Assembly (NCBI GenBank): GCA_963716725.1
Contig: CAVQUB010000027.1
Span: 32,001 to 96,000 of the forward strand
Direction of reading: 5' to 3'
Origin: an uncultured delta proteobacterium
GTDB lineage: Bacteria; Myxococcota_A; Polyangia; Polyangiales; Polyangiaceae
DNA length: 64,000 nt
Below, piece after piece: positions 1-64,000 of this stretch (position 1 is the first letter of the stretch; the number at the start of each line of letters is the position of its first letter). The notes beneath the pieces are model-generated. The model worked only from the letters and a program-made list of their open reading frames with translations, did no database searches and was not told where the DNA came from. The translations under genes were made by a program, and so were the position numbers.

Positions 1-167
1 TCCTGGGCCAGGGGCTGAATCCCTCCCAGAACATCCACCTTCTCCAGCCGGGTCGCGCGACGGCCTGGTTCAGCTTGCGACCCGGTGATCCCGTCATCAC
101 GCCGCACACCAAAGAGTTCAGCTGGGACGGCCTCCGGCGGCTCAGTAGGCCAAAGCCGGCAGGCTGA
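1..167 (+). CDS. C-terminal end of a gene running in from the left edge, possibly DUF4846-like
   Basis: Frame 3 reads LGQGLNPSQNIHLLQPGRATAWFSLRPGDPVITPHTKEFSWDGLRRL...* (TGA 165-167), resembling DUF4846 C-termini from memory. Confidence 0.45.
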   Translation, partial: LGQGLNPSQNIHLLQPGRATAWFSLRPGDPVITPHTKEFSWDGLRRLSRPKPAG

Positions 168-173
168 CGCCGC

Positions 174-1409
174 TCAGCAGCCGGCGAAGATCGCACGGAT
201 CTCATCGGCTCGCGCCCTTGCGTCACTCAGACCGAGATCGATCAGTCGCTCGGCGAAGCCGCCGTCGAACAAGAGATACGAAGCCCAATCCGCTTCCTGG
301 CTCATGCCTTCGACGGCGGAGCGTGCGAGAAAGCGCTCGAGCAACGGATTGAGTTCGGTCGTCCGACGCATGGTCCGGAGATATTCGCCAGCGAGTCGCC
401 CGATGTCCTCGGAGGGCGTGAACACCAAGGTGTCCAGCCGCCGATAGCCCACGCCGCGGCTCTTGACCAAGACCTCCTGCACGCGGGCAAACTCCGCCTC
501 ACCCAGGGTGCTTTCCAGCACTTCCACCAGCTCGTTGAGCCGCTTGAGCACCTGCAGATCTTGTTTGACAGGGTCGAGCAGGAGCGCGTTGAGCAATTTT
601 CCGATGAGGAACATCGGACCGAGGTCCATGCCCTCGACCTCCTCGTGTTCGACCTCCAGAGCCCTCGCCTCGACGTCGCTCACCCGGTGACTCACCGAAA
701 TGACCAAGAGCGGATCGGCTCCGGCTCGAATCGCCGGCGCGATCGGCGTATTGAAGCGCAGGCCCCCGTCGCAGTAGAACCGCTCACCGACCTTGCGGGT
801 CGGGAAGAGGAGCGGAATCGCCGCCGAGGCCAGCACGTGGTCGATGCCGATGGACTCGACGCGAGCGACGCGCGTTCCCGAAACGGACGGCGCGTAGTGG
901 ATGTGCGGAGACACCTCGGCGAACACCGTCGTCTTCCCCGAGACGACGTGCAGCGCCGCGATCAGGAGCGCGTGTACCCGACCCTCGCGCACGTTGTCGC
1001 GGAGCTTTGCAAAGTCCACCGCTCCCGCCACGAGCTTCTCGAGTTCGCGCGTGTCGAGCAAGCTGGTGCCCGGCGGGATGCTCGCAGGCACCGTCCGGAA
1101 GAGCTCCGTGATCCGGCGCGGCCAGCGCATCAACCCCATCAGACGCAGCTTGGCGTGGGTCTCGAGCCGAAGGCTGCGCCAGATGCCGAGCAGGTCATTC
1201 ACTCGGTGGTCTCCGCGATCGGCGGCCGACGCCAGGAACGCCGCGTTGATGGCACCGACCGAGGTGCCGGACATCACGCGAAAGAGCGGCGGATCCTCGG
1301 GCTTGCGACCGAGCGCCGCCATCACCCCAGCGATGACGCCGGCTTCGTAGGCGCCGCGCATACCCCCGCCCGACAGCACGATCCCAGGGGTTTTTACGGG
1401 GCTCGCCAC
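174..1409 (-). CDS. Patatin-like phospholipase
   Basis: LSGGGMRGAY glycine loop, GTSVG nucleophile, DGG catalytic Asp; start trimmed to GTG 1409. Confidence 0.9.
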   Translation of the reverse strand: MASPVKTPGIVLSGGGMRGAYEAGVIAGVMAALGRKPEDPPLFRVMSGTSVGAINAAFLASAADRGDHRVNDLLGIWRSLRLETHAKLRLMGLMRWPRRITELFRTVPASIPPGTSLLDTRELEKLVAGAVDFAKLRDNVREGRVHALLIAALHVVSGKTTVFAEVSPHIHYAPSVSGTRVARVESIGIDHVLASAAIPLLFPTRKVGERFYCDGGLRFNTPIAPAIRAGADPLLVISVSHRVSDVEARALEVEHEEVEGMDLGPMFLIGKLLNALLLDPVKQDLQVLKRLNELVEVLESTLGEAEFARVQEVLVKSRGVGYRRLDTLVFTPSEDIGRLAGEYLRTMRRTTELNPLLERFLARSAVEGMSQEADWASYLLFDGGFAERLIDLGLSDARARADEIRAIFAGC

Positions 1410-1455
1410 CAACCCAGAGCTTAGCGCGGCCGCGCTCGGTGGGCTGAGTTTCTGC

Positions 1456-1752
1456 TCAACCGGAGCTCGCGTCCCAAGGCCACGGCCAGGCGTCGACCTC
1501 AGCTCCCGTGCCCGCGTCGCCCGCGTCGCCCGCGTCGCCAGGACAACCGGCGAAGTCGTCGCTGCACACCCCGCCGCGGGTCGAACACACCGAGCCGCAC
1601 TGACACGGCGCCGACTCGACTCGCAGCTTCGTCCCATCGGCACACTCGCAGACGCCCTCGTGGCACCCACCGCAGGCTCCGCCCGAGACGCACACGGTCC
1701 AGGTGAGGACCGCGAGGAAGGTCCCCACAATGCGCCGTGGCCATGGCTTCAT
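1456..1752 (-). CDS. Small Cys-rich secreted protein or lipoprotein
   Basis: Hydrophobic N-terminus, many Cys, GDA repeats (9-nt tandem at ~1510-1540). Confidence 0.55.
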   Translation of the reverse strand: MKPWPRRIVGTFLAVLTWTVCVSGGACGGCHEGVCECADGTKLRVESAPCQCGSVCSTRGGVCSDDFAGCPGDAGDAGDAGTGAEVDAWPWPWDASSG

Positions 1753-1784
1753 CGAGCGCCGATCGTATCACCAACTCGTCGCGC

Positions 1785-2429
1785 ATGAAGTACGCTTCGT
1801 CGATGCGCTCCGCACTGCTCCTGATCGCCTTGGGCGTTGGCGCATGCGGGGCGAGCAAGGGCGGACCGCGCGGGACCCCCGAGCCGCCGCGCGCGCCGCC
1901 AGCGGAGCCCGAACCCCTGTCGGTTCCGTTTCGGGTGCTCTCACCGGCCGAGCCTGTCCCGGACTTCCGGCTGCGGACGGAAGGCGGTCACCTTCTGGAG
2001 TCGAAGGCGTGGCTCGGCACGCGAGCGTTCGTCGTCGTGTTCTTCTCGACCTGGTGCCAAGTGTGCGAGATGAAGCTCCCGCTCGTGAAGCAAGCCGTGG
2101 CTCCACACCCGGATCTGCCCGTCGTGCTGGTGTCCCTGGACGACGCCGACACCTGGAGCAGCGTCCCAGCTTTCGTGCGGCGCTTCGGCCTCGGTCAGAC
2201 CCTGGTCCGCGGCAGCACCTTCCCGCGCTTCTCCCTGGCCTACGCGCCGCTCCAGACCGTCCCAGTCGTGGCCGTGATCGGCAGAAATGGTCACTTGGTC
2301 GACTATCAAGTCGGCTACTCCCCGCGGCACGGGCCGCGGCTGGCCGCCGCCATCGAGCTGGCGGTGCGCATGCCGCCGGACGCGCCTCCCTTCTTGGAGT
2401 CCCCTGACCGGGAGCCGCCTGATCTATGA
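1785..2429 (+). CDS. TlpA/ResA-like thioredoxin-fold lipoprotein
   Basis: Lipobox (GVGAC), FFSTWCQVC CxxC motif, VP cis-Pro motif. Confidence 0.85.
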   Translation: MKYASSMRSALLLIALGVGACGASKGGPRGTPEPPRAPPAEPEPLSVPFRVLSPAEPVPDFRLRTEGGHLLESKAWLGTRAFVVVFFSTWCQVCEMKLPLVKQAVAPHPDLPVVLVSLDDADTWSSVPAFVRRFGLGQTLVRGSTFPRFSLAYAPLQTVPVVAVIGRNGHLVDYQVGYSPRHGPRLAAAIELAVRMPPDAPPFLESPDREPPDL

Positions 2430-2436
2430 TCGGTCC

Positions 2437-3399
2437 ATGATGCCCTCGACGGAAGCCGCCCTGACGCTCGACGCCTTCGGGCTCAGCGATATCGGCTTGG
2501 TTCGCAAAACCAACGAGGACGTGATCGTGATCCGCGAAGATCTCGCGCTTTACGCCGTGTTCGACGGCGCTGGAGGTCACGACGCTGGAGACATCGCCGC
2601 GCAAGCCGCTGCGCGGTCGGTCCAAAAGCACTTGGCCGAGACCCAATCAGAGGCCATGTCGCAGCCCGAATTCGACTCCTTCGGCATCGCCCTCGAGGGG
2701 CGCCGACTGGCGACCGCCACGCACCAGGCCAACAAAAGCGTCACCGACATCGCCAAAGCGGCGAAGAGCCGCCGCGGCATGGGCACCACGGTGGTGGCGC
2801 TGCTGTTCTCCAGGCGTTCGTCCTTGGTGCATGTCGTGCACGCGGGCGATAGCCGCTGCTACCGCTTGCGTGCCGGTAACCTCGAGCAACTGACGGTGGA
2901 TCACTCGATGATCAACGACGTCATCGAACAACGCCCCGACCTCGAGGACAGCGTGCTCTCGAGCCTGCCGCAACACGCCGTGACCCGCGCCCTGGGCATG
3001 GAAGACCGCCTGCGAGTTCCCTTGGCATCGCATCAAGTCGTGGACGGCGATCGCTTTCTACTGTGCAGCGACGGGCTCTCGGGCGAGGTCACTCCCGAAG
3101 CCATCGCCAGCGCCCTCGCCCGCCGGCACCCGCCGGCCGAGACCGTGGTCGCGCTGATCGACCTGGCCAAGGGCGAAGGGGGCTCGGACAATGTCTCGGC
3201 GGTCGTGATCGATTGCCACGGCCCGCGCCGCGCTGCCGTTCCGGTCTACGATCGCTCGAGCATCGACTGGTCTCCGGACGATTCGGCCTCCGCACCCGAG
3301 GTCTTGCTGCTCGGCATCGAAGAGCTGGCTCTCGACGAGATCGTCGGCGCCGACGTGGACGATCTCGGCGCCGTGCTCGAGCGACTCCTGAGGAAATGA
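2437..3399 (+). CDS. PP2C/PPM-family Ser/Thr protein phosphatase
   Basis: SDIGLVRKTNED, VFDGAGGH, GMGTT, HAGDSRCY, LLCSDGL, GGSDNVS motifs. Confidence 0.93.
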   Translation: MMPSTEAALTLDAFGLSDIGLVRKTNEDVIVIREDLALYAVFDGAGGHDAGDIAAQAAARSVQKHLAETQSEAMSQPEFDSFGIALEGRRLATATHQANKSVTDIAKAAKSRRGMGTTVVALLFSRRSSLVHVVHAGDSRCYRLRAGNLEQLTVDHSMINDVIEQRPDLEDSVLSSLPQHAVTRALGMEDRLRVPLASHQVVDGDRFLLCSDGLSGEVTPEAIASALARRHPPAETVVALIDLAKGEGGSDNVSAVVIDCHGPRRAAVPVYDRSSIDWSPDDSASAPEVLLLGIEELALDEIVGADVDDLGAVLERLLRK

Positions 3400-4520
3400 G
3401 CATGGACCCCCAGACCCCTCGTCATCGAGTTCACGAGCCTCAGCTCTGCTCCGCGGATCTGCCCGCCGCTGGCGGCGCCATCGGACCGGAGCCGGAGGAC
3501 TTCCGCGTCGACGAAGTGCTGGACTGGCCCCTGGAGGGCACCGGCGATCACGTCTGGCTCCGAATCGAGAAGCGCTTGCTCAACACGCAGGACGCCATCG
3601 AAATCGTGGCGCGCGCGGCGGGGATCCGCGGCCGCGACGTGGGCAGCGCAGGCATGAAGGACAAACATGCGGTGACCGCCCAGTGGCTCTCGATCCCCGC
3701 CAACGTCAAGGACCCGTCGACCTGGCAGTTGCCGGATTCGCTGCGCATCCTCGAATCTACGCGACACCCGAAGAAGCTCCGCACCGGACAGCTGGCGGGC
3801 AATCGCTTCACCATCCGCCTGGTCGGCGTGCCCGCTGGGGGCGCCGCTCGAGCAGAGGCCATCGTCGCTCGGCTTCAGGAGCGCGGGCTGCCGAATCACT
3901 TTGGTGCGCAGCGCTTCGGCATCGACGGGAAGAACCTCGCCCGCGCGGTGGAGTGGCTCGCGTCAGGAGCGCGGGGCGACCAGAAACGGGGGCGCTTTTA
4001 TACCAAGCTCTACCCGAGCGTGGTGCAATCCGAGGTGTTCAATCGCTATCTGACCTTGCGCTCCGAGCTCGGTCTTACGCGGCTGATCCCCGGCGACGTG
4101 GTCCGCCTCGAGGGTTCGGGATCGGTCTTCCTGGTCGAGGACCCCGAGCGTGAGCAATCCCGCCTCGACGAGGGAGACATCCACCTGACAGGCCCGATGC
4201 CCGGGCCGAAGATGCGCCGCGCGTCCGGCGCTGCACTCGAGCTCGAGGAGCGCGCCGCCCGGGACGCCGGCTGCGACGCGGATCTCTTGGACAAGCTGGG
4301 GCGATTCGTCGACGGCACTCGGCGCGACCTGCTGATCCAGCCAGGAGAACCGACGTTGTCGGAACCCGAGCCGGGGCAGCTCGTGCTCTCTTTCTTCTTG
4401 CCCGCGGGCAGCTACGCCACCGAGCTGATCCGCGAGCTGACCCGCGCTCCCTTCTTCTCACCGCGACAGGACCGGCCTCCGTTGGCAGCGGAGGGCTCGC
4501 GGGGTAACCTGCCGCCCCTG
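3396..4520 (+). CDS. truD: tRNA pseudouridine(13) synthase TruD; no stop codon, in frame with the downstream TerB domain
   Basis: PEDFRVDE, AGMKDKHAVTAQW (catalytic Asp), GNRFTI, PNHFGAQRFG, FFLPAGSYAT; ATGA overlap with PP2C; end coordinate approximate. Confidence 0.9.
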
Positions 4521-4535
4521 ATGAACCGCTTCGAC

Positions 4536-4946
4536 ATGACTGACGCGCAGGATCTCCCCCCCCCAAAGCTCGAGGCGCTGGTCGAAATGATGTTCCTCGC
4601 AGCCTTTGCCGACGGCGAGTTCAGCGAGGCAGAACAGGCCCACTTCAAGCAGAGCCTCCAGTCGCTGACCAGCTCCCGACTCGCGGCGGACGAGGTCGAC
4701 GCGCTGCTCTCGCGGGTGAAGACCGATGTCGGCACCCACGGCCGGGAGGCACGGCTCGTTTCGGTCAAAGAGCGGCTGCCGGAACCCGGCCTTCGCAAGG
4801 TCGCCCTCGCGCTGGCGATCCAGGTCACCGCCGCCGATGGCATCATCCGCACCAGCGAGCGCGAACTGATCATGGAGACGGCGGATGCGCTGGAGGTCGA
4901 CCGCGACGAGGCTGCGGATCTGGTCCGCAAGCTCGCTCCGGGCTGA
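4536..4946 (+). CDS. TerB-family (tellurite resistance-like) protein or domain
   Basis: Two TerB-like motifs, AFADGEFSEAE and TAADGIIRTSE. Confidence 0.8.
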   Translation: MTDAQDLPPPKLEALVEMMFLAAFADGEFSEAEQAHFKQSLQSLTSSRLAADEVDALLSRVKTDVGTHGREARLVSVKERLPEPGLRKVALALAIQVTAADGIIRTSERELIMETADALEVDRDEAADLVRKLAPG

Positions 4947-4947
4947 G

Positions 4948-6024
4948 TCAAGGGCGTTTGGGCCCCACGCTCGCGCCGGTCCTCCGCGCTTCAGCCCGCT
5001 CCCGCGCCTCGTGACGGCGCTCCCCTTCGGCGGTGACTTGTCCAACGGGCAAGCGCGCGGCCGAGTCGTCCGTCGCAGCGCTGGGCTCGTCGGAGTCCTG
5101 CTGGATCTTCTTCACGATGGCCTCCCGCGACACAAACACCGGCTGCAGCTCGGCCGGATCGTAGCCGTTGCCCCGGTCGAAGAGCCCGCCACAGATGGGG
5201 CGCAGCGTGCACGCCTCGCAGGCCGAGGCGTAGATATGCTGCCAACCGGTCTGACGCACGGTCTGCTTCTCGTCCAAGAAATGCACGATCCGCTCCTCGT
5301 GCTTGACGATCTTGCGAGTCTCGGTGCTCGCCCAGGCGAAGTCCGCCATGTAGCAGAGCGGGACCTTCTCCACTCGAAACGTGCGCCCGGTCTGCTGTAA
5401 GAACGACAGGGCGCGATGTAGCGACAGCTCGAAGTCGGCGAGGCGCGGCGTGAAGCGCTCCTTGTCGTGCTCCGCCCGACCCATGGAGGGATCCAAGTTG
5501 TTCCAGACGAAGTGCCGAACGTAGGGGTGGTGCTCGACGAGGTAGCGGACGTTCTCGTCGAGGTGATCGGCGTTGTCGCGGCACACCACCGAGTTCACGT
5601 TGATCGTGATGCCGGCAGCGTGCGCCGAGTCGAGGGCCGCAAAGGCCCGGTCGAGGGTGCCAGGCAGACCGCGCAGGCGCGCTTCGACCTCGGGTCGAAC
5701 GCTGTAGATCGACACGTGCACCAGCTCGACGCCGGACTCGGCCAGCGCCTCGGCGAAGCTCGCTTCGGCCAGGCGCGAGCCGTTGGTGATGATGCGAACG
5801 TGAAGCCCCTGCTGCCGCGCGTAGGCGGCGATGCGCGGCAACTCGGGATGCAGCGTGGGCTCCCCGCCGGTCAGGATCACGCCGAAGTAGCCGCGACGGA
5901 CCAGGTCGTCGACGAGCACCCGCATCGTCTCGAAGGTGTGGACGAAGGGCGTGCTGGGGTTGGAGCAGAAGCCGCAGAAGTGGTTGCAGTGACGGACGAC
6001 CTGGATGTATCCGAGGTTGGCCAT
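4948..6024 (-). CDS. Radical SAM protein, HxsC-like, with C-terminal Cys cluster
   Basis: CNHFCGFC motif, TGGEPTL, ITNG, VPLCYM, C-terminal CEACTLRPICGG. Confidence 0.85.
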   Translation of the reverse strand: MANLGYIQVVRHCNHFCGFCSNPSTPFVHTFETMRVLVDDLVRRGYFGVILTGGEPTLHPELPRIAAYARQQGLHVRIITNGSRLAEASFAEALAESGVELVHVSIYSVRPEVEARLRGLPGTLDRAFAALDSAHAAGITINVNSVVCRDNADHLDENVRYLVEHHPYVRHFVWNNLDPSMGRAEHDKERFTPRLADFELSLHRALSFLQQTGRTFRVEKVPLCYMADFAWASTETRKIVKHEERIVHFLDEKQTVRQTGWQHIYASACEACTLRPICGGLFDRGNGYDPAELQPVFVSREAIVKKIQQDSDEPSAATDDSAARLPVGQVTAEGERRHEARERAEARRTGASVGPKRP

Positions 6025-6152
6025 CGCTGAACAAGAGTAGTGCTGGATCGCTCGTGCGCCCAGCGCTTCGAGCCATTCGTGCAGTGTGCTGGCGGGATTT
6101 TCCGACGTTTGTTTGGGCGAATCACCGGGCTCATGGAACAGATGGAGGAGTG

Positions 6153-7136
6153 ATGCGCAGCGCCGCCCTGCTCTCGATGGCCCTCGTTGGGGTGGGGTGC
6201 GCCCGTGAGGCGATGCCGTCGCGGCCAATGCAGCCGATCTACTACCCCGGCTCGGTGCACGCTTGGACCGCTCCACCGCCGGGCGCAGTCCCGCTCACGC
6301 AGCAGCCGCACTACGCGGCGCTCACGGTCCCGCCGGTCGTCGAAGTCGCCGCGCCGGTTGCGCTGCCCACGCCCTCCGCGGCCTCACGCCCGGACGTGCC
6401 CTTCCTGTCGAGCGCCGAGATCCCGAGCGGCGACGCCTGCCTCGCGGAGCTCGCAAAGACCAAGATCGTCCACCACCGCCTCGACGAGAAACGCGGAGTG
6501 AGCACGCCTGTCGAGGTCAGCGGGAAGATCGGCGGAATCAGTTTCGAGCGCAGCATGGTCGCGGACTGCCGCTTCGTCCTCGCCTTGCATCGTATTGCTC
6601 CCGTGTTGGCCGAACTGGGAGTGAACACCATGCGCTTCTCCGGGGCGTACACCTACCGGATGAGCCGGGTGGGTCGCCTCAGCCTGCACGCTCACGGTCT
6701 GGCCCTCGACGTGCACGAGGTTCGCTTCGGCTCGAAGTGGCAGTCGGTGGAGAAGGACTTCGCCCGAGGGCTCGCCGACGGCTGCGCGAGCTCGAGCCCA
6801 GCACTGAACCAGCTGGCCTGCCGGCTCAAGGCGACGCGGCTCTTCAAGGAGCTCTTGACGCCCGACTACAACGCCGACCACGCGAACCACCTGCACCTGG
6901 CCATCGCGTCGACCGACCTCCCCAAGCCGGTAGTTTCCCGGCAGAAGCCCAAGCCGCGGGTGATCGCCGAACCGGAGCCACCCGTCGACGACGGCGAACC
7001 CACCGTCGAGCTCGAGCCAGAGACTACGCCGCCCAAGTCGCCGCCCAACGCTCGCAAGCAGCAGCCCAAGGCCAAGCCGACCCGACCGGCGAAGCACCGG
7101 CCGTTGGCCACTTCCCCTGGCCCCATCGCGTCGTAG
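6153..7136 (+). CDS. Extensin-like C-terminal domain lipoprotein (LAS/M15-like fold)
   Basis: Lipobox VGVGC; SLHAHGLALDV and TPDYNADHANHLHL motifs. Confidence 0.8.
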   Translation: MRSAALLSMALVGVGCAREAMPSRPMQPIYYPGSVHAWTAPPPGAVPLTQQPHYAALTVPPVVEVAAPVALPTPSAASRPDVPFLSSAEIPSGDACLAELAKTKIVHHRLDEKRGVSTPVEVSGKIGGISFERSMVADCRFVLALHRIAPVLAELGVNTMRFSGAYTYRMSRVGRLSLHAHGLALDVHEVRFGSKWQSVEKDFARGLADGCASSSPALNQLACRLKATRLFKELLTPDYNADHANHLHLAIASTDLPKPVVSRQKPKPRVIAEPEPPVDDGEPTVELEPETTPPKSPPNARKQQPKAKPTRPAKHRPLATSPGPIAS

Positions 7137-7239
7137 GGACCGCAACGCTTTCGCCGTCGCGGCCGGGTCACGCAGCGGGTGCGGCCCAGCCAGGGAGGAC
7201 GCGCGCGAGTCTACGTGAGACTCGGCGTTGGTACGGCTC

Positions 7240-7692
7240 ATGCAGCTCGGGATGCCCATGAGCGGGATGCCCTCCCTGGGAAGTGTGATGACGCCGCTGC
7301 CCCACTCGATCGACGTGGGGCAGGATGTCGTGACGGCGCGGGTGTTGATGGAGGAACACGGCATTCACCACCTAGCGGTGACCAGCAACGGCAAGATCGC
7401 GGGAGTGGTCACCGACCGCGACATTCAAGTGGCGGGCTCCCTGGCGCCAGAGCGCGAAGGTGAGCTGTTGGTTCGCGAGGTATGTCACATGCCCGCGTAC
7501 GTCGCCGAGGCGGCCGAGCCCCTCGACGTCGTGCTCGACGAGATGGCCGATCGTCAGCTGAGTTCCGTCGTCGTCGTCGATCATTCGGGCCAACTGCTGG
7601 GCATCTTGACCCTCACCGATGTGTGTCGGCTCTTCGCCCGCGCGCTCGAGGGACGCTATCCCCAGAAGTCGCGTCCGGTTCGGACGGGTTAG
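7240..7692 (+). CDS. CBS-domain pair protein
   Basis: Two CBS repeats (MTP...IHHLAV...GVVTDRDI; ...GILTLTDV). Confidence 0.88.
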   Translation: MQLGMPMSGMPSLGSVMTPLPHSIDVGQDVVTARVLMEEHGIHHLAVTSNGKIAGVVTDRDIQVAGSLAPEREGELLVREVCHMPAYVAEAAEPLDVVLDEMADRQLSSVVVVDHSGQLLGILTLTDVCRLFARALEGRYPQKSRPVRTG

Positions 7693-8369
7693 AGCGTCGG
7701 CAGCACGAAGTGCTCTCGCAGGAGCTGCGCCGTGAAGCTCGCGCGCAGGTAGAACCCCTTGGGCATGGCGTCGAAGATCGCGCCGTCGCGGTCGGTTCCG
7801 CGCCGGCGCGAGCGTGAGTTCGCAGCCTTGGGGCGGATCTGCAGGCACTGACCCAGGTGTCCGGTGATGCTCTCGACGTCGCCGCGACCGATGATGCCGG
7901 CCAGCTCTTCCCAATCGAAGCGCAGCGCGCTCTCTTGCAGTCGGCTCGGGCTCCAGATCAGCGGCTCACCCAAGCGGCGCGCCGCGGGCGCGAGACTCCG
8001 CTCCCCCTGCACCGGCACCCACAGCACTCGCCGCAACTTGCGCAGAACCGGCGAGTCTTCCCACTCGAGATTCGCGACCTCGGTCAGCGGAATGGTGCAC
8101 ACGAAGGTGGACTCGACGGGGCGCCCCTGGGCATCCACCGGTAAGGTCTTGAGCTCGACGCCGAGCGCCGAGAAGTCGGGCAGAGCGCGCGGGCCAGCGT
8201 CCGCTCCGAGCACGCGCTCGATGAGCCCACCCACAAAGCCCTTGGCGCGGCGCAAATCCAGCGGGCACGGGAGACCGAGCTCGGCCGCTACCTCTCCGAT
8301 CGTGCGCCCGGCCAGCGCGCGGGCGCGGATGACGAGCTCGGTCTCGGAGCGGGGGCGGGGAGGTTGCAC
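7689..8369 (-). CDS. mutH: DNA mismatch repair endonuclease MutH (MutH/Sau3AI family)
   Basis: KGFVGGLIERVLGADAG...PDFSALGVELKTLPVDAQGRPVESTFVC, LQIRPKAA and GFYLRASFT closely follow MutH; start GTG 8369 (alternative ATG 8417). Confidence 0.9.
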   Translation of the reverse strand: MQPPRPRSETELVIRARALAGRTIGEVAAELGLPCPLDLRRAKGFVGGLIERVLGADAGPRALPDFSALGVELKTLPVDAQGRPVESTFVCTIPLTEVANLEWEDSPVLRKLRRVLWVPVQGERSLAPAARRLGEPLIWSPSRLQESALRFDWEELAGIIGRGDVESITGHLGQCLQIRPKAANSRSRRRGTDRDGAIFDAMPKGFYLRASFTAQLLREHFVLPTL

Positions 8370-8402
8370 CAAGGCCGCTTCGACGATATCCGGAAGAGGC
8401 CG

Positions 8403-9950
8403 ATGCTCCTCCGACATTCAGCGCTCCTTGCCTGCTTCGCCCTGCTGGCCTGCACCAGCCGGGAACCGAAGCAGCATCCTCCCGAGGGATCTGCGGCGGC
8501 CCAGGCGAGCGATTCCCCCGCCGAACCGGTGCCCCCAGCCGCGGGGGTCAGCGCGGCGATTGCCGAACCCGCCGCGCCTCCGCCGAGCCCGAAGGAGCCG
8601 CGGGTCTACGCCAAGAGCCGCTTCGTCTGGGTCTACTCCGAGCCAAACGCCGTGGGCTGGACGGGGTTTCTGTGGCTCGGAGGCTCGGTGAAACTGAAGG
8701 ACCCCGAGCCCAAGAACGGCTCGGGCTGTACCCAGTGGTACGCCATCGAGCCTCGAGGCTACGTGTGCGTGGACGGTGTGCGGGCGACGCTCGACGAAAA
8801 CGACCCAGCGCTGGTGGCGATGCGGCCCTACGCGCCCAAGCTCTCGACGCCCTGGCCGCACCGTTACGGAGAGTCGCGCGGGGTGGTCCGCTACTCCGAG
8901 ATCCCGAAGCCCTCCGAGCAGCGAGCGCGCGAGTGGGACTACGTGGAGCACTCAGACCGGGTCGCCGCGGCCAAGCGCGGCGAGGCCGCTCACGATTCGT
9001 TGGTCGGAGTCGATCTCGCGCCCGCCACCACCGCCGCCTTCTCCCTGGGTAAGTTGCCATCGACGGTCCATGAGCCACGCAAGCGCTTGATCCCGACCTC
9101 GACGGTTGCGTACTCGGCCGAGGCCCTCGCAGACGATCGAACCTGGCTGCTCAGCGCCGACCTGCTCTGGGTGCCCAAGGACCGCGTGGTGCCGTACAAA
9201 CAGGTGGACTTCAAGGGCGTGCACCTGGGCAAGGACGCTCGGCTACCCCTGGCGTTCTTTCGCAGCAAGGACCGGCCCCAATTCCAGCTCGCCGGCGACA
9301 AGCTGATCGAGACCGCGGAGCGCTTCGAGCGACTGTCCTTCGTCGAGCTGACGGGAGAGCAGCGCGAGCAAGAAGGCAGCACCTACCTCGAGACGCGGCA
9401 GCCGGGGCGCTGGGTGAAGAAGTCCGACGCCGTCGTGCCTACGCCCCAAGAAAAGACACCCTGGGGCGCGCCGGTGGGCGGCGAAGACACCAAGCAGGGG
9501 CCCGCCGGGCGCCGCACCTGGATAGAGTCGAGCGTGTGGCAGGGCTGGATGATCGCCTTCGAAGGCACGCGTCCTGTGTTCGCGACGCTGATCGCGCCGG
9601 GGCGCGGTGGAACTCCGAAAAAGGGCGTCGACGCCATCGAAACCGCAGCCACTCCGGTGGGCGTATTCCCCATCACCGGCAAATTCGCGACCGCCACCAT
9701 GGTCGCACCGGGCGATCTGGTGCACTCCGATGTCCCGTGGGCCCAGAACTTCAGCGGTCCCCACGCGCTGCACGGCGCCTACTGGCACAACGACTGGGGT
9801 GACCGCAAGAGCGGCGGCTGCGTCAATGTCTCGCCCATCGACGGCAAGTGGCTATTCGAGTTCACCGAGCCGCCCATTCCCGACGGCTGGCACGGCGTGC
9901 GCTGGCGCCCGAACGTAGAGCCGGCGACGACCTTCATCGTTCATCATTGA
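8403..9950 (+). CDS. L,D-transpeptidase (YkuD) family lipoprotein
   Basis: Lipobox ALLAC; TPVGVF, HALHGAYWH...SGGCVNVS catalytic His/Cys. Confidence 0.9.
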   Translation: MLLRHSALLACFALLACTSREPKQHPPEGSAAAQASDSPAEPVPPAAGVSAAIAEPAAPPPSPKEPRVYAKSRFVWVYSEPNAVGWTGFLWLGGSVKLKDPEPKNGSGCTQWYAIEPRGYVCVDGVRATLDENDPALVAMRPYAPKLSTPWPHRYGESRGVVRYSEIPKPSEQRAREWDYVEHSDRVAAAKRGEAAHDSLVGVDLAPATTAAFSLGKLPSTVHEPRKRLIPTSTVAYSAEALADDRTWLLSADLLWVPKDRVVPYKQVDFKGVHLGKDARLPLAFFRSKDRPQFQLAGDKLIETAERFERLSFVELTGEQREQEGSTYLETRQPGRWVKKSDAVVPTPQEKTPWGAPVGGEDTKQGPAGRRTWIESSVWQGWMIAFEGTRPVFATLIAPGRGGTPKKGVDAIETAATPVGVFPITGKFATATMVAPGDLVHSDVPWAQNFSGPHALHGAYWHNDWGDRKSGGCVNVSPIDGKWLFEFTEPPIPDGWHGVRWRPNVEPATTFIVHH

Positions 9951-9996
9951 GAGTCCGACGGCCCAAGTCGGTACGTGCCTCATTGGTCGAAAGACC

Positions 9997-10070
9997 GGTG
10001 GAGACGACCGGGATTCGCACCCGGATCTTCGGCTTGCAACGCCGACGCCCTCCTGTTGGACGATCGCCCC
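9997..10070 (-). tRNA. Atypical tRNA-Ala(TGC) or tRNA-like RNA
   Basis: Minus strand reads GGGGCGA TC GTCC AACAGGA GGGC G TCGGC GTTGCAA GCCGA AGAT CCGGG TGCGAAT CCCGG TCG(T)CTCC A CC: a cloverleaf with TGC anticodon and G3:U70/A73 Ala identity if one U is bulged. Confidence 0.75.
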
Positions 10071-10128
10071 ATCTGGCCCCTGCTCGGGGGCCGCTACCGC
10101 CCGCGGGCGGCCTACTTCGTTGCTCGGA

Positions 10129-10185
10129 TCACGTCGAAGCCCCGGGGGGCTTGGCGAGACCGATCTTGTGACGAACGATCTTCAA
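10129..10185 (-). other. Putative uORF 3 (MKIVRHKIGLAKPPGAST)
   Basis: AGGAG Shine-Dalgarno 6 nt before TTG 10185; followed by GC hairpins at 10075-10111, just upstream of the tRNA. Confidence 0.4.
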
Positions 10186-10226
10186 TTCGTACTCCTGATG
10201 TGAAGGTCCGGATCCCATGGAACACG

Positions 10227-10249
10227 GAGGCCGCCTCGCAGGCGGCCTC
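10227..10249 (-). terminator. Strong GC hairpin after uORF 2 (attenuator-like)
   Basis: GAGGCCGCCT-GCG-AGGCGGCCTC on the minus strand; weak U tail (CGTGTT). Confidence 0.5.
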
Positions 10250-10278
10250 GACGCAAACACACAGGTGTCGTGGGAGGA

Positions 10279-10341
10279 CTACCGCGAGCGCGCTCCTCGG
10301 AGCGCGTCGGCGAAACGCGTATCGCGTACGGGATGGGACAT
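10279..10341 (-). other. Putative uORF 2 (MSHPVRDTRFADALRGARSR)
   Basis: ATG 13 nt downstream of an ECF-like -10; stop TAG followed by a hairpin. Confidence 0.45.
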
Positions 10342-10354
10342 GAGTTGGTATTCA

Positions 10355-10381
10355 GACGGATGAGGGTGGAAGAATGTTTCC
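10355..10381 (-). promoter_or_regulatory. ECF-sigma-like promoter
   Basis: GGAAAC-N17-CGTC(TGAA), matching the general ECF AAC/CGT consensus. Confidence 0.55.
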
Positions 10382-10431
10382 GGGTTTCTTTCGAGCGACG
10401 AAACCGGGGCCTTTAGTGGGCAAATTGCCCC

Positions 10432-10467
10432 AAATGCAGAACGGCCGCTCGGGTCACGAGCGGCCGT
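10432..10467 (-). terminator. Intrinsic terminator/attenuator after uORF 1
   Basis: 11-bp stem ACGGCCGCTCG-TGACC-CGAGCGGCCGT followed by TCTGCATTT. Confidence 0.6.
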
Positions 10468-10491
10468 CGCATGCCTCGGGCAACGCGACCG

Positions 10492-10557
10492 CTAGGTGGT
10501 TCCGCCGTCGGAGCCGCGCTCGCGGCGGGACGGATCGGTGAAACCTGCGGTCAACAT
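10492..10557 (-). other. Putative uORF 1 (MLTAGFTDPSRRERGSDGGTT)
   Basis: ATG 10 nt from the IS target site (original -10); stop TAG followed by two abutting hairpins. Confidence 0.45.
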
Positions 10558-10567
10558 GACGGGCGCA

Positions 10568-11063
10568 CTAGTGCCGCGCGGCCGAAGTTCGAGTGGATTC
10601 GCCCCTGAGACCTGCGCTCATTTGGGCTCTCACAGGAAGGGCGGAAGAGCGGAAGGATTTGGGGTGGTCAGGCGTTAGCCTCCGCAGGCCATTTCTGAGC
10701 GCGGTCACGTTGAAGTTGACGAGCAGGCCGACGGGCAACCGCGAAAGGCGCAGATAGGTGATGACCTGCGCTTCGTAAATCGGGAGCAGCCGCTCCACCG
10801 CCTTGAACTCCAGGAGGATACGATCTGGAAGCGACCAGGTCGAGGCGATAGGCGCAGTCAAGGTGTACGCCTTTGTAGCGGATTGGTAGCGGTCGCTGCC
10901 GCTCGAACTTGAGCCGTCGTTCGGACAGCTCGGCAGATAGACAGGCCTCATATGCGGATTCCATCAGCCCTGGACCGAGATGCCGATGCACCTCGATCAG
11001 CGCACCGATCACCTCGTCCGTCCCATCCCCAAATCTTCCGAGCTTTCGCCCTTCCTGTGCCAT
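10568..11063 (-). CDS. GxxExxY protein (PD-(D/E)XK nuclease-like), frameshifted near 10830
   Basis: VIGALIEVHRHLGPGLMESAYEACL...YRLDLV / DRILLEFKAVE...AQVITYLRLSRLPVGLLVNFN split across two frames. Confidence 0.88.
10631..10664 (+). repeat. Left arm of the inverted repeat flanking GxxExxY
   Basis: CACAGGAAGGGCGGAAGAGCGGAAGGATTTGGGG; GGAAG recurs every 8 nt. Confidence 0.8.
11027..11059 (-). repeat. Right arm of the inverted repeat flanking GxxExxY
   Basis: Reverse complement CACAGGAAGGGCGAAAGCTCGGAAGATTTGGGG, 30/34 identical to the left arm. Confidence 0.8.
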
Positions 11064-11080
11064 CCCCGTGTGGTCGGGCC

Positions 11081-11567
11081 TCACTCCGAAACAGTTGCGG
11101 CTTTCTTCGCAGAAAGTGAGGGGATTTTTCTGGGTTCGGCCCACGACTTGGGGCGGTACGACCAGCGAAAGGGTCGGTCGGTCTGCAGATACCACGCGAC
11201 GTACGCGTCGATCCTCGCCGCGAGGTCGTCGGTGCTTCTACTCGAGCCGCTACGGTGTCCGAGAGAGAGAGGGCGGCCGTCCCGAGCGCGGGGCGTCCGC
11301 CAGTCTCTCGCTAGGTGCCGCGCAGTCGAAGCGCTTGCGCCAGTCGTCCACCGTGCGCACGTGCACCCCGAGGAGCCGGGCGATGTCCGTCGCAGGCACT
11401 CCGTCCGCCATCATCAACACGGCCTGCGCCCGACGAACCAGCCGCTGCTCCGCCCTGGCGGGTCGCAACGCCTCCTCGATCCGCGCGCGCTCTTCAGCCC
11501 TCAGCGCGAGCGGAACCGTCGGACGACCACCGTGCGCTCGACCCGCGAACGCGCTGTAGTCGATCAT
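11081..11567 (-). pseudogene. IS630 transposase remnant
   Basis: HTH (RRAQAVLMMADG...IARLLGVHVRTVDDWRKRF...LADAPRSGRP) joined near 11236 to the C-terminal STDDLAARIDAYVAWY...PFRW. Confidence 0.85.
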
Positions 11568-11632
11568 GTCACCCCACTACACCGACGACACGCACACGGA
11601 AAAGAAACCAGCGAAACTTCTGCCGCGCGGCA

Positions 11633-11661
11633 CTAGTAGGCGCGGCCAAGCCCCTTGTCAA
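11633..11661 (-). promoter_or_regulatory. Sigma70-like promoter whose -10 box contains the IS target
   Basis: TTGACA-N17-TACTAG; perfect -35 and imperfect -10. Confidence 0.55.
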
Positions 11662-12347
11662 GTGCCGGGAGGCTGCGCCGGTCGGCGTGCATGCAGACCG
11701 AGCGGCACCTCGAGCTCATCGGCGAGACTCTCGAGGAAGGAACGGAGAAACTCGACTCGACGTTCGGCTTCGCGCCGACCACCCTCGGTGGTCATGGTCG
11801 CTGGCAGGTCGAGCAGCTTCGTGAAGAAGTGATCGACCGAGTACTTGGCGTCGTCGAGCGCACGCTCGACGCCCCACGGGTCGCTCGGATGAAAGTAGCG
11901 CGCATTCATGCGCGCACCCGTCGAAATGCAGCGCATGAGCCCGAGCGCGCCGAGGGCCTCGAGGCGATCGGCGTCTTGAAGAGCACGGCCGAGGAGCGTG
12001 CTCGGCGTCGCGCCGCGGCTGAAGCTATGGTCGCGGATCGCTTCGGCAACCAGGTCGGTTTCGTCGGGGGAAAAGCCATGCTCGGGGAGCCACTCACGCG
12101 CCACGGCCGCCGAGCGCTCGCTGGCCTGACTCCGCTCCGGCGAGTCCTTCGGCAGATTGACGATGTCGTGCAAGAGCGCTGCCGCGAGCGCCACTCGCAC
12201 CGGGACGTCGTCGCCGCTCAGGCGCAGCGTCCAGCGCGCGACCCGCAAGGCGTGCTGAAGATCGTGCCCGGGATCGTCGCCGAGGCCGGCTCGGGCTTGG
12301 GCTATCAGCCCGGGCAGCTCGCGCTCGGCCAAGGTCTGTAGGTTCAT
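11658..12347 (-). CDS. HD-domain phosphohydrolase (YedJ-like)
   Basis: GHDLQHALRV, ALLHDIV, IRDHSFS, LQDADRLEALGALG, DHFFTKLL. Confidence 0.9.
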   Translation of the reverse strand: MNLQTLAERELPGLIAQARAGLGDDPGHDLQHALRVARWTLRLSGDDVPVRVALAAALLHDIVNLPKDSPERSQASERSAAVAREWLPEHGFSPDETDLVAEAIRDHSFSRGATPSTLLGRALQDADRLEALGALGLMRCISTGARMNARYFHPSDPWGVERALDDAKYSVDHFFTKLLDLPATMTTEGGRREAERRVEFLRSFLESLADELEVPLGLHARRPAQPPGT

Positions 12348-13021
12348 GACTCGCCCGTCTCAGCCCGGGAAAATGGCCGCATCCGTCGCCCATCGAAGCG
12401 GTAGTAGCGCGCTCGACGATGACGCACGCCGGTCTCGCGGTCGTCCAGCGGCACCAACGCCGGCCAAGAAAGCACACGCTTGCGGAAGTTCCGCTTGTCG
12501 AGCGCCTCACCGAGCACCGCGAGATGCAGCGCTTGCAGCTCACGCAACGTGAACCTGACCGGCAAGAGCTCTTGCCCGAAGGGCAGTCGCTCAGCGCGCG
12601 CGCGGACGCGCGCCAACGCGCGTTCGAGGGCCTCTGCGTGATCGAACGCGAGTTCCCTCGCCTTCTTCAGCGGCACCCACTCCGCTCGCCGCGCGTCGTC
12701 CCCCGCAGCGGGAACCTGCTCGGACATTCGCACCAGGGCGAGGTGTGCGACGCTGACCACCCAACCGCGAGGATCCCGCCCGGGCTGACTGAAGGTGTGC
12801 AGCTGCTCGACCGCGACCTCGGTGAGCCCAGTCTCTTCCGCGAGCTCGCGGGCGGCCGCCTGTTCGACGCTCTCGCCCGAATCGACGAAGCCACCAGGCA
12901 AGGCCCATTTCCCTGCGAACGGCTCATTGCCGCGTTGGATCAACAGCACGCGGAGCCCGTCGCCATCGAAGGCGATGGCCACGACGTCCGCGGCGAGCGA
13001 GGGCCGCGGGGTGTCACTCAC
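12344..13021 (-). CDS. NrtR-like Nudix hydrolase with winged HTH
   Basis: Intact Nudix box GGFVDSGESVEQAAARELAEETGL, RDPRGWVVS, FTLRELQ...LDKRNFRK. Confidence 0.88.
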   Translation of the reverse strand: MSDTPRPSLAADVVAIAFDGDGLRVLLIQRGNEPFAGKWALPGGFVDSGESVEQAAARELAEETGLTEVAVEQLHTFSQPGRDPRGWVVSVAHLALVRMSEQVPAAGDDARRAEWVPLKKARELAFDHAEALERALARVRARAERLPFGQELLPVRFTLRELQALHLAVLGEALDKRNFRKRVLSWPALVPLDDRETGVRHRRARYYRFDGRRMRPFSRAETGES

Positions 13022-15011
13022 GACCCTTGCCCACCTTCGCGACGAGCTGGGCCAGCTCACGCTCGAAGCCGCCGCTCAAGATCGGGAACCGGCACCACGT
13101 CTTGGGGTCGAGGCTCTCGTCGTCCAAGTGGAAGCTTGGGGCGTAGCGCTCGCGTTTCCACTGGTTGCGGCTGAAGAGCCGGAAGAAGCGCACGACCCAA
13201 GTCAGCAGCTGCTGAGTTTCGTAGCCCGGAAATTCGGCCCTCATTAGCTCCCAAACGTCGAGCGGCGAGCGCTTGTCGCGGATCGCGGCGCGCTCGATGG
13301 CGTCCAGCAACACGTAGGGCATCAGATCACCCTCGTCGGTCTGCCCCGCCGCCGTGGGGCGGAGCTCGGCGGTCGGCTCTTGCTGGTTGATGGCGGCGAG
13401 GGCCGGGATGGGCCCGAAGCCCTCGGGACCCGTGGTCTCTAACCAGTGCAGCCACTGTCGAAGGTACGCTTTGTCGATTCCGGCAATGGGGCTGAGACCG
13501 CCGGCGGTGTCGCCGTCCATGGTGGCGTAGCCGACCGCAGCCTCCGACCGATTGCTCGTCGCCAGCAGCAACGCGCCGCCCAGGTTCGCCAGGAGCCAGA
13601 CGCTGGGCGCGCGAACCCGCGCCTGGATGTTCTGCAGCGCAATGTCGTCCTGCTCCCAGGTCAAAGGTCGCGAGAGCGCCCCTTCGGCGAGCTTCACGTA
13701 GCCTTCTACCATCGCATCGACATCGAGCTCGAAGTGGCGCGCTCCGATGGCTTCCGCGACGCTTCGGGCCGCGTTCTTCGTGACCGCTCCGCTGTTGCGC
13801 GTCGCTTGGTAGGCGGTGGTGAGGAGCAGGCGGACGAGATCTCGCTCGTCTCGACACTCGGCCACGCCCTCGACGTAGGCGAGGCGCTCGCGAACGCCGT
13901 CGAGGCCGAGCTCACGGAGCGCGAAGCGCACTGCCATCGAAACCAGACAGGCGACCGCGGCGGAGTCCGCACCGCCGGAGAGCGACACGACGAAGCCCCG
14001 GGACCGGCTCTTGCGCAGGTAGTCGAAGAGGGCCAGAGACTCCGCGCGGACGAACTCCTCCTCTTTCAGCGAGTCCCCAGCTTCCCAGGCGGGCTCCTCC
14101 AGTCGCGCCGGCTCGATCCGAGCCGGTGGATACTCGTGATCGACGCCGACGCACTCGCCGGCCTCGGCTTCCACCTGCGGCTGAAAGCTCGACAGCCATC
14201 CGTGGCGGGTGCGTGTCAGCTCGACGTCGATGGTCGCGAAGATCATGCTCGAGGTCGCGAAGGAAAAGCGCGGTGAGGCGGCCACCAGGCGGCCCCCCGA
14301 CGCGATCAGCGCGTCCCCGTCGTAGATGGCGCGACCGGCCTCGTTGCCGACGAGATTGGAGTAGACGTAGGTGACGCCGAAGGCCCTCGAGCCCTCGAGC
14401 ACGAGGCGGCGACGTACTTCCTTCTTTCCGAAGGCAAAGTGGCTCGCCGAGGGGTTGAGGATCACGTCCACCGCGTCCAGCGACAGCTCCGCTCCGGGCC
14501 GCTGGGCGATCCAGGCGTCTTCGCAGATCTCGAAGCCGATCTTGATCCCCCCGCAATCGAAATGCACATCGCCGATGGGCACGTCGCGGCCGGCGACCTT
14601 CGTCGTGCCGCGCTCGCCCCGCGGCCAAGGCTTGAACCAGCGCGGCTCGTAGTGGATGCCGTCGCCCGCCAAGGCGCGCTTGGCAGCGAATCCGAGCAGC
14701 TTCGCGTCGGCGACCAGCGCACAGGTGTTGAACACGGCCTTGTTGTGCAAGAGCGGCAGCCCGAAGCTCACCACCAGGCCGCGGGTGTGTTCGATGATCT
14801 CTCCGAGCAACTCCAGGCTCGTCGCGAGGACGCCCGGCGACAAGAACATGTCCTCACAGCCGTAACCCGAGACACAGAGCTCGGGCAGGCACAGGATCCC
14901 AACGCCCGACTCTCGGGCCCGGTCGAGGGCGGACACGATGTTCCGTCGGTTGCCGTCCCAGTCGAGCGGGGTCTGATTCAGGGTGGCAGCGGCGACTTTG
15001 ACCAGGCGCAT
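13014..15011 (-). CDS. nadE: Glutamine-dependent NAD+ synthetase
   Basis: Nitrilase domain (LPEL, EICED, ASHF) plus SLSGGADS, QNIQARVR, NRSEAAVGYATMDGD, PTAELRP. Confidence 0.95.
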   Translation of the reverse strand: MRLVKVAAATLNQTPLDWDGNRRNIVSALDRARESGVGILCLPELCVSGYGCEDMFLSPGVLATSLELLGEIIEHTRGLVVSFGLPLLHNKAVFNTCALVADAKLLGFAAKRALAGDGIHYEPRWFKPWPRGERGTTKVAGRDVPIGDVHFDCGGIKIGFEICEDAWIAQRPGAELSLDAVDVILNPSASHFAFGKKEVRRRLVLEGSRAFGVTYVYSNLVGNEAGRAIYDGDALIASGGRLVAASPRFSFATSSMIFATIDVELTRTRHGWLSSFQPQVEAEAGECVGVDHEYPPARIEPARLEEPAWEAGDSLKEEEFVRAESLALFDYLRKSRSRGFVVSLSGGADSAAVACLVSMAVRFALRELGLDGVRERLAYVEGVAECRDERDLVRLLLTTAYQATRNSGAVTKNAARSVAEAIGARHFELDVDAMVEGYVKLAEGALSRPLTWEQDDIALQNIQARVRAPSVWLLANLGGALLLATSNRSEAAVGYATMDGDTAGGLSPIAGIDKAYLRQWLHWLETTGPEGFGPIPALAAINQQEPTAELRPTAAGQTDEGDLMPYVLLDAIERAAIRDKRSPLDVWELMRAEFPGYETQQLLTWVVRFFRLFSRNQWKRERYAPSFHLDDESLDPKTWCRFPILSGGFERELAQLVAKVGKGRE

Positions 15012-15071
15012 TTCGAGGCCCCCATCGTCGCCCTTCCGGCGGGGCTGTCAAGCTGGCAGGCTCGGGCCGTC

Positions 15072-15896
15072 ATGTCTGCTCAGACCGACGAACGCACACT
15101 GCTCGAGGCCGCACGGAACGGCGACGAGGCTGCGCTCACCGAGCTCATCAATCGCTACTCGCCGAACGTGTACCGCTTCGGCATGAAGATGTGCCGCCAC
15201 GAGCAAGACGCCGAGGAGGTCCTGCAAGACACGCTGCTGGCCGCCGCCAAGAACCTGGGCGACTTCCGAGGCCAGAGCTCGCTGTCGACCTGGCTCTACA
15301 CCATCGCGCGAAGCTACTGCATCAAGCGCCGGCGCAAGCGCGTCGACGAACCGAGCAGCCTCGAGCCGCTGCACCAGCTCCGCGCCGAGGGCGTGCCGCA
15401 GCTCATCGACCTACGAGGCCCGGAGGAGGCGGCCGCGTCCCGAGAGATCGAAGCCGCGCTCGAACACGCCATCGACGAGCTCGACCCGATCTACCGCGAG
15501 GTATTGATCCTGCGCGATCTGGAGGGGCTCACTGCGCCGGAGGTCGCAAAAATCCTGGAGCTCAGCGTGGAAGCCGTGAAGAGCCGGCTGCACCGCGCTC
15601 GCGCCCAGGTCCGCGAGCGTATCGCCCCGCTCTTCTCGGCCGAGGCAGAGCTCCCGCCCCTCGCGAGTTGCCCGGACGTCGTCGAGCTCTTGTCGCGCCA
15701 CATGGAAGACGACGTGAGCCCGGAACTCTGCCACGAAATGGAGCAACACGTCGCGGCCTGCCCGCGCTGCGCGGCTCGCTGCGACTCGCTCAGGCGCGCC
15801 CTGGCGCTGTGCCAAGCCAGTCCCGCTCCAGAGGTCCCCGACGAGATCAAGCAGCTGGTCGCCCGGCAAATGCGGGCCGCGCTCGGGCAGCTCTGA
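15072..15896 (+). CDS. ECF sigma factor with fused C-terminal ZAS-type zinc finger
   Basis: Region 2 DAEEVLQDT...FRGQSSLSTWLYTIA; region 4 AVKSRLHRAR; then CPDVVELL...HVAACPRC. Confidence 0.9.
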   Translation: MSAQTDERTLLEAARNGDEAALTELINRYSPNVYRFGMKMCRHEQDAEEVLQDTLLAAAKNLGDFRGQSSLSTWLYTIARSYCIKRRRKRVDEPSSLEPLHQLRAEGVPQLIDLRGPEEAAASREIEAALEHAIDELDPIYREVLILRDLEGLTAPEVAKILELSVEAVKSRLHRARAQVRERIAPLFSAEAELPPLASCPDVVELLSRHMEDDVSPELCHEMEQHVAACPRCAARCDSLRRALALCQASPAPEVPDEIKQLVARQMRAALGQL

Positions 15897-15957
15897 CCGA
15901 CGGCTCGTTGACCCAGAGCCCGGACAGTTGCAGGCTCGCTTCGAAGGAACCTAGATC

Positions 15958-16401
15958 GTGTCTCGCACTCTCTTCGCTCTCTTGGTCGCTGGCCTCCTGG
16001 CCACTTCGTGCAAGGACAAACCAGCGCCCACGGACGCCCCGCCGAAGCAGAGGACCAAGGAAGAGTTTCTGCAAGTCCTGGACAAGAATCGCGACGAGTA
16101 CCTCCGCTGCGAGAAGCTCCTCGAGAAGTCACGCGCTTCGATCGAAGGCCACCAGCACGCGGACCACGACTCGGGCCACGCTGTGGATGGTGGACGCGGG
16201 GACGCTTCGACGGGCGACGCGGCGATCGGCGCGGATGCGGCTCCCGAGGCCGGCGCCCGTCCGGCTCTGACCATCGGTCTCGAGTACGGCGAGTGCAGCC
16301 GGGAGTACTGGAAGAAAGTGAAGAGCGAGGTCGGGCCCTACGACCAAGCCAAGGCCGATGAGTGGTACTCGGAGTGGCGCAAGGGCGTGAAGGTCGAGTG
16401 A
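15958..16401 (+). CDS. Hypothetical lipoprotein
   Basis: Lipobox LATSC; coding-like codon usage. Confidence 0.65.
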   Translation: MSRTLFALLVAGLLATSCKDKPAPTDAPPKQRTKEEFLQVLDKNRDEYLRCEKLLEKSRASIEGHQHADHDSGHAVDGGRGDASTGDAAIGADAAPEAGARPALTIGLEYGECSREYWKKVKSEVGPYDQAKADEWYSEWRKGVKVE

Positions 16402-16545
16402 CGCAGCATGCCATTCATTCGTGTCGGTGGCGTGGAGCTCCACCACCAAGACACGCTCGGGGGTGAGCGTCGCCCGCTTCCCGTGAAGCCCGCGACCCGC
16501 CGTGCGCCGATCTCTGACGGCGATGTGAGCTATGCTCGCCTCCGC

Positions 16546-19049
16546 ATGCGCGCGCGGCTCATCGTCCCCTTCGTCACGCTGGCGGCCCTGGGTTGTTCCG
16601 ATGGAGAAGAGGGCGACGGCCGCTCGGGACCAAGATCGGTCACGCTGATCGCGGGAGAGACCAGCGTCAGTATCGATACCGCCCGGGGCTCCATCGAGCT
16701 TCGGCGGGGCGACCAGTCGGTTCTGACCTTGCCCGCCGACGCTTTCGTGCTCGGCAGCGTGACGGAGGTCGACGACCTCGCGAACTACGATCCCGCGCCG
16801 CTCTTGGCAGACGATCCCACCGTTCAGGTGCCGGAGGGCCTGACCTGGCATCGGGGTGCGCGATTCTCCATCTCGAAGAGCTCGGAGACCGCCGTCACGC
16901 TGCTAGTGAACCACACCGGCGGGCGTTCCTCCGAGGTCGAGCTCTCAGTCGCCGCCGACGACCGAATCGCGGCCAAGCTGCGCCCCATTGAAGCGAAGCG
17001 CATCGCCTATCTCGGTCTCGACGTGAAGACCGGCGCCGACGAGGCCTTCTATGGTCTGGGGGAATACTTCGACAGCGTCAACCATCGCGGCAAGCTGCGC
17101 GCGATGCAGCTGGAGGCCACCGGCGCCCTCGAGAGCTCCAACAACGAAGCGCACGTCCCCATCCCCTTCGTGACCGGCACCCGCGGCTTCGGCCTCTTCG
17201 TCGAGAACCCGTATCCGGCCGTCTTCGACGTCGCCAAGGCAAATCCAGAGCGTATCGCGGCGACCTTCGGCACCGGGCTCGCGAGCAAAGACGGACTCGT
17301 CTTCCACCTGTTTTCGGCAGCCCACCCCCTGGACATCACCCGGCACTACTACGACGTGACTGGGCTTCCACGCTTGCCCGCCCGTTGGGGCCTCGGGCCG
17401 CTGGTGTGGCGAGACGAAAACGATGACCAGGCCCAGTTCGAGGCGGATCTCAGCGCGATGCGCGGTCTTGATCTCGCGACCAGCGCCGTGTGGATCGATC
17501 GCCCCTACGCCACGGGCGTCAACACCTTCGATTTCGACGCGAAGAAATTCCCCGATCCGAAGGCGATGCTCGCCAAGGCCCACGCGCTGGGCTTTCGCGT
17601 GTCGCTCTGGCACACGCCCTACCTGGACGAGAAGGACCCGAGCACCCAGGCCCTGCGCGAGGTAGCGACGAGCAAGGGCTACTACCCGAAAGAGCGGGGG
17701 CTGCTGCTCAACAAGTGGGGCACGCCTGTCGATCTGACCAACCCCGACGCCTTCGCGTGGTGGCAGAGCCTGATCCAGAAGTACGTCGACATGGGCATCG
17801 AGGGTTTCAAGCTCGACTACGGCGAGGACATCGTCCCGGGCATCTTCGGCGCGCGCAACGTCTGGAAGTTCGCCGACGGCAGCGACGAGCGCACGATGCA
17901 CGCACGCTACCAGCTCCTCTATCACTCGGCCTATGCCCAGCTCTGGAAGACGAAGGCCACTTCCTGCTCTGTCGCGGCGGCACCTACGGTGATCAGACAA
18001 ACGTCTCGGTGATCTGGCCGGGCGATCTCGACGCGAGCTTCGCCAAGCACGGCGAGACAGATCACCGTCGACGGCAAGAAGTACTCGGCCGTGGGCGGCT
18101 TGCCGGCGGCGCTGATCGCCGGGCTCTCGCTCGGGCCCTCCGGTTTCCCGTTCTACGGCTCCGACACCGGGGGCTACCGTCATTCGCCGCCGGACAAGGA
18201 ACTGTTCACGCGCTGGTTCCAGAGCACTGCGCTGTCCACCGTGATGCAGATCGGCACCAGCACCAACGACGTCGCCTGGGAGCCGACCCCGAAGAACGGC
18301 TTCGATCAGGAGATGCTCGGTTGGTACCGGAGCTACACCCGGCTGCACCTCCGGCTCTTCCCGTACATCTGGACCTACGCCAAGCGGTTGAAGACGGACG
18401 GGCGCCCGATCCAGCGCGCGCTCGGCCTCGCGCACCCCGAGCTGGGGGAACACCCGGACGACACTTTCTTGCTCGGAGACTCGCTGCTCGTCGCGCCCAG
18501 TCGTGGAGCGCGGCAAGACCACCCGTGACGTGGTGCTCCCGGCGGAGAGTGGCTCGACTGGTGGACTGGCCAGTCGCACACGGGCGAGCAAGACCCTGAC
18601 CGTCGCCGCGCCGCTCGGACGTGCTGCCGCTGTTCCTGAAGAAGGGCGGCATCGTGCCCATGCTCCGGCCCACCATCGACACGCTCAGCCCGACCACGGA
18701 CCCTGGCGTGGACTCGTACGCGACTGCGCCGGGCGTGCTTTGGGCCCGCATCGCGCCTGGTTTGACCAGCAAGTTCACTCTCTTCGACGGAGCCGAGCTC
18801 GAACAAGAAGAAGCTGCGGGGACGATCCGGCTGGCAAAGAAGGACGGCAGCGAGCTGAAGTACGGCGTCGTCTTCGAGGTCGTCGGGCTCGGCCAGCCGC
18901 CCTCCGCCGTGACCGCTGGCGGCGCGGCGCTGAAGGCCGTCGGCTCGGCCGCGGAGCTCGAAGCGGAACCCGCGGGCTGGACCTTCCAGGCCGGAGTGCT
19001 CTTGATCAAGGTCCCGAGCGGCGACCAGACCGTGATAGTGACGAGCTGA
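16546..19049 (+). CDS. GH31 glycoside hydrolase lipoprotein, broken by several frameshifts
   Basis: FYGLGE, WIDRPY, GFKLDYGE nucleophile, IWPGD, YGSDTGGY, LRLFPYIW, LPLFLKKGGIVP across frames; breaks at ~17950, 18060 and 18500-18620. Confidence 0.85.
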
Positions 19050-19056
19050 GTTCCCG

Positions 19057-20548
19057 ATGCAAATCGACGTCTACGTCCGCCACCTGCTCCGCCACGGAGC
19101 CGAGGCGCTCGAGCTCCAGAGTGACCAGGTCGCGCGCTTCTGCTTCGAGAGCGGCGAGCGGCTCACGACCAACCGGGTCGACCACAAGCAGCTGGTGATC
19201 ATGCTGCAGGAGTGCATGACCACCGAGCAGATCCAGAGCCTCAAGCAGCGGGGCAACTCGAGCTTTACCTACGACTCGGAGGGCGTTCAGGTCGAGGTCG
19301 TGGTCGAGGCGGAGCACCAAGACAAGTGGCGTATTCGCCTCAGCGCCAAGCGCGGTGACGAGGCAGCGCTGGCCGCCGCTCCGCGCCCACCCATGCTCGA
19401 GCCTCCCATGCCCCGAGTGCCCCAGATCCGCGGGTCCGTCGCACCGCCGCCCGTCCAATCCACGCCGGGCGAGCCTCGCATCAACGTCTACCTGCGCGAG
19501 ATGGTGCGCCTCGGTGCCAGCGACCTGCACCTCGCGACAGGCGTCGAGCCCATGCTCCGGCTGAGCGGCGCAATGACCACGCTGGAAGGTCACGGCAAGC
19601 TGTCAGCCGACCAGCTGCGGGCGCTACTCCTCGAGATCCTGCCGGCGCGCAATCGTCCCCAGTTCGAAGAGACCTGGGACACGGACTTCGCCCACCCTAT
19701 CGTCGGGGTCGCGCGCTTTCGCGCCAACTACTTCATGGATCAGAACGGTCCGGGCGCCGTCTTTCGCCAAATCCCCTTCGACATTGGTCCCCGTCGAGCG
19801 GCTGGGGCTGCCGCCCAAGGTGCTCGACCTCTGCTGGCTCACCAAGGGGTTGGTGCTGGTCACCGGACCGACTGGCAGCGGCAAGAGCACGACGCTCGCG
19901 ACTTTGGTCGACTACATCAACCAGAACCGCGCCGACCACATCATCACCATCGAAGACCCCATCGAGTTCGTCCACCCGAACAAGCGCTGCCTGGTGAACC
20001 AGCGCGAAGTGGGCGTTCACACCAAGAGCTTCAAGGCCGCGCTGCGCGCCGCTCTGCGCGAAGACCCCGATATCGTGCTCGTGGGCGAGATGCGCGATCT
20101 CGAGACCATCGCCATCGCGGTCGAGACCGCCGAGACCGGTCATCTCGTGTTCGGCACGCTGCACACGACCAGCGCGACCAGCACCATCGACCGCATCATC
20201 GATCAGTTTCCGCCGGAACAGCAGGCGCAGATCCGCACCATGCTCAGCGAGTCGTTGCGCGGCGTCATCGCCCAGGTACTGTGCAAGAAGAAGGGGGGCG
20301 GTCGGGTGGCTGCCTACGAGATCTTGGTGACCACGCCGGCCGTGGCGAACTTGATCCGCGAGGGCAAGACCTACCAGATCCCGAGCCTGCTCCAGACCGG
20401 CCGCGCGCTCGGCATGCAGACCCTGAACGACCACCTCTTGCAGCACGTGAAGGCCGGGCTGGTCGAGCCGAAGGAGGCGCTCATGAAGTCGAACGACAAG
20501 CAGACCTTCAAGGATCTCCTGACGAAATCCGGCGTGAAATTCGACTGA
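19057..20548 (+). CDS. pilT: Type IV pilus retraction ATPase PilT paralog, frameshift near 19783
   Basis: ASDLHL, RFRANYF, GPTGSGKSTT, TIEDPIE, ALREDPDIVLVGEMRD, TGHLVFGTLH. Confidence 0.9.
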
Positions 20549-20573
20549 ACCGCGAAGGCGCCCCCAGCGGGCG

Positions 20574-21485
20574 TCAGGCCGTCGCAGGCCGCTCAGCGAC
20601 TCGGGCTGCCGGCGCTCCCGACTCGAGCGTAGAAACTGGGGCTTTCTCCCAGTTCGAAAGCATCACCTTCTTAGACGGCGTGCGCAGGTCCCACACCAGG
20701 CCCGTCCACGACATCAACTTCAGCACGTAGTAGCTGATGTCGATCTCCCACCAGAAGAAGCCTTGGTTGGCCGTTGACTGGTAGTAGTGGTGGTTGTTGT
20801 GCCACCCCTCCCCAAGGGTGATGAGCGCGAGCAAGAGCGAGTTCTTGCTGGTGTCGGTGGTCGCATAGCGCCGGCGTCCGAACACATGGGTGACCGAGTT
20901 GATGACGAAGGTGCCGTGATAGACCAGCGCCGTCGAAAGGAAGAACCCGCCGAAGAGCGCGCTGGCTCCACCGATGGAGTAGCAAGCCAACGCGAGGACA
21001 ACGGGAGGAACGAGATGCCAGCGGTCGAGCCATACGAGCTCGGGGTACTTGCTGAAGTCCTTGATCTGCTCGCTCGGCGTCACCTCGTACTTCTCGCAGA
21101 CGATCCAGCCCATGTGGCTCCACCAGAAGCCTCGCTTGGGTGAGTGGATGTCGCTGGGCAAGTCCGAGTGTTTGTGGTGGTGGCGGTGATGCCCCGCCCA
21201 CCAGAGCACGCCCTTCTGCGCGGCCGCGCCGCCGCCGAACGCGAAGACGAACTGCATCAGCCGCCCGGTCTTGAAGGCACGGTGCGCGAAGTAACGGTGG
21301 AAGCCTGCGGTGATGAAGAACATGCGCACGAGGTAGAGCGCGCCGCAGAGCACGGCTTCTGTCCAACCAAAGCCCGTCCACAGGATGCCGAAGGGCATCA
21401 GGTGCATCAGGATGAAGGGGATCGACTTGATCCAGCTGACGCGTTCGTCCGCCCCGCGTTTGTACCGTTCTGCGGCGAATCCCAT
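20574..21485 (-). CDS. Acyl-CoA delta-9 fatty acid desaturase
   Basis: His boxes HRYFAH, HRHHH, GEGWHNNHH; WWEIDISY. Confidence 0.93.
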   Translation of the reverse strand: MGFAAERYKRGADERVSWIKSIPFILMHLMPFGILWTGFGWTEAVLCGALYLVRMFFITAGFHRYFAHRAFKTGRLMQFVFAFGGGAAAQKGVLWWAGHHRHHHKHSDLPSDIHSPKRGFWWSHMGWIVCEKYEVTPSEQIKDFSKYPELVWLDRWHLVPPVVLALACYSIGGASALFGGFFLSTALVYHGTFVINSVTHVFGRRRYATTDTSKNSLLLALITLGEGWHNNHHYYQSTANQGFFWWEIDISYYVLKLMSWTGLVWDLRTPSKKVMLSNWEKAPVSTLESGAPAARVAERPATA

Positions 21486-21572
21486 CCGTTCTTGATAGAA
21501 AATGGACCGTCAGGTTACAGCCACATCTCTGTCATTTCGTCCTGACACGGCCAGTCCGCATATTCTGAGTTC

Positions 21573-22565
21573 ATGATTTCGCCATCGCTCCGGCTGGCGT
21601 TCGCCTTCGCGCTGCTCGTGCCGACCAGCGCCGCGGCGCAAGGCGTCGACCCGTCAGGAACGCCCGCGCCCGCTGGCAGCGCGACGGGAGCACTTCCGCC
21701 TCAGCCCGCAGCGCCACCCGGCCAGCCGGCAGCGGCGCCACCGGCGACGGCCGCGGCGGGCGCCCCGCCGCCCGCGGGCACCCCGCCGCCCGCGGGCGCC
21801 CCGCCGCCGGGCTATCCACCGCCGGGCTATCCACCGCCGGGTGGCTACCAGCAGTATCCGCCGCCGGGGTACGGCTACGGGTATGGGTACCCTCCGCCGG
21901 GCTACTACTACCCTCCGCCCGGCTACGGCTGGGGTCCTCCGCCGAGACCGAAGCCCGTGTACCCGGAAGACGCGGCGGGACAGACCACACCGTTCATCGA
22001 CGTCCTCACGGCCGGCATCGCCGTCGACAAGCGCTACGGGCACTTCTTCACGGTAGGCGTTCAGGGCGGCGCCTACCTCGCGTCGCGCTTTCGTGTCGTC
22101 GGTCGGGTGCTGTTGTTCACGACGGAGCCCGAAGACGACCTCGCGCACGAGTACTACTCCAACGAGGACGTCGTGCCCGACGGCTACATCGGAGTTTCGT
22201 CGGACCGCCCCGTGGTGCTGGTCGGCGGCGCCATCGGTATCGCTCCGGTGGTGCGCCGCAACTTCGTCTTCGCGCCCGGCATCGCGTTTCACACCACCAA
22301 CGTCGGCGACTATGGGTCGATGCTGACCTTGTCGATGCCCTTCGAGTGGGTGACCGACGACGGTATGCGCATCGGTTTCGAGATCGACATCGGGCGCGCA
22401 TTCGGCGGCAAGATCACCGGCAGGTGCATCAGCCCGCCCTGCAGCGTCGGCGACGAGCAGGAGTTCGACCGACCCGCGGCGCCGGCCTTCCTCGGGGCCT
22501 TCCAGCTCGGCTGGGGCTTCAACCGACCACCGCCGAAATACCCGGAATCCGGGCAGAATCCCTGA
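21573..22565 (+). CDS. Secreted Pro-rich protein with a beta-strand-rich C-terminus (possible outer-membrane protein)
   Basis: Signal peptide, (PPPGY)n low-complexity region, amphipathic strands. Confidence 0.65.
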   Translation: MISPSLRLAFAFALLVPTSAAAQGVDPSGTPAPAGSATGALPPQPAAPPGQPAAAPPATAAAGAPPPAGTPPPAGAPPPGYPPPGYPPPGGYQQYPPPGYGYGYGYPPPGYYYPPPGYGWGPPPRPKPVYPEDAAGQTTPFIDVLTAGIAVDKRYGHFFTVGVQGGAYLASRFRVVGRVLLFTTEPEDDLAHEYYSNEDVVPDGYIGVSSDRPVVLVGGAIGIAPVVRRNFVFAPGIAFHTTNVGDYGSMLTLSMPFEWVTDDGMRIGFEIDIGRAFGGKITGRCISPPCSVGDEQEFDRPAAPAFLGAFQLGWGFNRPPPKYPESGQNP

Positions 22566-22624
22566 TGCGCCTGGGTGCTGGGGCTCGAAGGGCGCCCCCA
22601 GCGATGCTAGGACACGCGCCTCCC

Positions 22625-23110
22625 ATGACTCGCATCACCCTGCGTCTGGCCCTCCCCCTCTTCGCCCTCTCGTCGCTCGCCGCGCTCGGCTGCGAGCACG
22701 ACGAGGCCCCCAAGCCGGAGGCGATCAAACCGGTGCCCGTGGTCAGCCAAGCGCCAGCCGCTGCGACGGCCGCAGCGCCCGTCGCCAACATCAAGGCTGG
22801 CGGCTGTGGCATGCAAGGTGAAGTTCAGGAGCAGGGCGGTGGCTGCGGCCAGGCCAAAGACGAAGCTCCAGGCGGCTGCGGCTGCGCAGGCAAGCACACC
22901 GGGAAGGACACCGACAAGGCGGGCGGGCCAGTGGTGCCGGTCACGCAGGCAAAGCTCGGAGACCGCACGCGGTGTCCGGTCACGAATTCGGTCTTCATCG
23001 TCAGGGGCGATTCACCGAAGGCCGACCACGGTGGCAAGACCTATCACTTCTGCTGCGACGGGTGCGTCACGCGCTTCAAGAAGGATCCGAAGCAGTTCCT
23101 CGAGACCTGA
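22625..23110 (+). CDS. YHS-domain lipoprotein (metal-binding)
   Basis: Lipobox ALGC; CPVT...GKTYHFCCDGCVTRFKKDPKQF. Confidence 0.85.
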   Translation: MTRITLRLALPLFALSSLAALGCEHDEAPKPEAIKPVPVVSQAPAAATAAAPVANIKAGGCGMQGEVQEQGGGCGQAKDEAPGGCGCAGKHTGKDTDKAGGPVVPVTQAKLGDRTRCPVTNSVFIVRGDSPKADHGGKTYHFCCDGCVTRFKKDPKQFLET

Positions 23111-23120
23111 GCGGCGCTGG

Positions 23121-26830
<3,710 letters not shown>

Positions 26831-26834
<4 letters not shown>

Positions 26835-27784
26835 GGGGCTGTCTTCTTGCGTTCTGCGGGAGTTTTCTGGGCAAATGCGCTAACGACTTCGAAGTAGGGC
26901 TTGGTCCGCTCGCGCGACGTGATCTGGCACTCGCCCACCACGAGCCCCGCTTGGCGAAGCCAGCGGCGCAGGTCGCTGGGATCGAAGCCGGGCTGGATGT
27001 GTCCATATGCGGCGGTAACGTCCCGGTGCGTGTGCGGGGCGAGGGTGACCAGCGCCAGCGTGCCTCGAGGTCTGAGGACCCGAGCCGCTTCAGCGATGGC
27101 TCGCGCCGGACGTTCAGCGTAGGTGAGCGTGTTGAGCATCAGCACCTGGTCGAAGCTCGCGTCGGCAAACTCGAGCGCGTGCATGTCTCCGACCACGACC
27201 TGCACATTGGCGTGGCGCCCCAATCGGGCACGGGCAGCCTCGACCACTCGCTCGCTGCGGTCGACGCAGGTGATGTCACGGGCGCGGGGCGCGAGCAGAT
27301 CTGCGATGGCGCCATCTCCCGAGCCCAAGTCCAGCAGGTCGCCGAACTGCACGAAGCCAATCAACCCGCGAGCCGTCGCCTCCCACGTTCGCCCGGGTGA
27401 ATAGTGTCGCTCCATCTGGCCCGCGATGAAGTCCGGCCAAGGCACGGCGCTCGAAGCTCGCAGGCGCTCGCGGCGCGCGCGGTCGCTCTCCAGCAGCGTG
27501 TCGTCGAGATCCGCACGAACCAGCTCCCAGAATCGACGTGCCTCGTTGGGCATGGAGACGTCGTTGACGGCGTACTTCGTAGACGCGCCGATCTTGCGGT
27601 CTCGCAACAGCCCCGCTTCGCGCAGGCGTCCGAGGTGGGTCGACACTCGGGACTGCGGCAGCTCGGTGATCGACGTGAGCTCGGCGACGGACAGCTCCTC
27701 GTCCGAGAGCAGCGCGAGGAGCCGCACCCGGGTGGCGTCCCCGAACACGTGCAGCAGCTCGACGGTGGAATCGACGGAGGGCAT
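26831..27784 (-). CDS. SahR-like ArsR HTH plus SAM-binding methyltransferase-fold regulator
   Basis: GDATRVRLL...[27 protein letters not shown] overlap with metH. Confidence 0.88.
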
Positions 27785-27787
27785 TCT

Positions 27788-27811
27788 ATCCGGTCATCCT
27801 GATGACCGGAT
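27788..27811. promoter_or_regulatory. Perfect palindrome, candidate SahR operator
   Basis: ATCCGGTCATC-CT-GATGACCGGAT between a TTGACG-N16-TACTAA promoter-like motif (27813-27840, minus strand) and the start codon. Confidence 0.7.
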
Positions 27812-27901
27812 GTTAGTAGGGCCCAACCCCGTTTCGTCAAGCCGAAGGCAAAAGAGCCCGGAAGCACTGGGCCTCCGGGCTCGAAACGCGGCTCGCGGCG
27901 A

Positions 27902-28267
27902 TCACTTCTCGGCTGAGGGCGGCGGGAGCGGTGCGCCGCCTTCGGCAGCCGGCGGAGTCCAGCCCGCCGGCGGAGTCCAACCCGCGGGCGGTTGCCAGCC
28001 GGGCGGCGGCTGGAAGCCTGGCGGGAAGGGCGACGGCTGCGCCCCTGGCTGCGCGGGAGCTCCAGGCTGCGCGGGCGGCGGGCCCGCTTGAGGAGGCGGC
28101 GCCTGGGGAGCGGGCTGCACGCCCGGAGGCGGTGCGCCAGGCGGGGGCGGTCCCGGGGGCGGCTGCTGATTGCGTGGTGGTCCGCTGTCCACGTAGCACC
28201 CCGCAGCGCCCATCACTCCCGTGAGCATTGCGGCGGCCAAGAACCTCTCACGATCGATCTTCATCAC
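27902..28267 (-). CDS. Small Pro-rich lipoprotein
   Basis: Lipobox AAGC; (W/F)(T/Q)PP(A/P)G repeats. Confidence 0.65.
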   Translation of the reverse strand: MMKIDRERFLAAAMLTGVMGAAGCYVDSGPPRNQQPPPGPPPPGAPPPGVQPAPQAPPPQAGPPPAQPGAPAQPGAQPSPFPPGFQPPPGWQPPAGWTPPAGWTPPAAEGGAPLPPPSAEK

Positions 28268-29553
28268 GCATCCTGCCTTTCAAAGCGTTCACGACATGCG
28301 GCCCGCGCTACCTCCGCGTCATCGAAGGGGAAGCTCTGGTCGCCGATCCACTGCGTCGTTTCGTGACCCTTTCCAGCGATGACGACGATATCACCGCGCC
28401 CTGGGTGAGCAATGCCGATCGCGCGCGCGATGGCCAACCGACGATCGAGCTCCGTCATCACTCGAGGCTCACTCGATACGGTACTACGGTCGGGCGCCGG
28501 GCCGCCTTCCCTCAACGCGCTCGCCCTCGCGCCCTCGACCACGGCCCGGGCGATGGCCCCGGGATCCTCGCCGCGGGGGTTGTCGCTGGTCACCACCACG
28601 GCATCGGACCAACGCGCCGCGACTCGGCCCATTTCGGCGCGCTTTCCCGGATCGCTGCCGCCACCACAACCGAAGACACACACCACGCGACCCCCGCCGC
28701 AGAGCCGCCGCGCGAGCTCCAGTGTTCGCCCTAGCGCGTCGGGCGTGTGCGCGTAGTCCACGACCACCAGGGGATCGGCGTGCACGCGCTCGAAGCGCCC
28801 GCGCACCCCGCTGAAGCTCCCGAGCCCGCGAGCGATGGCGTCCGCCTGGTAGCCGAGGGCGTGAGCCGCGAGGGCTGCCGCCAGCGCGTTGTCCACGTTG
28901 TGCTCACCCACCACCGAAATCGAAAGCTCGCGCCCGAGCGCGTCGGCGAGGGGGCTCGGCTCGAGGCCCACTCGGCACCCTTCTCGACCAAGCTCCACTT
29001 GCGACGCGACGAGCGCGAGGGGGAGCGCGTGGCACTCGGGCCGAACTCGCCCGCGGCCCGCCGCGTAGGCCAAACGACGCACGGGGTGGGGGGTGACTTC
29101 GTCGAGCAACGCGCTGGCAGGATCACAGGCGTTGAGCACGGCGCAGCCGTCCGGGGGCAGCAGCATGAAGAGCTGCGCCTTGGCCGCGAGGTAGTGCTCG
29201 GGATCACCGTGATAGTCGAGGTGGTCACGGCTCAGATTGGTGAAGGTCGCGACCTTCGCGGGCCAGCGCTGCGCAAAGCCCTCGGCCAGGGCACGTGACG
29301 TGGTCTCGAGGGCGAGGGTGCGGATGCCCGCCTTGGCGCCGAGGCGGATGGCGTTCGCAAAAGCCTCGAGGGTCGGCCCCACGGCCACCGGTTCTCCGTT
29401 CACCCACGCGCCGAGGGTCGTGACGCGCGCGGAGGGCTCCCCGCTCGCAGCGACGATCGCTTCGATCATGCTCGTGGTCGTGGTCTTGCCGTTGGTCCCG
29501 GTGACGGCGGCGGTCGCGAAGGCCGAGCGCAGCCCGAGATCGATCTCGGTCAT
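28264..29553 (-). CDS. MurE-like Mur ligase lacking the N-terminal domain
   Basis: AVTGTNGKTTT, LETTS, FTNLSRDHLDYHG, VDYAHTPDA, VFGCGG, SDNPR, AGKGHE. Confidence 0.88.
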   Translation of the reverse strand: MTEIDLGLRSAFATAAVTGTNGKTTTTSMIEAIVAASGEPSARVTTLGAWVNGEPVAVGPTLEAFANAIRLGAKAGIRTLALETTSRALAEGFAQRWPAKVATFTNLSRDHLDYHGDPEHYLAAKAQLFMLLPPDGCAVLNACDPASALLDEVTPHPVRRLAYAAGRGRVRPECHALPLALVASQVELGREGCRVGLEPSPLADALGRELSISVVGEHNVDNALAAALAAHALGYQADAIARGLGSFSGVRGRFERVHADPLVVVDYAHTPDALGRTLELARRLCGGGRVVCVFGCGGGSDPGKRAEMGRVAARWSDAVVVTSDNPRGEDPGAIARAVVEGARASALREGGPAPDRSTVSSEPRVMTELDRRLAIARAIGIAHPGRGDIVVIAGKGHETTQWIGDQSFPFDDAEVARAACRERFERQDA

Positions 29554-31562
29554 TGGAAGCTCGGCGCCTTGCGACCCTCCGCCGCCTTGATCGCCTCGGT
29601 CAGAGCCGAACCGCCGCGGAGGCACGGGTAGCAGTCGGCGAGGCTCAAGAAGCCACAGCCGTTCCGGGCGTTGAAGCTCCTGAGCTTGGAGAGTGCGCGC
29701 ACGTCGGCGAACTGGGCTGCACGAGGCAGGAGCGCCTTGACGCTGGGACAGGTCTTGCTCTTGGCCAAATCGAGGGCGATCAGCAACGCGGGCGTTGCTT
29801 TGGCTCGAACCGAGCTGCCTTCGACCACGCCCTTGGCGATGCGCGCAACCTCTTGCTGGTCTTTGGAGCTGCGGGTCTGGGACCACACGTCGTAGGCCAA
29901 ATCCGCGCCCCGCGATCCCAGCTGCTCGACGGCCAACTCCAGCGCCTCTCGAGTGGTGGCAGCGCTCGTCGCCGCTCGTCGTACGTCGACCTGGAGCGAG
30001 GGCTCCTTCGAGAGCGCGGGGTCGAGCGCGAGAGCCTTCTTGTAGGCGCCGAGGCTCGGCTTCGCATGGCCTATCACGGCCAATCCCCGGGCAAGGGCCT
30101 GCCACTCGGGTGCCGAGCGCTGCGCCTCCGGACGCGCTTGGAGCTTCGCGAGCGCATCACGTTCGCCCCCCCGAGCGCGCTTCAACAGATCTTCGTTTTC
30201 GTCCGGCGCGGGGGCCATTGCCGTGCTGCTCGCGCCGGCAGAGCCGCTGGCTGCGGGCCTCTCCGCGGACACACCGCTGGCGACCAGCACGCCGAAGGCC
30301 GCCAAGAACAACAACCCCGCGAACAGCACCCCAACCGCTGCGATTGCCCAGACCGGCACGCTCTGGCCCCCGAGAACCACCGGCTGCTTCAGCCCCGGAG
30401 CCTTGGCGAACAGCGGTCCCAAGAGCTGACTGATGGGGCTCGGGCGCTTGGGCCAAGCGCCGGTCTTGGCGCTGCCGAGACGCGCGAGTTCATCGGCGCT
30501 CAGACTGAGCACCGTCTCGTCGAACGCCACCTCGCCCGAGGCCGGCGTGGTCGTGCGAGCGACGCCGCCATCGGGTGAAGGAGTCACGGGGACCAGTGCG
30601 GAGAGAGGTGACGACCCCATGACCACCGACGCACACGCGTCGATCCGCGCGATGACGTCCTGGGCCGTCTGCGGTCGCTCGTCGGGGCTCTTGGCCAGCA
30701 GCTGCATCACCAGCGCCGCGACTCTCGGCTCGATGCCCTGGGGCAGGGCGGGCGGCTCGGCGGTCATCTGTCGGGTCAGCACCACCACCAGGTCGTCGTC
30801 GGAGAATGGGGTCCTGCCGCTCAGCATCTCGTAGATGATGACCCCGAGCGTGTAGAGATCGGCCCGCGCGTCCACCGGCGTGCCCGACGCTTGCTCGGGA
30901 GCCATGTACTCCGGCGTCCCGAACACGCTGCCCATCTGGGTGAGCTGGTTCTGGGTTTCGGACAGCTCGATCTTGGCAATGCCGAAATCCAGTACCTTGA
31001 CGAAATACGGGTCGTTGTCCCGCACAATGAGCATCACGTTGTCGGGTTTGAGATCGCGATGAACGATGCCGGCTGCGTGGGCGGCCGAGAGCGCATCGGC
31101 AATCTGGACCGCCACGTGCAGCGCGGCGTCCGGTGGCAGCGGCCCCCCGTCGTCGAGCAATTGCCTGAGGCTCTGGCCTTCGACGTACTCGAGCACCAGG
31201 TAGAACGCGCCGTCATCCAAGCGTCCGAAGTCCGTCGCCGCCGCCACGTGTGGGTGCTCGATGCGCGCCGCCGCTACCGCTTCGCGCTCGAAGCGCGCGA
31301 CGACCTCGGGCAGAAAGGTCATCTCGCGGTGCAGAACTTTGACCGCGACGACCTTGCGCATGTGCACGTGCTCGGCGAGGTACACGGCTCCCATGCCGCC
31401 CTCGCCGATCTGGCGATCGATGCGGTAGCGACCGGCCAGAATCCCACCGACCAAAGAAGTGCGCTCTGAGCTGCCCGAATCGGCGGCGGCTCCTCCCTTG
31501 ACGACGCTCGACTCGGACGGAGCTTCGCGCGCACTCGCTAGCTCACGCGGAGTGTCGACCAA
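29550..31562 (-). CDS. Membrane-anchored Hanks-type Ser/Thr kinase
   Basis: GEGGMGAVY, VAVKVL, HRDLKPDN, DFGIAK, GTPEYMAPE, TM helix, helical/Cys C-terminus. Confidence 0.95.
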   Translation of the reverse strand: MVDTPRELASAREAPSESSVVKGGAAADSGSSERTSLVGGILAGRYRIDRQIGEGGMGAVYLAEHVHMRKVVAVKVLHREMTFLPEVVARFEREAVAAARIEHPHVAAATDFGRLDDGAFYLVLEYVEGQSLRQLLDDGGPLPPDAALHVAVQIADALSAAHAAGIVHRDLKPDNVMLIVRDNDPYFVKVLDFGIAKIELSETQNQLTQMGSVFGTPEYMAPEQASGTPVDARADLYTLGVIIYEMLSGRTPFSDDDLVVVLTRQMTAEPPALPQGIEPRVAALVMQLLAKSPDERPQTAQDVIARIDACASVVMGSSPLSALVPVTPSPDGGVARTTTPASGEVAFDETVLSLSADELARLGSAKTGAWPKRPSPISQLLGPLFAKAPGLKQPVVLGGQSVPVWAIAAVGVLFAGLLFLAAFGVLVASGVSAERPAASGSAGASSTAMAPAPDENEDLLKRARGGERDALAKLQARPEAQRSAPEWQALARGLAVIGHAKPSLGAYKKALALDPALSKEPSLQVDVRRAATSAATTREALELAVEQLGSRGADLAYDVWSQTRSSKDQQEVARIAKGVVEGSSVRAKATPALLIALDLAKSKTCPSVKALLPRAAQFADVRALSKLRSFNARNGCGFLSLADCYPCLRGGSALTEAIKAAEGRKAPSFQ

Positions 31563-31632
31563 AAGCTTCCTCCAAAGACTGCGTCACGAGATGGCGGTCA
31601 TTGTGGCTAGCCCGGAGCCCCGCGTCGAGCGG

Positions 31633-32727
31633 CTACGACCGTCCGCCGGGAGGCAGCAATTTCGTGTCGTTGCCGGGCCGGCCCCGCACCCCTCGATGCA
31701 GGACGATCTGCCCGCCGGCCTCACGGCCGTGTGAGTAGGCGTCGGAGCGCTGCCCACACGAGTAGCTCGTCCAGCGCACCCGCGGGTGACGCTGGCGGAA
31801 GAACTGCTCCAGATCGCCGTCCCCGACCCAGACCAATCCTTCTTTGTCGTGCTTGCGTTTCTCGGCGTCGAGCTTGTCGCGGAAGCCCGCCATCACTCCG
31901 GAAATGAACGTTCGACGCTCGGCGTTGGCTCCCAGGCGCTGCCTCTGCCGGTAGTCGCGCCACATGCGCTCGGCAGTTTCAATCAAGAAGGCGTGCACGT
32001 ACTCGGCCAACTCGAGGTTCTCGATGGTGCCGGAGATCTCGAGAACGCTGCCGCGCTTTCCTTCCAGGGTCCGCCACACCGGCACCCAGATCACCTCGAC
32101 GAAGAAGTGATCTCCGAGCAGCGCCGCGAGCATGCGCTCGTGCTCGGAGACGCGGCCGCTGGGCTTGCCCAGGTGGCGGTAGGAGTACACGACGTCGGTA
32201 CGGCGCGTGACGGCGTCGATGTTGTGCTTGAGCATCAAACGCTGTGCGGCCGCCATGGCAGCCTGGGCTTCGTGCTCGTTGGGGCTCTCTGCCAAGGCCA
32301 AGAGCTTGGCCACCCGCTCCAGCATGCGGTGGTCGGTCGATTGCGTGGCCCCGCCGCTCGGAACTCCGGTCGCGTTTGCGTCGATGCCCCGCTCCCGGCA
32401 GACCTCGCGAAACGCGGCCCCGTGCGCGGCCTCGTGAGACAAGCGCAGGACCTCGTCGACATACTGATGCGCCATCTCGTGTTTGAGGACTTCGGTGACC
32501 ACGCCCCAGCTGTGCATCACCAAGAGCTCGCGGGAGAGCCACATCGTGCGCTCCGGCGACGACCAGCGGCCCAGCTGCCCCATGCCGTCGAGCAGGGCGA
32601 GAACCGGTCGACGGAGGCGTCGGCCAAAGAAGGTCGCGTTGGTGTCCTCCCAAGCGTCACGCACCGCGCGAAGCGTGAGGCGCTCGAGCTCGGCGGACAT
32701 GCGGGGGAGCTCTGCGGCCTGGTCCAC
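31633..32727 (-). CDS. SprT-like zincin plus DUF2786 protein
   Basis: LKHEMAHQ...HGAAF; RVAKLLALAESPNEHEAQAA. Confidence 0.85.
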   Translation of the reverse strand: MDQAAELPRMSAELERLTLRAVRDAWEDTNATFFGRRLRRPVLALLDGMGQLGRWSSPERTMWLSRELLVMHSWGVVTEVLKHEMAHQYVDEVLRLSHEAAHGAAFREVCRERGIDANATGVPSGGATQSTDHRMLERVAKLLALAESPNEHEAQAAMAAAQRLMLKHNIDAVTRRTDVVYSYRHLGKPSGRVSEHERMLAALLGDHFFVEVIWVPVWRTLEGKRGSVLEISGTIENLELAEYVHAFLIETAERMWRDYRQRQRLGANAERRTFISGVMAGFRDKLDAEKRKHDKEGLVWVGDGDLEQFFRQRHPRVRWTSYSCGQRSDAYSHGREAGGQIVLHRGVRGRPGNDTKLLPPGGRS

Positions 32728-32750
32728 GGCGCAGTCTTGTCACGGGCCGA

Positions 32751-33083
32751 CTACTTCTTCAACGCGCACTTGGTGGTGGCCTTGAATTCCGACGCCGGTG
32801 AGCCGCGGAAGGTAGTCAGGTCGCGACTCTCGCCCGCGGGCACCGTGACGGAAAGAGTCTCCTGGCTGACGTCGGTGCTCACCTGACAGTCGGCCGCGCG
32901 TACGCAGCCGTTGTCGATGCTGACAACGTGGTTGTAGCCGCTGCCAGAAAAGATCGCACGGCTCTCCACCTTCACGCACGGTGGAACCGGCGGCGCGGCT
33001 CCGGCGTCTTCGCCCGACGCGCCGCCGGCGGCCAGGAGCGCGGCGAGCAGCGGGGCAAGGAGCAGGGCAGAGGACCGAAGCAT
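32751..33083 (-). CDS. Small secreted hypothetical protein
   Basis: Signal peptide, four Cys. Confidence 0.6.
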   Translation of the reverse strand: MLRSSALLLAPLLAALLAAGGASGEDAGAAPPVPPCVKVESRAIFSGSGYNHVVSIDNGCVRAADCQVSTDVSQETLSVTVPAGESRDLTTFRGSPASEFKATTKCALKK

Positions 33084-33202
33084 TGGCCAGACCTTGCGCC
33101 GCGCGCCCCGAGTTGCGCAAGTTCGCGGCCAACCGCGCTGCCTCGGCCGGGGAATCTCCGCACCTTTGCAGCCCCGGTCGCCGGTGGCATGCTCCGCGCC
33201 CC

Positions 33203-34573
33203 ATGAGCAAAGAAGACTTCGCGTCCTTGATGGAGGCCTCGGTGAAGGCCGGGCGCGGGACCGGACGCCGGCTGAAGCACGGCGAGGTCGTCGAGGGCAC
33301 GGTAGTGCAGGTGAGCGGCGACAGCGTATTCATCGACGTCGGCGCCACCAAAGAAGCGCGAGTCCCCAAGAGCGAGCTCGAAGATCGCGACGGCAACGTG
33401 CGCGTGCAGGTCGGCGACCGACTGCGCGCCACGGTCGTGGACTTGAGTGAGGACATTCCGGTCCTCGCGATCGCGCTCGGGCGCTCGGGCATCGATCTCG
33501 CCGGGCTCCAGACCGCTCTCGAGACCGGGACGCCGGTCGCTGGCAAGGTGACCAAGGCCGTCAAGGGCGGACTCGAGGTCGACGTGGGCGGCGTGCGGGC
33601 GTTCTGCCCGGCCTCGCAGGTCGAGATCGGCTACGCCGCGGATCTCGCTCCCTACGAAGGTCAGAGCTTCGAGTTCAAGGTGCTCGAGCTCAAAGACGGT
33701 GGTCGATCGGTGGTGCTCTCGCGTCGCGCCTTGCTCGAGGTCGAGCGCCGCGCCAGGGCGGACGCTTTGGGCGAGACGTTGGTGGTCGGTTCGGACATGG
33801 AGGGCAGCGTGGCGTCCGTCTCGCGCCATGGCGCCATCGTGGACGTGGGCGGTATCGATGGCTTCGTGCACATCTCGGAGCTCGCGCACAGGCGAATTGA
33901 TCGCGTCGAAGACGTCGTCAACGTCGGCGATCGCGTGGCCGTGCGGGTGCTGGCGGTCGAGCAAGGTGACAAAGGGCTCCGGGTGCGGCTCAGCATGAAG
34001 GTCCGACTCGATGCGCCAGAAGCACCCGCGGTGCAGGTCGACGAGGTGCTCGACGCCGTGGTCGTGAAGGCGATCGGCGGGGGCGTGATCGTGAGCACCG
34101 CCAAGGGCGAAGGCATGGTGCCCGTCAGCGAGCTCGGGCTCCCGCCCGGCTCGGATCACCGCCGCACCTTCCCCGTCGGGCGCGCGTTTCAGGTGGTCGT
34201 CGTGCAACGGGACGTCGCGCGCGGCCGCCTGCGGTTCTCGTTGGTGGGCGTGGCCCGGGTCGAAGAGCGAAAGAACTACCGCGACTTCGGCGGCGCCGCC
34301 GGTGCGTCGCTGGGGAGTCTGGGCGACGTGATGCGCAAGAAGCTCGGCTTGCCGGACGCCCCGCCGGCTCCCCCAACGCCGCCGTCCGTGCAGACCGCGG
34401 CAGCGCCGCCGCCCGCGGCCCCAGCGCCAACGCCAGCCGTCGCCGCCGCAGCGCCGCCGCCACCCCCGCCGGCCGCGCCGGCCGCGCCAACGCCAGGCAT
34501 GGCAGCAATGATGGGCCGGCCCGCCGCGGAGCGTCGTCCCGATCCCGAAGGCGTCGTACGCCGCAAGCGCTGA
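33203..34573 (+). CDS. S1 RNA-binding domain protein (short RpsA paralog)
   Basis: About four S1 repeats (GVRAFCPASQV, DGFVHISEL, EGMVPVSEL) and a Pro/Ala tail. Confidence 0.88.
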   Translation: MSKEDFASLMEASVKAGRGTGRRLKHGEVVEGTVVQVSGDSVFIDVGATKEARVPKSELEDRDGNVRVQVGDRLRATVVDLSEDIPVLAIALGRSGIDLAGLQTALETGTPVAGKVTKAVKGGLEVDVGGVRAFCPASQVEIGYAADLAPYEGQSFEFKVLELKDGGRSVVLSRRALLEVERRARADALGETLVVGSDMEGSVASVSRHGAIVDVGGIDGFVHISELAHRRIDRVEDVVNVGDRVAVRVLAVEQGDKGLRVRLSMKVRLDAPEAPAVQVDEVLDAVVVKAIGGGVIVSTAKGEGMVPVSELGLPPGSDHRRTFPVGRAFQVVVVQRDVARGRLRFSLVGVARVEERKNYRDFGGAAGASLGSLGDVMRKKLGLPDAPPAPPTPPSVQTAAAPPPAAPAPTPAVAAAAPPPPPPAAPAAPTPGMAAMMGRPAAERRPDPEGVVRRKR

Positions 34574-34582
34574 GCGTGTCGC

Positions 34583-34966
34583 TCAAGCGTCGGCGTCGGG
34601 CTCCTGGGGCTGAACCTTCATCCGCTTCTCGCGGGTGATGCTCACGAGCCCGGCGGGAGCACCCCGTGGCTTCGACACGTTCGCGGCTCGGCACACGTGT
34701 ACCTCCACGCGCGCGGCGTTGCGCGCCTTCGAGTACCACGCGGCGAAGGCCGCAGCCTGCTCGACGACTTCGCGCGGCACCTCCAGCTGATCCGGGTTCT
34801 GAATCACGACGTGACTGCCCGGCGTGCCGCCGCCAACGTGAAGCCACACGTCGTGGGGTTTGGCGATCCGAAAGGTGAGCTCGTCGTTCTCGTGCTCACC
34901 GCGTCCAATCAGGACTTTGAACCCGCCCACCTCGACGGTGCGATACGCACGACCCTTGCTCGACAT
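34583..34966 (-). CDS. Stand-alone NFACT RNA-binding domain (DUF814) protein
   Basis: VLIGRGEHENDELTF...DVWLHV..TPGSHVVI...AAWYSKAR...VSKPRGAPAGLV. Confidence 0.88.
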   Translation of the reverse strand: MSSKGRAYRTVEVGGFKVLIGRGEHENDELTFRIAKPHDVWLHVGGGTPGSHVVIQNPDQLEVPREVVEQAAAFAAWYSKARNAARVEVHVCRAANVSKPRGAPAGLVSITREKRMKVQPQEPDADA

Positions 34967-35083
34967 GCGCGTCCATCTTGCCACGGCGTGCGGCTCGGCG
35001 AACGAGGACGCACCGATCGCCAATCGAGGAATCGATCTCGGCTGGGCCATGACCGAGCTCCGTCTGCTCTGAGAGCCGAGTGA

Positions 35084-37199
<2,116 letters not shown>

Positions 37200-37203
<4 letters not shown>

Positions 37204-37511
37204 GCGAGCACGACCCCTCCACCGACGACGAGTTCACGCGCGCCGTCCGGCAGCGCGCGGAGCGGCTCAAGCGCGGTCGGCGGCACCGGATGGACTGGAA
37301 GAGCCTGGCGCAGGTCGGTGTTCTGGCGTGGACGTTCCTCCTTCCCACGCTCGGCGGCGCGCTCCTGGGCCGCCTCGCTTCGAGCATGGGGGCGCCGCGG
37401 TCGGCGCGCATGGTGGGGCTCATGCTCGGCCTCGGAGTCGGTGCATACGCGGCATGGCGCCAGCTGCGCTCCGGAATCGAAGACAGCGACGGGGACGAGG
37501 ACCCACGATGA
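37200..37511 (+). CDS. N-ATPase AtpQ (AtpZ/AtpI-like)
   Basis: LAQVGVLAWTFLLPTLGGALLGR, two TM helices, position in operon. Confidence 0.8.
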
Positions 37512-37771
37512 GCGTCCTCGCTATCCTGGTCGGCATCAGCCTGGGCGCCCTGGGCGGAGCTTTGCACCTGGCAGTCACGCGCCTGCGGGCCTCCCTGGTC
37601 GTGTCCGGCCGCGGCGGCCGCGCCCTCCTGCTCCTCCCGGCGGGCTTCGCTGCCATCGCCGCCGCCGTAGTCTTGGCAGCCCGCTTCGATCCACGCGCGG
37701 CGTGGCTGGTGCCGGTTGGGCTCCTGGCCGTGCGGGTAGCGCTGCTACGGTCTGGAAGGCAGCAGACGTGA
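37508..37771 (+). CDS. N-ATPase AtpR-like small membrane protein
   Basis: Three hydrophobic segments with Arg; lies between atpQ and atpB. Confidence 0.65.
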   Translation: MSVLAILVGISLGALGGALHLAVTRLRASLVVSGRGGRALLLLPAGFAAIAAAVVLAARFDPRAAWLVPVGLLAVRVALLRSGRQQT

Positions 37772-38433
37772 ACACGCCCTTCCCGGTGGAGGTCGCACGC
37801 TTCGGCGATCTGGTGGTCACCGACACCGTGCCGGTGACCTTCGGGCTCTCCGTCGCCATCGTGGTCGCGGCGCGGCTCGCCATGCACTACCCCGGCGCCC
37901 GCTCCGCCATCGAAGGCGCCTACGAGGCGCTCTCGAACTCGGTGCGCGGCATGGTGAGCGTCGATGCGGAGCCCCTGGTCCCACTCGTGCTCACGCAGTG
38001 GTTGTTCATTGGAACCGCGAACCTGGCCGGGCTGATCCCGCGGGTGTCGAGCCCCACGGGCGATCTGGCCCTCGCCGCGGCGCTGGCCGTCGTCGCCTTC
38101 GCGGCCGGACACGTGTACGCGGTCCGGCGCCACGGCCTCTCCTACCTCCGGCAGTACGTGGAGCCCACGCCGCTGCTCCTGCCGCTCAATGTCATCGGCG
38201 AGCTGTCTCGCACGTTCGCGCTGGCTCTCCGGCTGTTTGGCAACATGCTGTCCGGCACCCTCGTCTCGGCCATCGTGCTCTACGTCGCCGGCCTCTTGGT
38301 GCCAGTCCCGCTCATGCTCTTGTCCGTCCTCACCAGCGTCGTCCAGGCCTACATCTTCGGTGTGCTCACGTTGGTCTTCGCCGCGAGTTCCCTGCAATCC
38401 GCCTCGACCCCCAAGAAGAAGGAGATCCCTTGA
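37768..38433 (+). CDS. atpB: N-ATPase subunit a
   Basis: SPTGDL, LPLNVIGELSRTFALALRLFGNM (essential Arg), VQAYIFGVL. Confidence 0.93.
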   Translation: MNTPFPVEVARFGDLVVTDTVPVTFGLSVAIVVAARLAMHYPGARSAIEGAYEALSNSVRGMVSVDAEPLVPLVLTQWLFIGTANLAGLIPRVSSPTGDLALAAALAVVAFAAGHVYAVRRHGLSYLRQYVEPTPLLLPLNVIGELSRTFALALRLFGNMLSGTLVSAIVLYVAGLLVPVPLMLLSVLTSVVQAYIFGVLTLVFAASSLQSASTPKKKEIP

Positions 38434-38684
38434 CGTCCCACGACATTCTGGCCCTTGCCAGCATCATCACTGCCGGGCTCACGATGTCCATCGGGTCCAT
38501 CGCCCCGGCGCTCGGCGAGGCTCGCGCCCTGGAGCGCGCGCTCGACGCCATTGCCCGACAGCCCGAGGCCACCGACCGGATCACGCGCACGCTCTTCGTG
38601 GGGCTGGCGATGGTGGAGTCGACGGCCATCTATTGCCTCGTGATCGCCCTGGTCCTCTTGTTCGCGAATCCACTGCTGCCGTGA
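38430..38684 (+). CDS. atpE: N-ATPase subunit c
   Basis: GSIAPALGE...IARQPEA...GLAMVESTAIY...LFANP; AAGGAG SD before TTG. Confidence 0.95.
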   Translation: MTSHDILALASIITAGLTMSIGSIAPALGEARALERALDAIARQPEATDRITRTLFVGLAMVESTAIYCLVIALVLLFANPLLP

Positions 38685-38685
38685 C

Positions 38686-39441
38686 ATGAAGTTCAATACG
38701 CTTACCTTCGTCTTCGAGATCGTGAACTTCTTGGTGCTGCTGTTCATACTGCAGCGCCTGGTGTTCCGACCCTTGCAGCGCTCGATCGACGCCCGGCGCG
38801 CAGCGGAACAGAAGCGCGCGGACGAGACCGAGGCCAAGCTGGAGGCGGCCCGCAGCCTGGAGGCCGAGTTGGAGCAGGAGCGTGTGGGCCTGGCGGCGGT
38901 CCGCGACAAGGCCATGCGGCAGGCCGCCGAGGAGGCTGCCGCCGAGAAGGCGCGCATTTTGGCCCAGGCACGAGCGGACGCCGCGACTGAGCGCGCCCAG
39001 GCGGCCAGGCTGCTCGAGTCGGAGCGCGAGGCGGCCGAGGGCTGGCTGCAAGAGGCGACGGTAGAGCGCGCGACGGACGCGGCGGGGCGCATGCTGCTGG
39101 CGCTGGCGCCCGAGGCGGTGGACGGGGCGCTCCGCCGGGCGCTGCTCGCGGAGGTCGACCGGCAGGGAACGGCGCTGGCCCCCGCCGCGGTGGAGGGTAC
39201 CGTGGACGTCGAACTGCGCGCGGCGAAGCTTCCAGACAGCGAGATCGTCGAGACGGTCCGCGCGTCCATCTCTCGAGCAGTGGGGCGCCCGGTTCGGCTG
39301 GCACTCCGGGAGGACGAGTCGCTCGGCGCAGGCCTGGTCATCGCGATCGGCGATCGCGTGCTGGACGCGTCCATCTCGGGCCAGCTCCAGGGGCTGCGTG
39401 AGCGCACGCGCGCGCTGCTCACCGAGGGAAACCATGAATGA
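38686..39441 (+). CDS. atpF: N-ATPase subunit b with delta-like C-terminal extension
   Basis: TFVFEIVNFLVLLFIL TM helix, coiled coil, LGAGLVIAIGDRVLDASI. Confidence 0.9.
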   Translation: MKFNTLTFVFEIVNFLVLLFILQRLVFRPLQRSIDARRAAEQKRADETEAKLEAARSLEAELEQERVGLAAVRDKAMRQAAEEAAAEKARILAQARADAATERAQAARLLESEREAAEGWLQEATVERATDAAGRMLLALAPEAVDGALRRALLAEVDRQGTALAPAAVEGTVDVELRAAKLPDSEIVETVRASISRAVGRPVRLALREDESLGAGLVIAIGDRVLDASISGQLQGLRERTRALLTEGNHE

Positions 39442-40951
39442 CTCCCGCATCGAGTCCACGCTGCACCGCGTGACTCGAGCGTTGTCCCGCGCCTGCGACG
39501 AGTACGCACCGGACGTGCGAGTGCGCGAGCTGGGCCACGTGTTGGGGGTAGAAGACGGCGTGGTGCGGATCCGTGGCCTGCGGGACGCCGGTGCGGAGGA
39601 GCTCGTGGACGTCGCCGGGCGCCGAGCGATCGTGCTCGCTCTCGGCCCCGACGAAGCGCGAGCCGTGCTGCTCGACGACGCAACTGGCGTCGGAGCGGGC
39701 TCGACGGTGCGGGCGACGGGCACCTTCCCGAGCATCGGCGTCGGCGCGGCGCTCTTCGGCCGCGTGGTCGACCCCCTCGGTCGCCCCCTGGACGGCCAGC
39801 CCCTCACCGGGCAGCTGCGTCCCGAGACTCTCGAGCGGGCCGCGCCCGGTATTCACGAGCGCGCCGAGGTTCACCGGCCGCTCTCCACCGGCGTGCTGGC
39901 GGTCGACGCGATGTTCCCCATCGGCCGAGGGCAGCGCGAGCTGGTCGTGGGCGACGAGGGCACCGGCAAGACGTCCTTCGCGCTCGACGTGATGCTTCAG
40001 CAGCGGAACACGGAGGTGCTCTGCGTTTACGTCGCCATCGGACGGCGACGCGCCGAGACAGCACGCCTGGTGGAAGAGCTGCGCCAGAACGGCGGGCGTT
40101 GGGTGGTGGTCTCGGCGACGGAGGACCGCGGGCCGGCGCTCCGGTATCTAGCTCCCTACGCGGGCACGGCCATCGCAGAGCACTTCGCGCGGCGGGGCGA
40201 GCACGCTCTCGTCGTGTACGATCACCTGACGGCGCACGCCGTCGCCTGGCGCGAGCTGGCGCTCCTGCTGCGCCGACCTCCCGGGCGTGAGGCGTTCCCC
40301 GGCGACGTGTTCTATCTCCACGCGCGACTGCTCGAGCGCGCTGCTCAGCTGGCGCCGGAAGCGGGCGGCGGCTCCGTCACGGCGCTGCCGCTCGCGGTGC
40401 TGGAGGGCGGGCGCCTCACCTCGTACATCCCGACGAACCTGGTCTCGATCACTGACGGGCAGCTGGTGTTCTCCAGCACGCTCTTCGCCGCCGGACAAAA
40501 GCCGGCCATCGACGCTTCGCTGTCGGTGAGCCGCGTGGGCTCGCGGGCCCAGCCCCAGGCGATCCGCGAGCTCGGGTCGCGGCTCAAGCTCGACTACGCT
40601 TCGTTCCTGGAGCTCGAGGCCTTCTCGCGCCTGGGCACTCGACTGGAAGAAGCGACCGAGCGCACCCTGGCCCGCGGCAGGCGGATCCGCACGCTGCTCC
40701 GCGCACGCCGGGGCCGTCCCCTGGACACCGTCGCCGAGGTCGTGCGGATGGTGCTCGCGAGCAGTCCCGCGCTGCTCGGTGTGCCGGAAGACCGCGTGGA
40801 GGACTGCGCGGTCACCTGCGATCAGGCGGCACGAGTCGAGCTGCCGACGGAGTGCGCCCGGATCGCGGACGACGGGGTGCTCTCCGCCGAAGCGCGGGAG
40901 CGACTGGAGCAGCTGGTGGCGCGGGTCATCGCCGAGCGGTGGACGCCATGA
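39434..40951 (+). CDS. atpA: N-ATPase alpha subunit (divergent)
   Basis: PIGRGQRELVVGDEGTGKT, RRPPGREAFPGDVFYLHARLLERA, YIPTNLVSITDGQ, SVSRVG. Confidence 0.93.
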   Translation: MNDSRIESTLHRVTRALSRACDEYAPDVRVRELGHVLGVEDGVVRIRGLRDAGAEELVDVAGRRAIVLALGPDEARAVLLDDATGVGAGSTVRATGTFPSIGVGAALFGRVVDPLGRPLDGQPLTGQLRPETLERAAPGIHERAEVHRPLSTGVLAVDAMFPIGRGQRELVVGDEGTGKTSFALDVMLQQRNTEVLCVYVAIGRRRAETARLVEELRQNGGRWVVVSATEDRGPALRYLAPYAGTAIAEHFARRGEHALVVYDHLTAHAVAWRELALLLRRPPGREAFPGDVFYLHARLLERAAQLAPEAGGGSVTALPLAVLEGGRLTSYIPTNLVSITDGQLVFSSTLFAAGQKPAIDASLSVSRVGSRAQPQAIRELGSRLKLDYASFLELEAFSRLGTRLEEATERTLARGRRIRTLLRARRGRPLDTVAEVVRMVLASSPALLGVPEDRVEDCAVTCDQAARVELPTECARIADDGVLSAEARERLEQLVARVIAERWTP

Positions 40952-41748
40952 GCGAGGTCGTAGCAGCTGACTTTCACGTGCTCGAGCGCCGCATCGGCGC
41001 CGTGGGCGCGGTGCGGCAGGTCTTGCAGTCGGTCTGGGGCTTGGCGCGGGCAGAGCTGCCGCTGGCCGAGACGGCCGCAGCGGCGGCGACGGAATACCTG
41101 CGCTGGGCCGAGGCCATGAGCGAGCGGCTGCTCGTGGAGCGCGACGTCCCCGAGCGCCCCACGCTGCGCGTGCTCGTCGGTCCGGAGCGCGCGTTCGCGG
41201 GTTCGCTGCCCCGACGCTACGAGGAGGCACTCGCGGAGAGCGGGCCGCTGGGGATCGTCGGACGCCGGCTCGCGGAGGCCGCCGCCGAACGGTCCGACGT
41301 CCGCGACCGCGTGCGGTTTCAGCTGGCTGCCGCCACGTCTCCGGCGGACGTAGAGGAGTGCGCCAGCCGACTCGCCGAGGCCGTGCTGGCCCACGGCTCG
41401 GAAGAGCGCATCGTGCTGGTGCACGCCGTGCACGGCGGAGGTCTCGTGACCACCACGCTGCTCGGCAGCGACCGCTCCCCGGCACCGGAGCCGCCGGAGC
41501 TGTTGAGCGCGCCGGAGCACGTCGCGGCCGCCGCCGTTCGGGAGCTCGTGACCGCGCGCCTCGCGTTTGCGCTCATCGAGACCTTCCGCACGGAGGTGAA
41601 GGCTCGCCTCGCCATGGCGGAGTCGGCTCGCTCTGCCTGCGACCGGAAGCTCGAACAGCTGGAGCAGGCCTGGCGCACCGCGCGACAAGAGGCCATCACC
41701 AGCGAGATGCTCGAGGTCGTCTCGGCGCGCCTGGCGCTAGAGGCGTAG
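40948..41748 (+). CDS. atpG: N-ATPase gamma subunit (highly divergent)
   Basis: VGPERAFAG, EVKARLAMAESA, RQEAITSEMLEVVS; last gene of the operon. Confidence 0.8.
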   Translation: MSEVVAADFHVLERRIGAVGAVRQVLQSVWGLARAELPLAETAAAAATEYLRWAEAMSERLLVERDVPERPTLRVLVGPERAFAGSLPRRYEEALAESGPLGIVGRRLAEAAAERSDVRDRVRFQLAAATSPADVEECASRLAEAVLAHGSEERIVLVHAVHGGGLVTTTLLGSDRSPAPEPPELLSAPEHVAAAAVRELVTARLAFALIETFRTEVKARLAMAESARSACDRKLEQLEQAWRTARQEAITSEMLEVVSARLALEA

Positions 41749-41761
41749 CCAACGCGCTCGC

Positions 41762-42619
41762 TCAGCCCGCGATCTTGCGAGCGACATCCACCCGAGAGCT
41801 GGCGCCGAGCTTCCGGAACAGCGCCGCGACCTGGTTCGCCACGGTCCGGAGCGCGACGCCGCGCGCCGCTGCTATCTCCGCGTTGGAGAAGCCACGGCCG
41901 ATGAGCAGCGCCACCTCGCGCTCGGCCGCGGTCAAGTCGGCAGGCAGGGCCTTTCGCTGTGCCGGATACGAGAGCACCACGACGTCGAGCGCAGCCTGCC
42001 GCAACGCCTCCAGGGCACCACGCGACTTTGCGGCCTCCTCCGCGTGCTCGATCTTGCCCGCGGGTGTCACGACGGCGTCGACGGTCCGGGTCGCGAGCGT
42101 GCGCCGGAGGCGGAAGCCAGCGGCGAGGTGCGCCGCCACCCGGGACCAGCGCCGCACCTCCTGGCGGGTCGCGTCGCGCGTCGCGTGCAGCAACGCCCCA
42201 ATCCCGAGGCCGAAGCCCGTCGGATCGACGCCGACGACGCCGATCATGTCCCGCGCCCCGAGGGGGTGAAAGTTCGCAACCACCTCCGGAATTCCGAGGA
42301 TCGTCTCGGCTCCGATCGCCTGGCTCATGGTGACGCAGGGGCCAGCCACGTGACAGTCGGCGCGAAAGTCCCGACCCGCTCGCCCCAGCAATTCACTGCA
42401 ATGCCGCATGACCTCGAAGGCGCCCGGCTGGTCACCGGCATAGGCGCTGTCCGCGATCTCGACCTGCGCCGGGTTCAACGCGCAGAAGGTCCAACTGGCA
42501 ACGCCGTATCCGGCGTCGAGCTGCGTGCGCGCCGCCGCTGCCACTTCGGCGAGCCATTCCGCGTCCGAGAGTTCGGTTCGGTAGGCGCTCTCGATGACCC
42601 CGACGATGTCACTCGCCAC
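41762..42619 (-). CDS. LuxR-family HTH transcriptional regulator
   Basis: LTAAEREVALLIGRGFSNAEIAAARGVALRTVANQV. Confidence 0.88.
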   Translation of the reverse strand: MASDIVGVIESAYRTELSDAEWLAEVAAAARTQLDAGYGVASWTFCALNPAQVEIADSAYAGDQPGAFEVMRHCSELLGRAGRDFRADCHVAGPCVTMSQAIGAETILGIPEVVANFHPLGARDMIGVVGVDPTGFGLGIGALLHATRDATRQEVRRWSRVAAHLAAGFRLRRTLATRTVDAVVTPAGKIEHAEEAAKSRGALEALRQAALDVVVLSYPAQRKALPADLTAAEREVALLIGRGFSNAEIAAARGVALRTVANQVAALFRKLGASSRVDVARKIAG

Positions 42620-42672
42620 GCCGCCAGAGTACCCGCTGACTTTGCCGGGCTATATAGTCAGTTTTTCGGGGC

Positions 42673-44364
42673 TCACACGCAGGGCCCCCCGTTGCACAAG
42701 CAGAACTGGGCCTTGCAGACGCCCCCCGCGCAGGGGCACTCCCCGGCAAGACTGCAGCTGGCCTGGCAGAGCACCGTGCCGCCGCAGCCGTCGGGAACCG
42801 AACCGCTGCACTGACCGGTCGGGCAAGGGTCGGGGTCGGGCGTGCAGCCGCAGACGTTGTTGCTGCAGGTGGCGGGCAAGGTGCAGCTGCCGCAGTTCAG
42901 GTTGCCACCGCAGCCGTTGGAGATCGTCCCACAGTTCTTGCCCTGCGCCGCGCAGGTCGTCGGCGTGCAGCCACACACGTTCGCCGTGCCACCACCAGCG
43001 CAACTATTCGGAGTGCTGCAGCTGCCGCAGCTCAGATTGCCACCGCAGCCGTTGGAGATCGTCCCGCAGTTCTTGCCCTGCGCCGCGCAGCTCGTCGGCG
43101 CGCAGCCGCAGACGTTAGCCGTGCCACCACCAGCGCAGGTATTTGGAGTGCTGCAGCTGCCGCAGCTCAGATTACCGCCGCAGCCGTTGGAGATCGTCCC
43201 ACAGTTCTTGCCCTGGGCCGCGCAGCTCGTCGGCGCGCAGCCGCAGACGTTGGCCGGTCCGCCGCCGCCGCAGCTGTTCGGAGTACTGCAGCTGCCGCAG
43301 TTCACGGTGCCGCCGCAGCCGTTGGAGACCGTGCCGCAGTTCTTGCCTTGGGCCGCGCAGCTCATGGGCGCGCAGCCGCACACGTTCGCCGTTCCACCAC
43401 CGCCGCAGCTGTCGGAGCCGCTGCAGCTTCCGCAGCTCAGGTTTCCGCCGCAGCCGTTGGAGATCGTTCCGCAGTTCTTGCCTTGGGCCGCGCAGCTCGT
43501 GGGCGTGCAGCCGCATACGTTCGCCGTTCCACCGCCGCCGCAGCTGTCGGAGCCGCCGCAACTTCCGCAGCTCAGCGTCTTGCCGCAGCCGTCCGAGATG
43601 GTCCCGCAGTTCTTGCCCTGGGCCGCGCAGGTGGTGGGCACGCAGGGGTCTGTCCCACATTTGTTGGGGCCGGCTCCACCGCAAGACTGCCCGCTGGGGC
43701 ACGAGCCACAGTTCACCGTTCCGCCGCAGCCGTCGGAGATGGCTCCGCAGTTGGCGCCCACGCTCGCACAAGTCACGGGAGTGCACCCGCATTGGTTGGC
43801 GTTGCACACATCGGGCAGCTTGCAGGTGCCGCAGACAGTGTTGTTGCCACAGCCGTCGGAGACGGTGCCACAGACAGCGCCTTGCTGAGCGCAGGTCTTT
43901 GCCGTGCAACCACAGACGTTGGAGCCGCCCCCGCCGCCACAAGTCTCGGGCGCCTTGCACCCGCCACAGTCGAGGACGCCGTCACAACCATCGGACGCCG
44001 TGCCGCAGGTCGCCGCCAGCTTCTCGCAAGTGGTCGGCGTGCAGGGCGTGGTGCCGCAGCGGTTCGCGCCGGCGCCGCCGCAGAACAGGCCCGTCTCGCA
44101 GGTGCCACAGTCGAGGGAGCCCCCACAACCGTCCGGGACGCCGCCGCACTCGGCGTTCTTCGCCTGACAGGTGGTCGGCACGCAACCCCCGCTGTCCGCG
44201 CCCGCTGAGCCGTCTGAGTTCGTGCCGCCGCCCGTCCCGGCACCGGCGTCCGAACCTTCAGAGCCCTTCAACTCGTCGAGCGACGACAAGCTGCACGCGG
44301 CGACCGTGAAAGCACCGGCCACGGACAACCCGACTGCCAGACCGAAGCGCGAGAACCAGCCCAT
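42673..44364 (-). CDS. Cys-rich tandem-repeat lipoprotein
   Basis: Lipobox VAAC; about 11 repeats of ~45 aa (CAAQGKNCGTISNGCGGNLSCGSC). Confidence 0.85.
   Translation of the reverse strand: MGWFSRFGLAVGLSVAGAFTVAACSLSSLDELKGSEGSDAGAGTGGGTNSDGSAGADSGGCVPTTCQAKNAECGGVPDGCGGSLDCGTCETGLFCGGAGANRCGTTPCTPTTCEKLAATCGTASDGCDGVLDCGGCKAPETCGGGGGSNVCGCTAKTCAQQGAVCGTVSDGCGNNTVCGTCKLPDVCNANQCGCTPVTCASVGANCGAISDGCGGTVNCGSCPSGQSCGGAGPNKCGTDPCVPTTCAAQGKNCGTISDGCGKTLSCGSCGGSDSCGGGGTANVCGCTPTSCAAQGKNCGTISNGCGGNLSCGSCSGSDSCGGGGTANVCGCAPMSCAAQGKNCGTVSNGCGGTVNCGSCSTPNSCGGGGPANVCGCAPTSCAAQGKNCGTISNGCGGNLSCGSCSTPNTCAGGGTANVCGCAPTSCAAQGKNCGTISNGCGGNLSCGSCSTPNSCAGGGTANVCGCTPTTCAAQGKNCGTISNGCGGNLNCGSCTLPATCSNNVCGCTPDPDPCPTGQCSGSVPDGCGGTVLCQASCSLAGECPCAGGVCKAQFCLCNGGPCV
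42845..43640 (-). repeat. Near-identical 135-bp coding tandem repeats
   Basis: GCAGCCGTTGGAGA recurs at 42910, 43045, 43180, 43315 and 43450 (135-bp period). Confidence 0.85.
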
Positions 44365-44450
44365 GACAGCATGCTACCTTGGGAGTAAGCCCACGGCCAG
44401 AGACCTGGACGCGCGCTAGCGCGTACGGGCCAGGCGACTCACACTCCAGA

Positions 44451-45533
44451 TCAGATCGAGAGCGCTTGTCGGGGCGTCGCCAGGCCGCGATCGATCAAGT
44501 CGGTCACCGTGTCGCGCAGCGTCTCGCCGGGATCCCGCGAGACCCATCCGAGCTCGCGCTCGGCCTTGTCGCTCGAGCAGTACCAGAAGTATTGCGCCAT
44601 CTCGACGCTGACCTCGTCGACCGGAGGCTCGCCCCCAATGGCCCGCACCGCCTGGGTGAAGAGCTTCGAGAGCCCCAAGGCCAGCGGTCTCGACCTCGGC
44701 ATCGGCAGGCGCGGGGCGGGCACACCGGTGAGCCGCGAGAGCCTCTGGAAGAAGGCCGCGAGCGTCAGGTTCTGCGCGTTCAACAGGTAGCGTTCGCCCG
44801 GGCGCCCGTGCTCGAACGCCAGGCGCATGCCCGTAGCCGCGTCCCGGGCGTCCACGAAGGCGATGCCGCCGGCGGGGACCGCTGGGATCGCGCGCTCGAG
44901 GAAACGCTGCACGTCGATGGTGGACGAGCCCTGCAAGTCGCCGGGCCCGAGCAGCAAACTCGGATTGACGATCACGACCTCGAACTCCGGAGCGTTCGCG
45001 CCGAGGGCTTCACGCTCACCGTACAGCTTCGAGCGGTAGTACGGCCAACGCGCGATGAGGTCCATCGGCGCGGACGACTCCTCGTCGGCGATCTGGCTCG
45101 CGTCGCTGCTGACCGCGATGGTCCCGCTGGTGCTCGCGACCACCACTCGGCGCACGCCGGCCTGCCTCAGACCTGCGAGCGCGTTTCGCGTGGCGACGAC
45201 GTTGTGTCGGTGGAGTTGCTCGGCATCGGCGGGGTCCCGGGAGACCTTGCCGGTGCAGAGAAACGCCCCGTCACAGCCGCGGGCGCTGACGGCCACCTCA
45301 TCCTTGTCGCAGACGTCGAGGGCGGCGACAGCATCGCCGCCGCGCCGAGAGACGGCGATCACCTGGTGCCCCCGCGTTCGGAGGTCGCGACAGAGGTGCG
45401 AGCCCAGAAAGCCGGTGGCGCCGGCGAGCCAGAAGCGGCGCGGTGTTGCTTCGAGCGAGTCGGCGCTAGGCGGCGTCGAGGGCCGGCCGTTGCCGCTGCC
45501 CGGGCGTCGGGCGCCGTCTCCAGCGCCGCTCAC
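44451..45533 (-). CDS. elbE: NAD-dependent epimerase/dehydratase, ElbE-like
   Basis: AGATGFLG, YYRSK; coupled downstream of the elbD-like gene. Confidence 0.8.
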   Translation of the reverse strand: MSGAGDGARRPGSGNGRPSTPPSADSLEATPRRFWLAGATGFLGSHLCRDLRTRGHQVIAVSRRGGDAVAALDVCDKDEVAVSARGCDGAFLCTGKVSRDPADAEQLHRHNVVATRNALAGLRQAGVRRVVVASTSGTIAVSSDASQIADEESSAPMDLIARWPYYRSKLYGEREALGANAPEFEVVIVNPSLLLGPGDLQGSSTIDVQRFLERAIPAVPAGGIAFVDARDAATGMRLAFEHGRPGERYLLNAQNLTLAAFFQRLSRLTGVPAPRLPMPRSRPLALGLSKLFTQAVRAIGGEPPVDEVSVEMAQYFWYCSSDKAERELGWVSRDPGETLRDTVTDLIDRGLATPRQALSI

Positions 45534-48500
45534 GCCTCACCTCTCAGCTCTTCGCTCGGACGTTCGAGGCGGAACGCGCGCTGGAATACCATCAAGAGCT
45601 CGATGTTGTTGCTCTTCACCGCGCCCGAAATGAACTCCTGGGGGCTGGGCGTGTACGCCTCGCGGACGATGCGGCGAAACATGCCCGGCGTCGTCTTGAG
45701 CACGCAGTCTGCGCTCTCGACCGCCTTGCCCGGAGTCACCTGGCAACGATCGGCCGATACCTGGAGCGTCCATCGCTCGGCCTCTCCGAGCGAAAAATAG
45801 AAGCTGACGGGCGCCTCGACTGCGTTGGGAACGAAGCGACGCTCGAGCTCACCGAATACGGGAGCCAGGGAATCGTCCGCTGCCTCGCCGGGCAACGCTT
45901 CGAGGGACTGCAGCTCGCGAATGTCGAAGACCTCGCCACGAGAAAGCGCCTGCACGGCGCGGCGGCTGATGGCTGCAACCACCCGTGAAGCCTCGCTCGC
46001 GTTCATGCCGCGGGTGAGGCGCGCAAGGTCGCCCACTTCGAGCACCGGGCCAATGCGCACCACCACGTCGCGGCGCCGCAAGACCGTCGCGCCCTTGGGC
46101 AGGGCCGCGTGGGTCCCGCCCAGGTAGACCGGCAAGATATCGACCTTGTTCTGGAGCGCGAGGTATCCGACCGCACTCTTGAACTCCTTGACCTCTCCGT
46201 CGGAGCTGCGGGTCCCTTCGGGGAAGATCAGCACGGTCTTTCCCTGTTCGAGCAACTCCGCCGCTTGGCGCAAGCTCTGCCGAAGCGAGCCAGTGCGCGA
46301 CATCGCCACCAGGTTCGTGAAGTTCTCGAAGTAGGCCTTGCGCCAGCGGTTGCCTTCGAAGAAGTAGTCCTGCGCCGCTAGCGACACGAGGCCCTCTCCG
46401 TAGCTGCCGAGGGCGTACTTCGACGAGGCCCATGTCGAGATGGCTCGCGTGATTCGCCGCCACCAGCACGTTGCGGTTGTGCGGGATGAAGGCTCGCCCG
46501 CTGACGCTGGTGTGCAGCACGCGATCGTAGAAGCTCGTCTGCGCGCGCCCCAGCCAGTGCATGGCAGCTTCGCGCAGCGCCGGCGGGAGCTCGAGCGGCT
46601 CGTCGTCGACTGACTCGATGGAAGCGGTCCGCGATGCCCGACGGACTGCTCGCGTCTCGCGCACCAAAGCCTCCGCGTCTCCGATGGTGACGCAGGCATT
46701 GAGCCTCTCGGCGTCCACGGAGCCGCCGAGATCGGCCTCGAGGGCCACCAGGAGTTCGAGCAGCATGAGTGAGTCGAAGCCGAGATCGGCGCGCAGGCCG
46801 AGCCCAGGCTCGAGCGACCTCGGATCGCGCCGCGTGATGGCGGCGATGGCGACGCGCACGCCCTCGACGGATCCCTCGATTTGACCTGCTCCCGCCGATC
46901 GCGACGGCCGCTCCGAGAGCGGCGCGACGCGTTCGAGGACGCGGCGCACCTCGCTGCGCTTCACCTTGCGCGTCGTGGTCCTGGGCAGCTTGGCGTCAAG
47001 CAGCGTCACGACCGCGGGTCGTTGCGCGCCCGGCAGCTTGGCCAGCGCCTTGTCGAGCGAGGCTTTGGCGCGCTGATGACGCAGTGCCCGCGAGGCGCCG
47101 TCGTCATCGGAGGGCACCGCCACGCAGGCAACGCGCTCACCTCCCCGGGGGCTGTCGATGCCGATGATGGCAAGCTCGGCGATATGCTCGATCTGACCGA
47201 GGCGCGCTTCGACGTCGTCCGGGTACACGTTCTCGCCGTTCGCAGCGACGATCACGTCCTTGGCACGCCCGACGATGACCAGGTGTCCTTGCTTGTCGAG
47301 CTTGCCGAGATCCCCGGTGTGCAGCCAGCCGTCGGCATCGATGCTGCGCCGCGTGCTCTCTTCGTCGTCGCTGTACCCGAGCATCACGTTCGGCCCGCGG
47401 GCGAGCACCTGGCCCACGCCTTGGGCGTTGGGCGCGTGGATGCGGATCTCCACTCCGGGAACGGCCTTGCCCACGTGGCCCGAACGAGCGCCAGGACCTC
47501 CGGAGGCCACGGTCAGCACGGGCGCCGCCTCGGTGAGGCCGTAGCCCTCCGCCAAGTGCAGGCCGAGCCCCGCGAACAAGTGGTGGGTCTTCTCCGGCAG
47601 CGCCGCGCCCCCGCTCACCAAATAGCGCAGATGTCCGCCCAGCCCCTCGTGCACCGGGCCGAAGAGCAGCTTGCCCGCGTCGATGCCCAGGCTCTTGCCC
47701 AGCGATCGGTTCAGCTCCACGGCCACGTCAAACACCTGCGACGCAAACCTCCCCCGCTCGGCCACCTTGGCGCTGATCCGGCGTTCGAGCATCTCCCACA
47801 GCGCAGGCACGCCAATCATCGCGGTGATGCGGCCGCTCTTCAGGCCGACCTCGAGGCGATCGGCGGTGAGCTGGTCGAGGTAGACGATGCGAGATCCGCG
47901 GGAGAGCGGCAGGAGCAAGCCGCAGGTCAGCTCGAAGGTGTGGTGCAAGGGCAAGACCGAGAGCACGCGATCGCCCTTGCCGAGCGGGAAGAGCGGCGCG
48001 AGGGACGCGACCAATGCCGTCAAGTTCGAGTGCGAGAGCATCACGCCCTTCGGCACTCCAGTCGTACCGCTGGTGTAGATCAGCGCCGCCACCTGCTCAG
48101 AGCGCGGCTCGGCCGGGGCCGCGATGGGGGCGCCCGGCGCGGCAGACTGCCAGAGGTCCATGCACGCGAGGTCCGACGGCAAATTCCCTCGCACCCGCTC
48201 CGCCACCGCCTGGTCCGCGATGAAGAGATTGGCGCCCGATGCCGCACGCAGATTCTCGACGACCTCGGCCTCGACGCCCGGTTCGAGGGGCACCACCGTC
48301 GCGCCGGCGTAGAGGATCCCGAAGAAGGCGACGGGCCACGCCGGATGATTTGCGCCAGCGAGCATCACCCGGTCGCCGGGCACCACGCCCTCCGCTCGCA
48401 AGCGCTCGGCACAGGCTAGCGATCGCTCCCGCCACTCGCGGAAGCTGACGCGCGACAGTCCCGCGGCCTCGGTGCGCTGAAGCGCGACCGACAGATCGAA

Positions 48501-50234
48501 ACGATCGGCCATCTCGTCGAGCAGTAGCGTGAGGGTCGTGTGGGGCGCGGGGGCCCGGCGAGGGCGCTTCAGGCGCTCGTCGATCTGGGGAAATACCCAC
48601 TTCTCCAGAGCCGGCACGTGGATCTCGAGGAACCAGTGCCGCCAATCGATCTGCTCGGGCTCCCAGTAGATCTTGGCCCGGTCCGCGTCCGACAGGCGCG
48701 ACAAGGCTGCGCGCGTATTGTCGCAACGGAAGACGTAGTCGTAGACCGCGATGAAGGGCACAAACGCGCCGAGCACGTCGCCGACCCTGCGCTGGCCTTC
48801 GGCAAAGCTCTCCAGCGCTTTGGCGGCGGGGTGAAAGAGCGGCGCCGCCGGGCCAACGGCCGCCTTCTTCAAGAGTCGCGCCGCGAAGCTCGCGCCCGCG
48901 GCGACCTTCTTGGGACCGTAGGCCTCGAACTGCTTGTCGTCGAGCATCGCGCCCTCGAAGCGCGACTGCAGCGCGCTCAGGATCGGGCCGCCCCGCCCCG
49001 TGCGTTGGTAGTACTTCCGCTTGTAGAGTCCGGTCAGCTCGTAGGCTCGGCGCACGGTGAAGGGATTGCTGTCGCTCGACCCGAGCTGATAAACGGGGCG
49101 GTGCGTGCCGTCGATGAGCTCACCAAGGGCCAACGTCATGCCGCCCGCCACCATGTCGCAGGGGATCACGTCGAGGTAGCTGTCGCTGCCGGGGAACTGG
49201 GTCTGGCCCTCGCGGATCACGTAGATCAGCGGCGCGCTGGTGTTGATGCCCTCGTTCCAGCCCGGGAAGGGAAACTTCACGGTGCTCTCGACGATGGCCG
49301 GACGCACGATGGTGTGGGCAAGCTCGGATCGAGCCACGATCTGCTCACCGATGGCCTTGGTGTACGTGTACGTGTTCGGGAATCCCCAGAACTGAGCGCG
49401 CTCCATGCCCATCTCGGCCAGGCGCGCTTCGACGAACTTGCGCTTCACGCGCTCGACTTCGCTTTCGAGAGTGGTGCCCCGCGCGGGCTCGCCACGTCCC
49501 GCCAGGTTCTTCTTCGCTTCGTCCAGGAAGCGGCTCTGGCGGAATGCGTCGTTCGAGCGATGGCGAGCCTGCTCGATCACGTCGAGACACTCCTCGATCT
49601 CGCGGTCGGGATCCCAGTGCGCACGCTCGAGCTCGCCGGCTCGGGGGAAGGGGTGCGCGCGCGGGTCGGTCTCTTCGATGAATCCGGTGCGCGAGCCCGC
49701 GACGAAGCAGGTGCTCGTGTGGAGAAAAGGGGCATCGCCGAGATCGCGAGCGAGCGCCACCAAGTTCTGCACGCCAAATGCGTTCACCTCGAGCGCTTCG
49801 TCCAGGGGCGGATCGAAGTCGACGACGCCGCTCGCATTCACCACCGCGTCTACGGAGCCGCGAAGCTCGTCGCGCAGCGTGGCGTCGATCCCGCAGTAGG
49901 GCTGCACCACGTCACCCGCAATGGGCACGACCTTGTCACGGATGAAGGCATCGAACGCGGCTCCATGGCGCTCGCGCAAGGGGCGCATCACTTCGCTGCC
50001 GACGACCTCTTTCCAGAACCGCTGCTCGGCGGTCTGATTGGCGCGCGGCCGCACCACCAGGTGGATGCGCTGCACCCAGGGGAAGTGGTGGAGCAGGAAT
50101 GCCCACCAGACCTTGCCGAGGAAGCCTGTGCCTCCGATCACGACCAGGCGGCGCCCCGAGAGAGTGCGCCCGAGGTCGAGGGGCGGGCGCGCCCCGCTGT
50201 CGGGTTTTTGTTCAATCGGAGGGTGCTTGGGCAT
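45530..50234 (-). CDS. elbD: ElbD-like multidomain ether-lipid synthase (acyl reductase, adenylation, ACP, acyltransferase, SCP2-like), frameshift near 46420
   Basis: GGTGFLGKV and YTYTKAIGE (FAR); YTSGTTGVPKG and GYGLTE (AMP-binding); LGFDSL (ACP); NHASHLD and FPEGTRS (PlsC). Confidence 0.88.
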
Positions 50235-50340
50235 GCGGAAAGGACCTTCGGTCACCCATGCCGGCCCGGGAGTCAAGGCCTGCCGCGTCGCGTCGCTCTT
50301 CGGGCGTAACCGGGGGACACTCCCGGACGTAGTTGCCGTG

Positions 50341-51348
50341 ATGAGACAGCTTGCTTGGGCGGTTGCGGCCTTCTTTGTCGCGCAGGCGGGCATCGCCCAC
50401 GCGTTCGTCGGCACGCCGGTCGGTGGACACCCTGGAGAGCTCGACGTGAACGCCGTGGTCACGGCCGAGCGTGGCAAGACCGAGCCGAACGAAAACCAAG
50501 CGTCGTTCATGAAGACCCGCGGTTGGTACGAGTACAAGCTGGGCGCGGGCTACACCTTCGGCGATCTCGGACCGCTCCAGTTTTTCTCGGCTCGCCTCGA
50601 GGCGACCTACTACCAGACGCCGGCGGAGAAGAACGACCCCGACGAATGGCAAGTCGGCGCGCCGGGCTCGTCGCCCCCGGGAAGCATCGGCTCCGAATGC
50701 AGCGCGGGCGCCAAGTATCTGGGCGGCGGCGTCTGCGAGTTCTACCCCGAAGACACCGGGACCATCGCCACGGCGACCGTCTCGTTCGCGGCGGTGCATG
50801 ACCCCAAGTTCGCCCTCGGGTTCTTCTTGAAAGGCAGCGTTCCCTTCGGAATGGACCTCGACAAGTTCGAGAACCCGCGCCTCGACTACTTCGCAGGAGG
50901 CACGAACGTGAGCGTCGAGCTCCAGAACTGGCTGCTCCTCGAGACCACGATTTTCTTGGGCTCGGGGACGCGTCCCTTCGGAAAAGAGCAGAACGGGGCC
51001 GCGGCCCTCAGCGCCCTGTTCGACTTCAAGACCCGGCGTTGGCTCTTGCCGTGGAAGGCCGGCATCAAGATCGGACCCTACGTCGAGGGCGACATCCACG
51101 AGCGCTACGACGAACGCTACGATCGCGCCTTCAGCCCCGCGGTCCTGCCGCAACCCGGCGCCCAGCCCGCGCAGTACCGCGACCGCATTCGAGCAGCACG
51201 CTTCGCGATGGCAGCGCTGCCCTACTTCCTGGTAACCCCGCACCTGTCGGTCGAGGCGGGCTACATTCAGAAGTTCTTCGGCTACGATGCCCGCGCGACG
51301 CAGGTCTACTTCGTCGGGCTCCGCGGCTTGATGAGCGTGGGCAACTGA
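50341..51348 (+). CDS. Secreted hypothetical protein, possible beta-barrel
   Basis: Signal peptide AHA, amphipathic strands, aromatic-rich C-terminus. Confidence 0.65.
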   Translation: MRQLAWAVAAFFVAQAGIAHAFVGTPVGGHPGELDVNAVVTAERGKTEPNENQASFMKTRGWYEYKLGAGYTFGDLGPLQFFSARLEATYYQTPAEKNDPDEWQVGAPGSSPPGSIGSECSAGAKYLGGGVCEFYPEDTGTIATATVSFAAVHDPKFALGFFLKGSVPFGMDLDKFENPRLDYFAGGTNVSVELQNWLLLETTIFLGSGTRPFGKEQNGAAALSALFDFKTRRWLLPWKAGIKIGPYVEGDIHERYDERYDRAFSPAVLPQPGAQPAQYRDRIRAARFAMAALPYFLVTPHLSVEAGYIQKFFGYDARATQVYFVGLRGLMSVGN

Positions 51349-51556
51349 AGAGCTGTCGAAGCTCGCATTCTTGACCTGTTCTTCAGGCACGACGAAGTCG
51401 TGCTCGCGGGGACGGGCGCGGTGCTCGAGATCGAGATCAAGACGGGGTCGAGCAAGCTGCTGGCTGCCACCAGCAATGCGTGGTGGGGCGCCGGCGTAGC
51501 GACTCGGCTCTAGAGTCTCGCCGCGCGGCGAATTTCCGCGCTAGACTCCGCAGGCC

Positions 51557-53179
<1,623 letters not shown>

Positions 53180-53182
53180 ACC

Positions 53183-53998
53183 GTGGCCGCGCTGATCATC
53201 GACTCGGCCTATCACCCGATCCTGCTGTTCGGGTTGGCATCGAACGCTTACAGTTTCGTGCTGGTGACGCTGGCGTTGAAGCGGGGCGACTGGCTGACCG
53301 ATTCGCAGTTCTCACTCACCAAGTTCTACGTACTGATGGGCTGGGTGCCCCTCGCCTTCCTGGCGCTCTCGCTGGTGATCAGCCCACGCTATCTGTTGCT
53401 GTTCGTGGCCACCGGGCTCATGGGCATCGTCGGCGAGCTCATCGTCTCGGTGGTTTGGCGTCGCTTCTTCGCGGAGCCGATTTGGACCTACAGCTACCGT
53501 TCCGTGCTCTCGGGCTACACCAGCACCCTGAACTTCTTCCCGTGGACGGTTGGCGCGCTCTTGTTCTGCGAGACCCGGCGCGTGCTGCGTGGTCCGGCAC
53601 CCGAAGCCTGGACCTTGGATCGGCCCATGTGGATCGCCGCGGCGGCGCTGGCGGTCGGCCTGCTCGTCGCGTGGCCCCTCAGTCGACTCACCAGCGCCCG
53701 CGAGCGACGCTTCACGCGCGGCGCGTTCGCCGTCTTCTGCATCCCCATCGCGTCAGCGGCGCTGGCCCTCGGCTGGTGGGTGAGCCCGCACTACCTGCTA
53801 TTGATGGCGGCCTTCGCCGGGATCGGCTTCTTCACCGAGTACACCTACGGCCGCGGCATGAGCCTGTTCTTCGAGCGGGGGTTGTGGACCTACAACCACT
53901 GGAAGATCGATCAGGGACACTCGAGCTTCGTGACGTTTCCGCTGTGGGCGCTCGGCGGCCTGTATTTCCACTTCGTGGCAGGCTTCGTGGGGCTGTGA
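53183..53998 (+). CDS. Integral membrane protein with an internal duplication (CmpB-like permease motif)
   Basis: Two copies of E...FF...WTY......G..S...F..W..G.L.F. Confidence 0.6.
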   Translation: MAALIIDSAYHPILLFGLASNAYSFVLVTLALKRGDWLTDSQFSLTKFYVLMGWVPLAFLALSLVISPRYLLLFVATGLMGIVGELIVSVVWRRFFAEPIWTYSYRSVLSGYTSTLNFFPWTVGALLFCETRRVLRGPAPEAWTLDRPMWIAAAALAVGLLVAWPLSRLTSARERRFTRGAFAVFCIPIASAALALGWWVSPHYLLLMAAFAGIGFFTEYTYGRGMSLFFERGLWTYNHWKIDQGHSSFVTFPLWALGGLYFHFVAGFVGL

Positions 53999-54027
53999 CT
54001 CAGAGGCGACCCGTGGTTGCGTGAGCG

Positions 54028-54429
54028 CTATTTGCAGGCCTTCGCGCACTCGTCGAAGGCCGCCTGGCATTGCGTCGGATCCGCAAACTTGGGCAGGCCG
54101 CCCTCAGTCGTTCCCGGCAACAGGCAGGCCTGCAACACCCCCTGACACTTCGAGGCGCAGGCCGCGCTCTTACCGCCGCCGGCGTCGGCGGGCGCGCTTG
54201 CGTCCTTGGCTCCGGCATCGGTCTTCTTGGTGCTGACCGTCGTGGGCGTCGGCGTCGGTGTCGACGTCGCGCCGCTCGCCGCCGGTTCGACGGTGGGAGT
54301 CGGCTCGGCTGTGGTGGCTGTCGGCGTCGGCTCGGGTGGAGGCAACGCGGGCGTCGGCTCCTCCTTCTTGAACATCTTGCAGGCGAGCAGCGCTGCGACG
54401 AGGACCCCCAAGTGAATCGTGGAGCGCAT
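54028..54429 (-). CDS. Small lipoprotein
   Basis: Lipobox LLAC, Pro/Thr linker, six-Cys C-terminus. Confidence 0.7.
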   Translation of the reverse strand: MRSTIHLGVLVAALLACKMFKKEEPTPALPPPEPTPTATTAEPTPTVEPAASGATSTPTPTPTTVSTKKTDAGAKDASAPADAGGGKSAACASKCQGVLQACLLPGTTEGGLPKFADPTQCQAAFDECAKACK

Positions 54430-54485
54430 GAGCGGGGGACTATACGACGAAGGTCGGTGCTCTGCGCGGGATTCCTGGCCGGTGA

Positions 54486-55691
54486 TTAGCGCAAGATCCC
54501 CAGCGCGCGCGGGCTGTGCCCGGGGATCACCCCCCCTGGGTCGCGGGCCCCGAGGTGTCGCTCGGAGATCTCCGCGAGCACGTCGCGGTAGTCGGTGGTG
54601 ACGGCGAGGTCACGCCCCTCGTAGCGTTGCTCCGGCGCCAGGCCAGGCCAGGTGCCATGCACCCTTCCTCCGCGCACCGGCCCGCCGAGCAGCAGCATCG
54701 CCGAGCCGTGACCGTGGTCGGTACCTCCGGTTCCATTCTCGGCGACGGTGCGCCCGAACTCGGTCATCACGAGCACGACCACTCGCTCGAGATCGCGGCC
54801 GAGATCCTTGCGGAACGCCGCCAGGCCTTTGGCGAGCGCGTCGAAGGCGCGCGGCAATCGCCCGCCGTCGGCGCCGCCCTGTCCCTGATGCGTGTCCCAA
54901 CCGCCGGCGTCGATCCACGCCACGCGCAGCCCCACATCAGCGCGCACCAGTCGGGCGATATCCGCCAGGCCTCTCGCGGCCTCGGGGTAGCCGGCTCTAG
55001 CGCTGGTCTGCTCCAGGCTCTTCAGGCGCCTGGCGGCGCCGAGAGCGTCGCGGCCCGCGATCGTGACGGCGTCGTCCCCCTTGGCGTAGAGCGCGTTGAA
55101 CGCGCGATCGAGCCGCGCGTTCAGGCGCTTCGGCGCGCGGAGGCGGAACGCGTCGAGACGCGCCGCGGTCACCACATCCACGCCGCCTCGGAGCCCGAGG
55201 GGGCGCTTGTCCGACAAGGCGACGACACCGAGCGGGGTCGAGGGCTTGCCGGCGCTCACCAGCGAGCGCGCGAGCCAGCCGCTCCGGGTCGAAGGCTGGC
55301 CCGGTGTGGCCGTCTCGGCGTAGTCCTGGGCCTCGAAGTGCGAGCGCGTCGCGTGGTGCGAACCGACGGCGTGCACGATCGCCAGCTCACCGGCGCGGTA
55401 GGCAGGTTCGAGCGGAGCGAGGCGCGGGTGCAAGCCGAAGCGGCCATCGAGATCGATGGCGCCGCCGGGCTTGCCCGGCCGGCCGACGGCGATGGCGCGC
55501 CGAGCGTTGTAGTAGTCGGGGTCGGCGTGGGGCACGGCCAGACTCAGCCCGTCGACGCCCCCGCGCAGGAAGATCACGACGAGAACGCGCTTGCCCGCGG
55601 CTGGCGCAGCCAGCGCGAAGTCCGGCACCGCCAGCGTCATGGCCCCGGCACCGGCGGAGCTGAGCAGAGATCGTCGCGACAACTTGATCAT
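54486..55691 (-). CDS. DUF1501 protein (Tat-exported)
   Basis: SRRSLL Tat motif, FLRGGVDG, RSHFEAQ, GWDTH, TEFGRT...GTDHG. Confidence 0.9.
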   Translation of the reverse strand: MIKLSRRSLLSSAGAGAMTLAVPDFALAAPAAGKRVLVVIFLRGGVDGLSLAVPHADPDYYNARRAIAVGRPGKPGGAIDLDGRFGLHPRLAPLEPAYRAGELAIVHAVGSHHATRSHFEAQDYAETATPGQPSTRSGWLARSLVSAGKPSTPLGVVALSDKRPLGLRGGVDVVTAARLDAFRLRAPKRLNARLDRAFNALYAKGDDAVTIAGRDALGAARRLKSLEQTSARAGYPEAARGLADIARLVRADVGLRVAWIDAGGWDTHQGQGGADGGRLPRAFDALAKGLAAFRKDLGRDLERVVVLVMTEFGRTVAENGTGGTDHGHGSAMLLLGGPVRGGRVHGTWPGLAPEQRYEGRDLAVTTDYRDVLAEISERHLGARDPGGVIPGHSPRALGILR

Positions 55692-55698
55692 GCTGACC

Positions 55699-57246
55699 TC
55701 ACTGGCGTTGGTACTCGGGGCTCCCGAGCAGGAGCGCGACGGCGACCGTACGCCGTTCGTCGGGCTCGTCGAGTCCATCGAGCGCGCGGGCGATGGTCGA
55801 AACCGTTTCCGGTCGCGCGCGACCGCCCAACAGGAGCGAGCTCGCCCGAGGCACCAGCCCAGCTCCCGTCTCCGGCAATGCCGCGGCGAGATCGAGAGAC
55901 AGTCCGGGCAGCTTGCCGGCCGCGAGCATCGAGGCGAAGCTCATCCGTGAAAGCAGCCCGTTGGTGCTGACCCACTCCGACTCGGCTTCGGGATGTCCGG
56001 TCGGCACGCTCTCCAGCAAGATGGGTTCCCCCATGCGCTCGAGCACCCGGGCCAGCGCGAGGCTTCCGTCCGGACGCCCGCCCAACGCGCGGGCCGAGCT
56101 GACCACCAACTCGAGCGGCGACTTGAGCTTGTTGCCGCGGGCGGCGGCGCTCCAGAAGCTATCGTGCTCCGCCACGCCGCGTACGACTCGCGCGATGTCG
56201 CCGTTCGTCTCCCGGTAGGTCCGGGCGGCGGACTCCACGCACGAGGAAGGCGGCTCGTCGGCGACGAAGCGGACGCATAGCTTGCGCGCGAGGTGACGCG
56301 CCGTGCTCGGGTGTTTGGCCAAAATGGCGATCAGCGCGCGGCCTTCGTCCTCGCCGCCGCCGGCCGCGAAGCGCTGACCCAGCACCGTCTTTTCGGAGCC
56401 GTCGTGGGCAGCGGTACGGAACAGGAAGCCGACGCCACCTTCTCGAGGGCGGCGCACGCTCCAGCCGGTGAGGACTCGCGCAGCGCCTCGAACGTCGGCT
56501 TGAGCGAATCCCCCGTCCACGCCCAAGGTATGAAGCTCGAGCAGCTCGCGCGCGTAGTTCTCGTTCAGCCCGCCGCGCACTTCGCCATCCGGCATCTGCT
56601 TTTCGACCCGACTCCTCGCATTGTCGAGGTACAGCAGCATGGCCGGGTGACGCGCGGTCGCGAGCAAGAGGTCCTCGAATCGCCCCAGGGCGTTGGGTCG
56701 AAGCGCACGCTCGATGAAGTCACCGGCAAAGAGTCGAACCAGGCCCTTGCGAGCGAACACGTTGAAGTGGTTGGTCCAGAAGTCGACCAGCACTTCTTCG
56801 AGCTGCCGTTCGCTCAGGATGTGACGGGTGACTTCGGCCAGGGCGACTTCGGCGATCTGACCCTTGGCGTTTTTGCGCGCGCGCTTCTGAACGTTCCCGG
56901 TCTCCTCCTGCCAGTCCTCTCCGAGCCAACGGTCGAGGAGATCCTGCGGCGTCTCGAGGGCGCGGCGGTAGGGCGCCAGCGCCTGCTCGAGCGATGCATC
57001 GGGTTTCCGCGGCGCGAGCTGCTCGTCGAGCCACACGCCGACGCCGCCTTGGGCCACCCGCGCTGCGTCACCTGGCCGCGGTCCGAATCCAAAACGATTG
57101 AGCAGGTGGTGGCCGTCGGCCACGGTCCGAGTCGCAGCCGCGGGCCCAGCGCTGGCCAACGGGGGCGTTGGTGCCGGCGCGTGCGCACACGCGACCAGCG
57201 ACAATCCCGCCGCGAACGCCGCCAACGAACCCCTGAGCTTTCCCAC
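55699..57246 (-). CDS. DUF1800 protein
   Basis: LNRFGFGPRP, FWTNHFNV, PAMLLYLDN, NENYARELLELHTLG, GSPEYQRQ. Confidence 0.92.
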   Translation of the reverse strand: MGKLRGSLAAFAAGLSLVACAHAPAPTPPLASAGPAAATRTVADGHHLLNRFGFGPRPGDAARVAQGGVGVWLDEQLAPRKPDASLEQALAPYRRALETPQDLLDRWLGEDWQEETGNVQKRARKNAKGQIAEVALAEVTRHILSERQLEEVLVDFWTNHFNVFARKGLVRLFAGDFIERALRPNALGRFEDLLLATARHPAMLLYLDNARSRVEKQMPDGEVRGGLNENYARELLELHTLGVDGGFAQADVRGAARVLTGWSVRRPREGGVGFLFRTAAHDGSEKTVLGQRFAAGGGEDEGRALIAILAKHPSTARHLARKLCVRFVADEPPSSCVESAARTYRETNGDIARVVRGVAEHDSFWSAAARGNKLKSPLELVVSSARALGGRPDGSLALARVLERMGEPILLESVPTGHPEAESEWVSTNGLLSRMSFASMLAAGKLPGLSLDLAAALPETGAGLVPRASSLLLGGRARPETVSTIARALDGLDEPDERRTVAVALLLGSPEYQRQ

Positions 57247-57276
57247 ACCCGGCCTATGCCGGGCAGCGGGCGGCCG

Positions 57277-58859
<1,583 letters not shown>

Positions 58860-58863
<4 letters not shown>

Positions 58864-59528
58864 GACGATGCTCTCAGGTCGAAGCTGGGCCAGCTGTAGG
58901 CCTTGGCGAGGAGCTCGAGCCGCCGGTCGGGGTTCACCGCGGCGGGATGACCGACCACGCTCAGCATCGGCAAGTCGGAGTAGCTGTCGCTGTAGGCGTA
59001 GCAGTCGTCGAGGTCGTGCGCGTTGGCCCGCGCGTGGTCGCGGATGAGCCGCGCCTTCTCGGGTCCGGCCACCACGGGTTTCTCGAGCTTGCCGGTGGCG
59101 CGCCCGTCCTTCATCTCCAGGCGGTTGGCGATGACCTCGTGCGCCCCGAGGTGGTCGGCCAGGCGCTTCGCGATGAAGTCGAGCGCTCCCGACATCAGCA
59201 CGACCACGTTGCCGCGGTCGACGTTCTTCCGGACCAGATCCCTCGCCGCGGGAAAGATCGACGGCTTCAACACTTTGTCGAAGACCTCGTCCGAGAGCAG
59301 CACCAGGCGATCCTCGCTCATGCCTTCGTAGGAGCTGTAGAGCAGCTCGTTGAAGGTGCGGCGATCGGCCATCTCGGCCACACCCATCGCGGGTGCTCTG
59401 AGCAGTGCGCGCCCGAACCTGAGCGCGGTCTGAACCGGCGTGGCCTGGTTTAGCAGGTAGAACAAGGTCGGGTGCACGAGGTTCGTGCTGACCAGCGTTC
59501 CGTCGACGTCGAAGTAGCTCGCGGCCAA
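58860..59528 (-). CDS. elbB: HAD-IB hydrolase, ElbB-like
   Basis: YFDVDGTL, MSGAL, K, AYSDSYSDLPML, AVNPD; ATGA overlap with elbC. Confidence 0.85.
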
Positions 59529-59592
59529 GGGGCGCGCACGGTTGTGCGACCACCCGCCCGCGTCAAGCGCTGGTCGACGCGAACTCGGCTTC

Positions 59593-60348
59593 TCACTTGG
59601 GCGGCAGCGCGGATCCCTGCGGCATCTCCAGCTCGGCGCTGATGCGACGGAGCGCTCGCGCCGCCTCGCTGCGAAGGTCGCGGCCGAGCTCTCGCGTGAG
59701 GCGCGCACGGGTATCCGACTTCAGCCGCGGGGCCAGCGGGGCGGAGCTGACGTCGTTCTTGACCACGAGCAGGGTCTGGCAGAGCGCGGCGCCCGAGCGC
59801 GCCTCATGGATCGCGAACCACGCCACGATCGTGCCCGGCAGCCACTCCCAGCGTCCCCGGTCGGTGCGAAAGACGCGGTCGGCCGCGAAGTGTTCGGTGA
59901 CGTGGAACACGCCGACAAAACGACTCGCCGCGAGCGCCGAGATTTCGTCGACGACGCCAGCCGGGGGAGGCTGCCCCGGGGGCGACAGCGCCAGCGTGTC
60001 CCGCAGCTCGTGCAACTTTGGCTGGGTCAACGGGCCGGTCAGAGCCAGCGGCAGCAGGTCCTTCTTCTCGAAGCGTGCGTCGCGGAGCACCAGCGCGAGC
60101 ACGCGCTGCTCTTGCGACGACCCTTCCCAGCTCGAGTCGTCGCACCTCTGCTCCCGCGCCGAGCCCAGCGCCGGCCACTCCTTGGAGATCCACCGATTCA
60201 GAGTCGTGCCCAGCGTGGGATCTACGGGGGCCACGGCGGGAGCGCGATCAGGCAGGGCGGCGACTTCGACGGGCGCGGCCGGTTCGCCGCTGCAGCCGCC
60301 GAGAACCACGGCGGCGGCCAGCGCAAGCACTCGAGTCCATTGGCTCAC
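59593..60348 (-). CDS. Hypothetical lipoprotein
   Basis: Lipobox LGGC after GTG 60348. Confidence 0.6.
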   Translation of the reverse strand: MSQWTRVLALAAAVVLGGCSGEPAAPVEVAALPDRAPAVAPVDPTLGTTLNRWISKEWPALGSAREQRCDDSSWEGSSQEQRVLALVLRDARFEKKDLLPLALTGPLTQPKLHELRDTLALSPPGQPPPAGVVDEISALAASRFVGVFHVTEHFAADRVFRTDRGRWEWLPGTIVAWFAIHEARSGAALCQTLLVVKNDVSSAPLAPRLKSDTRARLTRELGRDLRSEAARALRRISAELEMPQGSALPPK

Positions 60349-60416
60349 GCCCCGTTGAAACAAAGGCTCGGGCGATGGGCCAAGATCTCGGCGACCAAGC
60401 CGTCTAGACTCGCGCG

Positions 60417-61536
60417 GTGCACCTGATTCAAAGCGAGCAAGAGCTGGCCGATGTCGCCAGGACCCTCTCCGATGCAACGACGCTCTACCTGGACACCGAG
60501 TTCGATTCGACGCGCGACGGCAAGACGCTGTGCCTCCTCCAGATCTCGAAGGGCGAGCGCGTGCACCTGGTCGACACCCTACGCCTCGGCTCACTGAGCC
60601 CGCTGCGCGAGATCTTGTCAGACCCAGGCCGCCAGTGGGTCCTGCACGCCGGCTCGCAAGACGTCGACCTGCTCGCCACGCGCTTCGAACTCGCTACGCC
60701 GCCCCGCGTCTTCGACACGCAGGTGGCCTGGGCCCTGACCACGGTGGAGCACAGCGTCTCGCTCGCTTACCTGAAATTTCAATTGCTGGGAGTCCGCAGC
60801 GGCAAGTCACACCAGGCCGACGACTGGATCCGTCGCCCACTGCCCGAGGCCCAGCTCGCCTACGCCGCCGCCGACATCGAGGAGCTGCCCGCGATGCACC
60901 GCGCGCTGGGCGAGCGCCTGGCCGAGCGCGGGCGCTCGACTCTGATTTTCAACGCCAGCCACGAGGTCAATTGGCCTGCTCGCGAGTCCGCAGAGCCGCT
61001 CGCCGTCGAGGACTTCCGCAACGCTTGGCAGCTCGACGCCCACAGTCAGGCCGCGCTCCGACATTTGATCGCCTGGTACAACGCCCTCGACGATCGAGAG
61101 CGGTCGCTGGCGCCCGACGCCAAGACCCTGCTGGCGATCGCCGGCCGGTTGCCCGAGACCGGCGCCGATCTCTCACGCATCAAGGGCGTGAACCGCCGCT
61201 TCGCCGCGGAGCGGGGCGATCGTCTCGTCGCCGGCCTGCAGCGCGCGGCCGCCGACGCGGACACCGGCGGATTCGTGCCCATCGATTCCTCCCCCCTACG
61301 CCACCGCCGACGAGGTGCGCCTGGACGGTTGGCTCTCCCTCGCCCGCGCAGAGATCAGCGCGAACCTGGAGGTGGCTCCGGAGCTCGCGTTTCCGGGCCG
61401 GCTGATGCGAAAGATCAGATCGCGCATCGTGGAGACGGGCGCTCGCGCCCAGGGCGCGGAGGTCTTCGACGGTTGGCGCCGTGAGCTGATATCACCGGCC
61501 TTCGTGGACTTCGCGAGACGCAGCGGCGACGCCTGA
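60417..61536 (+). CDS. rnd: Ribonuclease D, frameshift near 61292
   Basis: LDTEF, CLLQI, LHAGSQD, FDTQVA, DWIRRPL...QLAYAAAD, HRDC-like region; GWRREL in the second frame. Confidence 0.88.
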
Positions 61537-61577
61537 GGCCGCTGCCCTCCCCGGCCTCCGCCTGGTAGACTGCGCGC

Positions 61578-63176
61578 ATGAGGAAGCTCGTCGCCCTAAG
61601 CGCCCTGCCGGTATTGTTCGCAACCGCCCCCGCGTGGGCGGCCAGCTACGAAATCGCGCCCGGGGCCAATCTGAGCCAGGAGATCGCCAAGCTCAAAGCC
61701 GGTGACGAGCTGGTGCTCAAGGGCGGGACCTACACCTTGAGCGGCAAGCTCACCGTCTCGGTGGCGGGGACCGCCAACGCGCCCATCGTGATCCGCAGCA
61801 AAGACGGCGAGACTGCCCACATCACCCGCGACGCCAGCCAAAACGTGATCAACGTCGAGAACACCAAGTACGTCGTGCTTCGGAAGCTCGAGGTCTCCAA
61901 GGGCTCGCACGGCATCCGCATCACGAGCTCGAGCTTCATCACCGTCGAAGACTGCCACATCCACGACACGGCCGACGTCGCGGTCTCGGCCAACGTCGGC
62001 GGCTCCAAGTACGAAGGCCTGGTCATCCGTCGCAATCACATCCACCACACCAACGGCACCGGCGAGGGCATGTACCTCGGCTGCAACAACGACGGCTGCC
62101 AGATGTTCGACAGCCTGATCGAGGGCAACTACGTCCATCACACGAATCAGTCGAGCGTCAGCCAGGGCGACGGCATCGAGATCAAGCAGGGCAGCTACAA
62201 CAACATCGTGCGCGACAACGTGATCCACGACACGAACTACCCCTGCATCTTGATCTACGGCACCGCGGGCAAGGCCGTGAACCTGCTCGAGCGCAACGCC
62301 ATGTGGAATTGCGGCGACCACGGCATTCAGGCCGAGGCCGACGCCATCATCCGGAACAACTTGGTGCTCGGCGCCAAGGCCGACGGCATCCGCAACCAGC
62401 TCCACCAGCAGCAGAGCGTCGAAGATCTGACCATTGTGCACAATACGGTGCTCAACGCCGGCGACGCGCTGCGCTCTGACGGCATCAAGAGCAACGTCGT
62501 GATCGCCAACAACGCGCTCTACAGCCAAAACGGCAATGCGCTCCGCGTTGCCGGAACGCTCTCGGCGCTGACCGTCGCCGGCAACGTCGGCATGGGCTCC
62601 ACCCAGGGCGTGAGCGCAGGCTTCACCGGCGGCGGCACCCTGGCCGCGGACTTCATGGACGCGGCCTTCGGGGGCGCCAAGCTGAACGTCTTCCCGAAGA
62701 CTGGCAGCAAGCTGATCGGCGCGGGAGACGCCAAGTACGTGGTCGGCGACGACTTCAACGGTACGCCGCGCGGCGGCGTGGCCGACGTCGGTGCCCACAA
62801 GTTCGGCGCGAGCAATCCCGGTTGGACCGTCGGCGCCGGCTTCAAAGATCCGACCGCGAGCGGGGGCACGGGTGGCACGGGTGGCAGCGGCGGATCCGGT
62901 GGTGCGGGCACCGGGGGCAGCGGCACCGGCGGCTCTGCGGGTTCACCCGCCGGCGGCAGCGCGGGCTCGAGCACCGGCGGCAGCGCAGGCTCGAGCACCG
63001 GCGGCAGCGGCACCGGCGGCGGCAGCACCGGGGGCAGCGGCACCGGCGGCGCGAAGAGCGGCGACAGCAGCGCCGACGACGGCGGTTGCGGATGCAGAGC
63101 CACGCCGAGCGGGTCGAACCTGGGTTGGGCGGGGTTCGCCGCGCTCGCGCTGCTGCGCTTCAGGCGCCGGCGTTGA
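61578..63176 (+). CDS. Secreted parallel beta-helix protein with MYXO-CTERM sorting signal
   Basis: Signal peptide, NxIHxT repeats, Gly/Ser/Thr linker, DDGGCGCR...ALALLRFRRRR. Confidence 0.88.
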   Translation: MRKLVALSALPVLFATAPAWAASYEIAPGANLSQEIAKLKAGDELVLKGGTYTLSGKLTVSVAGTANAPIVIRSKDGETAHITRDASQNVINVENTKYVVLRKLEVSKGSHGIRITSSSFITVEDCHIHDTADVAVSANVGGSKYEGLVIRRNHIHHTNGTGEGMYLGCNNDGCQMFDSLIEGNYVHHTNQSSVSQGDGIEIKQGSYNNIVRDNVIHDTNYPCILIYGTAGKAVNLLERNAMWNCGDHGIQAEADAIIRNNLVLGAKADGIRNQLHQQQSVEDLTIVHNTVLNAGDALRSDGIKSNVVIANNALYSQNGNALRVAGTLSALTVAGNVGMGSTQGVSAGFTGGGTLAADFMDAAFGGAKLNVFPKTGSKLIGAGDAKYVVGDDFNGTPRGGVADVGAHKFGASNPGWTVGAGFKDPTASGGTGGTGGSGGSGGAGTGGSGTGGSAGSPAGGSAGSSTGGSAGSSTGGSGTGGGSTGGSGTGGAKSGDSSADDGGCGCRATPSGSNLGWAGFAALALLRFRRRR

Positions 63177-63182
63177 TCCCGA

Positions 63183-64000
63183 TCACCAGTCGAGCAGGTA
63201 AGCTGCCACCAGCGGGAACACGATGGTGGCGTCGCTCTCGATGATGAACCTGGGAGTGTCGAGATCCAGCTTGCCCCAGGTGATCTTCTCGTTCGGCACC
63301 GCTCCGCTGTAGCTCCCGTAGGACGTCGTCGAGTCGCTGATCTGACAGAAGTAGCCCCAGTAGGGGCACTGCTGCTGCAGGTCCTGGTGAATCAGCGGGA
63401 CCACGCAGATGGGGAAGTCACCGGCGATGCCGCCGCCGATCTGGAAGAACCCGATGCTCGACCGGGCGCTCTCTTCTCGGTACCAGTCGATCAGCGTGCG
63501 CATCTGCTCGAGACCGCTCTTGATCGTCGTGGCGTTTTTCACCTCGCCGCGGACCACCGAGGCCACGAACATGTTGGCCAGAGTCGAGTCTTCGTAGCCG
63601 GGCACCCACATCGGCAGGTTCTTTTCGCAGGCCGCGAGCAGCCAGCTGTCCTTCGGATCGATCTCGTATTCGGGCTCGAGCTTCTTGCTGCGGAGGAGCT
63701 TGTAGAAGATCTCGTGGGGGAACAGCCGCTCCCCCTTGGAATCAGCGTCTCTCCACAGCTCGAGCATGTGCCGCTCGATCTTGCGCATGGCCTCCCCTTC
63801 GGGGATGCAGGTGTCGGTCACGCGGTTCAGGCCTTGGTGTTCGAGCTCTTTCTCCTGCTCCGCGGTCAACATGCGGTAGGCGGGGATGCGCCGGTAGCTC
63901 TTGTGGGCCACCAGGTTGAAGACGTCTTCTTCGAGGTTGGCACCGGTGCAGCAGATCGCGTGCACTTTCCCCTTCCGGATCAGCTCCGCGATGACCGTAC
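63183..64000 (-). CDS. Deoxyhypusine synthase-like protein (bacterial homospermidine synthase type), partial
   Basis: CTGANLEED, EDSTL, QIGGGIAGDF, SYSGAVPNEKITWGK, ESDATIV. Confidence 0.9.
   Translation of the reverse strand, partial: TVIAELIRKGKVHAICCTGANLEEDVFNLVAHKSYRRIPAYRMLTAEQEKELEHQGLNRVTDTCIPEGEAMRKIERHMLELWRDADSKGERLFPHEIFYKLLRSKKLEPEYEIDPKDSWLLAACEKNLPMWVPGYEDSTLANMFVASVVRGEVKNATTIKSGLEQMRTLIDWYREESARSSIGFFQIGGGIAGDFPICVVPLIHQDLQQQCPYWGYFCQISDSTTSYGSYSGAVPNEKITWGKLDLDTPRFIIESDATIVFPLVAAYLLDW

Follow-up and report, generated by a model that had tools for sequence, protein, structure and literature searches.

The window analysed here is a stretch of 64,000 nucleotides of DNA, on whose minus strand a leader of about 570 nucleotides, with three upstream open reading frames (uORFs), hairpins and two promoter-type motifs, precedes a tRNA-like gene. 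The coordinates given in a first-pass annotation all check on the minus strand. Read along that strand, the parts and their surroundings are as follows.

11656 to 11661, minus strand: displaced −35 hexamer (TTGACA) of promoter P1, in sequence beyond the upper end of an insertion element that matches the loose end of DNA contig X10.
10568 to 11637, no strand assigned: insertion element inside P1, about 1.07 kb long and multi-copy, with ACTAGT at either side.
10569 to 10574, minus strand: what is left of the P1 −10 hexamer, reading CACTAG here versus TACTAG in a strain without the insertion.
10492 to 10557, minus strand: uORF1, 21 codons and UAG, no Shine-Dalgarno sequence; start, stop and frame kept in 6/6 sequences.
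10486 to 10493, minus strand: antiterminator strand AGCGGUCG, its opening AG shared with the UAG of uORF1; it pairs with CGGCCGCU of the T1 5′ arm.
10432 to 10466, minus strand: T1, terminator-like, with a 10-bp GC stem (10466-10457 with 10451-10442), loop UGACC and tail UUCUGCAUUU.
10355 to 10381, minus strand: P2, ECF-sigma-like promoter motif GGAAAC-N17-CGTC (GGAAAC at 10381-10376, CGTC at 10358-10355).
10279 to 10341, minus strand: uORF2, 20 codons and UAG, no Shine-Dalgarno sequence; starts 13 nt after CGTC and occupies the same columns in 5/6 sequences.
10227 to 10269, minus strand: small hairpin (10269-10256), then hairpin H2 (10249-10227), GAGGCCGCC / GGCGGCCUC.
10192 to 10196, minus strand: Shine-Dalgarno sequence AGGAG of uORF3, 6 nt before its TTG start.
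10129 to 10185, minus strand: uORF3, 18 codons with a TTG start, the first ten codons (MKI[V/L]RHKIGL) conserved.
10127 to 10161, minus strand: long hairpin over uORF3 codons 9–18 and the stop, with 90% of the cells of its 13 pairs paired and one compensatory pair.
10075 to 10111, minus strand: a pair of GC hairpins (10111-10096, 10092-10075), neither with a U tract; the first has a compensatory change from C-G to U-A.
9997 to 10070, minus strand: tRNA-Ala-like gene; its anticodon loop is GUUGCAA (UGC), its T-loop UGCGAAU, and its 3′ acceptor strand carries an additional U.
9960 to 9996, minus strand: conserved stub after the tRNA, where homology with relatives ends; the relatives continue into a YrlA-like RNA.

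In this genome alone, the listed features are no better than chance. Eighteen ORFs of at least 20 amino acids, nine per strand, overlap positions 9990 to 10600 of this sequence, a simple scanner run over 9900 to 10700 returned no sigma70-like and no terminator-like site, and an Rfam search of the leader with E values up to 10 gave chance-level matches only. The single feature that beats chance within one sequence is the overall fold, with z scores against shuffles of −3.5 on the minus strand and −4.1 on the plus strand. The first-pass annotation had warned that short ORFs and GC hairpins arise by chance at this GC content; the objection holds for this genome alone and fails once relatives are compared, because that comparison shows conservation and so marks the parts of the leader as more than chance.

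The leader and tRNA unit is present in five species of one Polyangiaceae genus (G000, G005, G002, G001 and G004) and on metagenome contigs, and was not found elsewhere among 383 genomes of the family. A search of 401 genomes of the order, with a pattern that covers the uORF3 peptide only, found nothing outside the genus; a scan of a genome collection for the lone-tRNA pattern returned the same genus only, and a scan of metagenomes yielded four contigs, each of them close to G004 or G001. The unit is missing from two of the seven genus members, G003 (96% complete) and G006 (73% complete). A 30-nt match in contig C268 of G001 was rejected as unrelated sequence. The host genus comprises soil and water myxobacteria.

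The alignment consists of six sequences from the five lineages available, which are mutually related. Homology starts at the P1 −35 box and ends just past the tRNA, and within these limits islands of conservation (the starts, stops and frames of the uORFs, T1, the GGAAAC-N17-CGTC boxes, H2, the ten codons of uORF3 and the tRNA body) stand against spacers with an invariant fraction of about 0.1. For scale, four-fold sites of nadE are 0.46–0.58 identical between species, which is saturated, versus 0.85–0.99 for the tRNA. The flanks are different: tblastn of six flanking proteins against the loci of five relatives (seven locus records) gave no match, and an all-against-all comparison of the 16-kb regions found in common only a Band_7 gene (three genomes) and paralogous kinases. 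Two kinds of support for the leader had been suggested in advance, conserved uORF positions and stem covariation. The former was found, with start and stop columns kept in 6/6 sequences for uORF1 and in 5/6 each for uORF2 and uORF3. Of 51 distinct sense-strand ORFs with eight or more codons, the sole ones whose start and stop columns persist in four or more sequences are the three uORFs and two N-terminally extended versions of them. The latter is present in the leader hairpins and absent from the antiterminator: in the hairpins, 93.4% of cells are paired versus 35–46% when the pairing is slid, and nine pairs have changed on both sides versus 3.1 ± 1.3 in shuffles (0/500).

P1 is broken in this genome. 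The insertion element sits inside it, so that the −35 hexamer is displaced to about 1.07 kb from the target. On its minus strand the element encodes an HTH_23/29 ORF and a PD-(D/E)XK_3 gene split over two frames (Pfam), and its copies appear as 45–52 BLAST pieces of 93–100% identity whose ends cluster at 10568 and 11636/7. In G005, G002, G001, G004 and the strain without the insertion, the geometry TTGACA-N17-TAnnnn-N10-ATG is fixed, with −10 hexamers that match TATAAT at only 2–3 of six positions and lack the final T. The split of P1 leaves P2, or read-through from the element, as the sole supply of transcription to the tRNA here.

ECF-sigma promoters have an AAC-containing −35 element and a CGT-containing −10 element spaced by 16–17 nt. 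P2 fits this consensus in 6/6 sequences, always with a 17-nt spacer (G001 reads GGAAAT). Genome-wide, GGAAAC-N16-18-CGTC[TG] has 27 matches versus about 24 expected and 30 for a reversed control; as the motif is not enriched, it is conservation that argues for it. No cognate sigma factor for P2 was found with this genome-wide motif search. The first-pass annotation had named sigma70 and ECF inputs: the sigma70-type promoter is thus not intact here, and the ECF-like motif is conserved, without being enriched.

In its anatomy, unit 1 looks like a ribosome-sensing terminator/antiterminator. The uORF1 ATG lies 10 nt after the −10 hexamer in relatives, the ORF runs to 21, 21, 21, 17, 17 and 20 codons across the six sequences with only 6 of 59 interior columns invariant, and its stop lies 27–29 nt ahead of T1, a position conserved in 6/6. 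The GC stem of T1, 9–10 bp long, is invariant (none of nine pairs ever varies; 19/23 columns of T1 are invariant), and its tail, UUCUGCAUUU, is an interrupted U tract that fails the scanner's rule of five T in eight. The stop codon and antiterminator strand (9/13 columns invariant) are predicted to form eight pairs with the T1 5′ arm, with 46 of 48 cells paired across the six sequences. Folding of the nascent RNA, with the stop codon and the T1 5′ arm as its limits, gives one UAG-anchored hairpin in 6/6 sequences (−15.3 to −27.0 kcal/mol, local minimum free energy), which consumes the T1 5′ arm. Once the 3′ arm is added, the fold flips to T1 in five of the six; the exception is G004, whose full-length minimum-free-energy fold is without T1.

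The antiterminator shows no covariation in the six sequences because both strands are invariant, and its duplex energy beats only 89–95% of shuffles in five sequences and 57% in G004 (shuffle fractions 0.05–0.11 and 0.43). A 1:2 pairing of early uORF1 with the stop region was rejected, being only 72% paired and without covariation. The uORFs are not enriched in alanine codons, with 1–4 in uORF1 and 3–6 in uORF2, no run longer than two in either and no conserved position. Since uORF1 and uORF2 lack Shine-Dalgarno sequences and their peptides are not conserved, their translation is a prediction.

In unit 2, G004 has a 29-codon ORF at the place of uORF2. H2, at first described as a 10-bp hairpin, has 9 bp, or 10 with a U-A pair closing the loop; it is 98% paired, with one compensatory pair and 17/23 columns invariant. 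The small hairpin ahead of it has two compensatory pairs, and the G·U pairs of this small hairpin and H2 region fit the minus strand. A candidate unit-2 antiterminator has the same local fold geometry, yet it is indistinguishable from shuffles (0.30–0.85) and was rejected.

uORF3 is the only uORF with both a Shine-Dalgarno sequence and a conserved peptide. GGAG stands 4–8 nt ahead of the aligned start in 6/6 sequences, and codons 1–10 keep 24 of 30 columns invariant, the differences being mostly third-position; the variable tail ends in four alanines in G005. The peptide pattern occurs in five of the 401 genomes of the order, all of one genus. A small ORF in G082 (MAHIVHHKIGL) behind TGGCAC-N5-GTGCT, with three mismatches, was set aside as chance, about one such match being expected by estimate and the ORF not being conserved in six other genomes of its genus. 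The long hairpin over uORF3 is absent in G004. The last hairpin of the leader (10092-10075) ends 4 nt before the tRNA, too close for the latter to have its own promoter in between; in G184, the array tRNA-Ala likewise has a hairpin of this kind ahead of it. The cascade of three attenuators proposed in the first-pass annotation is not supported, since unit 2 is no better than shuffles and unit 3 is without a U-tract terminator.

The tRNA-like gene scores 50 bits against the Rfam tRNA model (RF00005, cut-off 29) over model positions 1–71, at 10070 to 10000, and its orthologues score 38.8–49.3 bits; ARAGORN calls no tRNA in the window or at the orthologous lone loci. It derives, as a surplus copy, from a tRNA-Ala(CGC) that belongs to long tRNA arrays, and is additional to a full canonical set of alanine tRNAs. 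The source arrays comprise at least 13–15 tRNAs and are present in G002, G003, G004 and G006. This genome has no such array, with one tRNA in the window and no cluster in 35 contigs. Alanine identity resides in the G3:U70 pair and A73, both of which the array copies carry. In the lone gene the extra U permits two acceptor registers: in one the stem is continuous, with G3:C70 and C73 (−28.6 kcal/mol), in the other it is bulged, with G3:U70 and A73 (−28.4 kcal/mol). The alanine identity pair is thus found in only one of two registers of equal energy. The anticodon loop drifts, with 1/7 columns invariant versus 59/65 elsewhere in the tRNA (Fisher p = 3.8e-5): the anticodon is UGC in G000 and G005 and CGC in G004, all with U33, and C33 accompanies CGC in G002 and UCA in G001/L060.

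We read the locus as a self-contained, genus-specific unit in which a surplus tRNA-Ala-like RNA can be transcribed only as the 3′ end of a leader of about 570 nt, with a translation-sensing unit 1, and we put the probability of this reading at about 0.5. The conserved module is real and RNA-library contigs cover it; its mechanism we infer from sequence. A near-leaderless uORF1 of 17–21 codons would end in a UAG, and pairing in the putative antiterminator would begin at the A and G of this codon; the antiterminator hairpin would use the T1 5′ arm. A ribosome at the uORF1 stop would melt the antiterminator, so that, as we propose, T1 would form and transcription would end; were ribosomes scarce or stalled earlier, the antiterminator would persist and RNA polymerase would read on. 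P2, as a candidate ECF-sigma-dependent promoter, would enter downstream of T1 and transcribe uORF2, uORF3 and the tRNA-like RNA, the last to be freed by RNase P.

The best placed of the alternatives, though an unlikely one, is that the locus holds separate small genes: P1, uORF1 and T1 would make up an independent gene of about 120 nt for a small RNA or a small protein, a P2 mRNA would encode the uORF3 micropeptide, and the tRNA-like fold would be an RNase P processing, 3′-end or stability element that in relatives separates this mRNA from the YrlA-like RNA. It would account for an invariant T1 directly ahead of a second promoter-like element, for the singular position of uORF3 among the ORFs, for an anticodon loop that drifts to C33 in two lineages and for the second tRNA-like RNA after the first in three relatives. 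However, conservation in the unit peaks in the tRNA body, beyond the need of a mere processing signal, U33 and an alanine anticodon are kept in three lineages, and the stop-codon-anchored hairpin goes unexplained. Three metatranscriptome runs, all of a single wastewater study, gave RNA-library contigs over 9840–10340, 10020–10329, 10122–10272 and 10273–10536, which bridge T1 and the tRNA, with one running from T1 into uORF2, against a division at that point; such contigs cannot give strand, ends or a single transcript, and DNA is possible in RNA libraries. Towards P2, contig X16 stops at 10340 and contig X17 at 10329. RNA contigs are absent over 9300–9839 and 10573–11300, a DNA contig spans 9300–10572, and this absence is not evidence.

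Slightly less probable is an untranslated structured leader, in which the hairpins would be RNase processing or protein-binding sites and the ATG and TAG triplets promoter-proximal or structural motifs, with no sensing of ribosomes. The missing Shine-Dalgarno sequences and unconserved peptides of uORF1 and uORF2 would suit it, as would the better-than-shuffled folding of both strands and a GAUC...GAUC pairing that explains two synonymous changes in G004 equally well. One antisense ORF also keeps its columns, in 4/6, which again fits an untranslated leader. Against it, starts, stops and frames are kept in 5–6 of six sequences while interiors diverge, each of the four length changes that uORF1 and uORF2 show against the commonest length is divisible by three, and the GGAG ahead of uORF3 is conserved throughout. 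Least probable of the three is a decaying remnant of a tRNA array, without present function and similar between species through recent transfer: derivation from an array tRNA-Ala, absence from G003 and G006, the broken P1 here, the truncated downstream part in G000 and G002 and the private changes of G001 (including TTG to TTA) point that way, but mosaic conservation (70–83% islands versus spacers at about 10%) is unlike recent transfer or neutral decay, stems have changed in compensatory fashion, intact arrays have no leader counterpart upstream, where their sequence differs, and RNA contigs cover the unit.

The reading of unit 1 as translation-sensing has precedents in leader-peptide attenuators of the trp/his type, with a short leader ORF and a terminator 5′ arm shared with an upstream antiterminator. 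An example is pheL (PMC3082878). Here, too, there is a short leader ORF, the T1 5′ arm is part of the predicted antiterminator, and a ribosome at the stop would mask the antiterminator strand. Unlike those systems, uORF1 has no regulatory codon run, lacks a Shine-Dalgarno sequence and is near-leaderless; the product is a tRNA-like RNA and not a biosynthetic operon, and two more ORF-hairpin units and an internal promoter follow. The erm, cat and ABC-F resistance genes have drug-inducible arrest-peptide leaders, and Arg/Lys-X-Arg/Lys is an arrest motif. uORF3 resembles such leaders in being short and Shine-Dalgarno-led, in conserving its peptide rather than its length, and in the hairpin that starts right after its conserved codons; its R-H-K is a candidate match to the arrest motif. 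It differs in that no resistance or protein gene follows uORF3; any alternative pairing there is hypothetical. One account describes a uORF that senses ribosome-targeting drugs (PMC12121999).

A literature search at the level of listings turned up no description of a tRNA gene with a leader-peptide attenuator ahead of it. The usual view of tRNA genes is that of housekeeping genes under growth-rate control. If the translation-sensing reading is right, the unit would be a cis-acting way of tying a spare tRNA to the state of translation, and it would complement the promoter-repeat control of the Anabaena tRNA array operon, for which the available account gives direct repeats at the promoter, with a proposed repressor, and not leader ORFs. 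The present gene shares with long arrays its paralogy to array tRNA-Ala(CGC); unlike the Anabaena array, it is single and lies behind leader ORFs. The unit also offers a natural example of selection on a tRNA body whose anticodon loop drifts, and is small enough for reporter work.

What the RNA might do is more speculative. Staphylococcal tRNA-Gly species are non-proteinogenic and donate their amino acid to cell-wall bridges off the ribosome. The tRNA-like RNA recalls such tRNAs in its deviant T-loop (G at position 55), its surplus status and selection on its body rather than its anticodon loop, and differs in having no linked tRNA-dependent transferase. It might serve as an off-ribosome, stress-gated alanine carrier or tRNA decoy, on when uORF1 goes unfinished or an ECF sigma fires, toggling between the two acceptor registers of which one has the alanine identity pair, and in most species made with a YrlA-like tRNA mimic in genomes without Ro60; we regard this as a long shot, less probable than the untranslated leader and well above the decaying remnant.

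The description of the gene as a lone tRNA holds in this genome and not in G005, G001 and G004, where the YrlA-like RNA directly follows it; none is present in the window, and the downstream part is cut off in G000 and G002. YrlA is described as a bacterial Y RNA-like tRNA mimic (PMC4201824). Unlike YrlA, the downstream element falls below the Rfam cut-off (29.7 bits versus 69, in a search that also matches 9 of 14 control genomes below cut-off), and a Ro60/TROVE gene was found in none of five genomes, 84–98% complete. In the three relatives the element has the arm order of YrlA, namely T-arm, closed acceptor-like stem and D-arm, and the closed stem carries compensatory changes.

The first-pass annotation had drawn a leader of three short upstream ORFs (uORFs), hairpins and promoter motifs ahead of a single tRNA, and all of these features are present on the minus strand where it had placed them:

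10557-10492, minus: uORF1
10466-10432, minus: T1, a terminator-like 10-bp GC hairpin with the tail UUCUGCAUUU
10381-10355, minus: P2, the ECF-sigma-like motif GGAAAC-N17-CGTC
10341-10279, minus: uORF2
10249-10227, minus: hairpin H2
10185-10129, minus: uORF3, TTG start, AGGAG 6 nt ahead
between uORF3 and the tRNA-like gene, minus: two GC hairpins
10070-10000, minus: tRNA-like gene (50 bits in an Rfam search; cut-off 29; no ARAGORN call)

Considered as a single sequence, the leader features are not above chance, fold energy excepted. ORFs of at least 20 aa in 9990-10600 number nine on each strand, the ECF-like motif matches 27 times genome-wide against ~24 expected (30 for a reversed control), and a consensus scanner found no sigma70 promoters and no terminators in 9900-10700. 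Fold energy relative to shuffles, with z at -3.5 for the minus and -4.1 for the plus strand, is the sole feature beyond chance. The annotation's own caveat, that short ORFs and GC hairpins can arise by chance, holds when this sequence stands alone.

Leader and tRNA recur in four other species of the genus (G005, G002, G001 and G004) and in four metagenome contigs representing strains of G004 and G001; they were not found in the congeners G003 and G006 or in 376 further family genomes searched. Among 401 genomes of the order, five match a peptide-level pattern for uORF3, and each belongs to this genus. The flanking genes differ from locus to locus, and homology runs from the TTGACA box of the upstream promoter, P1, to shortly past the tRNA, or past a further RNA in three species. 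Between-species identity is only 0.46-0.58 at four-fold degenerate sites of nadE and 0.85-0.99 in the tRNA-like gene; for the leader it is 0.66-0.69 between this genome (G000) and G005 or G002, and drops to 0.37-0.57 when G001 or G004 is compared (0.46 for G000-G004). Conservation along the unit is a mosaic:

Invariant alignment columns by segment
T1: 19/23
H2: 17/23
uORF3 codons 1-10: 24/30
uORF1 stop and bases after it: 9/13
P2 boxes: 5/7 and 4/7
tRNA: 60/72
uORF1 interior: 6/59
Spacers: fraction ~0.1

Conservation of uORF positions in relatives had been proposed as a check, and it is found. Among 51 distinct sense-strand ORFs of at least 8 codons in the six-sequence alignment, start and stop columns are kept in at least four sequences only for uORF1 (6/6), uORF2 (5/6), uORF3 (5/6) and two N-terminal extensions of these; a 29-codon ORF occupies the place of uORF2 in G004. 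Lengths are 21, 21, 21, 17, 17 and 20 for uORF1 and 20, 20, 20, 21, 21 and 29 for uORF2, so that every indel is a multiple of three; neither peptide is conserved, and neither ORF has a Shine-Dalgarno sequence. GGAG precedes the uORF3 start in all six sequences, and its peptide, MKI[V/L]RHKIGL, is conserved, with the differences ATC->ATT (twice), GGT->GGA, GCC->GCA and GTT->CTT; the start reads TTA in G001, yet TTG in its metagenome sister contig L060. Antisense to uORF2 lies a 32-33-codon ORF (window 10240-10340, plus strand; alignment A3 columns 358-469, reverse strand) whose start and stop columns are kept in 4/6. In genome G082 (L050 1490-1560), TGGCAC-N5-GTGCT is followed by the small ORF MAHIVHHKIGL, its stop right behind GL as in uORF3 of G004; other members of the G082 genus do not conserve this match, which is probably due to chance.

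Stem covariation, a second proposed check, was likewise seen. Pairing is kept in 93.4% of cells across seven local helices (51 pairs) versus 35-46% with slid partners, and nine pairs are altered on both sides versus 3.1 +/- 1.3 in shuffles (0/500), statistics favoured by a structure drawn from the same six sequences. T1 contributes none of this covariation because it never varies. The G.U pairs of the helices are consistent with the minus strand.

Three metatranscriptome runs of a single wastewater study contain contigs that span 9840-10340, 10020-10329, 10122-10272 and 10273-10536, although assembled contigs carry no strand, end or level information and RNA libraries may contain DNA. One spans T1 and P2, another uORF2, uORF3 and the tRNA, and they share variant letters with a same-study DNA contig, ~99% identical to the window. 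We put the probability that leader and tRNA are a real, conserved, transcribed unit at about 0.85.

For unit 1 (P1-uORF1-T1) we folded the stretch of nascent RNA that begins at the uORF1 stop codon and ends with the 5' arm of T1, leaving out the 3' arm. All six sequences give one hairpin whose first pairs involve the A and G of the uORF1 UAG, AGCGG(UCG) pairing with (CGG)CCGCU at -15.3 to -27.0 kcal/mol. When the T1 3' arm is added, the minimum-energy fold becomes T1 in five of six (-35 to -39 kcal/mol); in G004 the antiterminator-like fold stays. The eight pairs of this hairpin are formed in 46/48 cells but are invariant, and the duplex beats 89-95% of mononucleotide shuffles of the window in five sequences, though not in G004. 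In the model that these folds suggest, a ribosome sitting at the uORF1 stop codon would cover the antiterminator strand; completed translation of uORF1 would end in termination at T1, and absent or stalled ribosomes would allow read-through. We rate the odds that unit 1 is such a translation-sensing switch as roughly even.

The first-pass annotation had proposed an attenuation cascade over three stacked units, of which unit 1 shows a switch-like anatomy. In unit 2, a UAG lies 29 nt ahead of H2 in 5/6, a geometry like that of unit 1, and the local fold connects the 5' arm of H2 with the region of the stop codon; this duplex is indistinguishable from shuffles (0.30-0.85), and H2 almost lacks a U tract. 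Unit 3 has a hairpin of 13 pairs over uORF3 codons 9-18 and the stop codon, and the two hairpins ahead of the tRNA have no U tracts. Since a similar hairpin precedes the array tRNA-Ala of another genus, the pre-tRNA hairpin may be a spacer feature of tRNA arrays. On these grounds we do not accept a cascade of three steps.

In mechanism the leader is closest to leader-peptide attenuation of the trp type and to arrest leaders that sense drugs. In biology its closest counterpart is the Anabaena tRNA array, which PMC8421152 describes as induced by translational stress and controlled via promoter repeats, whereas leader ORFs are found here. Among the papers listed in literature searches, none was seen to describe leader ORFs or attenuation ahead of a tRNA gene, in line with the annotation, which knew of no such description for a lone tRNA.

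The proposed sigma70 and ECF inputs hold only in part: the boxes keep their geometry in relatives and the P2 boxes are present, but P1 is split in this genome and the ECF motif is unenriched. TTGACA-17-TAnnnn-10-ATG is fixed in four species, which implies a uORF1 5' UTR of only a few nt; the P1 -10 hexamers match consensus poorly. Between the P1 -35 and -10 boxes sits a 1.07-kb element (10568-11637) with dozens of near-identical copies (93-100%) across the 35 contigs, flanked by ACTAGT on either side and with inverted ends of ~22 bp. An HTH_23/29 ORF lies in the element together with a PD-(D/E)XK_3 gene of the GxxExxY type that is divided between two frames; its scanned ORFs contain no DDE transposase domain. 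The TTGACA box now lies at 11661-11656 and the proximal hexamer is CACTAG, while the ~99% identical DNA contig, from a related strain, is without the element and reads TTGACA-17-TACTAG-10-ATG. Genes for an HD-domain protein, an NrtR-type Nudix regulator and a glutamine-dependent NAD synthetase stand in tandem at 11658-15011 (minus) and look like an NAD-metabolism cluster. An ORF at 7689-8417 (minus) of this myxobacterial genome has a MutH domain (Pfam E = 4e-28); MutH is mostly found in Dam-methylating gammaproteobacteria.

That the tRNA stands alone is true of this genome, where homology to the relatives ends ~40 nt past the tRNA, beside a convergent YkuD gene; in three relatives (G005, G001 and G004) a YrlA-like RNA follows. 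This permuted tRNA-like element, ~120 nt past the tRNA-like gene, consists of a T-arm, then a closed acceptor-like stem of 7-8 bp in which compensatory changes occur, then a D-arm, and a Band_7/SPFH gene comes next (L043 8700-8900 in G005; also L045, L046, L060). It is laid out like YrlA, the bacterial Y RNA-like tRNA mimic, as described in PMC4201824, but its 29.7 bits, below the Rfam cut-off of 69, do not place it in that family; sub-cut-off matches also occurred in 9/14 control genomes. No gene for the partner protein Ro60/TROVE was found in five genomes searched.

The tRNA-like gene is a paralogue of a tRNA-Ala(CGC) found in the arrays of G002, G003 and G004, which hold at least 13-15 tRNAs; in G006 the nearest array member is a weaker match (77%), tRNA-Gln by ARAGORN. 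All lone copies have a single additional U on the 3' side of the acceptor stem, and the stem can therefore form in two equal-energy registers. One is continuous and has C73 (-28.6 kcal/mol); the other is bulged (-28.4 kcal/mol) and keeps the G3:U70 and A73 of the array copies. In the T-loop, lone copies and array copies of the genus alike read UGCGA, in which position 55 is G. Of the 12 variable tRNA columns, 6 fall in the anticodon loop (Fisher p = 3.8e-5): three lineages with U33 have UGC, UGC and CGC, and those with C33 have CGC (G002) and UCA (G001/L060). For alanine, the genome already carries canonical tRNA genes with the anticodons GGC, UGC and CGC. Only 4 nt separate the last hairpin from the tRNA, so no promoter fits there and the tRNA must be co-transcribed with the leader.

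ARAGORN also reports oddities elsewhere in this genome (C13:29480-29558, C32:273764-273861, C4:29097-29177), namely two tRNA-SeC-like genes of unequal length and one four-base anticodon call (cgcg); several isoacceptors are duplicated in the assembly, and a tRNA array is absent. Upstream of the G002 and G004 arrays (L013 740-860, L014 880-990) we read by eye a ThiF/E1-like gene. Ahead of both intact arrays is CTGGCACGACTTCTGCG, a sigma54-type -24/-12 motif, which suggests that the arrays may be under enhancer-dependent control.
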